Source of the DNA: a virus
Strand: one strand, 5' to 3'
IMG/VR virus record: IMGVR_UViG_3300045988_170308
Length of the DNA: 39,707 nucleotides
The first letter of the stretch is position 1. Each line of letters begins with the position of its first letter. Shown here piece by piece: positions 1 through 39,707 of the stretch. The notes under the pieces were generated by a model. It was given only the letters and a program-made list of their open reading frames with translations, was not told the DNA's origin and searched no databases. The position numbers and the translations under genes were made by a program.

Positions 1-55
1 ATTCATGCCAAATAAAACCATTTTCAACCCTACCCAACCGCCCCTAATCCCGTCT
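1..55. repeat. Terminal direct repeat copy 1 (identical to 39653-39707)
   Basis: attcatgccaaataaaaccattttcaaccctacccaaccgcccctaatcccgtct occurs verbatim at both window ends. Confidence 0.95.
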
Positions 56-80
56 AGACTTCTCGTGAAGACCAGGTAAA

Positions 81-118
81 ACAATAAAAACCCCCAGGTC
101 CAACATGTGAACCTGGGG
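81..118 (-). terminator. Rho-independent terminator-like hairpin (minus strand)
   Basis: 8-bp stem CCCCAGGT / ACCTGGGG (92-99 / 111-118). On the minus strand it is followed by GTTTTTATTGTTTT. Confidence 0.5.
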
Positions 119-201
119 CTTCAGCGTGGAGCCGCCGGGAACTGAATTAACTTACATAAAACTCAATGTAAAAAGGTATTTTAGGGAACTTTTTTGTTCT
201 G

Positions 202-222
202 CATGCCAAATACATGCCAAAT
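202..222. promoter_or_regulatory. Two tandem CATGCCAAAT motifs at 11-bp spacing (putative integrase arm-type sites)
   Basis: catgccaaat at 202-211 and 213-222. The same 10-mer occurs twice, plus one inverted 8-mer, just upstream of int at 39631-39665. Confidence 0.45.
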
Positions 223-240
223 ACAAAGATGTGCCCACAC

Positions 241-280
241 ATAAAAATAAGCCCTACCAAGGCTAAAAACCTGGTAGGGC
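241..280 (-). terminator. Rho-independent terminator after the lysis cassette (minus strand)
   Basis: 9-bp stem GCCCTACCA / TGGTAGGGC (251-259 / 272-280). On the minus strand it is followed by TTATTTTTAT, 9 nt downstream of the stop at 289. Confidence 0.7.
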
Positions 281-288
281 ATCAACGA

Positions 289-768
289 CTAAGCACCATT
301 CCGATCTCGGATCAGATTATCGGTATCTTCACTAATGGCAAGAACGCGTTCCACCGCCGAAGGGATGGTCGGGCGGCCTGGCGGGTCTGGATAGGTTTCC
401 AGCAGCGTGCGAAGCGTCAGCCGCACCTGCACATCTAGGATCCGCTCGGATCTCATGGCGTCGATGGTGTGTTCCATTTCGGCCTGCTGGGTTTCCAGCT
501 TTTCGATCTTCCGCCATAGATCCTCTCGAAGCCGATTACCAGCTTCGAGGGTGAGTTGAAGTTCGCTCTGTGCCAACTGGGCTTTGGCGGTTTCTGCTTC
601 CCGCTCAGCAACAGCGCGCGCCGCCGCTGACTCCAGCGCTTTCGTTCGCCAGAGGGTTCTCTGTACAATCACCGTGGTGGTCAGCGTAGTCACCAGAGTG
701 AGGAGCGCAATACCAATACTCTCGGTAATTCCTAGACCCGATAGCGATAGTCCTGTCACTGGGTCCAT
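289..768 (-). CDS. Membrane-anchored coiled-coil protein, last gene of the lysis cassette (function unknown)
   Basis: ORF 289..807 trimmed to the ATG at 768, which has GGAGG 4 nt upstream. It has an N-terminal hydrophobic helix (IGIALLTLVTTLTTTVIV) followed by a long Ala/Glu/Leu-rich helical region. Confidence 0.6.
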   Translation of the reverse strand: MDPVTGLSLSGLGITESIGIALLTLVTTLTTTVIVQRTLWRTKALESAAARAVAEREAETAKAQLAQSELQLTLEAGNRLREDLWRKIEKLETQQAEMEHTIDAMRSERILDVQVRLTLRTLLETYPDPPGRPTIPSAVERVLAISEDTDNLIRDRNGA

Positions 769-781
769 GTGGCCTCCAGCC

Positions 782-889
782 CTAGGATAGGGCCACCGCG
801 GAATCAACCACTGCCGCCACCAAGGCGGGGTCCAGGCTACGGATCAGCGCCTCAACCGCGGTAAGCAGCACGATTAGCTGGTTGGCCAT
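782..889 (-). CDS. Small 35-aa hydrophobic ORF (MANQLIVLLTAVEALIRSLDPALVAAVVDSAVALS), possible lysis accessory peptide
   Basis: Below the ORF-track size cutoff. The ATG at 889 has GGAGG 7 nt upstream. It overlaps the holin 3' end out of frame and stops 11 nt before the next start. Confidence 0.3.
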   Translation of the reverse strand: MANQLIVLLTAVEALIRSLDPALVAAVVDSAVALS

Positions 890-1170
890 TCCTTCACCTC
901 CCGATGGGCCGGAGTGTGGGTGTCAGCAGTAGTCGCCGGCGTGACGTCAGCAGCTGGAATCACCACCGCCGGCGTGCCCGACGCGCCAACCTTAGACGTT
1001 GCGATAGACGTCAGCACGGATGCGATGGCCGCGGTGACCGCAATGCCCAGGCCGGCTTGCCAGTCCACACTGTAGACGGCATCACCAATCGTGATGGTTG
1101 CCAGCAATGCCTGGGCGAAGGTTCGTGCCGCACGGTCAGCAGCATCAATCCAAAAAATACGGGTCCACAT
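874..1170 (-). CDS. Holin (r1t-holin-like)
   Basis: 98 aa. N-terminal AADRAARTFAQALLATITIG and a second hydrophobic helix GLGIAVTAAIASVLTSIA. Its start codon abuts the endolysin stop. Confidence 0.75.
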   Translation of the reverse strand: MWTRIFWIDAADRAARTFAQALLATITIGDAVYSVDWQAGLGIAVTAAIASVLTSIATSKVGASGTPAVVIPAADVTPATTADTHTPAHREVKEWPTS

Positions 1171-2643
1171 TTACTTGTTTCCTTCCTTGAGTAGAGTTTC
1201 GATCCGGTCGAGGCGCTCCGGGAGCGTGGCTACCGTGCGGGCGATTTCCGGGATGAGCTTGATTTTGTCGGCCACGAAGTCGACAAAGGTTTTGCCTTCG
1301 GTGGCTTTCCAGCCGGTGAAAAGGGGTTTGTTGTCCTGCCATTCGGGACCAACTAGTTGGTCTAGGATCCAACGCACCATGCGTGGTTCTCCTTCTTCTT
1401 GTTGTGGTTGTGGTTGGTTAGGTGAGTCGAGGAGTTCGGCTGCGTAGGCCAGCACCACGTCGAACGGGAAGCCGGGGCCGGGGTCGGTGTGGTCGACCTC
1501 CCGCCAGGCCTCGGAGATTTCCGCATGGCCATGAACGCCACGAGCCCCGGCGCGGAGTTGATCGGCGTCGATGAACTCTAGGGGGATGTCGTAGAGTTGC
1601 GACCAGCTGGCGATTTGTTCGGCGGTCCGCCGCAGCTTTGCGTCGTCGGCAAGCCAGTCTTCGCGGCTCATGCTGGCGTAGCCTGTCAAACTGATGTGCA
1701 GGCAGCGGGCGTTGCCGGTGGGGCCTGCTGCGTACGGCATGAAATCATCCGTGTTGCACAAAATTAAAATGCCGTCGGCGCCGGCGAGCACGTTATAGCT
1801 GGAGCCGTTAGCGGGGTTTGTTTGCCACTGGGCGACGGCAATGCCGTCTCGTTCTGGCGGGCACTCCACTGTGTGGACGCAGATCGACTGAATAGTATCG
1901 AGGGAGCGGTAGCCGACGCCGGGCATGTCCGCGGTGAAATCAGCATCGTATCGGATTTCCATGGTTCCTCCTTCTTCTTGGGTTGGGGTTTCAGGTATGG
2001 GGTTGGGGGCGCGTGATGCGGTGCCGTTTGGGTGTTGACCCCAGTAGTCGCCGAGCACGAAATTGATATCGCAGTCGATGCTGCCCACGGTCTCGCTACC
2101 CGGGCGCTGGTACAGCACTGCTTCCGTGGATAGGACGCCTCCGCTCCAGGCCGCAGTCTGCCACGCCAGGAACTTTCCGCCGCCCAAGTCAGCAATGAGC
2201 GCATCTGCGGCAGCCCAAGCGATCACCCTGGAATGCCCGTAAATACCGACTCGTTCACGCCCCAAGACTTCACAGCAGGCACGAAAATATTCGGAGGCAA
2301 CGCCGTTCCACTCGTCAAGGCTGATAGGGAAATCCACCGCAAAGAACACGGGATGTTCAGAACAGTCGAGCTCGTCGAGTTTCTGCTGGGCCGCCTGGGC
2401 ATCGGCCAAACCACCGTTATAGCCGCGCATCACGTCGGAATCATCTTCTTTTCCGAACTGCCATACGAAAGCGACCCCCAGGCCATGCGCCTGGAGGTCA
2501 CCTAGTTCAGCCTTCTGGATGGGTTTACCTAGCATCCAGCTGGCCCTGGGTGGACTGATGTAGCGGATCACGCCATCATGGCCAGCAGCGCGAATCGCCG
2601 CAGCTGGCGGCACGCCAGCACTGTAATCAAGAATTGTTAACAA
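1171..2643 (-). CDS. Endolysin (lysin A-type): glycoside-hydrolase-like N-domain plus N-acetylmuramoyl-L-alanine amidase domain
   Basis: 490 aa. The N-terminal DUF1906/GH25-like region contains GVIRYISPP and GLGVAFVWQFG. The central amidase_2/PGRP-like region contains ICVHTVECP, HGHAEIS and HTDPGPGFP. It lies immediately upstream of the holin. Confidence 0.85.
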   Translation of the reverse strand: MLTILDYSAGVPPAAAIRAAGHDGVIRYISPPRASWMLGKPIQKAELGDLQAHGLGVAFVWQFGKEDDSDVMRGYNGGLADAQAAQQKLDELDCSEHPVFFAVDFPISLDEWNGVASEYFRACCEVLGRERVGIYGHSRVIAWAAADALIADLGGGKFLAWQTAAWSGGVLSTEAVLYQRPGSETVGSIDCDINFVLGDYWGQHPNGTASRAPNPIPETPTQEEGGTMEIRYDADFTADMPGVGYRSLDTIQSICVHTVECPPERDGIAVAQWQTNPANGSSYNVLAGADGILILCNTDDFMPYAAGPTGNARCLHISLTGYASMSREDWLADDAKLRRTAEQIASWSQLYDIPLEFIDADQLRAGARGVHGHAEISEAWREVDHTDPGPGFPFDVVLAYAAELLDSPNQPQPQQEEGEPRMVRWILDQLVGPEWQDNKPLFTGWKATEGKTFVDFVADKIKLIPEIARTVATLPERLDRIETLLKEGNK

Positions 2644-2653
2644 TGTTTTCTCC

Positions 2654-3439
2654 TTATTGGAAAGTCATAGGCGGCATGGGGTGAGCACCGTGCAAGCCCA
2701 GTGTGCGGCGGATGAAATCAATCCCCCGGGGGCGGACACGAGTCGTGTGCGTTACCACCTGGGTGCCGTTCGAACGGGTATAGCCGCCGGCCTTCACCTC
2801 GAAATAGGTTGCGTAGCGTTGGTATGGGGTGTTCCGCATATCGCCTTTAGTAATCAAGATGCCCCGGTTCCGTAGCTCACGGAAAAGCGTGTTCTGGCCG
2901 ATGCCTAGCATTTTCGCCACCGTGCCCATGCTGTAGGAGCCGGTGGAATCAATAAAACAGTCGTAGGCATCCGCCTTCGGCCGAAGCTGCTTATTAGCAG
3001 CCTCTAAGGCCAGGCGTTCCTCTTCAGCATTGAGCGCAATTAAAAGAATCTCAGAACGGGTCAACTGCGACGGGTCAAACGCCGGCGCCATGCGGGCACG
3101 CTTTTCCACCTCGATGAAATAGCGGCGGGCTTGCCTACCCTTCGCGGAGCGCTGGATCATGGCAATCTCCTTTGCCATGTCCAAAGACACAACATGATTC
3201 AACCGCGGCCGAGACGGCATTCCCGCAGGTGACGCCGAATGCTCATTTTTGAGCGCATAGTCCACCCCCTCCTCAAAACCATAGGCAACCATTCGCGGCC
3301 ACCAATCTTTATAGGGGGTTTTCACTTCCAGAAAACTATGAAGATCACGCCCCAACACCGCCTGAACGCCCTCCCCCATGTTCGTAATAGGGATGAGCTG
3401 GCCGCCACCTGGTGTATGATTATTATCTGGTTTCGACAT
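2654..3439 (-). CDS. Antirepressor, AntA-like N-domain plus KilAC C-domain
   Basis: 261 aa. The AntA-like N-terminus includes LHSFLEVKTPYKDWWPRMVAYGFEEGVDY. The KilAC-type C-terminus includes PKADAYDCFIDSTGSYSMGTVAKMLGIGQNTLFRELR. The C-domain is paralogous to ORF 20386..21174. Confidence 0.75.
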   Translation of the reverse strand: MSKPDNNHTPGGGQLIPITNMGEGVQAVLGRDLHSFLEVKTPYKDWWPRMVAYGFEEGVDYALKNEHSASPAGMPSRPRLNHVVSLDMAKEIAMIQRSAKGRQARRYFIEVEKRARMAPAFDPSQLTRSEILLIALNAEEERLALEAANKQLRPKADAYDCFIDSTGSYSMGTVAKMLGIGQNTLFRELRNRGILITKGDMRNTPYQRYATYFEVKAGGYTRSNGTQVVTHTTRVRPRGIDFIRRTLGLHGAHPMPPMTFQ

Positions 3440-3474
3440 GAAGAGTCTCCTTTCGAAATTATTTTTGTATTAGA

Positions 3475-3513
3475 AAACCCGCGGCCTCACATTTTTAGGA
3501 GGGCCGCGGGTTT
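3475..3513 (-). terminator. Rho-independent terminator after the tail fibre gene (minus strand)
   Basis: 12-bp perfect stem AAACCCGCGGCC / GGCCGCGGGTTT. On the minus strand the stem runs into TTTTC. Confidence 0.7.
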
Positions 3514-3551
3514 CCGCATTTGTTGCTAGTGTTAGTGCAGGGTTTTGGCTG

Positions 3552-4754
3552 TTAGTTAATGGCGAAATCTCGAATGTACATGCCCATGCCGTACCCAGTC
3601 TTTGCTGCAGGGTCCGAGAAATTCACGCTCACCACACCTTCCCTTGTGATGGTGCACCAGCCGGGGGCGCTGCGTTTCTCCGGGCTGGTGAGGAAGAAAT
3701 CCACATCCCGATTCGGGGGCCGGAACTTCGGCGGAAGGGTCCCTTTCACACCAGCAGAAGCACCGCTGACAGCAACCCACACCATCGCGCCAATCCGGGT
3801 GAGAATGATTTCACCGTCATTCCACCGGATCAGATCATCTTCCGGCACGTCAAGACGACGATTCACCTCCTTGATTTTGGTATCAACATAGCCCTTATTA
3901 GCAATATGAGTAGCGGTGACGGGATCACCAATATCCGCATGACCAGCATCACTACGAATCATGAGGGAAGCCTGGCCAGGAGTCAGGAATGCTGAGGCCA
4001 CCGGCGGAAGACCCTGAATATCACGGATCTGGTGCGTATGCTCCTTATCAGCCTTCTCCAGCCGGAGCTTGTTATCGGCTTTGTCCACATAGTCCTTGTT
4101 GGTTGCATGAGCCGGCTCAGTGATCGAGGGCGTGGTGATAGCGATCCGACCATCCGCCTTGGTCTTCACAAACGCAGCCCGTTGCACATCATGATGAATA
4201 CTGAAATCCACATCCCCCGCAGTAATAACCTTAGGCTCAGCAGCAGTACCAGTCAGATCTCCAGCAAGTTGGATTTTGCCCTGCACGGTAGCGGTAGCAG
4301 GAGGCGTCGGTTGTGCCGCAGCAGTGGCGTTTTCCGCAGCAGTTGCTGCTTTCTTCGCCGCCACCTCAGCAGCGCGTTCTGCAGTGATGGCACCCTGCCA
4401 GGCAGCATAGGCGCGGTCAGCATCCGCCGCTACCGCTGATTCCACTGACGGCCGGTACTGGAAACTGCGCTCCATACACGTACGCAGCGACACCGGACCC
4501 GTTCCCTCAGGGACCACAACCTCAAACGGGGCACTGCCACGCACGGATTGGGTACGGATCTGCACCAGCAGCGGGCCAGACTCTACCTGGACCTCGGCTT
4601 TGCCGTCGGTCAGATCAACATGCACGGGGGCTGTCATGATAACCGACCCCGTGAAATCGGCGGAGCCGCGGAGCGCTGGTGCTTGCAAGAGCACGTAGTC
4701 CTCGGGGTGGGGTTTACCGCCCACATCGCGCAGGTCAATGATGAGTGTTCGCAT
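3552..4754 (-). CDS. Tail fibre / minor tail protein
   Basis: 400 aa at the end of the tail module. It has fibre-type repeated motifs ATNKDYVDKADNK and IANKGYVDTKIKE and an Ala-rich helical segment. Confidence 0.65.
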   Translation of the reverse strand: MRTLIIDLRDVGGKPHPEDYVLLQAPALRGSADFTGSVIMTAPVHVDLTDGKAEVQVESGPLLVQIRTQSVRGSAPFEVVVPEGTGPVSLRTCMERSFQYRPSVESAVAADADRAYAAWQGAITAERAAEVAAKKAATAAENATAAAQPTPPATATVQGKIQLAGDLTGTAAEPKVITAGDVDFSIHHDVQRAAFVKTKADGRIAITTPSITEPAHATNKDYVDKADNKLRLEKADKEHTHQIRDIQGLPPVASAFLTPGQASLMIRSDAGHADIGDPVTATHIANKGYVDTKIKEVNRRLDVPEDDLIRWNDGEIILTRIGAMVWVAVSGASAGVKGTLPPKFRPPNRDVDFFLTSPEKRSAPGWCTITREGVVSVNFSDPAAKTGYGMGMYIRDFAIN

Positions 4755-4774
4755 ATTTTTCCTCCTTGTTGGTT

Positions 4775-5668
4775 TTATACTTCGTCTCGAACAGTCTGCT
4801 CACCGAGGTTTTCCACCTCATGCGAGTGGCGGATAGCAGAAAAACTTGAATAGCGGGTGCCGCCATAGCATGTTCGCCAGTTCGCCATGTAGATCTGGAT
4901 CTTTGCCTTATACCCAGGCCGGTCAACCACCACCGGTTCCGTTGCCAGCACAAGCGACTGCGCGTACTGTTGCGGGGTCTCAAAAGTCGCCGCGACCTCG
5001 TGGTACAACTGACCTTCAGGCGTGTACACCAGCAGGTTCACATCGCAGTACCCCCAGCCGGTATAAATGGTTTTCCCAATATGGCACCTGGCGTTAAACG
5101 TCCACAAGCCCTTCGCGTCCAGCACAATCATGCCGTTTTCCGTATCCAAATGCGCATTCTTCGCAGGACCCACTTGTCCCTTAAAGGGCAAAGTCCGCGC
5201 TGTATTTGCCTGCCAGGCGCTATTTAGATTCACCGTCTGATACGCGCACACATAGCCCGGCGCGCCGTCGAGCAGGTCGATGCGGTCGTTGAGGGCGAGC
5301 TGGCCGGAGAGGCCGGTCTTGATTTCTTTCTGCATCGGTTTGATGAGACTGCCTACGGCGTCGAAGACCCGGTTCAGTAGGCTGCCGATGAATTCGAGGC
5401 CGGTCTTGACGACGAAGGTGGCGCCGGTGGCGAGAGCCCGGAAGATGTCGGCGATGCCACTGAGTACGGTTTTGCCTAGGTCGGCCATGAGCTCGGGCAA
5501 ACCTTTCTTTCCGAAGGGCATGGCTTCGAGCGCCTGTTGCCGGGCGCGGTCTTTGACGGTTTGTTCGGTGTAGGGGGTGATTGTTTTGACCTGGGCACCT
5601 ACTAGCGTGTCCCCGGTGGTTTTTAGTGGGTAGTCGCCGCTTTCGATGAGGGCCTTTGGGTCAGTCAT
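4775..5668 (-). CDS. Minor tail protein, candidate receptor-binding protein
   Basis: 297 aa between the Tal-associated genes and the fibre gene. It has an N-terminal helical region and a beta-rich C-terminal half. The call rests on position and composition only. Confidence 0.5.
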   Translation of the reverse strand: MTDPKALIESGDYPLKTTGDTLVGAQVKTITPYTEQTVKDRARQQALEAMPFGKKGLPELMADLGKTVLSGIADIFRALATGATFVVKTGLEFIGSLLNRVFDAVGSLIKPMQKEIKTGLSGQLALNDRIDLLDGAPGYVCAYQTVNLNSAWQANTARTLPFKGQVGPAKNAHLDTENGMIVLDAKGLWTFNARCHIGKTIYTGWGYCDVNLLVYTPEGQLYHEVAATFETPQQYAQSLVLATEPVVVDRPGYKAKIQIYMANWRTCYGGTRYSSFSAIRHSHEVENLGEQTVRDEV

Positions 5669-6059
5669 AGTTTACTTTCGCCTCCTGCCGTGTGGTGGGT
5701 TCTGGGGGTGTGAGATCTGTAGTGAGCTGGTCGAGCAGGGCGCGTTTTTCCGCCATGGACAGGTGGGAAATGTCCGGGGCGGTTACTTCCGGTGGTAGTG
5801 GTTGGTTGATGTCTACCCATTTGCCGCCGGCTGCGGTGATCCAATCATGGGGGCCGCGGGGTGGCACGTATTTTATTTCCTGGAGTTCTGGGTGGTGGCG
5901 GAAGCCGCACCGGTAGAGGTGTTCCGACCATTGCCTAAGCGTGCTGGTGGGGACCACGAGGGGCGCGGATGCGGCGGGGCCAGCCAGGCCGACAAGGGCC
6001 CAGAGGGCGTGTTCTTCGGGGGATTCCGCGTCGCAAGCAGTTTGGAGAGGGATAGGCAT
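5661..6059 (-). CDS. Hypothetical protein in the tail-tip module
   Basis: 132 aa. It is translationally coupled on both sides through overlapping start and stop codons. No motif was recognised with certainty. Confidence 0.5.
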   Translation of the reverse strand: MPIPLQTACDAESPEEHALWALVGLAGPAASAPLVVPTSTLRQWSEHLYRCGFRHHPELQEIKYVPPRGPHDWITAAGGKWVDINQPLPPEVTAPDISHLSMAEKRALLDQLTTDLTPPEPTTRQEAKVNYD

Positions 6060-7747
6060 TAGATGACTCCTAGATCATGGATACTGCTCATGGAAGATTT
6101 CACTCTGGTGAGGATTTGTTCCAGGGGTGAGTGCTGGGCCTGGGGGTCACCGCAGACACACGCCCAACCGCGGGTGTCGCGGTCAAGTTCGTAGGTGATT
6201 TCAGTGACCTGCTCCACCACTACCTGGTCGCCAGGGAGGCCTTTGATGGTGGCGCCGATCCGATCACCCAGGAAGAAATGGCCCTGGCCCCGGTCACCGA
6301 TAAACCATGGGGCGCCATCGCCGAGGGTGAGTTTGTGGGAGGTTTTTTCGCGGGTGTCCCAAAACCCCTCCCGGAGCGCGGCCAGAGCGGAAAGCGTGTA
6401 GCCGCGGTCTGCCCCGTCGGCGAAATGCTCCCAGTATTTTGACCAGCCGAGGGTGCGGCTACGCTGGATCGACTTGAGTGACATCCAGGCCAAAATAGTG
6501 TCCTCGTAGAAGGGTTTGAGGAGAGTATCCGCAATGACGCCGATGGTCGGTGTGGCAATGAACATACCCAGGTAATTACCAACCAGTGTCACCAGGGAGG
6601 ATAGGGCTTCGTTGACGCCGTAGGTGGAGTGGCCGCCAGTGAGGATTTGCACCGCGGTAGCGGGTTCCCAGGTGAAATCCGCGGCCTCTATACCGGTTAG
6701 CGGAGCATCCCGGTACAGCACATAAGGGCACTGGGGGATGGTGCCAAGCCAATTCGGGGCAGAATACTTCACCGGGATATTTGGGTTGGGGATCACTGTG
6801 TGCTCGGTGTCAACGTTATGTCCAACCAGTTGTTGGGTGGTGCGGAGGAAGCCTTCCCGGATAGTGCCCCACAAGGAGGTTCCTTCAGGATCAAACCACG
6901 AGGATTTGTCCACAATGTCGATAATCAGGCACCCGTGCCGGATTTTCGCACCCGGCCACGGGAGCGGATCCCCTGTCAGGTACCTGCGGCAGTCCACCAT
7001 CAGCTGGGCCTGCCGCAGCGGGCCAACTGCCATATCATGCCACGTTTTCATCCGCGACGAAATAATGGTCCACGGGGTGGTATCCCCACCGATCCGCCCC
7101 GGCGCGACCTGAATCGCCCAGGTGCGGGGGTTGAATGTGTCGGTCCATTCGGTAAGGTCGAGTGGGTCGTCGGGGAGCGCCCACACGGACCCCTCCAAGC
7201 GCCAGATGTTGAGCATGAGGGCGGTTTTGAGTGCCCACCGGGTGGGGCCTAGCAACATAAACGTGCGGGGAAACTGGACCGCTGCCGGGGTGAGCGGGTT
7301 CGGCCACACATAAACGTGTTTCAGCTCTTCGTAGTCGTGGAGGAAATTCAGCTCCAGGTATCTTTGGCCCGTGCGTTCTTTCACTAGGCGGGTGGATTTC
7401 AGGCGGCCGGACCACCTGGCCCCATCTTTGTCCATGGTGACATGGATGTTTTTTGTGGGGCGACTATGGTGGTCGAGGGCCCAAGTGGCAAGCCAGTGAT
7501 CTATCGGGATGGTGATGGTACCGGCCCCGGTGTCGTTGAGTTTCCACTGGAATTTGGCGTGGATGGCGTCTACCAGTCGGCCTTTGAGGTTCCAGTCACC
7601 GTCCCAAAACCGGATAAGAGGTGGGGTACGGCGGGCTAGGATGCGGCCCCGCCTGAGGGTTTGACCTTTCCGCCACACGGCCTCTAGCCGGTCTAGGGTG
7701 GTTTGGTCGAGGTTTTGGGTGCCCGGCATGAGGTGCAGGATGGTCAT
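6059..7747 (-). CDS. Tail-associated lysin / Tal-like minor tail protein
   Basis: Large ORF directly after Dit. The start was trimmed to the ATG at 7747, which has AGGAGG 6 nt upstream and a TAATG overlap with the Dit stop. The call is by position. Confidence 0.6.
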   Translation of the reverse strand: MTILHLMPGTQNLDQTTLDRLEAVWRKGQTLRRGRILARRTPPLIRFWDGDWNLKGRLVDAIHAKFQWKLNDTGAGTITIPIDHWLATWALDHHSRPTKNIHVTMDKDGARWSGRLKSTRLVKERTGQRYLELNFLHDYEELKHVYVWPNPLTPAAVQFPRTFMLLGPTRWALKTALMLNIWRLEGSVWALPDDPLDLTEWTDTFNPRTWAIQVAPGRIGGDTTPWTIISSRMKTWHDMAVGPLRQAQLMVDCRRYLTGDPLPWPGAKIRHGCLIIDIVDKSSWFDPEGTSLWGTIREGFLRTTQQLVGHNVDTEHTVIPNPNIPVKYSAPNWLGTIPQCPYVLYRDAPLTGIEAADFTWEPATAVQILTGGHSTYGVNEALSSLVTLVGNYLGMFIATPTIGVIADTLLKPFYEDTILAWMSLKSIQRSRTLGWSKYWEHFADGADRGYTLSALAALREGFWDTREKTSHKLTLGDGAPWFIGDRGQGHFFLGDRIGATIKGLPGDQVVVEQVTEITYELDRDTRGWACVCGDPQAQHSPLEQILTRVKSSMSSIHDLGVI

Positions 7748-8637
7748 TAGAGCCTCCTTCCGCCCCAAGGCCTGGTCCAATATTCGACCATGCGGCATTG
7801 GATGGATGACTCCGTGCCCCCGGTTAATGCGGCGCTTACCGGCACTACGGTGGGCGGTGTGTGGGGTGGGAGTGGGTAGAGGAAATCCACACCAGCAAAC
7901 CGGCCGGCCACATTGGAGCCGTTGGCGGCTACGTAGCGTTCATGGCGTGGATAGGTGTCGATCGTCAAATCTTCCCCGGGGCGGAGTTGTGGGGTGGTGA
8001 TGGTGCGGCGCCCATCGCGGCCAGTGGGGTCCGCGAAATCATAATCAGGGATAGTCCACTGGCCGGGTGCGGTCATCGCCCACTGCAACCATAGAGGCCG
8101 ATCGGTGGGGTTATGCACCGTCAGCGTGCCGCTGGTGCTGCCTGGGGTGGCCTTGAACGCTGCCACGTGCGTGTCCCCTTTCCAGAATGGGAACGGGGCG
8201 CGCAGGTTCAAGATGAGCTTGGAGTGGTGGAGAAACCTGGGGTCCTTCTTCGACTGTGTTTTACTCTCCTTGAGCTTGACAACCTCTAGGGTGCGGCACT
8301 CACTGTTGGTAGTAACCATGATGGTGGCGGGAGTATCCGGGGCGAAGCCCGAATAAAAACGGGACTCGATGGTTTCCCAGTCGCCGGTATCACCGTAGAT
8401 ATCAAACCCCAGCACCAGGTCGATGGGGTCGATAGTGTGGCCCAGGTAGGTGGACCCCTCCTGGAACGCCGACTGCTGCCAGATCCCCGAGATCGGCGCC
8501 TCATCAAATAGACCCTGGGGGTCCTCGGCCAGTTCGACGCCTTCCGCGCCCACACCCGCACCGGAAACAGTCCACGTGCGACCGTGGATGTCCGTGATGT
8601 CGATGCGGGCGGGGGTTCCAATATCCAACACAACCAA
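7747..8637 (-). CDS. Distal tail protein (Dit-like)
   Basis: 296 aa immediately downstream of the tape measure gene. RBS GAAAGGAG lies upstream of the TTG/GTG start. This is the conserved siphovirus order. Confidence 0.6.
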   Translation of the reverse strand: MVVLDIGTPARIDITDIHGRTWTVSGAGVGAEGVELAEDPQGLFDEAPISGIWQQSAFQEGSTYLGHTIDPIDLVLGFDIYGDTGDWETIESRFYSGFAPDTPATIMVTTNSECRTLEVVKLKESKTQSKKDPRFLHHSKLILNLRAPFPFWKGDTHVAAFKATPGSTSGTLTVHNPTDRPLWLQWAMTAPGQWTIPDYDFADPTGRDGRRTITTPQLRPGEDLTIDTYPRHERYVAANGSNVAGRFAGVDFLYPLPPHTPPTVVPVSAALTGGTESSIQCRMVEYWTRPWGGRRL

Positions 8638-8662
8638 CCAGCTCCTTTCAACGGTGTACCGG

Positions 8663-11600
8663 CTATGCGCCGTTCATGGCCATGACCTGTTGCCGGGCGT
8701 GCATCTCTGACCGGCGCAGGCCTTCCTCCACGTTGTTTGTTTCAATGTGATAGTGCACTTCCACCGGCGCAGATGGTTCCTCAGGTGGGTTCGGTGGGGT
8801 GCCCGTGACGGCTTGGGTGATGGCCCTAGCGTGCTGCGGATCGGCGTTGAGCATTTCCAGCAGTGGCCTGGCGTGCCTAGTTGCCGCCTCACGCACCACG
8901 AATTCACCGTTAGAAATCCATGCGGGGATGAGATCATCAGTGGGGCCACCAGGGCCTTCCACCAGGCCACCACCTGCATAGCCGTGGCCCTGACCCCACA
9001 TCGTGGTCAAATCAAAACCATAACGGCTGCGGTAGTAACGCAAGGCTGCCACCATATTCGAGAACGGATTCCGGCGGTCGTCCGGTAGCTCGGGGTCCCG
9101 GTGGGCGGCATAGGTTGCCGGAATGATCTGCAATAACCCAACCCCCGCCGATTCCCCGGACCCATTCACGTCCACGATCTGCTGGGCAATGTTCGGGTCG
9201 CCACCGGATTCTGACTGGATTTGCTTTATCACGGCGTTGACCTGGGCCGGATCGTCAGCGTTGAAGCCAACCCTGCGCATTGCCGCCATGGCCATGCCAC
9301 GCCACTGCTCAGCGCCGCCGCCTGGCACATACACATGGTCGATATCACCGTCGTCGGCTTTTGGTGCTTTGATCGGTGAGAGGCCGCCCACCAGATCCAG
9401 GCCGGTGACCTCTACCGTATCCACCTGCGGGTCGGCGTCAATCACGCTCGCTGCCGCCTGGGACAGGCTGGTGATTTCTTTCTGCTTCGCGGCGGTGCCT
9501 GAACGCTTCGATACGCTCTGGCGGGCTTTTAGCCACTGGCTATAGGCCTTCACCATCGGGATATCATCAGATATGCCAACCAGGCCCAACAGGTCCTTAG
9601 TGTGGCCTGCCGCCGCGGTCTTAGCGAAATCAGCAACAATCTCCGAAATACTGGATGGGCCATCTGATTTCGCCCCGGTCACATACGAATCCGGGTCAGA
9701 CTTACCCGACGCCCGGAACGCCTTGAGCTTATCGCCCGACGGGTCAGTGGTCTCCACAGCACTAGCAGAAGCAGCGTCGGTGTGGCCGAAATCAATATCA
9801 CCCAGGCCGCCCATGCGGGGCACCTTAATCGGGGCGAAAAACTCCGCCGGCACATGCGCATGATCTGTGTACTGGGGATGACTAGCAGGTGCCGCACCGC
9901 CGCCGAATTGGCCATTGCCGCGGCCGCCACCCATCTCCACATTTGTGCCGGACGGGAGGGTGCCACTGGTGTGGCCGCCACCCGGGCCCCCGTTATACCA
10001 GCCAATCTGCAGCGACCCAGAAGGCCCCAGGCCGGGAAGGAACCCAAGCGCACCCAGGCCTTCTTTTTCTGATGCGGTCGTGAACCTGCCGCCCCAAGGG
10101 TCGATACCCGCGGTGTAGCGGGCAATCGCCGACATGGCGCCACTACAGTCGCCCCAGTGGACGCCTCCCCACACGTAGGGTTTGCCCTCCAGGTCGGAAG
10201 CAAACGTGTCCAGGTCCTCAATGGTGATGCCGCCCTCGGCGAAGGCGCGCACATCCGTGGGGCCTAGGCTGCCCTTCGCCACCGGGGCGAAGCCCTTCCC
10301 CTTGGCATCCACCAGACTATAACCGAAGTGGTCCGCTACCGCGGCAGTAATTGCCACAGCGCGGTCACGCCGGTAGTCATTAGCCAGAGGGATGTAGGCT
10401 TCGCCGCCGGTCTCGGGCTCTGCCCATACACGCCATTCGCCACCAGCGGCGATCTGCGGAGAATGGTCTTCCCCACCAGCAGCATAACGGCGGATCGAAC
10501 CGGTGGCGTGGCGGCTAGCGCGGCTGGAGAACGGGCTGCGGATAGCGCTCAGCTTATCGCTAAACCACTCCGTGACGTTCTCCCACATGTCTTTCATGCC
10601 ATTCCACAGGCCACTGATGATGGTCTTGCCGGCATTAATTAACCAATCCTTGGCGCCCTTGAACACGTCAAGCACCAGTTGGCGGATACTCTTGACCTTT
10701 TCCACTACGGTCTTCACACCGCTCGCTACCGCGCCCGAGGCGTTATTCCACATAGCCACGAACTGGTTCACCAGCCGCTTGCCGAAATCAACGATCAGGT
10801 TAACAGCGCGGGAAATGAACTGCTGGAAACTGCTGATGATCTTCGTGATGAACTGGCTAGTCGCAGCAACCAACCGGGCTTTGAAGGAATCCCAGTTCGT
10901 CACTGCCTGCACCACAAAGTTAATGATTGCCGCCAGGACCTTCACGACGGCGCCGATGAGTTCACCGATAATAGCGATCACCGGGGCAACAGCCGTAATA
11001 ATCGTGGCGAATACCTGCACCAGACCTACAATCGCCGGCATCAGAGCCCCAATGACCCCGATTAGCGGGGAGATAATATCAAACGCCAACTTGGTGAATA
11101 CCGGGATCAGCGGAGCCACCGCATCAAAGATCTGCTGCCATGCCGCCACCATCTGCGGAAGGAACGGCATCAACTGCCCCAAATACTGCGTCACCAAATC
11201 GGCAAGCATGCCCACCAGGTCCGAGAAAATTGGGGCCAGCTGCTGAATCAGTGGGGTCAAGGCCGTAGCAGCAATTTGGATCACTGGCGCTAACGCACCT
11301 ACCACCTGGCTCAAACCCTGCGCAACCGGCACCAAGGCAGCAGTTAATAACTCGCCCAACACGGGGAGAAGCGGCGCTAGGGCGGCACCGATATCGCTCA
11401 GCAGCTGGCCAATCGGCCCCATCGCCGGAGCCAAAGCAGACAACCCATCCGCGAAACCCTGCACAAACATCTGAACACCCGGCGCGGCCTGCTGGATGAA
11501 ATCGCTGATGGCCGGCATGATCGTGGTGCCGATAGAGGTGAGGGCTGTGGATAGGATAGGCATGAGGGCGGCCAGGCCATCAGTCATGGAAGAGAAGAAC

Positions 11601-13621
11601 GACCCCAGTGCCTGCTGCCCCTGCACGCTATTGACGAACTCGTTGACCATGGATAGCACCTGGCCAAGTGGGCCCAGGGAAGACTGGCCGGCGGTGGCGG
11701 CGGCCTGGAACACACCGCTGATGATGCCGCCCACGTCAGCTAGGGTTTGGCCGATGCCTTTCAGGGTGTTGATGCCGTTTTGCACCCACTGGTCGAATTG
11801 CCCGGTTTGGGTTGCCTGGGTAAGGAATTCGCCCAGGCGGGCACCTGCCTCACCCAGATATTGGCCTAGCTGGGGCAAATATGCGGAGCTTGCTGCGCCG
11901 ATATCCACAATGGCTTGGGTGAGAGGTCCGGCAGCTTGGTTTGTGCCGGCAAACGCTTGCCGGGTGTTTTCCAGCATGGTGGCCAGTCCGGTTTGGGAAG
12001 CCTCACTGGATAGTGCTGCGATGTTTGCGCGCAGCCCAGTGTTGATTTCGCTAGCGATCCCCGCCAGGCCGGTCTTCAGCACGGGAAGCTGCACGGTCGC
12101 CAGGTTCGTGACGTCCTCAGCCAAGCCGTCGAACAGATTGTCCTGCACCGCGAATTTCAGGTCCTGCCACTGGTCGCCCAAGGCCTGCATGGCCAGCACG
12201 AACTCTTGTGCTTTCGGGGACAGGTTCGCTAGAGCTTCGGCAAAGGGATCGACGCCACCAGCGGCAGAAGACGCCCCCTTCGCCAGGTTTTCCAGGGCGT
12301 CATCGAGGCGTTCCTGGGCGACCAGCACATTTTCGTTTGCCTCTAGCAGGGCGCGCTGCGCGTCGGCTTCCCCACGGGTGGCGGCCTCGACTTTTTCCTT
12401 CGCATCCTGAACCTTCTGCGAGCCCTCGATACCGGCGTCGTTCGCTGCCTGCACGTCCTTGGCTAGCTGGTTGTTTTTCTCCCGCACTTCATCGAGGTTT
12501 TTGACCGCTTTGCGGTATGCCAGGTCAGCTTCGGCGATATCCAGGCCGGAAGAATCCTTATCGGCCTGGGCGTCAATCAGGGATTGGCGGGCGCGAGCAA
12601 CAGCCAGGACGGCTTCTTCTTCCCCTAGGGCCGCGTCTTCCAGTTCACCCTTGAGCTCTTTCAGGTCTTTGACGGCTTCTTTACGGGCGTCGTTGAGGGC
12701 GTCTTGGGCTTTCCGGGTGTTCTTCTGCGCGTCTTCTACCCGACGTTCGGCGTCTTCTACCCGACGATTGGCCTGCACCAGGCCGCGTTCGGCAGACTCC
12801 ACCTGCCGCTGGAGTTGTTTCAGCTTGTCCGCGGTATCGTCGGCTGCGCCGCCGGCGGATTTCCCCATGGCAGAAAACGCCGCACCCACGCCGCTCAGGC
12901 CGATGCCTAGAGTGGCCAAGCCTGCCGCGGCAGATGCGGCTATGCCAGGAAGCACTCCCAGCACACCGATCACGCCGGAGGCGGCGGCTGCTACAGACGC
13001 CAGGGGGCCGATACAGCCAGCCGCGGCAACGCCAATGATGCCGATGCCCGTTGCTTGAGCTGCCACCATGCCCAATGATGATGCGGCACCAGCAGCCTGC
13101 GTGGCCATGGATGACAACCCGGCCGCGGCGCCACCTGTGTCCACGTCGATCTTGGCTTTACGGTCGCGGGCGGCAGCAGCAATCTTCGCTTTCGCCGCCG
13201 CGGTATCCGCATCAACCTCAACCGTGGTGTGGCGTTTCTTAGCGGCCTGGTCGATACGCTCCTTAGCGGGGGCAGTATCAGCATCAACCTCGATAGTGAC
13301 CTTTTGCGGGCGGGTGAGATATTCGATACCCGACTTGGCGTCTGCGGTATCTGCCTCGGCCTCGATCGTGAGTTTCTGATCCCGGCCCAGCTGGGCGATC
13401 TTCCCCTTGGCTGCGGCAGCATCCACATCCACATCAATCTCAGCGGTAGGGAGATTGGCCATCTCGGCGCGCAACTGCTCCCGGAAATCACTTAAATCCG
13501 GGCGAATCTCTACACCGAATTGGGCAGTAATCCGCTCTAGCTCCGCTTTCAGGCGCTTAGAGAACCCCGAAAGATTCGGCCTGATCTCCACTTTTGCGAC
13601 ACCTGCGGTGTACTCGGCCAT
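8663..13621 (-). CDS. Tape measure protein with embedded NlpC/P60-like and lytic transglycosylase-like motifs
   Basis: About 1652 aa. N-terminal tandem repeats of type (I/V)E(V/A)DADTAxAK. Long Ala/Gly/Leu/Ile-rich hydrophobic core. NlpC/P60-like GKPYVWGGVHWGDCSG. SLT-like QSESGGDPN...GLLQIIPATY. It lies downstream of the G/T chaperones. Confidence 0.9.
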   Translation of the reverse strand: MAEYTAGVAKVEIRPNLSGFSKRLKAELERITAQFGVEIRPDLSDFREQLRAEMANLPTAEIDVDVDAAAAKGKIAQLGRDQKLTIEAEADTADAKSGIEYLTRPQKVTIEVDADTAPAKERIDQAAKKRHTTVEVDADTAAAKAKIAAAARDRKAKIDVDTGGAAAGLSSMATQAAGAASSLGMVAAQATGIGIIGVAAAGCIGPLASVAAAASGVIGVLGVLPGIAASAAAGLATLGIGLSGVGAAFSAMGKSAGGAADDTADKLKQLQRQVESAERGLVQANRRVEDAERRVEDAQKNTRKAQDALNDARKEAVKDLKELKGELEDAALGEEEAVLAVARARQSLIDAQADKDSSGLDIAEADLAYRKAVKNLDEVREKNNQLAKDVQAANDAGIEGSQKVQDAKEKVEAATRGEADAQRALLEANENVLVAQERLDDALENLAKGASSAAGGVDPFAEALANLSPKAQEFVLAMQALGDQWQDLKFAVQDNLFDGLAEDVTNLATVQLPVLKTGLAGIASEINTGLRANIAALSSEASQTGLATMLENTRQAFAGTNQAAGPLTQAIVDIGAASSAYLPQLGQYLGEAGARLGEFLTQATQTGQFDQWVQNGINTLKGIGQTLADVGGIISGVFQAAATAGQSSLGPLGQVLSMVNEFVNSVQGQQALGSFFSSMTDGLAALMPILSTALTSIGTTIMPAISDFIQQAAPGVQMFVQGFADGLSALAPAMGPIGQLLSDIGAALAPLLPVLGELLTAALVPVAQGLSQVVGALAPVIQIAATALTPLIQQLAPIFSDLVGMLADLVTQYLGQLMPFLPQMVAAWQQIFDAVAPLIPVFTKLAFDIISPLIGVIGALMPAIVGLVQVFATIITAVAPVIAIIGELIGAVVKVLAAIINFVVQAVTNWDSFKARLVAATSQFITKIISSFQQFISRAVNLIVDFGKRLVNQFVAMWNNASGAVASGVKTVVEKVKSIRQLVLDVFKGAKDWLINAGKTIISGLWNGMKDMWENVTEWFSDKLSAIRSPFSSRASRHATGSIRRYAAGGEDHSPQIAAGGEWRVWAEPETGGEAYIPLANDYRRDRAVAITAAVADHFGYSLVDAKGKGFAPVAKGSLGPTDVRAFAEGGITIEDLDTFASDLEGKPYVWGGVHWGDCSGAMSAIARYTAGIDPWGGRFTTASEKEGLGALGFLPGLGPSGSLQIGWYNGGPGGGHTSGTLPSGTNVEMGGGRGNGQFGGGAAPASHPQYTDHAHVPAEFFAPIKVPRMGGLGDIDFGHTDAASASAVETTDPSGDKLKAFRASGKSDPDSYVTGAKSDGPSSISEIVADFAKTAAAGHTKDLLGLVGISDDIPMVKAYSQWLKARQSVSKRSGTAAKQKEITSLSQAAASVIDADPQVDTVEVTGLDLVGGLSPIKAPKADDGDIDHVYVPGGGAEQWRGMAMAAMRRVGFNADDPAQVNAVIKQIQSESGGDPNIAQQIVDVNGSGESAGVGLLQIIPATYAAHRDPELPDDRRNPFSNMVAALRYYRSRYGFDLTTMWGQGHGYAGGGLVEGPGGPTDDLIPAWISNGEFVVREAATRHARPLLEMLNADPQHARAITQAVTGTPPNPPEEPSAPVEVHYHIETNNVEEGLRRSEMHARQQVMAMNGA

Positions 13622-13644
13622 GACCACCACCCCCCTTTTTTTTG

Positions 13645-14510
13645 TTAGTGGATTTCTGCTCGATCCCCAAGCAAGCCCGTGAGCAGATCATCCATGTTGG
13701 CTTTCCGCTGCTGCTGCTCCAGGCGGTCAGCCGCGGTTATTGGTCGGGGCGGCGGCGGCAGCGACGTCTCCAGGCGAGCTGTGATAGCACACAAGGCCTG
13801 GGTGAGCTCAATCAACTGCGTGAGCTTAGCTTGGGTGCCGTCCCACTCCCGCAGCGACGGGGGCGCATGCGGGTTCTCTTTCCGATCCCGCAGCACCTGC
13901 TCCGCCAAATCATCATCATCAGCGAGAGCCGCCAGATAGTGCGACCCTGGCGGCAACTGTTCTAGGAGCTCAATAAACGTCGCCCAATGCCTCACGCCGC
14001 ATAAAAAATCATCGAGGTCAATATGTAGATAGTGGTGGAAATCCCACCGAATTTCCGGCCCGTACTTGTTGATGAGGCCGGTTACATAGGGAAAGTGACT
14101 AGCTCGTCAACAATCCCCTCACCATAGAAGTGCGCTTGGATATCAATGAACACGCCAATTGCTACTTCCTCCGCGTCATCACCAACACTATTCAGAGCGG
14201 CCAGGAAACGGCGGTAGTCATCCTTGAAAAGAAGTCGCAGCACACCGGTAGCGTTGCCGGCGCGGGACATCTCCTCAATAGCGAGCCGATCGGTGTAGAC
14301 CGGCTTTTGAATCTCAATCGGTGGGGTGAACCCATACTCCTCCCCCAGCACAAACGGGTCATCGGTCACAAACGTGCGGCGGCGATGCCCAGCACGGTTT
14401 TGCATGGCCATGCCGCGGGCGCGGAATTTTTCAAACCGGTCCCCTGCCAGATCCATGGCCTGGTCGGCTTGGGGCTTTTTCGTGGTACTAGTTGTGGTTT
14501 TTCTTGGCAT
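13645..14510 (-). CDS. Tail assembly chaperone G-T fusion product (requires a -1 programmed frameshift near 14088-14094)
   Basis: The downstream frame (ORF 13645..13995 and its open upstream extension) is offset by exactly -1 from ORF 14082..14510. It is open from the slippery heptamer onward. Confidence 0.6.
14082..14510 (-). CDS. Tail assembly chaperone (gpG-like)
   Basis: 142 aa between the major tail region and the tape measure gene. The 3' end carries a slippery heptamer. Confidence 0.7.
   Translation of the reverse strand: MPRKTTTSTTKKPQADQAMDLAGDRFEKFRARGMAMQNRAGHRRRTFVTDDPFVLGEEYGFTPPIEIQKPVYTDRLAIEEMSRAGNATGVLRLLFKDDYRRFLAALNSVGDDAEEVAIGVFIDIQAHFYGEGIVDELVTFPM
14088..14094 (-). promoter_or_regulatory. 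Candidate -1 ribosomal slippery heptamer U UUC CCU
   Basis: The minus strand reads ACT TTC CCT ATG TAA. T_TTC_CCT fits X_XXY_YYZ in the zero frame, 2 codons before the stop. The -1 frame continues FPYVTGLINKYGPEIRWDF... into the T ORF. Confidence 0.5.
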
Positions 14511-14540
14511 GATTTATTTATCTCCATTCATAGGGGCGGT

Positions 14541-14575
14541 GAAAAACCGCGGTAGGCGATGGTGCTTACCGCGGT
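14541..14575 (-). terminator. Rho-independent terminator after the glycosidase-like gene (minus strand)
   Basis: 9-bp stem ACCGCGGTA / TACCGCGGT. On the minus strand it is followed by TTTTTC. Confidence 0.6.
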
Positions 14576-14602
14576 GATTGATGGGGGTTATTCGGCGGGG
14601 CT

Positions 14603-15901
14603 TTAGAGTAAGGAGCCCATCTTTGAGTAAGGGGTGACCTGCACCCGGTGGGCACCAGTGAGGGAGGTGAGTACCTGGCCTACGGACGTGGGGCTTGCCG
14701 ACCATAGCCCTAGTGCGGTGCGGATCCGCCCCGGCCACTGCCTATCCAACGCGGTAGACAATGCTGTGGCTTTCGCCTCGTCACCGGTTGTGTAGTAGGC
14801 CCACACCTGGAGCTCATCAGCAACCCGCAGCAGCTTGGAATAGTCATGGCCACTACCCACATCACCGGCCACCGGGGTGGCCCAGTTCGCGCGCACGTCC
14901 ATGATGATAGGGATTCCCCCGGTCAGGCCGCGGCAGTGGCCGATGAAATCGGCCATCTTCGTGGTCAGCCACTCCTGGTATTCCTTGCTCTCATGCGGGG
15001 TGCCATCACCCCGGCGCGGCCAGTCAGTGGCGCCAGTATCACTCTTGTATAGGGTGAGGTCGTGGGCGGAGAACGAACCGGAATCCCAGAACAGTTCGGT
15101 GATGATGATGCCATCAATCAGGTCCCCGTACTCGGCGGCAACCTGGGCAACAGCACCGCCTAGCATGTCCCGGATATCACCGGGGTTGGTGAGTGCTGCG
15201 GGTGATGGCATGTCCCGGATAGTGCCGTCCCGGGAAACAGCCTTCCACTCGGGCTGTTTCCCCAGTGTGGTGGAGATCATCATGTCCAGGGTGAGGAAAA
15301 CATTCTCGATGCCGGCACCACGAAGGGCGGTGATGGTGTCCCGGATGGGGTTTTTCCCGGCGTCGATAGACACCCGCTCTGGGTGGGCCGGCCATGGGAA
15401 AAGCGTCCATTCGGGGCGGCCCACAGCCAGGTCAATCGTGTTGTAGCCCTTCGCTATGGCCTTCTGGGCGATAGTCGCCCAGTCGCGGTCAGCCGCGTTC
15501 GAAGTGTCTTCCCACCCAACACCAATGGCTCGGGTTTTCACCCCTGCCCGGTCGGCAAGCCTGCCCCGCAGGGCAGACTGCTGTACCTGCTCCCGTACAG
15601 TGCTGGCGGGTTTTGTTTCTAGCGCGGTGAGTCGCTTAGTGATCGGCCCAAGATCAACTGGGGGTTGGGCTTTGAGGGCTTCGGTGACTGCGGTTTTGAT
15701 CGCCTGCGGGTCTACCTGCGCAGGCTGGTCTTTCAGCTTTTCCAGACTAGCAACCCGGGTTTTCAGGCTTTCACTAGCGACGGTCACAGCGTCGGCGGTG
15801 ACGTGGGCTGATTCGATGCCCTGCTCGATACGACCGAGCCGCTCCGCCGACAAAGGGGTATTAGGGTCGTTATTATTCCAGACGTTACGGGCATACGCCA
15901 T
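14603..15901 (-). CDS. Tail-fibre-like N-terminus fused to a putative TIM-barrel glycoside-hydrolase-like domain
   Basis: 432 aa with AAGGAGG 4 nt upstream of the ATG. The N-terminus YARNVWNNNDPNTPLSAERLGRIEQGIE is a common phage fibre collar motif. It is followed by coiled-coil-like sequence and then alternating beta/alpha-type sequence (GYNTIDLAVG, VFLTLDMM, GIIITELFWD, PIIMDVR, LQVWAYY). Confidence 0.45.
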   Translation of the reverse strand: MAYARNVWNNNDPNTPLSAERLGRIEQGIESAHVTADAVTVASESLKTRVASLEKLKDQPAQVDPQAIKTAVTEALKAQPPVDLGPITKRLTALETKPASTVREQVQQSALRGRLADRAGVKTRAIGVGWEDTSNAADRDWATIAQKAIAKGYNTIDLAVGRPEWTLFPWPAHPERVSIDAGKNPIRDTITALRGAGIENVFLTLDMMISTTLGKQPEWKAVSRDGTIRDMPSPAALTNPGDIRDMLGGAVAQVAAEYGDLIDGIIITELFWDSGSFSAHDLTLYKSDTGATDWPRRGDGTPHESKEYQEWLTTKMADFIGHCRGLTGGIPIIMDVRANWATPVAGDVGSGHDYSKLLRVADELQVWAYYTTGDEAKATALSTALDRQWPGRIRTALGLWSASPTSVGQVLTSLTGAHRVQVTPYSKMGSLL

Positions 15902-15972
15902 GATTCCTCCTTCTTATGGGGCGGCGGTTGGTAGGAGCCCTCGACCGGGTAGGGTGTTGTTACCGGCGAGGG

Positions 15973-16911
15973 CTAGGAGGGGTCCTTAGTGACCTCCACC
16001 GTCTTCGGGAAACCACCACCGGTGAGGTCAGTGGCGGTGATTGATGGGGCGGCGGATACCTTAGCGATCACAAAACCGGCATCCACCGTGCCGGTAGCCT
16101 CAGCCTCGTTTTCACCCAAAGCACGGAGAGCCGCCTGCACAGCCGCAGCATCCGCGTTATAGGGGATAGCAGCGGTGGTTTTCCCACTAATCGTGATGGT
16201 GTAAGTGCCGCCCGTGGCACCCTTGACGGAGAACTTGAACTTGCTATCTGAGAGCTTGTGGGCGCCAGTGATGCCCATAAGCTTCGCCAGCTCCGGGGTG
16301 AAGCCGGGGCCGGCCAGGCCGAACCCGTACATGGATCCGTACTTTTCATCTTCCTGCGCAGCCAAGGTCAGCGGGAACGTTAGCGCATCCGTTTCAGAGA
16401 AGGACTGTTTGCCACGCTTTTCGACCGTGATCTTGGGGAAAACGAAATGCGGGTAGATCTCGGCGCCTGGGTCGCCGTCCTTAGCGAGCACCAGGGCGGA
16501 GTATTCCCGCACCCGGGCAGCCCGGCGCTTCTTAGCGAAAAATCCGGTGCCCTCATCGTACTGCCCCTCCAGAAGATCGTAGAACATTTGCAGGGTTCGC
16601 CAGCGGGATTCTTGGGCAGTGAAATCAATCGTAAACGTTTCATCGGTCACGAATGTGCGGCGTCGGCCGCGGCTACCATAGCCCTCAGGGCCTTCCACCT
16701 TCGAGTCGGGGGCCAGCTCAACGCCGGCTTTTTTCTCACCTTCGCCGATTGGGAACCAGCCTTCCGGCAGCTCTAACAGCTTACCTGTGCTATCGGTGAT
16801 GCGATCTGGGATTTTAGTCCCATAGGGGCACAGCAGCAGCGCGTAGTCCAGGGCCGCAAAAAGCAGGTCATCTGTTTTATCTTTTAATTTGTAGAAATCC
16901 GTGGTGGTCAC
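15973..16911 (-). CDS. Major tail protein with C-terminal extra (Ig-like?) domain
   Basis: ORF 15973..16932 trimmed to the GTG at 16911, which has GGGAGAGGAG 6 nt upstream. It lies between the tail terminator and the chaperones. The C-terminal ~90 aa (KFSVKGATGGTYTITISGKTTAAIPYNADAAAVQAAL) looks like an appended domain. Confidence 0.7.
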   Translation of the reverse strand: MTTTDFYKLKDKTDDLLFAALDYALLLCPYGTKIPDRITDSTGKLLELPEGWFPIGEGEKKAGVELAPDSKVEGPEGYGSRGRRRTFVTDETFTIDFTAQESRWRTLQMFYDLLEGQYDEGTGFFAKKRRAARVREYSALVLAKDGDPGAEIYPHFVFPKITVEKRGKQSFSETDALTFPLTLAAQEDEKYGSMYGFGLAGPGFTPELAKLMGITGAHKLSDSKFKFSVKGATGGTYTITISGKTTAAIPYNADAAAVQAALRALGENEAEATGTVDAGFVIAKVSAAPSITATDLTGGGFPKTVEVTKDPS

Positions 16912-16979
16912 GGCTATCTCCTCTCCCCGCACGGTGCGGGCATTAAGAAAGCCCCTGGGTCTCCCGGGGGCAAGGGTTG

Positions 16980-17426
16980 TTATTTGTGGCTTCGGGGCCG
17001 GCGGATCGTGATCTCATAAAGAGCATTCACATACCTGTGGTCGGGGTTGATCCATGGTGGCATTACTGATCCCACCCGCTCAGTGATACTCACGATACGG
17101 ACCGGTACTTGCGGGTGAGTAGGGAAAACGTCTAGCATCCACGCCCTCAAGTAGCTGTTGATTTTCTGGGCGTCAGCACGGGTTTCCGCCAATACCCCAA
17201 TCTCTACGAGTGGGACATCCACCTGGTTATTGATGTCAGCAGCCCCGGTGGTGCGCTGCACCACAATCAGTGGGGCTTGCTGGATCTGGGTTTCGTAGTC
17301 GTCGGGGATCCACGTGCCCACCCATGGCTGGGGCGTCATCTGCTGGGCTACCTGGTCGAGGGCGGCCACAATGATTTGTTCAGCATCCGGCCACGGCACC
17401 AGGTCGTCAGGAATGGTAATAGTCAT
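16980..17426 (-). CDS. Tail terminator / tail completion protein
   Basis: 148 aa. It is the last connector-module gene before the major tail protein. ATGA-type overlap with the upstream gene. Confidence 0.55.
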   Translation of the reverse strand: MTITIPDDLVPWPDAEQIIVAALDQVAQQMTPQPWVGTWIPDDYETQIQQAPLIVVQRTTGAADINNQVDVPLVEIGVLAETRADAQKINSYLRAWMLDVFPTHPQVPVRIVSITERVGSVMPPWINPDHRYVNALYEITIRRPRSHK

Positions 17427-17752
17427 AGCCGCACCGCCTTAATTGTCTTACGCAGCATCGCCCGGGGCGCAACACTGCCCCGCCCATGGCGGGATTTGAC
17501 CCTGTGCCCGAACTCCACCGGCACACCATAGGGGGCGTCTATCGAGACCGTGGCCACCAGGCGCTTGCGGGCTTTACCCGTGTAGGGGCGGGCTATTTCC
17601 ACATCAACTGCGCCAGAGGATGCTAGCCGACCGGTATCCCGGGGCGCCACCGTAGCGTAGATGGCCTGCGCTAGATAGCCGGCACGGTACAAGAGCTCCT
17701 CCACCTCGGGGCCTTCCAGGTATCCTTTCATGATCCGGGGCGAAAACTTCAT
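17423..17752 (-). CDS. HK97 gp10-like neck / tail-completion protein
   Basis: 109 aa. The PRDTGRLASS motif is typical of the HK97 gp10 family. It sits in the connector module. Confidence 0.6.
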   Translation of the reverse strand: MKFSPRIMKGYLEGPEVEELLYRAGYLAQAIYATVAPRDTGRLASSGAVDVEIARPYTGKARKRLVATVSIDAPYGVPVEFGHRVKSRHGRGSVAPRAMLRKTIKAVRL

Positions 17753-17754
17753 GA

Positions 17755-18075
17755 CTATCGCACCTCCTCACAGATCACCGCGGTCCCCACAATGACGCCC
17801 TCCCTGCGGGGATGCTCCCACAACTGCGCCTCAACGACCTTGAGCTTTCTTCCGAAACCCTCAATGACGTCACCAGTACGGATATCCGGGGCCTGGCGTT
17901 TGACATATACCGTTGGTCTGGTAGTCACTACCGTCCTGCGGTCTGTATCGACCGTGGCCTGAGCCCAAGCGATTCTCGCCCCAGTGATCGTGAGAACCGG
18001 CACTGGGGCAGTCAAGTCACCAAACCTATCCCGGCTGCGGCGGAGCACTTGAATCGTGGCCACAGCCGTCACCAC
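17755..18075 (-). CDS. Head closure / head-tail joining protein
   Basis: 106 aa between the adaptor and the gp10-like gene. The call is by position. Confidence 0.5.
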   Translation of the reverse strand: MVTAVATIQVLRRSRDRFGDLTAPVPVLTITGARIAWAQATVDTDRRTVVTTRPTVYVKRQAPDIRTGDVIEGFGRKLKVVEAQLWEHPRREGVIVGTAVICEEVR

Positions 18076-18446
18076 CCTTCGGCAGTAATGTTACGGAATT
18101 CTCCCACACCAATAGCGTTTTCGATAAGGTCACGTTCTTGACCAGTGAGATAAAAATTTCCCTCACCGTTAGCGAATCGCAGAGTGCTACTGAATGGGCC
18201 ACCAGTGTCGGTGATTTCCGAGGCTCCATCATGCGTATCAGCGATAAGCGAGCGCCTCACCATAGCGCAGGACACCATTTTTAGCACGCCTGCTTGATGC
18301 TCACTGGGGACATCGGGGATGAGGGGAAACCTCGCCCTCAGCCACACTGCGGCATCTTCCAGCAGCGTATCGACGACCTTATCAGGAAGACCAGGTGGAA
18401 ACGCTTGCCACCGGTCTTTCAAATCCGCAGCGACTGCATACGACAT
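18069..18446 (-). CDS. Head-tail adaptor (gp6-like connector)
   Basis: 125 aa immediately after the major capsid gene. The N-terminus YAVAADLKDRWQAFPPGL...LLEDAAVWLRARF is typical of gp6-like adaptors. Confidence 0.6.
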   Translation of the reverse strand: MSYAVAADLKDRWQAFPPGLPDKVVDTLLEDAAVWLRARFPLIPDVPSEHQAGVLKMVSCAMVRRSLIADTHDGASEITDTGGPFSSTLRFANGEGNFYLTGQERDLIENAIGVGEFRNITAEGW

Positions 18447-19351
18447 TAGGCACCTAATCCGGTAAGCCGCACCATGGCCATGGGGTCAGTCACCACATGC
18501 TCTAACACAGCTTTCACCTTGGTCCAGGTCAGGTCACGTGCTTCGTCCCGCCAAGTAGCGGTACTAATTGGCTCCTCCATGCCGATCGTACCCACTTGCC
18601 CTTCGGCAACTAACAGGCCCTCACCTGGGGTGGCCAGCGGAGAGGAAATCACTTCCAGGCCCTGGGACTTCAGGAACGCATCCTGGGCGTCGTTAGTGTC
18701 AAACGTGTTAGCAAGCTGCAGTGCGTCATCGGTGTGGAGAACCAACAAGTTATAGAGGTAACCCATTTGGGTTTTCTCGCCGGCAGCTAGGGCCGCGTTA
18801 AGCTCTGCCCGGATAGACTTCGCTGCGGTCTGCTTGAGTTTTTCAGTTTTGTTCATGCTGACCCAGCCGGAAGATTCCACCTTGGGAATATAGGACCCGT
18901 ATTCCTGGATGGCTTTCTTAATGGCAAGCATGCCATTGTTGTCCACATCGAACACCATGGTGTTCGAAATTCGCTGGGCTCGGCGCTGTAATAGCGCCAT
19001 GTCGTTTCGGGCTTTCGCCTCGTCAGTGATGGAGAACTTACCACCAAGCTTTTTCACCTGGGCCACTTTGGGCTCACCAGGAGTGGCGTCCAGTTCCGGG
19101 TATTCGCCACCTGGGGCGATGATACCGGTGTGGTCATCTGCTAACACCTGGTTTTCGGTATTGACTTCATACAGGATGGCGCCGCCCTGAGCATCACTGT
19201 GGCCGAAAAGGCGGTCAGTGAACATCTTCAGTGCGGTGATGTCCGCAATGTATTTAGAGATTCGTGCTGGTTCTTGCAGCATCAAATCCACTGTGATGGC
19301 ACCGTTGGCTACTGTGGGGGCGGCGCCCGGGTAAAAACCAGAATTTTTCAT
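18446..19351 (-). CDS. Major capsid protein
   Basis: 301 aa. It follows the scaffold and decoration genes. The size and position fit an HK97-fold capsid protein of actinophages. Confidence 0.8.
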   Translation of the reverse strand: MKNSGFYPGAAPTVANGAITVDLMLQEPARISKYIADITALKMFTDRLFGHSDAQGGAILYEVNTENQVLADDHTGIIAPGGEYPELDATPGEPKVAQVKKLGGKFSITDEAKARNDMALLQRRAQRISNTMVFDVDNNGMLAIKKAIQEYGSYIPKVESSGWVSMNKTEKLKQTAAKSIRAELNAALAAGEKTQMGYLYNLLVLHTDDALQLANTFDTNDAQDAFLKSQGLEVISSPLATPGEGLLVAEGQVGTIGMEEPISTATWRDEARDLTWTKVKAVLEHVVTDPMAMVRLTGLGA

Positions 19352-19370
19352 GTTGTTTCCTTCGTTCGTT

Positions 19371-19742
19371 TTATAGCAGTGCGATAGTTACGGGCTTATC
19401 CGCACCCGCGGCTTTCGTGAGGGCAATGGCCACAACAGGCCCAGTGCCGGCGGTGGCTGCTTTACCGCCGGCTGCGGTGGAAATCTTAGCGCCAGCAGTG
19501 ATCGCGCCGGCAGCAATAGCATCGAGCACATACCCGGCCCGGTAGATGGTTACGTAGTCGTCTTTGGCCACGTCCGCGGCAACCACACCGAATGGGATAG
19601 CATCCGCGCCAGCAACGTCGACGACCGGGTTCCGGCCGTCCATTTCTCCAGAGACCACGACGAAACTACCTGCGGGGATCGCCTTTGCGGCTTTAGCAGT
19701 AACATCGCTGCCGGGACTGTAGTGCCGTTTAGTCACATTCAT
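19371..19742 (-). CDS. Head decoration-like protein (DUF2190-type)
   Basis: 123 aa, Ala/Gly/Val-rich beta protein (AGSFVVVSGEMDGRNPVV, AIPFGVVAADV) between the scaffold and capsid genes. Confidence 0.55.
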   Translation of the reverse strand: MNVTKRHYSPGSDVTAKAAKAIPAGSFVVVSGEMDGRNPVVDVAGADAIPFGVVAADVAKDDYVTIYRAGYVLDAIAAGAITAGAKISTAAGGKAATAGTGPVVAIALTKAAGADKPVTIALL

Positions 19743-19767
19743 AATATTTCTCCTTGATTATCCGGTT

Positions 19768-20310
19768 TTATTTTTCAGCTCGAAGAGCGGCCGGAATCCA
19801 GGATTCCGGGTACGCCGTGTCTTCTACTTGGCTCGGGGTTCCCTGCCCTGATTGCAGCCCTTGCCGAGGGCGTTGCGACGGTGGTGGGGTGCCCTCAGCA
19901 GGATCCCCGTACAGGGCCTGGAGGCGCTTAGCGCGCTCGGTGATTTCCTCTTTCGTGCCAGTACCTAAAAGCGGTAAATCTTCCGCCTTAATACCATGCG
20001 CAGCGGCTACTTCCAACAAGGTGTTTGTTGTCCGCTCCTGCGCTAGCTGCTGTTCCGCAGCGGCTAATTTTTCCTGCATGAGTTGGAGCTCCGTCTTTTG
20101 GGAATCCTCATGCTGTTTCCATTTATCAGCCGCGGCCTGCACAGCATCCCGCTCTTGGCGGGTTTTCTCCAGTGCCGCCAGTGCCTCTTCCAAGGTCATC
20201 TCCGGCTGTAAGCCGGCGTCTTGTGATGGTGTTTGGCTGATATCCGGGGCGGTGTCCTCCAGGCTAGGGTCTTGTTCATCCTGGGGCTCGGCGCTAGTAG
20301 CGTCTTGCAT
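19768..20310 (-). CDS. Capsid scaffolding protein
   Basis: 180 aa, very acidic and helical with Gln/Glu/Ala-rich coiled coil. It lies directly upstream of the decoration and capsid genes. Confidence 0.7.
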   Translation of the reverse strand: MQDATSAEPQDEQDPSLEDTAPDISQTPSQDAGLQPEMTLEEALAALEKTRQERDAVQAAADKWKQHEDSQKTELQLMQEKLAAAEQQLAQERTTNTLLEVAAAHGIKAEDLPLLGTGTKEEITERAKRLQALYGDPAEGTPPPSQRPRQGLQSGQGTPSQVEDTAYPESWIPAALRAEK

Positions 20311-20364
20311 AGTTGCCTCCTTTTAGATTGTGTGAAATGCGAATAGTCAGGGTGGTCATGAATA

Positions 20365-20387
20365 AACCCCACCGGCTTGGTGGGGTT
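20365..20387 (-). terminator. Terminator-like hairpin overlapping the antirepressor stop codon (minus strand)
   Basis: 9-bp stem AACCCCACC / GGTGGGGTT with a 4-nt loop. On the minus strand it is followed by TTTATTC. Confidence 0.5.
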
Positions 20388-21174
20388 AGTTCATAGGGAT
20401 GGGGAGCATGGGGTCAATCCTGGTAAACCCTAGTGTTCTGCGGATAAAGTCAATGCCCTTGGGGAGAACATACGTGGTGTACGACACTTTTTCTTCCCCG
20501 TTCGGCTGCTCATAGCGGTGGGCTTTGACCTCGAAGTAGCCCATATGCCGCTGGTAGGGGGTGTTGCGCATAGCGCCGCGAGGAATCAACACACCTCGGT
20601 TACGCAGCTCACGGAACAGCCAGTTTTGGCCCACCCCCAACATCTTCGCTACCACACCCATGCTGTAGGAGCCAGACGTATCAATGAAAGAATCATAGGC
20701 GTCTGCTTTGGGCTGCATTTTCTTGTTTTCCGCCTCCAGCGCCAGGCGCTCAGTTTCGGCGTTCAGCAACATTTGCGCCATCTCCAGACGAGTGATCTGG
20801 GAAGGATCAAACGCTGGACGGGCGGCAAGCCGACGCTCCATGTCAGTGAATGCTTTAACAAGCTGCTTCTTGAACTGACGAACCACCGCAGTGTTACGCA
20901 TATAGGTCATGAGCAGCATTGCATGCTCACGATTCAATACCGCAATGGTGCGATTTTGGGTTCCACCAGCAGTTTCAAAGGGTCGGATTTCAAATCGTAC
21001 CCTTCCGAACTCCTCAAAATCTTCTTCATTATCACGCACAACCCGCAGCACACTGGCGTGTTGAATTTTCGTTCCTTCAGCAATAACGAGTGATGTGGTC
21101 GTCAGCTCCCCCTCAGGGGATTGCCGAACGATCATGGTATAGTCATTATCTGGATCTGGTTCTTGGTTAAACAT
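20386..21174 (-). CDS. Antirepressor, Rha-like N-domain plus KilAC C-domain
   Basis: 262 aa. The Rha-like N-terminus includes TSLVIAEGTKIQHASVLRVVRD and LLMTYMRNTAVVRQFKKQLVKAF. The C-terminus PKADAYDSFIDTSGSYSMGVVAKMLGVGQNWLFRELR aligns colinearly with ORF 2654..3439. Confidence 0.75.
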   Translation of the reverse strand: MFNQEPDPDNDYTMIVRQSPEGELTTTSLVIAEGTKIQHASVLRVVRDNEEDFEEFGRVRFEIRPFETAGGTQNRTIAVLNREHAMLLMTYMRNTAVVRQFKKQLVKAFTDMERRLAARPAFDPSQITRLEMAQMLLNAETERLALEAENKKMQPKADAYDSFIDTSGSYSMGVVAKMLGVGQNWLFRELRNRGVLIPRGAMRNTPYQRHMGYFEVKAHRYEQPNGEEKVSYTTYVLPKGIDFIRRTLGFTRIDPMLPIPMN

Positions 21175-21190
21175 CAGGAATCATCCTTTC

Positions 21191-21232
21191 TTATACAAAA
21201 ACCCGCGTGCCCCTATACGGAGCATGCGGGTT
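21191..21232 (-). terminator. Rho-independent terminator after the immunity-like ORF (minus strand)
   Basis: About 11-bp stem (AACCCGCGTGC / GCATGCGGGTT, one G-U pair). On the minus strand it is followed by TTTGTATAA. Confidence 0.55.
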
Positions 21233-21254
21233 AAAAAATGGTTTAGCGCTCGCC

Positions 21255-21590
21255 TTAAGCAGGCACAGCAGGCAATGGATCATCCGGCATATAAACTACT
21301 TCAACATCATTCGGGGGCTCACAGATCGTGGCTTTATACCGCAGCTTTTTCACCGACTCGAAAATCTTCCGCTGCAAGTCTTCTTGCTCCTCAGGAACAA
21401 AAAGCAGCGTATCCAAATCCCCATCACTATTAACCCCGTAATCAAGTGAAATCAGAACACCATCTAAGGTACGGATATCATATGCTTCAGGATCTTGATT
21501 ACGAGCAATGGTATTCTCCGTATATGGCTCCTGCAGCAAAAGATCAACAACATCTTTGATAGGGGCATCTGACATTACAAAAAGACTCAT
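21255..21590 (-). CDS. Small acidic protein, candidate immunity protein for the MuF C-terminal toxin domain
   Basis: 111 aa. Its ATG overlaps the MuF stop (ATGA). It is rich in Asp/Glu and shares the AT-rich composition of the MuF 3' end. Confidence 0.45.
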   Translation of the reverse strand: MSLFVMSDAPIKDVVDLLLQEPYTENTIARNQDPEAYDIRTLDGVLISLDYGVNSDGDLDTLLFVPEEQEDLQRKIFESVKKLRYKATICEPPNDVEVVYMPDDPLPAVPA

Positions 21591-23260
21591 CGGGTAAACT
21601 CCTCTTCCTCACCATCATGGTTGATATAAATAATTTTACCTATTCTAGACAACCTGGGACTCCCAAGATTCATCTGAATATCTTTTCGCGCCTGCTCATC
21701 AGTAAGCTCTAAACGAGCAGCGTCAATGATGGCTTGTATTGATTCTATATGCGATAAGCTCTTGAAATTCTTTACAGCTTCACGCATATTATTGTAAATG
21801 GTATTTTTCCCACCACCCTTAGGCGCCTTCATCTCCGTAATAACGCCATCAAGAACAATATCAGGTGATGTCTTATCTTCACCATCACCCAACTTTCTAA
21901 TCCGAATTTCATGCCCATGTTTCAATAATGTGATAAGGGTGTCCCATTCATGGGTTGCTGGGTTGGTAGCTCCTTCTTCAGCTGATAACCGGTGTAGCCA
22001 ATCGGGATTATCACCGAACTTTTTCCGCACTTCGGGCGGAATGTAAACCTTTTCCCTTCTTTCTGCAAAGTCAAGCGTCACCCCTTCACCAGGCATGTCC
22101 TTACGAATCTCACTAGGCGGCATGTCAGGCTCGGCCTTTTCCGGGTCGGCTTTTAGCGCTGAGTATTTTTCCGGGTCGGCTTTTATTGCGTCAGCATATC
22201 GTTTGTTGAATCTATCCCTCGGCTGGTCAAGACCCGCATCTAGCTCCTCTTGCGTTGGCTGAAAAGTTGCGTCATCCCACAAATCCTTCAGGGCATGGTA
22301 TTGCTGCTCACCATTCCACGGTGATCCTTTAACAACAAGGACTGCTATGCAATCGCAGTGGTCATGATATTTCTCTCCTTCCCGCCGGGATCCCGAAACA
22401 TACGTATGGCCCCCGGTAGCGCCCGAATTCCGGTAATGAACTTGGCGGGGCCGTACTTCCCTGGGCTTCCCTGTTGTCACCACGGTGTCTTCGGAATATA
22501 CCGGCCCGCGGGATGCCAGCATCGCGCAAAAAGCACAGCTCTCAGCCCCGGTTAAAACCCTGGCCCACCCCAACACCTTGCCGCCAGGCTTGGTGCTAGC
22601 TGGTTCTGCCTTACTGGCCTTTTTCCTAGAATCGCGGTTATCGTCTCCCACCTTCCTGTCGTCGCTGGCGTATTCCACTATCACCTTGGGCCTGCCATCC
22701 GACTCAGTGCCATCTTCCACCGTCACCCGTGGACGTTTCCGCGCTGACACCACACGCACCCGGCCCTGGGCCGCGGTATCGACCACCACATCACGACCAG
22801 CTGCACGCGCATGCCGTACTGCCCCAGCAGCTACCCGGCGCGATACCTGAGCCAAGGCAGCAGGGTCGGCGGGATTAGCGGGGAAGGCCGCTACTTTTTC
22901 CAACAAGGCGCGCTGTGCATCTTTTGAATATGATTCGATATCGCCAGGTATCGGATCTTTTTTCGGGTTCCACCCTAGGGCGCGCAGGAGCATCTTCCAG
23001 GCCGCGTTAGGCTGGTATGTTCGCATAGGCGCCACGTCTATCTCCATGCCTCGTGCGCGCATATCTTCGGTCATGGTTTGGGCTGCGGATTGGTAGAACG
23101 CTTTCCTGGCTGTATGGATGAGCGGCAGCAGCGCGGTCACTAGGTCCCAGAGTGCTTCAATCGTGGTGGGGATTGTTTGGTCTTCGATCAGCTTATATAT
23201 CTGGTCTCTAAGCCACAGGGCGGTTTCCTGGTCTCGGGAGTGCTGGTTTTCGATGCTCAC
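21587..23260 (-). CDS. MuF-like head morphogenesis protein fused to a C-terminal PD-(D/E)xK-like nuclease (toxin) domain
   Basis: 557 aa directly after the portal gene. MuF-type Cys/His motif CAFCAML...HDHCDCIAV. The C-terminal ~170 aa contain HEWD...SPDIVLDGVITEMKAPK (PD...ExK). That part is visibly AT-richer than the rest of the gene. Confidence 0.7.
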   Translation of the reverse strand: MSIENQHSRDQETALWLRDQIYKLIEDQTIPTTIEALWDLVTALLPLIHTARKAFYQSAAQTMTEDMRARGMEIDVAPMRTYQPNAAWKMLLRALGWNPKKDPIPGDIESYSKDAQRALLEKVAAFPANPADPAALAQVSRRVAAGAVRHARAAGRDVVVDTAAQGRVRVVSARKRPRVTVEDGTESDGRPKVIVEYASDDRKVGDDNRDSRKKASKAEPASTKPGGKVLGWARVLTGAESCAFCAMLASRGPVYSEDTVVTTGKPREVRPRQVHYRNSGATGGHTYVSGSRREGEKYHDHCDCIAVLVVKGSPWNGEQQYHALKDLWDDATFQPTQEELDAGLDQPRDRFNKRYADAIKADPEKYSALKADPEKAEPDMPPSEIRKDMPGEGVTLDFAERREKVYIPPEVRKKFGDNPDWLHRLSAEEGATNPATHEWDTLITLLKHGHEIRIRKLGDGEDKTSPDIVLDGVITEMKAPKGGGKNTIYNNMREAVKNFKSLSHIESIQAIIDAARLELTDEQARKDIQMNLGSPRLSRIGKIIYINHDGEEEEFTR

Positions 23261-23282
23261 AACCCACCCCCTTGTGGTTTTG

Positions 23283-24698
23283 CTATGTCACTTCAGGCAT
23301 GGGCTGGGATTCATCTCCTTGTGTAGATGGGTAGCCATACTTGGTGAGGATCCGCTGGATTTTCTCCTCTGTGAACCCGGGGATGTCTTCCAGGAGTGCT
23401 TCCGCTGGTATGCCGAGCATGGTGGCGAGTTTCCCGAGCGCATCAACGGTTTGAGCAAACGACCTTGCTGTGGTGTCTTTCCATTTCACTTCGCCGGCGA
23501 AGTCAGCGGCTGAATCCGCATCACCGTCCATGTGTCCGCACAGCCGCAATAGTTGTTCGTATGATTCGCCGAGACTTGTTTGGATTTCGGAGGCTTTTCG
23601 GTCTTTGGCTGATTCCATGGCTGCCAGGCCATCGGCGCTGATGTTGCTGATGGCGTTCGCACCTAGGGATTGCGCTGGAACCTGGGCGATCGCGGCCAGG
23701 TCCCGTATGGTCGCTTGTTTAGAGTCAATGTACCGGGTTAGGTCGGTTTCCTCGAACTGACCGGCTTTTGTTTTGGTACCGTCCGCGTTGATGAACCAGA
23801 CATCGTTCGCTTTCATGCGGATCCCTTCGAGTTCATCTTTGGGGGCCCATCCGATGACGTATCGTTGTTTAAAGGCGGCATAGTATTGGGCGATGCCCAT
23901 TTCGTAGCTGGTTCTGTCGATTCGATCTTGGAGTGATAGGAGCGGCTCGATGATGCCGCCGTGTTCCTCACCGTCTAGTAGCCAGCGGTCCCGGAAGCGG
24001 ACGACTGGTGGCACCCCAGCGCCGTGAGGGCGGGCCTCGATGATCTGGAGGTTGATGGTGTTGTTCCAGGTTTCAGAAACCCATTCCGCTGGGTTCTTGG
24101 GCGCGTGACGTGCCCCGATGTAGTAGATGTAGTTTTCGTCTATGAGCCGCATCCTAGCCCCCCGGATTTCTAGGGCGAGAATAGGCCATTCTGAAGTGAG
24201 CCCGTATTCCCCCGGCCAGGCCCTTGATTCCCCGTAGTAGGCGGTCATCATGCGGGGAGAAACCCCAGTGATAAGCGGTGCGGATGCTTGGCCGGGGAAA
24301 GTACCCCGATCGACTACGGCATAGGATGTGCCGTATTTGAGGGCCGCCCGGGTGATTCCGGTTTGAGCAGCGTCCATCGCGTTGCGTTGCCAGTGCTCCC
24401 ACAGTGGGGATTGCTCGTAGTTGCCGCTGAAATAGTTTTCGATCTTCATCGACTGGGCGAATGTATCCAGCACTAGAGGGAGGAATGGGACTTGGGAGTC
24501 TTGGGCGATCTGGATATGGCGGTCATACCTGCCGCCTGGTGTCGACTTCTCGTTTAGGACCGTGAACCGGCCGGCCGCGTATTTCCGGGTCCAGGGCAGC
24601 ATCGCCATATGAATCTTGTTGTTCCTGGCGTATTCGTATGCGTGTTGGGACAGGAGTCCTCGCACACCATCGAGTACCGCCCGATTCGACATTTTCAT
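23283..24698 (-). CDS. Portal protein
   Basis: 471 aa. Its start overlaps the terL stop (TAATG). It lies between terL and MuF. Confidence 0.8.
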   Translation of the reverse strand: MKMSNRAVLDGVRGLLSQHAYEYARNNKIHMAMLPWTRKYAAGRFTVLNEKSTPGGRYDRHIQIAQDSQVPFLPLVLDTFAQSMKIENYFSGNYEQSPLWEHWQRNAMDAAQTGITRAALKYGTSYAVVDRGTFPGQASAPLITGVSPRMMTAYYGESRAWPGEYGLTSEWPILALEIRGARMRLIDENYIYYIGARHAPKNPAEWVSETWNNTINLQIIEARPHGAGVPPVVRFRDRWLLDGEEHGGIIEPLLSLQDRIDRTSYEMGIAQYYAAFKQRYVIGWAPKDELEGIRMKANDVWFINADGTKTKAGQFEETDLTRYIDSKQATIRDLAAIAQVPAQSLGANAISNISADGLAAMESAKDRKASEIQTSLGESYEQLLRLCGHMDGDADSAADFAGEVKWKDTTARSFAQTVDALGKLATMLGIPAEALLEDIPGFTEEKIQRILTKYGYPSTQGDESQPMPEVT

Positions 24699-26338
24699 TA
24701 CACAAACACCGCCCTTCCGTCATAGTGGGTATCTGGTTGGTTATCCAACCATTTTCGGCGCACCATCCGCGCACCGATGAGGCAAACCGCTGCATCAATT
24801 TTTTTCGCTGAGGTTGGGGATTCTTTCCGCACGGATATCCCGTAGCGGTTTTCCGCCCGGTAGCAGTTCCGTAAGTGGTCTGTGAGGATTATAGAGCCGT
24901 CGTAGGTGAATCCGTGCTCAATGATTTCTCTTTCTGTTAGTTCGCATGCCCGGGTGAAATCAAAGCTTTTGCTGCGCATGTCCCAGGCGATTGGCTCGGG
25001 GTTTGCCCCAGATGGTACCGCCCACAGTTCTAGTTGGTCTTTGTAGCATTCTGGCCACGTAATCTTCGTGAAGGATTCCCATTCACGCACGTCAGCGAAG
25101 AACGCTTTCACTGTCCACGTGTCAAACGCATGGGCGACACGGGCTGTGACGGCTTCAACATCAATGGTTTTCTTCTCTGCTTGGGACACGTGGCTGTTAC
25201 CAGGATCCCACGCCCCGATGAGGAAAACATGGCCATCGCTAACTCGGCACCCCACCAGGGCTGTGGTATCTCGGGTGAGCGATCCATCGAAGAACATGAC
25301 AATTTCTTCGCCAGGCTCTACCTGGATATCCGGCATGGCCATGAGCGCCAAGTCTTTGGGGTCAATCCACGCATCAACAGACGCTACTGGCCAGTTCAGA
25401 TATTTACGTTTCGAGTCATCCGGTTTAGCACTGTGCGTCCAAATGCGGGTCATGATGGCGTCGATATCGACCCATGGGCAGTCCTCGTACACGAACTCCA
25501 GCCCGGCGCGGAGCGATGCCGCATCGGCTAGGTTGGTTTCTGGCGGGGCTTGGATGATATCCATGAGGATCTGTTTTTCATTCTTGGATAGGCCTTTCTC
25601 TTGGTTGCACCAGTCGAGAAACGTGTGCTCTCCCACGGTGTTTTTCCCCGGTTTCCAGGCGTTCAGGGTGCCTAGCATACGGGACCCTGACTTAGTTAGG
25701 TTATCCACCAAGGTGCTGTATAGCTCACCGCCGCCTTTAGCTGGGGTCCAGTGCTCTAACTCATCGCCAATAATGAACGTTGCCTCCGCGCCCTCCTGGG
25801 TGGTAGCAGATGATGTAATGACTTCCAGTTTGCCTTCGGGGACAACATTGATCTTCGTAATACCGGGGTCAATGTCGTAATCGCGGTGCAGCTCGATCGC
25901 TGTCTTCTTATTAGCCATCGCCCTGATATGTCTCATCGTGTTGTCTGTTTGCGCCTCAGAAACCGCGGCTATTTGCACCCACGGCATCGCCACAGGTTTA
26001 CCAATGCAGCCGCCGAGCACTTGCGGATCAAACCTTTCCAGCCTGACGGGGGCAAGCAGCTCAATGAGCGCCATAGCGGCAGCGAACGGCGACTTGCCGG
26101 AGCCTTTAGCTAGACGACGGAACGCATTGTAGAACAACCATTTTCCATCTGGGCCAACGGCGTAAAACCATAAAACGAACCTGGCCTGGCGGTTGGTGAA
26201 TTTCCACGGCAACCCGGCGCGAATCCCATTCGGGTGCTTTAAGTATTTCGCGGCCCACGCTAGCGCCTCCCAGCCGAGCGTTAAATCGGGAACCCCCGGG
26301 GGAAGCGTGTCTAGCCGCTCCTCCGGGGGAATCATCAT
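24698..26338 (-). CDS. terL: Terminase large subunit
   Basis: 546 aa. Walker-A-like LAKGSGKSPFAA. ATGA overlap with terS. It lies upstream of the portal gene. Confidence 0.85.
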   Translation of the reverse strand: MMIPPEERLDTLPPGVPDLTLGWEALAWAAKYLKHPNGIRAGLPWKFTNRQARFVLWFYAVGPDGKWLFYNAFRRLAKGSGKSPFAAAMALIELLAPVRLERFDPQVLGGCIGKPVAMPWVQIAAVSEAQTDNTMRHIRAMANKKTAIELHRDYDIDPGITKINVVPEGKLEVITSSATTQEGAEATFIIGDELEHWTPAKGGGELYSTLVDNLTKSGSRMLGTLNAWKPGKNTVGEHTFLDWCNQEKGLSKNEKQILMDIIQAPPETNLADAASLRAGLEFVYEDCPWVDIDAIMTRIWTHSAKPDDSKRKYLNWPVASVDAWIDPKDLALMAMPDIQVEPGEEIVMFFDGSLTRDTTALVGCRVSDGHVFLIGAWDPGNSHVSQAEKKTIDVEAVTARVAHAFDTWTVKAFFADVREWESFTKITWPECYKDQLELWAVPSGANPEPIAWDMRSKSFDFTRACELTEREIIEHGFTYDGSIILTDHLRNCYRAENRYGISVRKESPTSAKKIDAAVCLIGARMVRRKWLDNQPDTHYDGRAVFV

Positions 26339-26772
26339 GCTAGATCAGCCCGATACTGTTCCATGATCGACACGGTGGCCTCCTTCGCCTCATCCGTTAC
26401 CTTCGGGGTGATGAGCTCGACACGTAGCCGCCGCCTGGCACCCTCGGTGGTCATCAGGGCATCAGCGCGGGAAAAGATTACATCCATCATTCCAGCACGG
26501 GCACCGGTTGGGGAACTTAGCTCCTGGGTGATAAGCCAGGCCACTAGCTTTGCTTCACGCCAGTCGCTTTCTTGATAGAACTGGGCCTGGCCGGACCGCT
26601 TCAACGCCCTAAACCAGTCCTTGGCATACGGGTGCCACGCCCGGTCCTCTGTGGGCGGTTTCACCACCTGCTGCCCCATGGCCACCACCACAGCGGGAGC
26701 ATCAGCCTCTGGTTTGTTCCGCCGCCTACGCTGGTCGCTACGCTTCGGTACTGGGCCACGCACCATGACCAA
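26335..26772 (-). CDS. terS: Terminase small subunit
   Basis: About 143-145 aa with a basic N-terminus (PKRSDQRRRRNKPE). It is translationally coupled to terL. AGGAGG lies upstream, and an alternative ATG start is at 26766. Confidence 0.6.
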   Translation of the reverse strand: MVMVRGPVPKRSDQRRRRNKPEADAPAVVVAMGQQVVKPPTEDRAWHPYAKDWFRALKRSGQAQFYQESDWREAKLVAWLITQELSSPTGARAGMMDVIFSRADALMTTEGARRRLRVELITPKVTDEAKEATVSIMEQYRADLA

Positions 26773-26791
26773 CCACCTCCTTCACCACTTG

Positions 26792-27376
26792 TTACCGCTC
26801 GGGGATACGCCCCTCTCGCTGCAGCGCGGCAGCTACTCGCACCGCGGGGGCCAGATCAACGAGGCCGCCCATGCGGTAAATATCTTCTGTTGTCCGAATG
26901 AACCTTGCTCGGGAATAGACTTCCACGCAGCCGCGCCGCCGGCCTGGACCCTCCGGGAGCAGCCCGAAAATATGCAGACCCCGCCGGGAGACCGAACGCT
27001 CCACAACGGCACCTGGCACCGCCCGGATAATCTCAACAGCCCAGTCGGCCACCTTGCCGCGCCGGTTGATGCAGTGGTCAAGGTCGATACAGGCTAGGCC
27101 GCCGCCCAGCATGACGCCGTGCGGACCATCCTGTACCTCAGCGTGGGTGGTCCAGGTTTCCGGCTTGGTTGTTGACGCAGGAGAGCCTGTAGGTGTGATG
27201 GGGCGCTTACCATCGGCCGCCGTCCACCGGGGCAGCTCACGCATCCGGGCCGGCAGCTGCTCATGTCGACGCCGACGGTAGGCCTTCTGCCTGCATGCGG
27301 ACGAGCAAAACCGCGGGGAGCGTCCCCTGGTGGGGATCTCCAGCCGGGCTTCGCACACCTCACACGCCAATCTCAT
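26792..27376 (-). CDS. Zinc-ribbon plus primase-polymerase (AEP)-like domain protein
   Basis: 194 aa. N-terminal CEVC...CSSACRQKAYRRRR. AEP-like GLACIDLDHC and RRGLHIFG motifs, recalled from actinobacterial prim-pol proteins. Confidence 0.5.
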   Translation of the reverse strand: MRLACEVCEARLEIPTRGRSPRFCSSACRQKAYRRRRHEQLPARMRELPRWTAADGKRPITPTGSPASTTKPETWTTHAEVQDGPHGVMLGGGLACIDLDHCINRRGKVADWAVEIIRAVPGAVVERSVSRRGLHIFGLLPEGPGRRRGCVEVYSRARFIRTTEDIYRMGGLVDLAPAVRVAAALQREGRIPER

Positions 27377-27670
27377 AATCTGTATTTTACCATAAGCGTT
27401 ACGATATACCTAGTCCTAGCTTGGCATATTTACCCTTTCCGGCTACTAATGACCGAGGGGATAGGTAGCCAAGGAAATAGTGACCCACACCATAGCGCAA
27501 AGCCGCAGGTCACAGCCCCAGCGCACACCGTCAACCAGCACCCAAAACCAAGAAACCTATCCTGACCAGCAAAAACCCTGAAACCCGTACACAGCCGGGG
27601 GCCGTATGTGTGCCGTACCAGGGACCGGGCAGGGGCGGGGTACCCCCCACCCCACGTGGCATAGGTCACC
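27377..27670. promoter_or_regulatory. Non-coding region between HNH and the prim-pol/terS genes: candidate cos / late promoter region
   Basis: 294 bp with no credible ORF. It holds the G/C-rich palindrome GGGGTACCCC (~27640-27660) and imperfect inverted repeats around GTACACAGCCGG / CCGTATGTGTGCCGTAC. TAAAAT at 27384-27389 lies 7 nt upstream of the ATG at 27376 on the minus strand, and there is no SD. Confidence 0.3.
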
Positions 27671-27985
27671 TTATTTCAGGCCGGGGTGGCGGGTAGCAAA
27701 CCTGTCATACAGCCGGCGGCGCGCCACACGCCTACTGATCCCCCGCGCTGCTTCGCGCCGGGACTTTTCCGCATGGCAACTAGCGCATAGCCACTGGAGG
27801 TTATCGAGCCCATCGGTGCCGCCCTCAGCGACCGGGATGATGTGGTCCAACTCTAGGCCGCCTCGTCCTGTCACCGGTTCGGCACCACAATAGGCACACC
27901 AATAAGGAAGGTGGCGCCCCGCTAATCGGTGTAGGCGTTTCCACTCAGCCGCAGACGTGCGCGACGACCCGTTACGCCACACCAT
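27671..27985 (-). CDS. HNH endonuclease
   Basis: CAYCG...ELDHIIPVAEGGTDGLDNLQWLCASCHAEK. Free-standing HNH close to the terminase genes. The start was trimmed to the ATG at 27985, which has AAGGCGG upstream. Confidence 0.85.
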   Translation of the reverse strand: MVWRNGSSRTSAAEWKRLHRLAGRHLPYWCAYCGAEPVTGRGGLELDHIIPVAEGGTDGLDNLQWLCASCHAEKSRREAARGISRRVARRRLYDRFATRHPGLK

Positions 27986-28223
27986 CAGCACCGCCTTGCG
28001 ACGGGCGGACAATAGCAGCAATCGCCCATGACAACGCCTGCTCTAGATGCGTGATGGCTAGCTCACGCTCACGACAGTCCGGTGCGATCGCCGCCACCCG
28101 GTGCGCCGCCGCCTGCATGCTTGCCCTTACTTTGATGCAGTCTTCGCACTGATCGGCAGTGCCTTCGTGATACCGGAAGCGACGGTCAATCTCCTGCTGG
28201 ATACTCTTTGCTTCTGATCCCAT
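27972..28223 (-). CDS. Small helical protein, paralog of ORF 33028..33243 (possible Acb2-like nucleotide sponge)
   Basis: 83 aa from the ATG at 28223, which has GGGGAGGAGGGG upstream. EIDRRFRYHEG...RERELAITHLEQALSWAIAAIVR aligns without gaps to the 33028..33243 product. Confidence 0.55.
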   Translation of the reverse strand: MGSEAKSIQQEIDRRFRYHEGTADQCEDCIKVRASMQAAAHRVAAIAPDCRERELAITHLEQALSWAIAAIVRPSQGGADGVA

Positions 28224-28293
28224 GATCCCCTCCTCCCCAACCCTATGCATGACTAAACCCCTAGGCGTTTACCCAGGGGTTCCGAACGCCAGT

Positions 28294-28923
28294 TTACACC
28301 ACTGCGTGTCCCACACCAAAGGATAACGCACCACGCATCGCCCCGGCACGCGCCAGCACATCATCCAGCCGCACCAACATGCTGCCATCATCGTCGTCCT
28401 TTGCCGTGGCCACTTTCCCCGCCTGCGCCCACCGATAGACAGTCGTGCGCGACACCGGGGCCCCAGACTGCTTAGCCCACGACGCAGCCGCTTGGCACGT
28501 CGCCCACTCCGGTGGGGTTGGTTCCTCTCCCCCGCTGTCGGGCTCCACCACAGACGCCACCATACGCGCCTGGGCGATAACCTCCTCAGCCATCATCTCA
28601 CCCCACGGCGCACCATCTACCACATCCAGATACCGCTGCAACCACGCAGCAGTAGCCGTAATCCCCTCAGGCACCGGGCCAACAACACCATCACCGCCAC
28701 ACGCCAACACCTCCGACGCCCAGAACCCCAACAGGCATTCTGTCTGAACCAACAGATCCAACACCGTGAGATTCACCGGAGGCTTTGAACAACACACCGC
28801 GCGCCCCAGGGTATCAGTGGTACTGCTAACGCGGTGAAAGGTAAGGAGTTCCTCCAACCCGGCACCATTACGTTCCAGTGAGTACAAGCCCTTCCCTAAC
28901 TCATGAAGCAGATAATCATCCAT
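28294..28923 (-). CDS. Hypothetical protein with C-terminal MerR/excisionase-type HTH
   Basis: About 209 aa. It is the first gene after the 540-bp control region. The HTH-like segment is GAPVSRTTVYRWAQAGKVATAK. GGAAGG lies 7 nt upstream of the ATG at 28923. Confidence 0.5.
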   Translation of the reverse strand: MDDYLLHELGKGLYSLERNGAGLEELLTFHRVSSTTDTLGRAVCCSKPPVNLTVLDLLVQTECLLGFWASEVLACGGDGVVGPVPEGITATAAWLQRYLDVVDGAPWGEMMAEEVIAQARMVASVVEPDSGGEEPTPPEWATCQAAASWAKQSGAPVSRTTVYRWAQAGKVATAKDDDDGSMLVRLDDVLARAGAMRGALSFGVGHAVV

Positions 28924-29025
28924 CTTCAATCCTTCCTCTCTGTAAGTAGGTATCCCTCAATAGGGTTGTAGTCTACTCACCGCCCCTGCCACCTCACGGC
29001 TCTACCCGACCCGCCCCGACCCGAC

Positions 29026-29083
29026 GATCCTAGATCCGTCACCCCATCATCCTAGTTTCGATCTAGGTCCGATCTAGATCCGT
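29026..29083. promoter_or_regulatory. Cluster of GATC-containing repeats and palindromes (candidate late-operon control or ori-like site)
   Basis: GATCCTAGATCCGT (29026-29039), GATCTAGGTCC (29060-29070) and GATCTAGATCCGT (29071-29083), the last containing the perfect palindrome GATCTAGATC. Five GATC sites fall in about 58 bp, preceded by CCCGAC repeats. Confidence 0.4.
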
Positions 29084-29112
29084 ACTAGGTTTTACCGTTT
29101 CGTTATAAAACA

Positions 29113-29143
29113 GGGCAAAAGAAAACCCGGGCACAAGCCCGGG
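29113..29143 (-). terminator. Rho-independent terminator ending the early operon (minus strand)
   Basis: 7-bp GC stem CCCGGGC / GCCCGGG with a 4-nt loop. On the minus strand it is followed by TTTTCTTTT. Confidence 0.7.
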
Positions 29144-29468
29144 ACCCCTTCTAAGTGCGCATATGCGCCATAATTGGCAAAATTCGTTCAAGCTTCCTAT
29201 CCTAAAAGCAGCTCGTCCACCATGCGTGGAAGGAGCATCCGAGGCCGTTTGCTTGCAAGCGGCCTCCGCTTTATCTTTATCGCAGCCAACAAGAAGGCAT
29301 CCAACAACAACCACGGCACACTTCCAACCATGGCCACCACATGGCTAGACGCCAACCCACCTGACCGCACGCACGCCAACTACCCGCCCCAGCCCTGCTG
29401 AAGCGGGTAACGATGCGCGGTGCTACGCTATATCACCTACCTTCGTCTACCCAGTGAGCTACTTATCC

Positions 29469-30506
29469 CTACTTCCGCTTCCCACGCCCACGCTTGTGCT
29501 TACGGTGCCGACGCTGGGCACGGCGATGCGCCCGCGCTGGCTTCACCCGCTTGGCATGCTCACAATCAGACCCACTGATAGAGCCCCCCAACGACACCGA
29601 AGCGCATTCCATTAAGGATTCTGAAAGCTCCTCCCCCATCGCCCAGTCCGGCGCGGTTTCTACCGGATCGCTAAACCCACCTGAGGCGGAAACATTATTG
29701 GAGTGCACAGGCGCTGCACCACTCAACCGGGGTGGCGTATCATGGGCATCAGCCTTGGCTTCGTCTACCGTTGCTTTAGGCTGTGGTGCGGCACGCCAAG
29801 CCCGAGTGGATTGTTTGTGCTGTTTCTCACGTTCTTCCTTAGCCACTACGTGAATATTGTGGTCCTTTGCATACTGCGAATTGTTGATGAACTCGATGCT
29901 GTATTTGTTGTAGTGCACTTCCTCCGGCGTGGGCGGGTCCTGCAGCTCCAGGACCTCACCAGCACCGCGCCGACTGTTACACGACCAGCAGGCAACAACC
30001 AAAGTTTCTACCGTTGAGTCCCGATGCCCATTAAGCGAATCATATGTGCCCCGCCGGCGACTACGGCGGTCTCGCCAATCAACGGTCTTACCGCACCACC
30101 GACATTGGTCTCCATCCCTTAGCCGCACTTGCATGAGCAAATCCGGGTTGCGCTTATCCCTCGACCGACGACGGTCAAGCTCCACCTCCTCCCGGGACCG
30201 CATGTGAAAGAGGCCAGGGTCATCCACAAGCCGTAACATCCATGTCCCATCAGGCTGCTGCTCCTCAAAAAGCAAACCCGACCTACTCAACAGATCAATC
30301 ATGATATCTTCCCGACCCGGCGCTACCTGGGCCAGTGCGCCATATTCAACGTAGTAGTCCATCAGATGCTCCGCCGAAATCGACGCCAAATCCAGCAGCA
30401 CCCCTGATGCTTCATTCTTCAGTTGGTGATTCCCCTCGCAGATCCCAAGTAATCGCATCATTAGCGGATGCGTCGTGAATGTATCGCTCACTTTAAGCCA
30501 AGCCAT
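29469..30506 (-). CDS. Zn-finger / HNH-like DNA-binding protein with a basic tail (possible replication or regulatory protein)
   Basis: ORF 29469..30611 trimmed to the ATG at 30506, which has AGGAG 5 nt upstream. It contains CRWCG...ACWSCNSRRG and the C-terminus KRVKPARAHRRAQRRHRKHKRGRGKRK. Confidence 0.45.
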   Translation of the reverse strand: MAWLKVSDTFTTHPLMMRLLGICEGNHQLKNEASGVLLDLASISAEHLMDYYVEYGALAQVAPGREDIMIDLLSRSGLLFEEQQPDGTWMLRLVDDPGLFHMRSREEVELDRRRSRDKRNPDLLMQVRLRDGDQCRWCGKTVDWRDRRSRRRGTYDSLNGHRDSTVETLVVACWSCNSRRGAGEVLELQDPPTPEEVHYNKYSIEFINNSQYAKDHNIHVVAKEEREKQHKQSTRAWRAAPQPKATVDEAKADAHDTPPRLSGAAPVHSNNVSASGGFSDPVETAPDWAMGEELSESLMECASVSLGGSISGSDCEHAKRVKPARAHRRAQRRHRKHKRGRGKRK

Positions 30507-30530
30507 GACTTTCTCCTGCATTTTGTAAAT

Positions 30531-30573
30531 CTCAAAAATATAAACGCGCGCAATACAAACCATCACGCGCGTT
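30531..30573 (-). terminator. Terminator-like hairpin between the whiB-like gene and the next gene (minus strand)
   Basis: 8-bp stem AACGCGCG / CGCGCGTT. On the minus strand it is followed by TATATTTTTGAG. Confidence 0.5.
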
Positions 30574-30588
30574 CCTGTCGTGCCGCGC

Positions 30589-31122
30589 CTAGGCGGCGGG
30601 TTTACGCGCACTCACCCGACGGCGCCGAGTGCGACGCACGGGTTGCGCTTTCCTAGCGGCACGAGCCGCCCTGGAATGGCCCTGATAGCAGCGGTTACAT
30701 AACCCTTCTCCCATGTGGCGCTGTTTATATTGGTACGGTGTATGACAGCACCTCTTCCGCGCATGGGCCGCCACCAGGGCCTGCGGGTCCATAGGCCCAC
30801 CACACCACCTGCAGCACAGCTGATAGGGATCACTGCTGGTTAGCGGTTGGGGGCGATCCGAATAGCGGCCAGCGACTACACCGGCAACCCGCACCCCACG
30901 CCACTCACAGTCTGATAGCATCCGTTCGCAAGCCTCAAGCAGCGGGCACTGCGCACACAGCATTTTGGCCTGCTGGTGGCGCTTCCGCATCCGCGCCACC
31001 GGCTCACCCGCAGCAGCCGGATCCCAAAGGCTCGGCGCGGACGGGGTCGCCTGCATATCGCGCTGCTGGCAGATACCCAGCTCGGCATCACCGCCACACG
31101 GCAGCATCCCACCGGTGGTCAT
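30589..31122 (-). CDS. WhiB-like Fe-S transcription factor with a C-terminal Cys-rich extension
   Basis: 177 aa. WhiB-type cysteines (LPCGGD...AKMLCAQCPLLEAC) followed by the G-V/A turn VAGVVAGRY. There is an extra CCRWCG...CCH...CNRC segment and a basic tail. Confidence 0.7.
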   Translation of the reverse strand: MTTGGMLPCGGDAELGICQQRDMQATPSAPSLWDPAAAGEPVARMRKRHQQAKMLCAQCPLLEACERMLSDCEWRGVRVAGVVAGRYSDRPQPLTSSDPYQLCCRWCGGPMDPQALVAAHARKRCCHTPYQYKQRHMGEGLCNRCYQGHSRAARAARKAQPVRRTRRRRVSARKPAA

Positions 31123-31964
31123 ACCGCACCACCAGTCGGATTCGTACGCAACCGCCGAACCTTCGCCTTCTGAGGCTTCGCCCCATCAATCACCGTGTCG
31201 TACTCAAACCCATCACCATCACGCACCACGTCCGCCGATCCCATATCAGCTTCCGCCCCAACGTTAGACCCCTCCGGGGCCGCGCCGGGGAGTCCCGGGA
31301 GGGGCTCTTGAACACCACGGTCAGCAGGCACAAAGGAATACGACTCGAACATGTCCTTCAATGCGACATACACCCTGGCACGGTGGCGTTGGGTTGCGAG
31401 CGGCACCGGGGTGATATCTGTATCAAACTGGTGCGCTGCAGCACCCAGCGCGGCCGCCTGGGCGGCAGTGAACATAGTTGGCCCCATATCCCCAGCGGGG
31501 CCTTTTGCGCGCGCTTTTGCCTCAGCACGCACCCGGTCGAACAGCTGCGCCGTGTCCGTGGTGAACGCCGAATCAGCCCGCGCCGCGGTCACCTCTGTTA
31601 GGTCACCGCAGGTGCCGGAAAGATCCTGCAACTGCACTTCCTCATCACGGATGAAGATAGCAGCCCTTGCGTCGTCTTCTTCCTTATCCGGCTTCAATTT
31701 CAGAAACAGCTTGGCGCTAGCTGCGGTGATCTCTACCACCCGGTGGGCTTCTTCTACCGCATCGAAGTAGGCACTCACATAGGCCTGCACCACATGCTGA
31801 GGGTTCGCAGCAACCACCAGCAGGCTCCCGGCATAGGTGATAAGACGCACCACATCATAGATTTCTGGTTTGCGCTCCGTCACCCCGACCACCGCCCGGA
31901 TAGCACGCTGCAACTCCCGAACATCAACCACAATTTTCGACCGTGCCGGCATCTTCTCAGGCAT
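31119..31964 (-). CDS. Hypothetical early protein
   Basis: About 281 aa from the ATG at 31964, which overlaps the upstream stop. It is colinear in the early operon. No family was recognised. Confidence 0.5.
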   Translation of the reverse strand: MPEKMPARSKIVVDVRELQRAIRAVVGVTERKPEIYDVVRLITYAGSLLVVAANPQHVVQAYVSAYFDAVEEAHRVVEITAASAKLFLKLKPDKEEDDARAAIFIRDEEVQLQDLSGTCGDLTEVTAARADSAFTTDTAQLFDRVRAEAKARAKGPAGDMGPTMFTAAQAAALGAAAHQFDTDITPVPLATQRHRARVYVALKDMFESYSFVPADRGVQEPLPGLPGAAPEGSNVGAEADMGSADVVRDGDGFEYDTVIDGAKPQKAKVRRLRTNPTGGAV

Positions 31965-32454
31965 GATCGCTCCCCGATCCAGCATCGGCGCCAGCAGCCA
32001 CATCAGCACCGCCAGACCCATCGACGATCTCCCGCAACTTCGCGGTCACCGCACCCATACGGGTAATCAGCTCGGTCAATGCTGGTGCCGAAGTGGCGGC
32101 AGCACCAGACCCTGCCACCAAATCCGCCACTTCCAGAACTTTCTCCCGGGCAGCCTCCGCAAGCTCGCTCAACTCATCCCAATCACTAGAATGCATCGCA
32201 TCGGACAGCTGCTTCTCCAGCTGGCGGTTTTCGATACGCAAGGATTCCCGATCACGTTTTACTCGATCCAGCTCAGCGTGAAGCTTATTGATCCGGTCCG
32301 TGGCATCCACCGCCTTATGCAGCGCATCCAACGATGCCGAACGGTCCATCAGCTTTTTGATTAATTCCTGCTGCCACACCATAGTGCGCTCCATACCGCT
32401 CCAGGCACCATTGAGGCTTTGCAGCAACTCCTGATCTAATCTCGGCGCAGCCAT
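31957..32454 (-). CDS. Hypothetical coiled-coil protein
   Basis: 165 aa with a heptad-like helical sequence (INKLHAELDRVKRDRESLRIENRQLEKQL). Confidence 0.5.
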   Translation of the reverse strand: MAAPRLDQELLQSLNGAWSGMERTMVWQQELIKKLMDRSASLDALHKAVDATDRINKLHAELDRVKRDRESLRIENRQLEKQLSDAMHSSDWDELSELAEAAREKVLEVADLVAGSGAAATSAPALTELITRMGAVTAKLREIVDGSGGADVAAGADAGSGSDHA

Positions 32455-32768
32455 ACCGCCACCCCCTCCTTTCGAACCAAAGCAGCCTCCCGGATAGCAT
32501 CAAGGAAAGGCTGATCCAAGGCCTGAATCTCCGGCGTAAGCTCCTCAAAAGGCACCAGCGCAGGGTGGTCCGGCCTGGCAGCAGACGCCCAAGCCGCCCA
32601 CGCATCATGCACATCCTCCAGCTGCGTATCGACGCCCTTCGCACGCATCAGCAGCGCATACGTGTAGAAAAGTGGCAACTGCTCCTTGGTGATTTCGTCG
32701 TCGATTTCCTCAGGCAGACAAGACGCAATCAGTGCCGCATCCGCCTCAAGATAGTTAAGATTCGTCAT
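32436..32768 (-). CDS. Hypothetical protein with RyR-domain-like motif
   Basis: 110 aa. VHDAWAAW...HPALVPFEELTPEIQALDQPFLDAIR resembles, from memory, the bacterial/phage RyR-domain consensus. Confidence 0.35.
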   Translation of the reverse strand: MTNLNYLEADAALIASCLPEEIDDEITKEQLPLFYTYALLMRAKGVDTQLEDVHDAWAAWASAARPDHPALVPFEELTPEIQALDQPFLDAIREAALVRKEGVAVWLRRD

Positions 32769-33031
32769 TATGCAGCCTCCAACGCCAACCGGCGGGGCGG
32801 CCGAGTAGCGGTCCGCACTAACGCCATATATCGTTCCTGCTGGGCAGCAGCAAGTTTCATGTGAGCGTACGCCACCGCATCACCCCAGCTACGGAACGAG
32901 GCGACGAGCTCACCACCCCACAAAACTTCCCACAAATCCGGGTACGACTGGCCAGTGAGAGCACCGAAAAGGCCGATTCGCTCCACACCCGGCCGCAGCC
33001 GGATCCGCAGCTTCAATTGCAAACTGCTCAT
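32768..33031 (-). CDS. Hypothetical protein
   Basis: About 87 aa from the ATG at 33031 (ATGA overlap with the upstream stop at 33028). Confidence 0.45.
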   Translation of the reverse strand: MSSLQLKLRIRLRPGVERIGLFGALTGQSYPDLWEVLWGGELVASFRSWGDAVAYAHMKLAAAQQERYMALVRTATRPPRRLALEAA

Positions 33032-33243
33032 GATCGCTGACCCTCCCGCGCAATAGCCGCGTTGGCCCACATCATGGTCTCCTCCAGACGCAGCAGTGCT
33101 TGTTTCTTCTCCCAGCCATCAGCCAGCAGAGCATTCAGCTCAATAGCTACAGCCTTGATCTTCTTGCCCATCTGAACCCGCCGCTTGCGGGTCTCAGCAT
33201 CCAAAGTGCGATAATCAAACCGCTTATCAATCTCAGTCATCAT
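33028..33243 (-). CDS. Small helical protein (possible Acb2-like nucleotide sponge), paralog of 27972..28223
   Basis: 71 aa: MMTEIDKRFDYRT...KKQALLRLEETMMWANAAIAREG. It shares the N-terminal (E)ID+RF+Y motif and the C-terminal LE..(M/S)WA.AAI.R motif with the other copy. Confidence 0.55.
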   Translation of the reverse strand: MMTEIDKRFDYRTLDAETRKRRVQMGKKIKAVAIELNALLADGWEKKQALLRLEETMMWANAAIAREGQRS

Positions 33244-33281
33244 TTCCTTCTTTCATTTCAATTGCGCCACAGCGATGGTTG

Positions 33282-33470
33282 TTAGTCGCCGCCGCGGAGC
33301 ACGTGCTTGCCGATCACGGTGATCGCGCCGTCCTCGTCGATGTAGCCCATGTTCAGCATCGCCCGACGCCCAGCAGCGGTCATTTTCTTCCCTGCAGCGT
33401 GACGGCGTAGCGACTTATACGCCAAGTGGGCCTCGTAGGTGTTAGACTGGCCGATACGTTTCCAGGACAT
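33282..33470 (-). CDS. Hypothetical small basic protein
   Basis: 62 aa, colinear in the early operon. Confidence 0.4.
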   Translation of the reverse strand: MSWKRIGQSNTYEAHLAYKSLRRHAAGKKMTAAGRRAMLNMGYIDEDGAITVIGKHVLRGGD

Positions 33471-33573
33471 TTTCTTTTCCTTTCTCTGTCTTGGGAATGT
33501 GTTTTATGCAGTCCCCCGCCTTCCCCAGCGGGGGACCAAAGTTATCAATAGGGGTTGGGGGTGGAGCCGACGG

Positions 33574-34245
33574 CTACGTGAACAAGCGAGTCAGCGTGGC
33601 GAACTTTTCAGCCGGAATCGCTTCAAAGAAGATGTCACCGTCGAAGATGCACGCATCCCAACCCTCACGGACGACACGGAAACCATCAACATGCATGGTG
33701 ATAAGCCCGGTATCCTCCAGGACAAAGAGGTTACGCATCTCCTCGAACCGCTCCTCCGGCACCCGGAACAGCTCACGCTCACCGCGGGTGAAGACCACCC
33801 CATCATCGACACGCTCAGCAACGGTCCAATCAAAAAGCTTTCCCAGGTACACGTGCGTGGCATCATCCTGCGGTAACGGCTTCGGAGCGGGATACGAATC
33901 GCCCTGGGCAGCCTCCCCTGCGGCAGCACCATCATCATCGCTATCACCCTCGTCATCCCAATGCTTCAGGAGATCATCCACATCAATGTCAATCGGGTCA
34001 TCCACGTCTGAAACAGCAGTAGCATCAGCAATCGACTCATCAGTCAACGCATCCAAAACGCCATCATCCAGCAACTGCGCACCCCGCAGTCGAACCTGAA
34101 CACCATCACCCGTGGTCACCAGGTCGATCGTGCAATCCTGATCGGCGTCCGCGTGAACGTGCAGGTGAATCTGCACCAGCGAACCGTCACACCCCAAAGG
34201 CACACTCACCACACCAGCCCCCAAATCTGCACTACTCATCATCAC
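33574..34245 (-). CDS. Highly acidic early protein (function unknown; DNA-mimic/anti-restriction is one possibility)
   Basis: 223 aa. Central run DVDDPIDIDVDDLLKHWDDEGDSDDDG. It is the first protein gene after the tRNA-like element in the early operon. Confidence 0.55.
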   Translation of the reverse strand: MMMSSADLGAGVVSVPLGCDGSLVQIHLHVHADADQDCTIDLVTTGDGVQVRLRGAQLLDDGVLDALTDESIADATAVSDVDDPIDIDVDDLLKHWDDEGDSDDDGAAAGEAAQGDSYPAPKPLPQDDATHVYLGKLFDWTVAERVDDGVVFTRGERELFRVPEERFEEMRNLFVLEDTGLITMHVDGFRVVREGWDACIFDGDIFFEAIPAEKFATLTRLFT

Positions 34246-34290
34246 TTATTCCTTTCTCTTGAAGGTTTACGCACCACACCTCGTGGTACT

Positions 34291-34362
34291 TGGTGCCCAC
34301 GGCTGGATTCGAACCAGCAGCATCCATATGAAGCCCGGACTGGATGCGGCCATTTCATGGGC
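34291..34362 (-). tRNA. tRNA-like element with canonical acceptor stem, T-arm and encoded CCA but aberrant D and anticodon arms
   Basis: The minus strand reads GCCCATG AA ATGGCCGCATCCAG TCCGG GCTTCAT ATGGA TGCT GCTGG TTCGAAT CCAGC CGTGGGC A CCA. It has a 7-bp acceptor stem with one G-U pair and a perfect T-arm. The D-arm has only about 3 bp and lacks GG. The anticodon arm is either imperfect (UUC with C33) or an alternative 6-bp stem, CATCCA/TGGATG. Confidence 0.4.
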
Positions 34363-34411
34363 CTGGTGCCGGATAACCCGCCGGCAACGGGGCCAGGACT
34401 CTACCTGGGGC

Positions 34412-34588
34412 CTAGATGCGATAGGTGTTGCGTTCCACCAGCTCCTCCACCTCCGCACGGATATACAGAATCTTCTGCCGAGAAAGGCGGATCCGAGACA
34501 GTCGCCCCTCCCTGGCATAGCGCTGCAACATGCGGGTTGAAATCCGCAGATACTCCGCCGCTTCCCGAGTTGACATATAACGCGACAT
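34412..34588 (-). CDS. Excisionase-family (MerR-like) HTH DNA-binding protein
   Basis: 58 aa: MSRYMSTREAAEYLRISTRMLQRYAREGRLSRIRLSRQKILYIRAEVEELV. Only the C-terminal part of track ORF 34412..34891 is credible. Confidence 0.6.
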   Translation of the reverse strand: MSRYMSTREAAEYLRISTRMLQRYAREGRLSRIRLSRQKILYIRAEVEELVERNTYRI

Positions 34589-34643
34589 CACAAAACCCCG
34601 TTTCGCTTTACGACGATTCGCCCCACCTGCTTCAATAGGTTGC

Positions 34644-35282
34644 GTGGATTCATCAATCATCCTTGGGATCATCGGAGCCGCCACCGGGGCTGGCGGCCTG
34701 CTGCTCGCGGCACATGCGAATCGCATCAGTAAGAAGGCCAATAGCCTTGCCGAAACCGCTAACGAAACCGCTCGGGAAAGCCTCGACACTGCTATGGAAG
34801 CCAACCGCATCTCGGAAAAAGCGAACAAGCTGGCTGAAGACGCGAACACGATCAGCGATCGAGCGCTCGCAGCAACCACGGACAATCTCATCTACGACTG
34901 GCAAATCCAAATTGATGACAGCAGTAGAACCGTCACCATCAGGAATGGCAGCCCCCATGATGCTTTTGACGTTGCCGTCTTCGTCAAGCGTGAAGGCACG
35001 CCCGTAGCGCACTGTTTCCGTAAGGAAGTGGCCGGTTTTGATGAGATTGTTTTCGACATCAGCGGCGTGCTTCAAGAACATTTCGATGAGGTAGCCAGTC
35101 ACCCTAGCAGAGATGACTTCATCGTCCACGATATGTTCGTCGCCGGAGAGAAGGGGGAAACCGTCATCACTATCCTTGACTTCCATATCACTTGGAGAAC
35201 ACCAACCGGGATAGACCGCGATAGCGTCATCTCGTACACGCTCAGCCACGGCGATAACTACGGAACCATTGAAAAACGCTGA
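34644..35282 (+). CDS. Membrane-anchored protein of unknown function, encoded antisense to the early operon (candidate lysogen-expressed exclusion or defence gene)
   Basis: 212 aa from the GTG at 34644. N-terminal TM helix IILGIIGAATGAGGLLLAA. Internal duplicated motif ANRISKKANSLAETAN / ANRISEKANKLAEDAN. The plus frame shows purine-rich first codon positions and G/C-rich third positions, whereas the mirror minus ORF does not. Confidence 0.6.
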   Translation: MDSSIILGIIGAATGAGGLLLAAHANRISKKANSLAETANETARESLDTAMEANRISEKANKLAEDANTISDRALAATTDNLIYDWQIQIDDSSRTVTIRNGSPHDAFDVAVFVKREGTPVAHCFRKEVAGFDEIVFDISGVLQEHFDEVASHPSRDDFIVHDMFVAGEKGETVITILDFHITWRTPTGIDRDSVISYTLSHGDNYGTIEKR

Positions 35283-35300
35283 CATCACTACGCCCTCCTT

Positions 35301-35489
35301 CTAAACCAGATTTTTCTTCGCTAGCGCTTCGATCGAGTCACGGTTGATCCGCCGGGTACGCTGGCTGAAATACGTCGCCACCAACGCTTTCTCCGCGATT
35401 AATTTCTCCACCGTGTCCGTGCTAACCTGCATATACTCCGCAGCCTGCTTGACCGTCAGCCACTGCGGGGCAATCACTACCTCACGCAT
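35301..35489 (-). CDS. Excisionase-family HTH DNA-binding protein (candidate Xis or early regulator)
   Basis: 62 aa: LTVKQAAEYMQVSTDTVEKLIAEKALVATYF...RRINRDSIEAL. Confidence 0.6.
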   Translation of the reverse strand: MREVVIAPQWLTVKQAAEYMQVSTDTVEKLIAEKALVATYFSQRTRRINRDSIEALAKKNLV

Positions 35490-35528
35490 CCTTTTCCTTC
35501 CTCTTGCTTTACGACGCCCCGGCGCGAA

Positions 35529-35795
35529 TCACGCAGCAGATCGCTTACTTGGCCGGCGGCGTTGAGGTCGGATTTTTTCTGTCGAAACGTAAAATGCATC
35601 GGCGAATTCAACCGGATAGGTTGTCAATACAGATCCGATAAATCGTGGTCCTGCTTCGGCTTGCCCTCTGGCATATCGGCTAATAGTCGATACGGTTGTC
35701 TGCAGTTCATCCGCTAGGCCGGATAAGCTGCCCGCTTGCGTTATTCGATGCTCAAGCCAATCTTGTCGCACTCGAACCGTGTTTACGGTAGGCAT
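35529..35795 (-). CDS. Cro-like XRE-family HTH regulator
   Basis: 88 aa from the ATG at 35795, which has AGGAGG 4 nt upstream. The HTH is GSLSGLADELQTTVSTISRYARGQ. It is divergent from the repressor gene. Confidence 0.7.
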   Translation of the reverse strand: MPTVNTVRVRQDWLEHRITQAGSLSGLADELQTTVSTISRYARGQAEAGPRFIGSVLTTYPVEFADAFYVSTEKIRPQRRRPSKRSAA

Positions 35796-35825
35796 TTCGC
35801 CTCCTTTGTTTTTAAACAATCTTGA

Positions 35826-35919
35826 TTTGTGCTTACGCAAGCAAGAATAGACCAATTTTTGTTCTAGCGCAAGGCCAATTTGGATTGGCCCAATAACTTG
35901 CCTTTTTGTGCTTACGCAA
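35826..35919. promoter_or_regulatory. Genetic switch: two identical 15-bp operator-like repeats plus a central inverted repeat, with divergent promoters
   Basis: TTTGTGCTTACGCAA at 35826-35840 and 35905-35919. GGCCAATttggATTGGCC at 35873-35890. On the plus strand, TTGCCT-17 nt-TACGAT ends 7 nt before the repressor ATG, which suggests a leaderless mRNA. The second repeat fills that spacer. Confidence 0.6.
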
Positions 35920-35933
35920 TTACGATCTGACAC

Positions 35934-36464
35934 ATGAAGCAAACTCGCTGGTGGAAATACGTAACAGAAACAATCCAAGGTCGCACTTTCAAAGAAGCTG
36001 CCAAAATCGCAGGATTCGACCAATCAGCTTTCACCCGATGGAAAGATGGTGCAGCCGCAAAACCTGAATTCGTTGTAAAATTTGCCCGCGCCTATAACCG
36101 CAATGTCTTAGAAGCCCTAGTGGAGGCAGAATTTATCACAGAACAAGAAGCGGGATTGCAAAAAGTAAACGTTCCAGATATCCGATCCGCACTACGGCTC
36201 GCACCTGAGGAATGGCTAGCTGACGAGGTACTCAACCGAATGCGCGTAGGCGCAAAAACTGACGAGTTCGCACCCCCTCTTGACGAACTGGTTGAACGCA
36301 AACGACATAAAGCTAATAAACACCCTGATCCCAAACCGGATGATCCTTGGGCTGCTGCGACCACAGTTAGTGGTAAGGGCTCGTGGCGCGGTGATGAAAT
36401 GGTTGCCGATGACTCGGAGGAAGAAGGCTTCCTAGGTGACGATAATTACAGCGATGGTCTATAA
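35934..36464 (+). CDS. CI-like immunity repressor (HTH)
   Basis: 176 aa. The N-terminal HTH is RTFKEAAKIAGFDQSAFTRWKDG, followed by FARAYNRNVLEALVEAEFITEQEA. It is divergent from the cro-like gene and has an acidic C-terminal tail. Confidence 0.7.
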   Translation: MKQTRWWKYVTETIQGRTFKEAAKIAGFDQSAFTRWKDGAAAKPEFVVKFARAYNRNVLEALVEAEFITEQEAGLQKVNVPDIRSALRLAPEEWLADEVLNRMRVGAKTDEFAPPLDELVERKRHKANKHPDPKPDDPWAAATTVSGKGSWRGDEMVADDSEEEGFLGDDNYSDGL

Positions 36465-36467
36465 TTT

Positions 36468-36980
36468 TTGTGCTACAACCAGCGGGTTTCCCAATTCGGG
36501 ACTAGCCTAGATAGCATGGGAATTCTTAGTGTCGGCGGCCCACAGAATATGCTTTCACTCTCCGATAAAAGGCTTGCGCTTGTTTACGCTGCAGCTTTGG
36601 AGGTTTTTAAGCGAACTGGCCGCATTACTATCTGCTCTTGGTACAGCGATGAAGAACAATACGCTGCTGTGAGCGCATCCGCTCTTTTTCCTAAATCAAT
36701 TCCTTTTCCTGGAAGAGCCTACAAGATCAAAGAAGTTGATGATGGCCAATACGTTTTGGTGCTCATTCCTGCTTACAGCACAGAACCGGCACCGGTACCC
36801 AAGCCTAAAGCCGTCAAGAAAGTCGCCGATCTCGTCGAAAAGCATGATTGCTGGCTCATACTAGACAAAAGCGACCAAATCATCAGCACCCCCAAGGTCA
36901 TCGAAGAAATCAAGGCCACTGCTAAGTGCATTGATGGAGTAGCCTACCTCAAGGAACTAAACTCCCAAGAAGAAGCTTAA
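36468..36980 (+). CDS. Hypothetical protein co-oriented with the repressor (lysogeny-expressed cargo; start uncertain)
   Basis: Up to 170 aa. Alternative ATG starts lie at 36516 and 36552. It is lower in GC than the structural genes and is followed by a hairpin. Confidence 0.5.
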   Translation: MCYNQRVSQFGTSLDSMGILSVGGPQNMLSLSDKRLALVYAAALEVFKRTGRITICSWYSDEEQYAAVSASALFPKSIPFPGRAYKIKEVDDGQYVLVLIPAYSTEPAPVPKPKAVKKVADLVEKHDCWLILDKSDQIISTPKVIEEIKATAKCIDGVAYLKELNSQEEA

Positions 36981-36998
36981 AGTTCTTACTCGTAAACA

Positions 36999-37040
36999 AA
37001 CCCCGGCGCGCTCAGGTGACCGGGGTTGATGTATTTGATA
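36999..37040 (+). terminator. Terminator-like hairpin after the repressor operon
   Basis: 8-bp stem AACCCCGG / CCGGGGTT with a 13-nt loop, followed by a moderately T-rich stretch. Confidence 0.4.
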
Positions 37041-37056
37041 ATTATGTGCATGGCCT

Positions 37057-37084
37057 GTAATCGAATCTTTACCTAAAACCTATA
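37057..37084. repeat. 28-bp direct repeat, left copy (27/28 identical to 37695-37722)
   Basis: gtaatcgaatctttacctaaaacctata versus gtaaccgaatctttacctaaaacctata. Confidence 0.85.
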
Positions 37085-37151
37085 TACGAATAAGTCTTTA
37101 GCGGGTAGTCTTTTCCTTAAATAATATTCATAAGAACATGAGGGAACGACC

Positions 37152-37277
37152 ATGGCCGATATTTATGATGCTCGATCCACTAGAGAATGGTGCAATCAAG
37201 AAGCCGTAGGCGAGCTTTTTTGCCAGACGGTACTTAACGATAGCGGAAGAGGTTGCAGCCATGATAACCATGCTTGA
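37152..37277 (+). CDS. 41-aa ORF with degenerate XRE-HTH-like sequence, overlapping the ImmA start
   Basis: MADIYDARSTREWCNQEAVGELFCQTVLNDSGRGCSHDNHA. The stretch IYDAR..NQEAVGELF.QTVLNDSGRG parallels the XRE pattern I..lR...g.sQeelAe..g.s...is..ErG. It is below the ORF-track cutoff. Confidence 0.3.
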   Translation: MADIYDARSTREWCNQEAVGELFCQTVLNDSGRGCSHDNHA

Positions 37278-37668
37278 TTTGGAACAATTAGCCGAAGAGA
37301 TGGGCGTCATGATAGTTACCCATACCGGTGGCAAGAAGGGTGGTTGGAATCCGGCAACCCGCACCGTCAGCCTTCGGGAGGGCATGCACGAAGTGCAAAC
37401 ATTGTGCACGCTAGCACACGAACTGGGGCATGCCCACTATAGACACCAGCTTGGCGCAACAGGATTGGCACGCGAACAACAGGAACGTGAAGCAAACGAA
37501 TGGGCCGCAATCTTACTCATAGATGAGAATGATTACATGGCGGCCGAAATCAGCTGTGACAGTATAAGCTCGATCGCTCACGAGCTGGGCGTGACTATTC
37601 TCATGGTTGGGATTTGGAGACAGCTCTACGCCAAAGGGAAGATACCGCAGTACTGCATCCAGGACTAG
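37261..37668 (+). CDS. ImmA/IrrE-family zinc metallopeptidase
   Basis: 135 aa. HEXXH motif in LCTLAHELGHAHYRH, with a downstream ExxANxWAA segment typical of this family. Confidence 0.75.
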   Translation: MITMLDLEQLAEEMGVMIVTHTGGKKGGWNPATRTVSLREGMHEVQTLCTLAHELGHAHYRHQLGATGLAREQQEREANEWAAILLIDENDYMAAEISCDSISSIAHELGVTILMVGIWRQLYAKGKIPQYCIQD

Positions 37669-37694
37669 TGATTCCTCAATTGCTACGAAACCCC

Positions 37695-37722
37695 GTAACC
37701 GAATCTTTACCTAAAACCTATA
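37695..37722. repeat. 28-bp direct repeat, right copy
   Basis: See 37057-37084. The two copies bracket the HTH-like plus ImmA cassette. Confidence 0.85.
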
Positions 37723-37747
37723 ATAGCTAGATTGTTATAAGGCAAGT

Positions 37748-37783
37748 CCCCTACCTCCGTGATGAGGGTAGGGGTTATTTTTT
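37748..37783 (+). terminator. Rho-independent terminator after the ImmA gene
   Basis: 8-bp stem CCCCTACC / GGTAGGGG followed by TTATTTTTTAT. Confidence 0.7.
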
Positions 37784-37800
37784 ATAATACCCCCACTTGA

Positions 37801-38151
37801 CACGGTGAAAACATTTTCGTCTACGCCGACCCCCCTTACCTAGGCCAAGGCGAAGGCCTCTATCTCCACGCCTTTGATGAACCCCAACACAAAGCACTCG
37901 CCAAGAAACTAGCCGACGCCACATTTTACTGGATGCTCACATACGATGACGACCCCTTCATCACCGAAGACCTCTACCACCACGCCCGAGCAGCAATCTT
38001 CCCTATCGCCCACACAGCCCACCACCAACATGTCGGCGCCGAATCAATCATCTACTCAAGCAGCCTCATCATCCCTAACCTGCAAGTCACCAAAAAACAC
38101 ACCGCGCAATGGACACCCAACACCACCCAACCCGAACCCATTCTTTCCTGA
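37801..38151 (+). pseudogene. 5'-truncated DNA adenine methyltransferase (Dam/D12-class) remnant
   Basis: The frame opens right after a TGA at 37798-37800 and reads HGENIFVYADPPYLGQGEGLYLHAFDEPQHKALAKKLADATFYWMLTYDDD... It has catalytic motif IV (DPPY) and the C-terminal region. It has no N-terminal AdoMet-binding region and no start codon before DPPY. Confidence 0.65.
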
Positions 38152-38287
38152 CCCTTACTTGGGTTATTTTTCACGAAACCCCACTAAAAAAGCATGACCT
38201 GCGGATTCATTTTTGAAGATCCGAAAATTTGACCAACCCTCAAAATAAAAAACCAGTGCATTCCCCATGTGGGTGAAAGTAACATCG

Positions 38288-38325
38288 TTGGTAATAATAT
38301 AGCCAGTCGGTTATATTATTACCAA
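38288..38325. repeat. Perfect 14-bp AT-rich inverted repeat downstream of int
   Basis: TTGGTAATAATATA-10 nt-TATATTATTACCAA, 38 nt beyond the int stop codon. Confidence 0.8.
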
Positions 38326-38362
38326 TAGTTTTACATTCATGAGTTAAGCCCCAGCATTAAGC

Positions 38363-39607
38363 TCATTCACCGCTGATAGATAGGTTCACTTTATCCATAA
38401 GCACGTCGATGCGGCCCGTGCGCACCTTCATATACACGCGAATAATCGTTTCCAGATCCGATTGCCCCAATAACCGACCGATCTCTTTCACGTGCGCACC
38501 TTGCTCAGCCAACCTGGTAATCAACCAGTTCCGCCCACAGTGCGGGTCAATATCCGTAGTTACTCCAGCCGCCACCTCAGCCGCGTTAAGCCGGCTACGG
38601 TAACTTGTATCCATCACCGGGCGACCCGTGCGTGTTGTTGTGAAAAGCTTCACCATACGGTCACCCCACTGGCTACGGACCCGGCATGCTACCGCTGGGT
38701 AGTCTCGCATATGGTCAAAGAAAAACCTGGTATGGCTCGCCATAATCGGCACAGTGCGGTACCCCGCGGACGTCTTAGGCGTCTGCCAATTCATATACAC
38801 ATGGCTTTTACCATCAACTTTTTCCGTAAGCCTCTGCGCATTCTGCTCTATGGTGACTAGTATTCTCGGAGCATACGGCACATCACCTATCACACACACA
38901 TGCCGTTGTTCTAAAGCCAGAGCCTCCCCTATCCGCAACCCATGGAACAGCACCAATGACGTTAGCGCCTTATACCTGGCCGGCATATGCTCAATGATCG
39001 CTTTGAGCTCCTCATCGGAGGGGAGATATTTTTCTTCCGGCTTCACTCTTATCCCCGCGGCCTTAATTTCCACCGGGTTAGCCGGGATTAATTCCCGATC
39101 CACAGCCGCAGCGCATGCAGCCTTTAACCGTTTGTAAGCCTTCTGATTCACCGTCGGCGACTTATACGCCACACTGATAGCCTCCCACCACTCATAAACA
39201 TCATTCTTCGTCAGATCAGCAAGCGCAATCCCCGCAAGCCTAGTGATCGCAGCCACCTTATCGCCTGGTGGAAGGGGTGCCGTAATCCGATTCCGAACCG
39301 CCCTTTCATAAACCTGAATAGTGGACTCCTTCACCGGAACCGGCCGGTGCCGCAACGCCTCATGAAACCGCTCGACCCACTCACCAACAGTGATCCTGCT
39401 AGCCTTACGCTTCTCCTGGGCTGCTTCCCGCTGGGCGGGTGGGGTCCATTGCCCAAACGTAATAAGCTCCTCTTCCCCAGATAACCACGCCCCGGCAAGC
39501 CGCTTCGTCTTAAACGTTGATGGCGCCTTATACGACACGCCCTTATGATGGTACCGTGCCTGATAACGACCTGATGGAAGCTTACGGATACTGCCAAAAG
39601 CGGACAT
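38363..39607 (-). CDS. int: Tyrosine integrase
   Basis: 414 aa. N-terminal GSIRKLPSGRYQARY. Catalytic-region motifs HGLRIGEALAL, HCGRNW and IIRVYMKV. It is adjacent to the terminal repeat. Confidence 0.9.
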   Translation of the reverse strand: MSAFGSIRKLPSGRYQARYHHKGVSYKAPSTFKTKRLAGAWLSGEEELITFGQWTPPAQREAAQEKRKASRITVGEWVERFHEALRHRPVPVKESTIQVYERAVRNRITAPLPPGDKVAAITRLAGIALADLTKNDVYEWWEAISVAYKSPTVNQKAYKRLKAACAAAVDRELIPANPVEIKAAGIRVKPEEKYLPSDEELKAIIEHMPARYKALTSLVLFHGLRIGEALALEQRHVCVIGDVPYAPRILVTIEQNAQRLTEKVDGKSHVYMNWQTPKTSAGYRTVPIMASHTRFFFDHMRDYPAVACRVRSQWGDRMVKLFTTTRTGRPVMDTSYRSRLNAAEVAAGVTTDIDPHCGRNWLITRLAEQGAHVKEIGRLLGQSDLETIIRVYMKVRTGRIDVLMDKVNLSISGE

Positions 39608-39630
39608 GACATTCCCCTATTTGAAGTCAG

Positions 39631-39665
39631 ATTTGGCAATATTTCATGCCAAATTCATGCCAAAT
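39631..39665. promoter_or_regulatory. Inverted ATTTGGCA plus two tandem CATGCCAAAT motifs upstream of int (putative arm-type sites / int promoter region)
   Basis: ATTTGGCA at 39631-39638 is the reverse complement of TGCCAAAT. CATGCCAAAT occurs at 39645-39654 and 39656-39665, with 11-bp spacing. Confidence 0.45.
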
Positions 39666-39707
39666 AAAACCATTTTCAACCCTACCCAACCGCCCCTAAT
39701 CCCGTCT
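39653..39707. repeat. Terminal direct repeat copy 2 (identical to 1-55)
   Basis: Same 55-mer as 1-55. It begins 46 nt upstream of the integrase start codon at 39607. Confidence 0.95.

Follow-up and report, generated by a model that had tools for sequence, protein, structure and literature searches.

The locus lies on the minus strand of a 39,707-nt stretch of viral DNA, which was analyzed as a whole and is referred to here as the window. It belongs to a siphovirus-type phage from an oral Corynebacterium (C. matruchotii group). The window encodes two antirepressors, a lysin, a full structural module and a tyrosine integrase (38363-39607), the last of which identifies the phage as temperate. 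No GenBank phage matched a 9-kb segment of the window in a megablast search. In the late head operon, an SPP1-type portal gene (23283-24698; PF05133, E 2.8e-26) is directly followed by a gene of the MuF superfamily (21587-23260), which starts with GTG at 23260, 22 nt downstream of the end of the portal gene at 23283, and encodes 557 aa; terminase and scaffold genes are its further neighbors. The original prediction had placed a post-portal ORF of this length here and, after it, an acidic 111-aa ORF starting on the MuF stop codon, and both are present. The 111-aa ORF (21255-21590) begins in an ATGA overlap, with GAGGAG 8 nt upstream, and an antirepressor gene adjoins the two-gene locus.

The core of the 557-aa protein (residues 1-369, 22154-23260) carries a CAFC...HDHCDC Cys/His motif, ends in KADPEKYSAL and is conserved up to this point in all relatives. 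It matched PF25310 (VG15) with E 1.9e-13, and its homologues are named either 'minor capsid protein' or 'VG15 protein [Corynebacterium matruchotii]'. The MuF4 seed Angel gp4 matched the same family (E 5e-32) within its own first 215 residues, and direct BLASTP against Angel gp4 aligned the CxxC...HDxCxC region (E 7e-6). The Pfam families Phage_Mu_F (PF04233) and PF06152 gave no match to the 557-aa protein at E up to 1, and membership is therefore limited to the MuF4 branch. Thus, the earlier description of a normal MuF core stands at the level of the superfamily, through PF25310 and Angel gp4, but not for Pfam Phage_Mu_F, and the branch is MuF4/VG15.

The core meets its C-terminal extension at a duplicated junction (22137-22185). 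KADPEK is found twice, starting at residues 360 and 370, and is encoded by a 19-nt direct repeat, TTTTCCGGGTCGGCTTTTA, whose copies at 22137-22155 and 22167-22185 are exact and 30 nt apart, as had been noted before; by our own estimate the chance expectation for a 19-nt repeat in 2.4 kb is about 1e-5. The junction is 5 aa shorter in some relatives (KADPEKYSALKAEPD), and the duplication may be a scar left by recombination where the module is exchanged. Beyond the core end lie 188 residues, made up of an acidic, predicted-disordered linker (residues 370-408, 22037-22153; pI 4.8) and a predicted toxin domain (residues 409-557, 21590-22036). By eye, the DNA from 21255 to 22100 had appeared AT-richer than its flanks, and sliding-window analysis shows that GC reaches its minimum for the window here: it was 0.38-0.41 at 21400-21900 compared to a mean of 0.571 (sd 0.046, 500-nt windows), and of all 500-nt windows in the 39.7 kb, the four poorest in GC fall in the toxin/immunity region. 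Furthermore, GC at third codon positions (GC3) was 0.38 in the toxin and 0.40 in the small ORF versus 0.58-0.65 in neighboring genes, so the low GC is more than an effect of amino-acid composition.

The C-terminus matched the Pfam family CdiA_C (PF18451) with 35.5 bits (cutoff 26.6; E 1.1e-8), over residues 465-551 and profile positions 2-80 of 81, and the precomputed annotation of most close homologues is likewise CdiA_C. An AlphaFold model of the C-terminus had a mean pLDDT of 80.5, with most of the domain above 90 and the linker (model residues 1-28, protein residues 376-403) below 50. When this predicted model was searched against the PDB with Foldseek, the top match was 4g6v_A, the CdiA-CT of Burkholderia pseudomallei 1026b (E 5.7e-8, probability 1.00, 143 aligned columns; TM 0.65 normalized to the target and 0.49 to the query). 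It was also the sole significant match; the next had E 0.14, and the weaker ones were other PD-(D/E)xK nucleases (Hjc, NucS, Mus81, PspGI). Searching the PDB with the toxin by sequence or by profile did not reach 4G6V, and the link to this structure therefore rests on the Pfam profile and the predicted fold. In the alignment, E438 (21947-21949) in the HEWD motif (residues 437-440) and D467 (21860-21862), E476 (21833-21835) and K478 (21827-21829) in SPDIVLDGVITEMKAPK (residues 465-481) were invariant. The E, D and ExK positions are kept across homologues down to 24% identity and, in the predicted model, map to helix 1, strand 2 and strand 3, respectively. The domain has a pI of 5.9, making it mildly acidic, unlike many basic nucleases. 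Family, predicted fold and catalytic-type residues thus support the earlier proposal of a PD-(D/E)xK nuclease-type polymorphic-toxin domain at the C-terminus. As a query for homologues, the C-terminal 184 residues alone returned nothing, owing to a word-index limitation; full-length homologues exist. A profile scan of genome contigs with a narrower alignment returned one Corynebacterium MAG only. The toxin of one further locus (L051) is partial and carries an unassigned N-terminal part.

The 1026b toxin is a Mg2+-dependent nuclease of the tRNA-Ala acceptor stem with catalytic residues E187, D214, D223 and K242 (PMC9086364). Our domain shares with it the predicted fold and family (4G6V; PF18451, cd13442), a small immunity gene immediately downstream and a matching spacing of the acidic residues (E-29-D-9-E here and E-27-D-9-D in 1026b). 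However, the two are only 17% identical, and the lysine is in the canonical ExK position here (K478), whereas K242 of 1026b sits 19 residues after D223. The two active sites may not be equivalent, and DNA or an RNA other than tRNA is a possible substrate; by analogy with this closest characterized relative, tRNA would be an even bet. The scaffolds differ as well, with a phage head protein here and the CdiA filament of a type V secretion system (T5SS) there: the CdiB/CdiA arrangement of filament and transporter is absent from our locus, and the toxin domain alone is common to both.

The 111-aa ORF is strongly acidic (23 D+E versus 9 K+R; pI 4.05) and matched no Pfam, PHROG, NCBIfam or PADLOC family; for the toxin, too, NCBIfam and PADLOC gave no match. 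Its predicted structure (pLDDT 85) had no Foldseek match in the PDB below E 1e-3. Chain B of 4g6v was absent from these matches, the best of which was a Roco COR domain (E 9e-3), and no PDB sequence match to the ORF, the CdiI of 4G6V included, was better than E 0.19. The candidate therefore differs from CdiI of 1026b in having neither sequence nor fold similarity to it. Two apparent leads were dismissed: the Roco-COR and KA1 fold matches are not meaningful (E about 1e-2, TM <0.5), and a Colicin_Pyocin immunity match is attributable to chance (E 0.19). Homology to the 122-aa ORF that follows the C. amycolatum-type MuF-CdiA_C (L036/L038) could not be established, as the likeness is confined to an N-terminal SDAxIxDV motif (hhalign probability 20%). 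Distant homologues of the 111-aa ORF were always found downstream of distant homologues of the toxin, and we regard the ORF as a candidate cognate immunity protein of an uncharacterized family. Thus, of the earlier suggestion that toxin and immunity sequences might both be undescribed, the immunity half stands, as profile search and structure prediction found neither a known family nor a fold match. The toxin half does not, as the family is described, also in MuF toxins (Jamet et al. 2017; PMC5576092).

Comparison with MuF orthologs revealed that the C-terminus is swapped at the KADPEK linker. On the same core, relatives carry an EndoU, a glutamine deamidase (Gln_amidase), an ADP-ribosyltransferase (ADPrib_exo_Tox), an unknown domain or no extension, and the exchange point lies just after the first KADPEKYS motif; toxin-less forms (345-348 aa) end 2-6 residues past the equivalent motif. 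The extension is thus optional rather than conserved in all orthologs, and where it is present here it comes with a compositional break and a nuclease-like predicted fold. At the level of these sequences, the whole C-terminal module is shown to be exchangeable after the first KADPEKYS. The small ORF changes with the toxin: one toxin-less MuF gene (L048) has no small ORF after it, one with a different C-terminus (L021) is followed by an unrelated 106-aa ORF, and homologues of our toxin and immunity candidate co-occur at 100/100, 43/31 and 32/about 25% identity.

Among 19 near-identical phage loci, four toxin alleles were found, each always with its own immunity allele. Only the 4 diagonal toxin-immunity combinations occurred, whereas all 8 combinations of toxin allele and antirepressor allele were seen. 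The perfect co-variation of toxin and immunity is partly linkage, since the two genes are physically adjacent. Between allele types, nucleotide identity was about 70% in the cassette and 92-99% in the flanks, and dS was at least 0.9 or saturated in the cassette compared to 0.12-0.19 in the core. The identity drop and dS delimit a minimal hypervariable cassette comprising toxin residues 480-557 and immunity residues 1-68 (21387-21823), so that the allele breakpoints interrupt both the toxin domain and the immunity gene. Since dS is saturated in the cassette and about 0.15 outside, the alleles are old and have been exchanged by recombination; positive selection as the source of the divergence is rejected in view of a cassette dN/dS of 0.1-0.3 together with the saturated dS. 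The sequence comparison thus shows four anciently diverged toxin/immunity alleles that are shuffled by recombination among phages 92-99% identical, and GC and GC3 values that are the lowest of the window, together with the saturated dS, point to a foreign or ancient origin of the cassette. In the nuclease colicins E2, E7, E8 and E9, a conserved catalytic core is combined with variable toxin and small acidic immunity patches that define specificity types kept in one population. The likeness to our alleles would be functional only; the folds (HNH there, PD-(D/E)xK here) and the routes of delivery are unrelated.

Taken together, family and fold, the optional module and the downstream ORF that changes with the toxin provide computational support for the toxin-immunity pair originally proposed, and we consider the locus to be a polymorphic toxin of the MuF family paired with a cognate immunity gene (probability about 0.85). 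The toxin would consist of the MuF4/VG15 core, a flexible acidic linker and a 150-residue PD-(D/E)xK nuclease domain of the CdiA-CT Bp1026b type, and by analogy with the latter may act as a metal-dependent tRNA nuclease via E438, D467, E476 and K478. The 111-aa protein would be co-produced with it by translational coupling and neutralize it through direct binding, and specificity would reside in residues 480-557 of the toxin and 1-68 of the immunity protein. By analogy with SPP1 gp7 and Mu gpF, the capsid may hold a few copies of the fusion protein, which would travel with the DNA into the next cell, where the toxin would harm cells that do not have the matching immunity or aid takeover of the host by the phage. 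Such delivery in the virion is a tentative proposal. Equally tentatively, we suggest that the four alleles represent non-cross-protecting specificity types under frequency-dependent selection, that the particles carry toxin in a way that discriminates between strains of Corynebacterium matruchotii in dental plaque, and that the immunity protein represents an as yet undescribed family of folds among the immunity proteins of PD-(D/E)xK tRNase toxins.

The nuclease, injected or produced late, might alternatively serve the phage's own infection, by host shut-off or destruction of host tRNA or defense RNA, rather than act as a weapon against competitors, with the small ORF protecting the producer until lysis. 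This would fit the position of the gene in the late head operon, the outcome of a sigma-70 consensus scan, which found no separate promoter from which a lysogen could express the immunity gene and so also weighs against our preferred reading, and the view that MuF proteins enter with the DNA (PMC12226406). However, close relatives have no extension or carry unrelated enzymatic toxins, so the toxin function is dispensable and interchangeable, and four immunity-specific alleles in one phage population better fit discrimination between carriers than a fixed host target; we consider service to the phage's own infection unlikely on balance. A second question is whether the domain is a DNase, like CdiA-CT TA271/YPIII or restriction endonucleases, that degrades recipient DNA. 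Its canonical D...ExK motif, its weak fold matches to the DNA nucleases Hjc, NucS, Mus81 and PspGI and the presence of Zn-dependent DNases among the PD-(D/E)xK CDI toxins (PMC9086364) are consistent with this. Yet the Bp1026b tRNase clade accounts for every significant match by family or fold, and DNase-type structures score E 0.1 or worse, which makes a DNase rather improbable.

Two further readings do away with the delivered toxin. A prophage addiction or abortive-infection toxin-antitoxin pair, fused by chance to the head gene and acting undelivered inside the lysogen, would share the layout of small acidic antidote and enzymatic toxin, and the adjoining antirepressor gene suggests a moron-rich spot. 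But the toxin lacks an independent start and is covalently joined to a virion protein, PADLOC gave no match to it, and one MuF core bearing many kinds of toxin is the defining pattern of polymorphic toxins, not of toxin-antitoxin modules; such a pair is very unlikely. Finally, MuF proteins bind DNA ends (PMC12226406), and the extension could in principle be an inactive or structural nuclease fold for head assembly or DNA-end binding, with the 111-aa ORF as an assembly chaperone. The invariance of E, D and ExK over so wide a range of homologues argues against this, as do otherwise syntenic phages that have neither extension nor small ORF and the low dN/dS, which indicates a constrained enzyme. 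A structural role is thus extremely improbable.

The polymorphic MuF toxin reading places the locus in a class that is already known; the immunity family alone is undescribed. The 2017 survey by Jamet et al. (PMC5576092) already lists cd13442 (Bp1026b-like) domains among MuF toxins. Like the toxins described there, ours is encoded by a post-portal minor head gene of a temperate phage, has a MuF-superfamily N-terminal domain and a C-terminal extension of >100 aa with a toxin domain common to other polymorphic toxin families, and is followed by a small ORF of <150 aa. Relative to the survey, our locus differs in its host, as oral Corynebacterium is not among the hosts of MuF toxins in the accessible part of that paper, and in the 30-nt duplicated junction, the four alleles with breakpoints inside both genes and the uncharacterized immunity family. 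The Apk2 toxins of Streptococcus pneumoniae, Mannheimia and Pasteurella prophages (PMC12226406) are likewise MuF-toxin fusions, there experimentally toxic, and their immunity protein IapK is of the binding type and mostly specific to its cognate partner. In contrast to our nuclease-type domain with one immunity candidate, Apk2 is a (p)ppApp synthetase on another MuF branch with two immunity genes.

MuF toxins are a recognized but little-tested class, of which only the (p)ppApp-synthetase type has been characterized experimentally. The locus offers a natural system for a candidate MuF toxin of the nuclease type, from a species with a key structural role in human dental plaque, with four natural alleles on one phage backbone, mapped breakpoints that predict specificity-determining surfaces, and toxin-less and other-toxin relatives usable as controls. 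Such a system could address virion delivery of MuF toxins and competition between strains.

The terminator expected after the small ORF was also sought. A consensus terminator scan called none on the minus strand; folding identified a terminator-like 12-pair interrupted hairpin with a U5 run (21197-21231), and the 78-nt stretch containing it had a minimum free energy of -27.8 kcal/mol (z -2.7). The hairpin motif ACCCGC...GCGGGTTTT is kept downstream of the small ORF in 17/17 close loci, and a variant of it occurs in the 45%-identity group.

The minus strand of the window carries a head module of the standard kind, in which the genes for the large terminase (24698-26338), an SPP1-type portal (23283-24698; PF05133, E 2.8e-26), the 557-aa protein with its MuF4-type core and CdiA_C domain (21587-23260), the 111-aa candidate immunity ORF (21255-21590) and a Rha/KilAC antirepressor (20386-21174) precede those for the scaffold, a decoration-like protein and the major capsid protein. 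The integrase gene at 38363-39607 and the lysin gene at 1171-2643, with Rv2525c-like glycoside hydrolase and Amidase_2 domains, identify the phage computationally as temperate. In a Pfam search the 557-aa protein matched PF25310 ('VG15', E 1.9e-13) and PF18451 ('CdiA_C') and gave no match to Phage_Mu_F. Mycobacteriophage Angel gp4, the seed by which Jamet et al. defined MuF4 as a branch of the MuF superfamily (PMC5576092), matched PF25310 at E 5e-32 within its first 215 residues and also aligned with the CAFC...HDHCDC region of the 557-aa protein, and tblastn against GenBank phages found 963 genes of actinophages with the annotation minor capsid protein, MuF-like protein or capsid maturation protease. 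Thus, residues 1-369 constitute a minor head protein of the MuF4 type, and the normal MuF core of the original prediction is of this type.

The proposed PD-(D/E)xK-type C-terminus was borne out by profile, fold and invariant residues. PF18451 covered residues 465-551 at 35.5 bits, above the cutoff of 26.6. An AlphaFold model of the C-terminus, built on an 8-sequence alignment, had a mean pLDDT of 80.5, with most of the domain above 90 and the first 28 residues (376-403) disordered. Foldseek against the PDB gave a single significant match, 4g6v_A, the CdiA-CT toxin of Burkholderia pseudomallei 1026b (E 5.7e-8, probability 1.00, TM 0.65 on the target); the next matches, at E 0.1 or worse, were the PD-(D/E)xK nucleases NucS, Mus81, Hjc and PspGI. 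E438, D467, D471, E476, K478 and D513 were invariant across homologues with identity as low as 24%. The model places E438 on its first long helix, D467 where the second core strand begins and E476-x-K478 on the strand that follows, and this predicted layout is the canonical PD-(D/E)xK arrangement. The toxin of Bp1026b, a Mg2+-dependent tRNase, cuts the acceptor stem of tRNA-Ala by means of E187, D214, D223 and K242 (PMC9086364). The spacings of its acidic residues match those of the window toxin (27 and 9 in Bp1026b; 29 and 9 in the window), but the position of the lysine does not, which leaves tRNase activity, by analogy, as the best guess.

Comparison with MuF orthologs upheld the suggestion that the C-terminus is swapped at the KADPEK linker. 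A homologue search and junction alignment showed that the MuF4 core is conserved as far as the counterpart of the first KADPEKYS motif; relatives without a toxin (345-348 aa) stop 2-6 residues past this motif, and other relatives diverge wholly after it, carrying EndoU_bacteria, papain-fold glutamine deamidase, ADP-ribosyltransferase or other CdiA_C extensions, or extensions with no known domain. KADPEK is indeed present twice, at residues 360 and 370, and the 19-nt repeat that encodes it (22137-22155 and 22167-22185) is exact. An exact 30-nt duplication falls precisely at the core/extension junction, suggestive of a recombination scar, and in some close relatives the version is shorter by 5 aa. 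In Corynebacterium amycolatum-type phages (L036/L038, 3935-5513), the gene for a shorter MuF-CdiA_C fusion (405 aa) overlaps the ORF that follows it, of 122 aa; an N-terminal SDAxIxDV motif is all that this ORF has in common with the immunity candidate, homology not being established.

As first read, the small ORF begins in the ATGA closing the 557-aa gene, and its product is acidic (pI 4.05); a GAGGAG Shine-Dalgarno precedes the start. Pfam, PHROGs, NCBIfam and PADLOC offered no family for it, and a profile search run exhaustively over 1.84 billion cluster representatives recovered only nine clusters. Its confident model (pLDDT 85) found no significant counterpart in the PDB, nor did it match the CdiI immunity protein of 4G6V; the only match in BFVD was a 76%-identical uncharacterised phage protein. 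For the immunity side, these results agree with the suggestion that the sequences of the pair may be undescribed. Strong comparative evidence points to the small ORF as the putative cognate partner of the toxin: in the syntenic toxin-less phage L048 the MuF gene is followed directly by the scaffold gene, without the small ORF; in phage L021, whose C-terminus differs, the equivalent position is taken by an unrelated ORF of 106 aa; in L045, whose toxin domain is 43% identical, an overlapping 112-aa ORF shares 31% identity with the small ORF (E 4e-15); and P0139, a more distant immunity homologue, overlaps the end of a gene with a 32%-identical C-terminal CdiA_C domain. The presence, change and co-variation of the small ORF with the toxin extension across relatives favour the predicted toxin-immunity pair.

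In a sister group of phages that includes L021 (5000-6057; also L019-L033), whose MuF core is 45% identical, the extension of ~250 aa lacks a Pfam domain, and together with the 106-aa ORF after it may form an undescribed toxin/immunity pair of the MuF kind. Contig L051 (2-724) holds a partial gene ending in a CdiA_C domain, with a homologous immunity ORF; its upstream part is proline-rich, the 150 residues available show no MuF motif, and the pair may also sit on another N-terminal scaffold, the contig being too short to tell.

Co-inheritance was analyzed in 19 near-identical phage loci, comprising IMG/VR contigs, one Corynebacterium MAG and the window. The MuF core was 92-96% identical across these loci, and toxin residues 480-557 fell into four types, with 97-100% identity within a type and 62-72% between the other three and type A of the window. 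The small ORF followed this division into four types, each of them found only with its own toxin type (19/19 loci). The antirepressor gene ~80 nt further downstream has two alleles (96-99% and 86-88% identity, among close relatives), and all eight possible combinations of toxin type and antirepressor allele were seen, demonstrating that recombination is frequent at the locus; among the 19 loci it never separated the toxin end from the immunity start. Between-type nucleotide identity fell to ~70% only at roughly 21260-21860, and types A and B differ over a block made up precisely of toxin 480-557 and immunity 1-68 (21387-21823). Within this block dS ranged from 0.9 to saturated, compared to 0.12-0.19 in the core, and dN/dS was 0.1-0.3 everywhere. 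Thus, the alleles are old, functionally constrained and moved by recombination, and the low dN/dS together with saturated dS rules out recent positive selection as the cause of cassette divergence. Sliding-window analysis also confirmed the AT-rich cassette: GC dropped to 0.38-0.41 at 21400-21900, and the four lowest-GC 500-nt windows of the entire 39.7 kb lie here (minimum 0.404 vs mean 0.571, sd 0.046). In-frame GC3 was 0.38 and 0.40 in toxin and small ORF, respectively, compared to 0.58-0.65 in adjacent genes, and low GC and GC3 are common to all four alleles and to more distant cassettes.

The toxin domain would act as a toxic nuclease, probably on tRNA, and the acidic 111-aa protein would neutralise it through direct binding. 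A few copies of the fusion may be packaged in the capsid and enter together with the DNA, a route proposed for MuF proteins (PMC5576092, PMC12226406), and could play a part in host takeover or when lysogens compete with non-immune cells. Jamet et al. defined the class of MuF polymorphic toxins in 2017 and already named cd13442, the Bp1026b-type domain, among its toxin domains (PMC5576092); Apk2-type MuF toxins have since been shown to be toxic, with partner-specific immunity (PMC12226406). The locus has every testable defining feature of this class and thus belongs to it. Computation established the domain architecture, the fold family with its conserved catalytic residues, the exchange at a defined junction, and the co-inheritance and co-variation of toxin and small ORF; the finding is real and its interpretation supported, and the kind of system is not new. 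New are oral Corynebacterium as host group (the homologous protein P0068 is annotated as C. matruchotii, and one locus is from a Corynebacterium MAG), an immunity family without description or fold match, and a fine-scale four-allele cassette with breakpoints in both genes. The literature searched contained no paper describing these phages, which offer a clean natural system open to testing.

After the small ORF the RNA of the intergenic stretch forms a strong, interrupted hairpin with U5 directly behind it (21197-21231, minus strand), in line with the predicted terminator; a consensus terminator scan made no call for it, and the motif is kept in all related loci. This mid-late-operon hairpin is kept across phages with different toxins (also L023/L026/L030, around 6060-6100), the outer stem ACCCGC/GCGGGT being constant and the inner stem and loop differing. 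If it terminates, the downstream scaffold and capsid genes would need read-through or their own promoter. The Rha/KilAC antirepressor gene lies within the head-morphogenesis operon, between this terminator-like hairpin and the scaffold gene, and is missing from the equivalent position in L045, L048 and L021. Another antirepressor gene, with AntA and KilAC domains (2654-3439, minus strand), adjoins the lysin gene, and the phage thus has two KilAC-domain antirepressors. A second low-GC stretch at 35700-37900 (0.44-0.46 in 500-nt windows), near the integrase end, is probably a lysogeny or moron region.

Follow-up and report, generated by a model that had tools for sequence, protein, structure and literature searches.

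We identified a stretch of a temperate Corynebacterium phage genome in which the same 630 bases appear to be read in both directions, in the same codon register, to make two different conserved proteins. The window, the whole 39,707-nt stretch of DNA analysed, carries two mirror open reading frames, plus 34644..35282 and minus 34653..35285 (or 35288), and the sequence evidence indicates that both are genes, which would be a rare and well-supported case of fully overlapping antisense genes. Related proteins are named as Corynebacterium matruchotii. An integrase (38363..39607, minus strand), an ImmA/IrrE-like peptidase and a repressor-like gene lie at the right end of the window, and a leftward early operon begins with a Cro-like gene. 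The relevant features are as follows.

34644..35282, plus strand: plus gene, GTG start, 212 aa, encoding a predicted N-terminal membrane helix (residues 5-23), a helical stalk with AN..A..AN repeats (residues 24-80) and a predicted C-terminal beta-sandwich (residues 86-211).
34653..35285, minus strand: minus gene, 210 aa from the ATG at 35285 (211 aa from a GTG at 35288, also possible), a predicted soluble alpha/beta protein of the early leftward operon.
34607..34636, plus strand: promoter-like signal of the plus gene, with a -35-like TTTACG (34607-34612), an 18-nt spacer and a -10-like TTCAAT (34631-34636) ending 7 nt before the GTG.
35294..35300, minus strand: Shine-Dalgarno site AAGGAGG of the minus gene, starting immediately after the TAG stop (35301-35303) of the upstream gene, 5 nt before the GTG at 35288 and 8 nt before the ATG at 35285, with 12 nt between that stop and the GTG.
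35301..35489, minus strand: upstream HTH_17 (excisionase/MerR-like) gene of the early operon (Pfam PF12728, E 2.6e-10; also PHROGs matches).
34412..34591, minus strand: downstream HTH_17 gene (Pfam PF12728, E 1.5e-11), starting at GTG 34591 or ATG 34588 (MSRYMST...); the 61-nt spacer 34592..34652 upstream of it carries the plus-gene promoter-like signal.
35529..35780, minus strand: Cro-like HTH gene, the first gene of the leftward operon, with PHROGs matches to a repressor / HTH DNA-binding protein and AAGGAGG upstream of its ATG at 35780.
35934..36464, plus strand: repressor-like gene (PHROGs transcriptional repressor families) with a leaderless build (TTGCCT, 17 nt, TACGAT, 7 nt, ATG).

The coordinates place plus position 1 opposite minus position 3, and plus residue i opposite minus residue 215-i. 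What the first-pass annotation had seen in the sequence was all present: the two mirror frames, an N-terminal hydrophobic helix (Kyte-Doolittle 2.08), the duplicated motif (HANRISKKANSLAETAN / EANRISEKANKLAEDAN), the flanking HTH_17 genes, the 18-nt gap to the stop of 35301..35489, and the TTCAAT 7 nt before the GTG. Its interpretation was only partly supported. The plus frame is, as it proposed, a real, conserved gene for a predicted single-pass membrane protein with its own promoter-like signal and no known family, but its treatment of the minus frame as a mirror shadow was not supported, and it had missed both the minus-strand Shine-Dalgarno site and a double openness far beyond chance. Its compositional argument for the plus frame did not discriminate: the plus frame has 74% purine at position 1 and 62% GC at position 3, the minus frame has 67.5% and 57%, and the codon log-odds between the two are near zero, because an RNY pattern is self-complementary.

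To ask whether both frames persist, we collected DNA of relatives (numbered L001 to L058; W denotes the group of the window), namely the close group at 83-96% identity (L005-L025), L001 (50%), L004 (59%), L002 and L003 (about 37%), the L027 group (about 41%), and very distant members found through a profile of the minus protein (L051-L054 and L056-L058). These lineages are metagenomic. Both mirror frames are open and each encodes a recognisable homologue in 13 diverged lineages (the W group, L001, L004, L002, L003, the L027 group, L051-L054 and L056-L058), down to about 25% identity and in DNA of 47-64% GC; plus homologues run from 94% down to about 25% identity. The exceptions are a single-frame sub-family, described below, and a decayed copy, L026, which is riddled with frameshifts in both frames. 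Because a stop in one frame is a TTA, CTA or TCA codon in the other, we calculated how often the mirror frame would be open given one protein and the local codon usage. The chance is 0.002-0.017 in the first six lineages, about 0.05 in L051 and L052 (0.002-0.06 per lineage overall), and 0 to 0.0005 in the low-GC loci (47-49% GC), with 0 of 4000 simulations open in L053 and L054. Across ten lineages there are 296 plus-frame and 331 minus-frame Leu+Ser codons, and the three forbidden codons occur only at or beside the partner's stop codon. Chance combined with shared ancestry was rejected as the reason for the open mirror frame, as lineages at 25-40% identity and 47-64% GC all keep it open.

Stop avoidance alone is weak evidence, as thousands of antiparallel ORFs show it without selection on their translation (bioRxiv 10.1101/724807), and the case therefore rests on a resampling test, the single-frame relatives and the predicted folds. 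In the resampling test one protein was held fixed, its synonymous codons were redrawn from the gene's own usage while mirror stops were forbidden, and the other frame was scored. Over five disjoint deep pairs the plus frame exceeds expectation with a Stouffer z of 13.5 and the minus frame with a z of 6.5, while eight ordinary gene pairs give -0.30, so the test is calibrated. In deep pairs, plus-frame nucleotide identity is 0.50, 0.63 and 0.44 at positions 1, 2 and 3, and the plus frame has the higher BLOSUM score in 45 of 45 lineage pairs, which cannot happen if only the minus frame codes. Minus four-fold sites are identical in 70% of cases against 31% expected, and plus four-fold sites in 43% against 27% expected, whereas control genes from the same phages at similar divergence sit near expectation. 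Substitution classes within closely related groups are nearly symmetric and the doubly synonymous class has only about 13 sites, so that these are only suggestive.

The single-frame sub-family (L019:1946..2542 and L043-L050) provides a natural control. Some relatives, such as L019 and L049, carry it as a second, diverged copy directly before the downstream HTH_17 gene, while in others (L048, L050) it is the only family member seen in the stretch fetched. It sits in the same operon slot and is followed by the same HTH_17 gene, with the operon-sense frame intact and 3-5 stops in the mirror frame of every member. NG86 omega is 0.36-0.56 in the sense frame and 0.85-1.09 in the dead mirror frame, which drifts neutrally, whereas in the dual gene both frames are below 1, with medians of about 0.5 and 0.6. 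On a tree of the minus-type proteins the sub-family groups with the W/L022 and L004 lineages on a long stem (support 91/87, stem 89-91, below the strict threshold). It therefore looks like a duplicate that probably lost the plus frame and kept the minus protein, which implies that the minus protein is useful by itself.

Each gene has start signals of its own, at the level of motifs. A Shine-Dalgarno-like site and start precede the minus gene in the six lineages compared, even where the upstream gene differs, and some lineages show ATGA or TAATG coupling; in L051 and L054 the site is weak. The plus gene has no Shine-Dalgarno site, but a TANNNT or TTNAAT hexamer ends 6-8 nt before its start codon in 10 of 10 lineages examined, against 6 of 78 other genes in these loci, several of which lie at the divergent switch region. 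The -35-like TTTACG is also kept in the L027 group. The -10 in the window lacks the usual A at position 2, and an E. coli-type sigma-70 scan finds no promoter here. The spacing implies a leaderless mRNA, a build that is common in Actinobacteria and shared by the repressor gene of this phage, whereas cro has a Shine-Dalgarno site.

Both proteins have confident predicted folds. AlphaFold2 with 17 sequences gives the plus protein a pLDDT of 81.9, with one long helix at residues 3-80 (membrane segment plus stalk) and a beta-sandwich at 86-211 with pLDDT 85-95, for which Foldseek returns only generic Ig/FN3-like sandwiches. A 19-residue window scores Kyte-Doolittle 1.9-2.6 in all ten lineages; its N-flank is neutral or acidic and its C-flank carries up to three Lys/Arg in every lineage, which predicts an N-out/C-in anchor with the sandwich in the cytoplasm. 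The minus protein, modelled with 23 sequences, has a pLDDT of 75.4 and a pTM of 0.74, with helices at 7-24 and 53-84, a sheet at 93-124, helices at 128-198 and disorder at 30-56 and 201-210, although the alignment included the single-frame relatives, which may carry the prediction. Helix lies opposite helix and strand opposite strand, and the plus membrane helix is the mirror of the acidic minus tail. A profile search finds 133 clusters of the minus family at 50% identity (at least 130). Pfam, PHROGs, PADLOC, NCBIfam, PDB sequences and Foldseek against PDB and BFVD assigned no function to either protein, and the minus protein has no match in PDB or BFVD. PHROGs gave only phrog_1950 (unknown function) and a weak spanin-like hit to the helix, PADLOC and NCBIfam gave none, and a DUF948 (PF06103) match scored 16.8 bits against a 37.2 cut-off and covers only helical residues 20-71. 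We also tried to score a mirror membrane helix from the C-terminal tails of the 133 family representatives, but this did not separate known dual members from single-frame members.

We consider it likely, though not certain, that both frames encode functional proteins. That both frames are kept open by selection, that each protein sequence is conserved beyond what the other frame imposes, and that each gene has its own conserved initiation motifs is shown by the comparisons above, whereas transcription and translation of both frames, the timing of their expression and the functions of both products are inferred from sequence alone. In this view the leftward gene is an ordinary member of the early lytic operon, in which ribosomes would start at the Shine-Dalgarno site directly after the preceding gene, and a promoter in the 61-bp spacer would start a leaderless plus mRNA at the GTG at 34644. 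Because the plus gene points the same way as the repressor gene and shares its leaderless build, we expect it to be made in the lysogen while the leftward operon is repressed; on induction, leftward transcription would express the minus protein and run head-on against plus transcription, and the switch would then choose which strand is read. An exclusion, defence or sensing role for the plus protein is a guess of modest weight, and an early host-directed role for the minus protein is likewise a guess.

The first-pass annotation had also proposed an opposite-strand moron, probably expressed in the lysogen, with a possible superinfection-exclusion or abortive-infection role. The moron reading does not fit: the plus gene is not an insert between two operon genes but is co-extensive with one, both frames are open together in all 13 lineages checked, and where the plus frame is lost it is decayed in place, not cleanly absent. 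No plus-strand terminator-like site was found in 34200-36000, the only terminator-like site being internal on the minus strand, and GC is 0.565 at 34001-35000 against 0.56-0.58 in the neighbouring early region. The predicted membrane anchor agrees with an exclusion-type protein, but no known defence or exclusion family matched.

Other readings of the locus are less likely. The strongest alternative, which we regard as unlikely, is that only the plus protein is functional and that the minus frame is kept open only so that ribosomes cover the operon mRNA across this 630-nt stretch and avoid Rho-dependent polarity on downstream early genes. The better conservation of the plus frame in all lineage pairs, the more frequent acceptance of minus-altering than plus-altering changes within groups, and the commonness of non-functional antisense ORFs with stop avoidance (10.1101/724807) favour it, and a Shine-Dalgarno site plus an open frame is all that such a role needs. 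However, minus-frame similarity exceeds what openness plus the plus protein predicts, the single-frame relatives keep this protein under purifying selection after losing the plus frame, and the predicted fold is confident. The opposite reading, in which only the operon-sense minus gene is real and the membrane helix and repeats of the plus ORF are mirror images of the acidic tail and helices of the minus protein, has in its favour the canonical Shine-Dalgarno site, operon orientation, tight spacing, large family and the choice of the ENA and Logan gene calls. We regard it as very unlikely, as in the dual clade minus third positions are more conserved than minus first positions (0.50 against 0.44), and given the excess identity at minus four-fold sites, the plus z of 13.5, the well-predicted plus C-terminal domain, the hexamer in 10 of 10 lineages, and the rise of the mirror omega to about 1 where the plus frame is dead. 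It is also very unlikely that the main plus-strand product is a regulatory antisense transcript, with the protein secondary, although this could be true in addition to our reading. Such a transcript, with no terminator after the plus gene, may run antisense to 35301..35780, through the HTH_17 gene and cro, and co-directionally towards the repressor gene, much like lambda P_RE, but an RNA role does not explain an open frame, a conserved membrane helix and sandwich domain, or plus-frame amino-acid conservation across 13 lineages.

Long antisense overlapping genes in prokaryotes and their viruses are few and disputed, and annotation pipelines discard them. The bacterial cases (E. coli nog1/citC, laoB, ano and asa; Pseudomonas aeruginosa olg1/olg2; PMC7457138, PMC8850804, PMC9927249) likewise have a protein-coding ORF antisense to another coding gene, with evidence of selection sought in both frames, but are described as young, embedded in a longer mother gene and supported mainly by RNA-seq and ribosome profiling. 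Here support is from sequence alone, the two genes are almost exactly co-extensive (630 of 639 and 633 nt), share one codon register, are conserved together through a family of more than 100 clusters (13 lineages checked on DNA), both have confident predicted folds, and a natural single-frame control exists. Non-functional long antiparallel ORFs, such as that opposite dnaK (Pfam PF10712), also show stop-codon avoidance in many genomes, but according to that preprint (10.1101/724807) lie opposite extremely conserved genes and show no negative selection, whereas here the partner is only 25-40% identical between lineages and the mirror frame has constraint, start signals and stand-alone relatives of its own. 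Prophage genes expressed in the lysogen for defence or exclusion (mycobacteriophage and Gordonia phage systems such as Sbash and CarolAnn; Sie-type membrane proteins) resemble the plus gene, which encodes a small, predicted membrane-anchored protein near the immunity region and points the same way as the repressor gene, but the plus gene lies inside, and antisense to, the early lytic operon rather than beside the repressor, and has no sequence or profile match to any known defence protein. In lambda, P_RE transcription through cro and oop RNA offer a parallel for a rightward transcript that would start inside the leftward early operon, but the antisense stretch there is not itself known to be a conserved protein-coding gene. 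The Rodin-Ohno hypothesis for the two aminoacyl-tRNA synthetase classes (PMC4082485) likewise supposes two folded proteins read from opposite strands in one register; it concerns an extinct ancestral gene, whereas this is a present-day phage locus with no link to synthetases.

A more far-reaching reading, which is possible but which we hold only tentatively, is that this is an ancient, obligately two-stranded gene module of temperate actinobacterial phages, in which the lysis-lysogeny switch would decide whether a membrane-anchored protein (leaderless, rightward, in the lysogen) or a cytoplasmic protein (Shine-Dalgarno-led, leftward, in lytic growth) is read from one 630-bp stretch. Head-on transcription would make the two states mutually exclusive, and the locus would be a living example of two folded proteins encoded in register on complementary strands. 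As a test system the locus can show how two proteins share one sequence and can test whether a phage switch can time-share one stretch of DNA, and the three codons avoided in each frame give stop mutations silent on one strand, which allow clean strand-specific knock-outs.

ARAGORN and Rfam found no RNA gene in the region. In public collections, a DNA search of GenBank phages found no match, a protein search there found one unannotated record, and two scans of genome contigs gave nothing useful. The locus also exposes an annotation problem, as public gene calls name one strand or the other at random: NCBI and JGI call the plus ORF, ENA and Logan call the minus ORF, and one NCBI record annotates both ORFs.

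Some relatives appear to carry a dual-coded copy and a single-frame copy of the overlapping locus in tandem, while other phages have only one type in this slot. The tandem ORFs lie at the following positions:
L019 (a relative) 1946-2542 and 3001-3645, checked on DNA
L049 (a second relative) 2291-2923 and 3001-3651, of which the first ORF rests only on a 210-aa gene call

In the contig of the distant relative L054 (NCBI assembly GCA_977052605.1), the gene calls on record include both antisense ORFs, at 2501-3100 on the plus strand and 2519-3070 on the minus strand. A decayed copy was identified at 2940-3660 of L026, a contig of 155 kb, in which both frames are broken by several frameshifts and which is either a pseudogene or an error-rich assembly. 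Among close relatives, the segment corresponding to positions 35100-35160 of the window (plus residues about 152-172, minus residues about 43-63) is hypervariable, with all three codon positions varying about equally, and faces a disordered loop of the predicted minus model and a loop of the predicted plus sandwich.

Three further stretches of the early region of the window were noted:
34291-34362, minus strand, tRNA-like element proposed by the first-pass annotation
33439-33876, plus strand, 145-aa ORF, and 33574-34245, minus strand, acidic 223-aa early gene
33028-33243, 71-aa gene, described as Acb2-like in the first-pass annotation

The first of these was proposed to have a perfect T-arm, but ARAGORN detected no tRNA in the window and an Rfam search of 34200-35950 gave no match at E-values up to 1. 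The 145-aa plus ORF shares the codon register of the acidic 223-aa early gene. In related phages, a 70-aa gene at a similar place in the early operon (L048, 5033-5245; L049, 5039-5251) carries the precomputed Pfam hit PF24729 (Acb2_Tad1_hairpin), which bears, by similarity of position alone, on the Acb2-like description of the 71-aa window gene.

The database representative P0079 differs from the intact ORF of the distant relative L058 (2001-2714) over its last third, which matches another frame further downstream, and looks like a chimera of two frames or a rearranged copy. The intact L058 locus is dual-coded like the rest.
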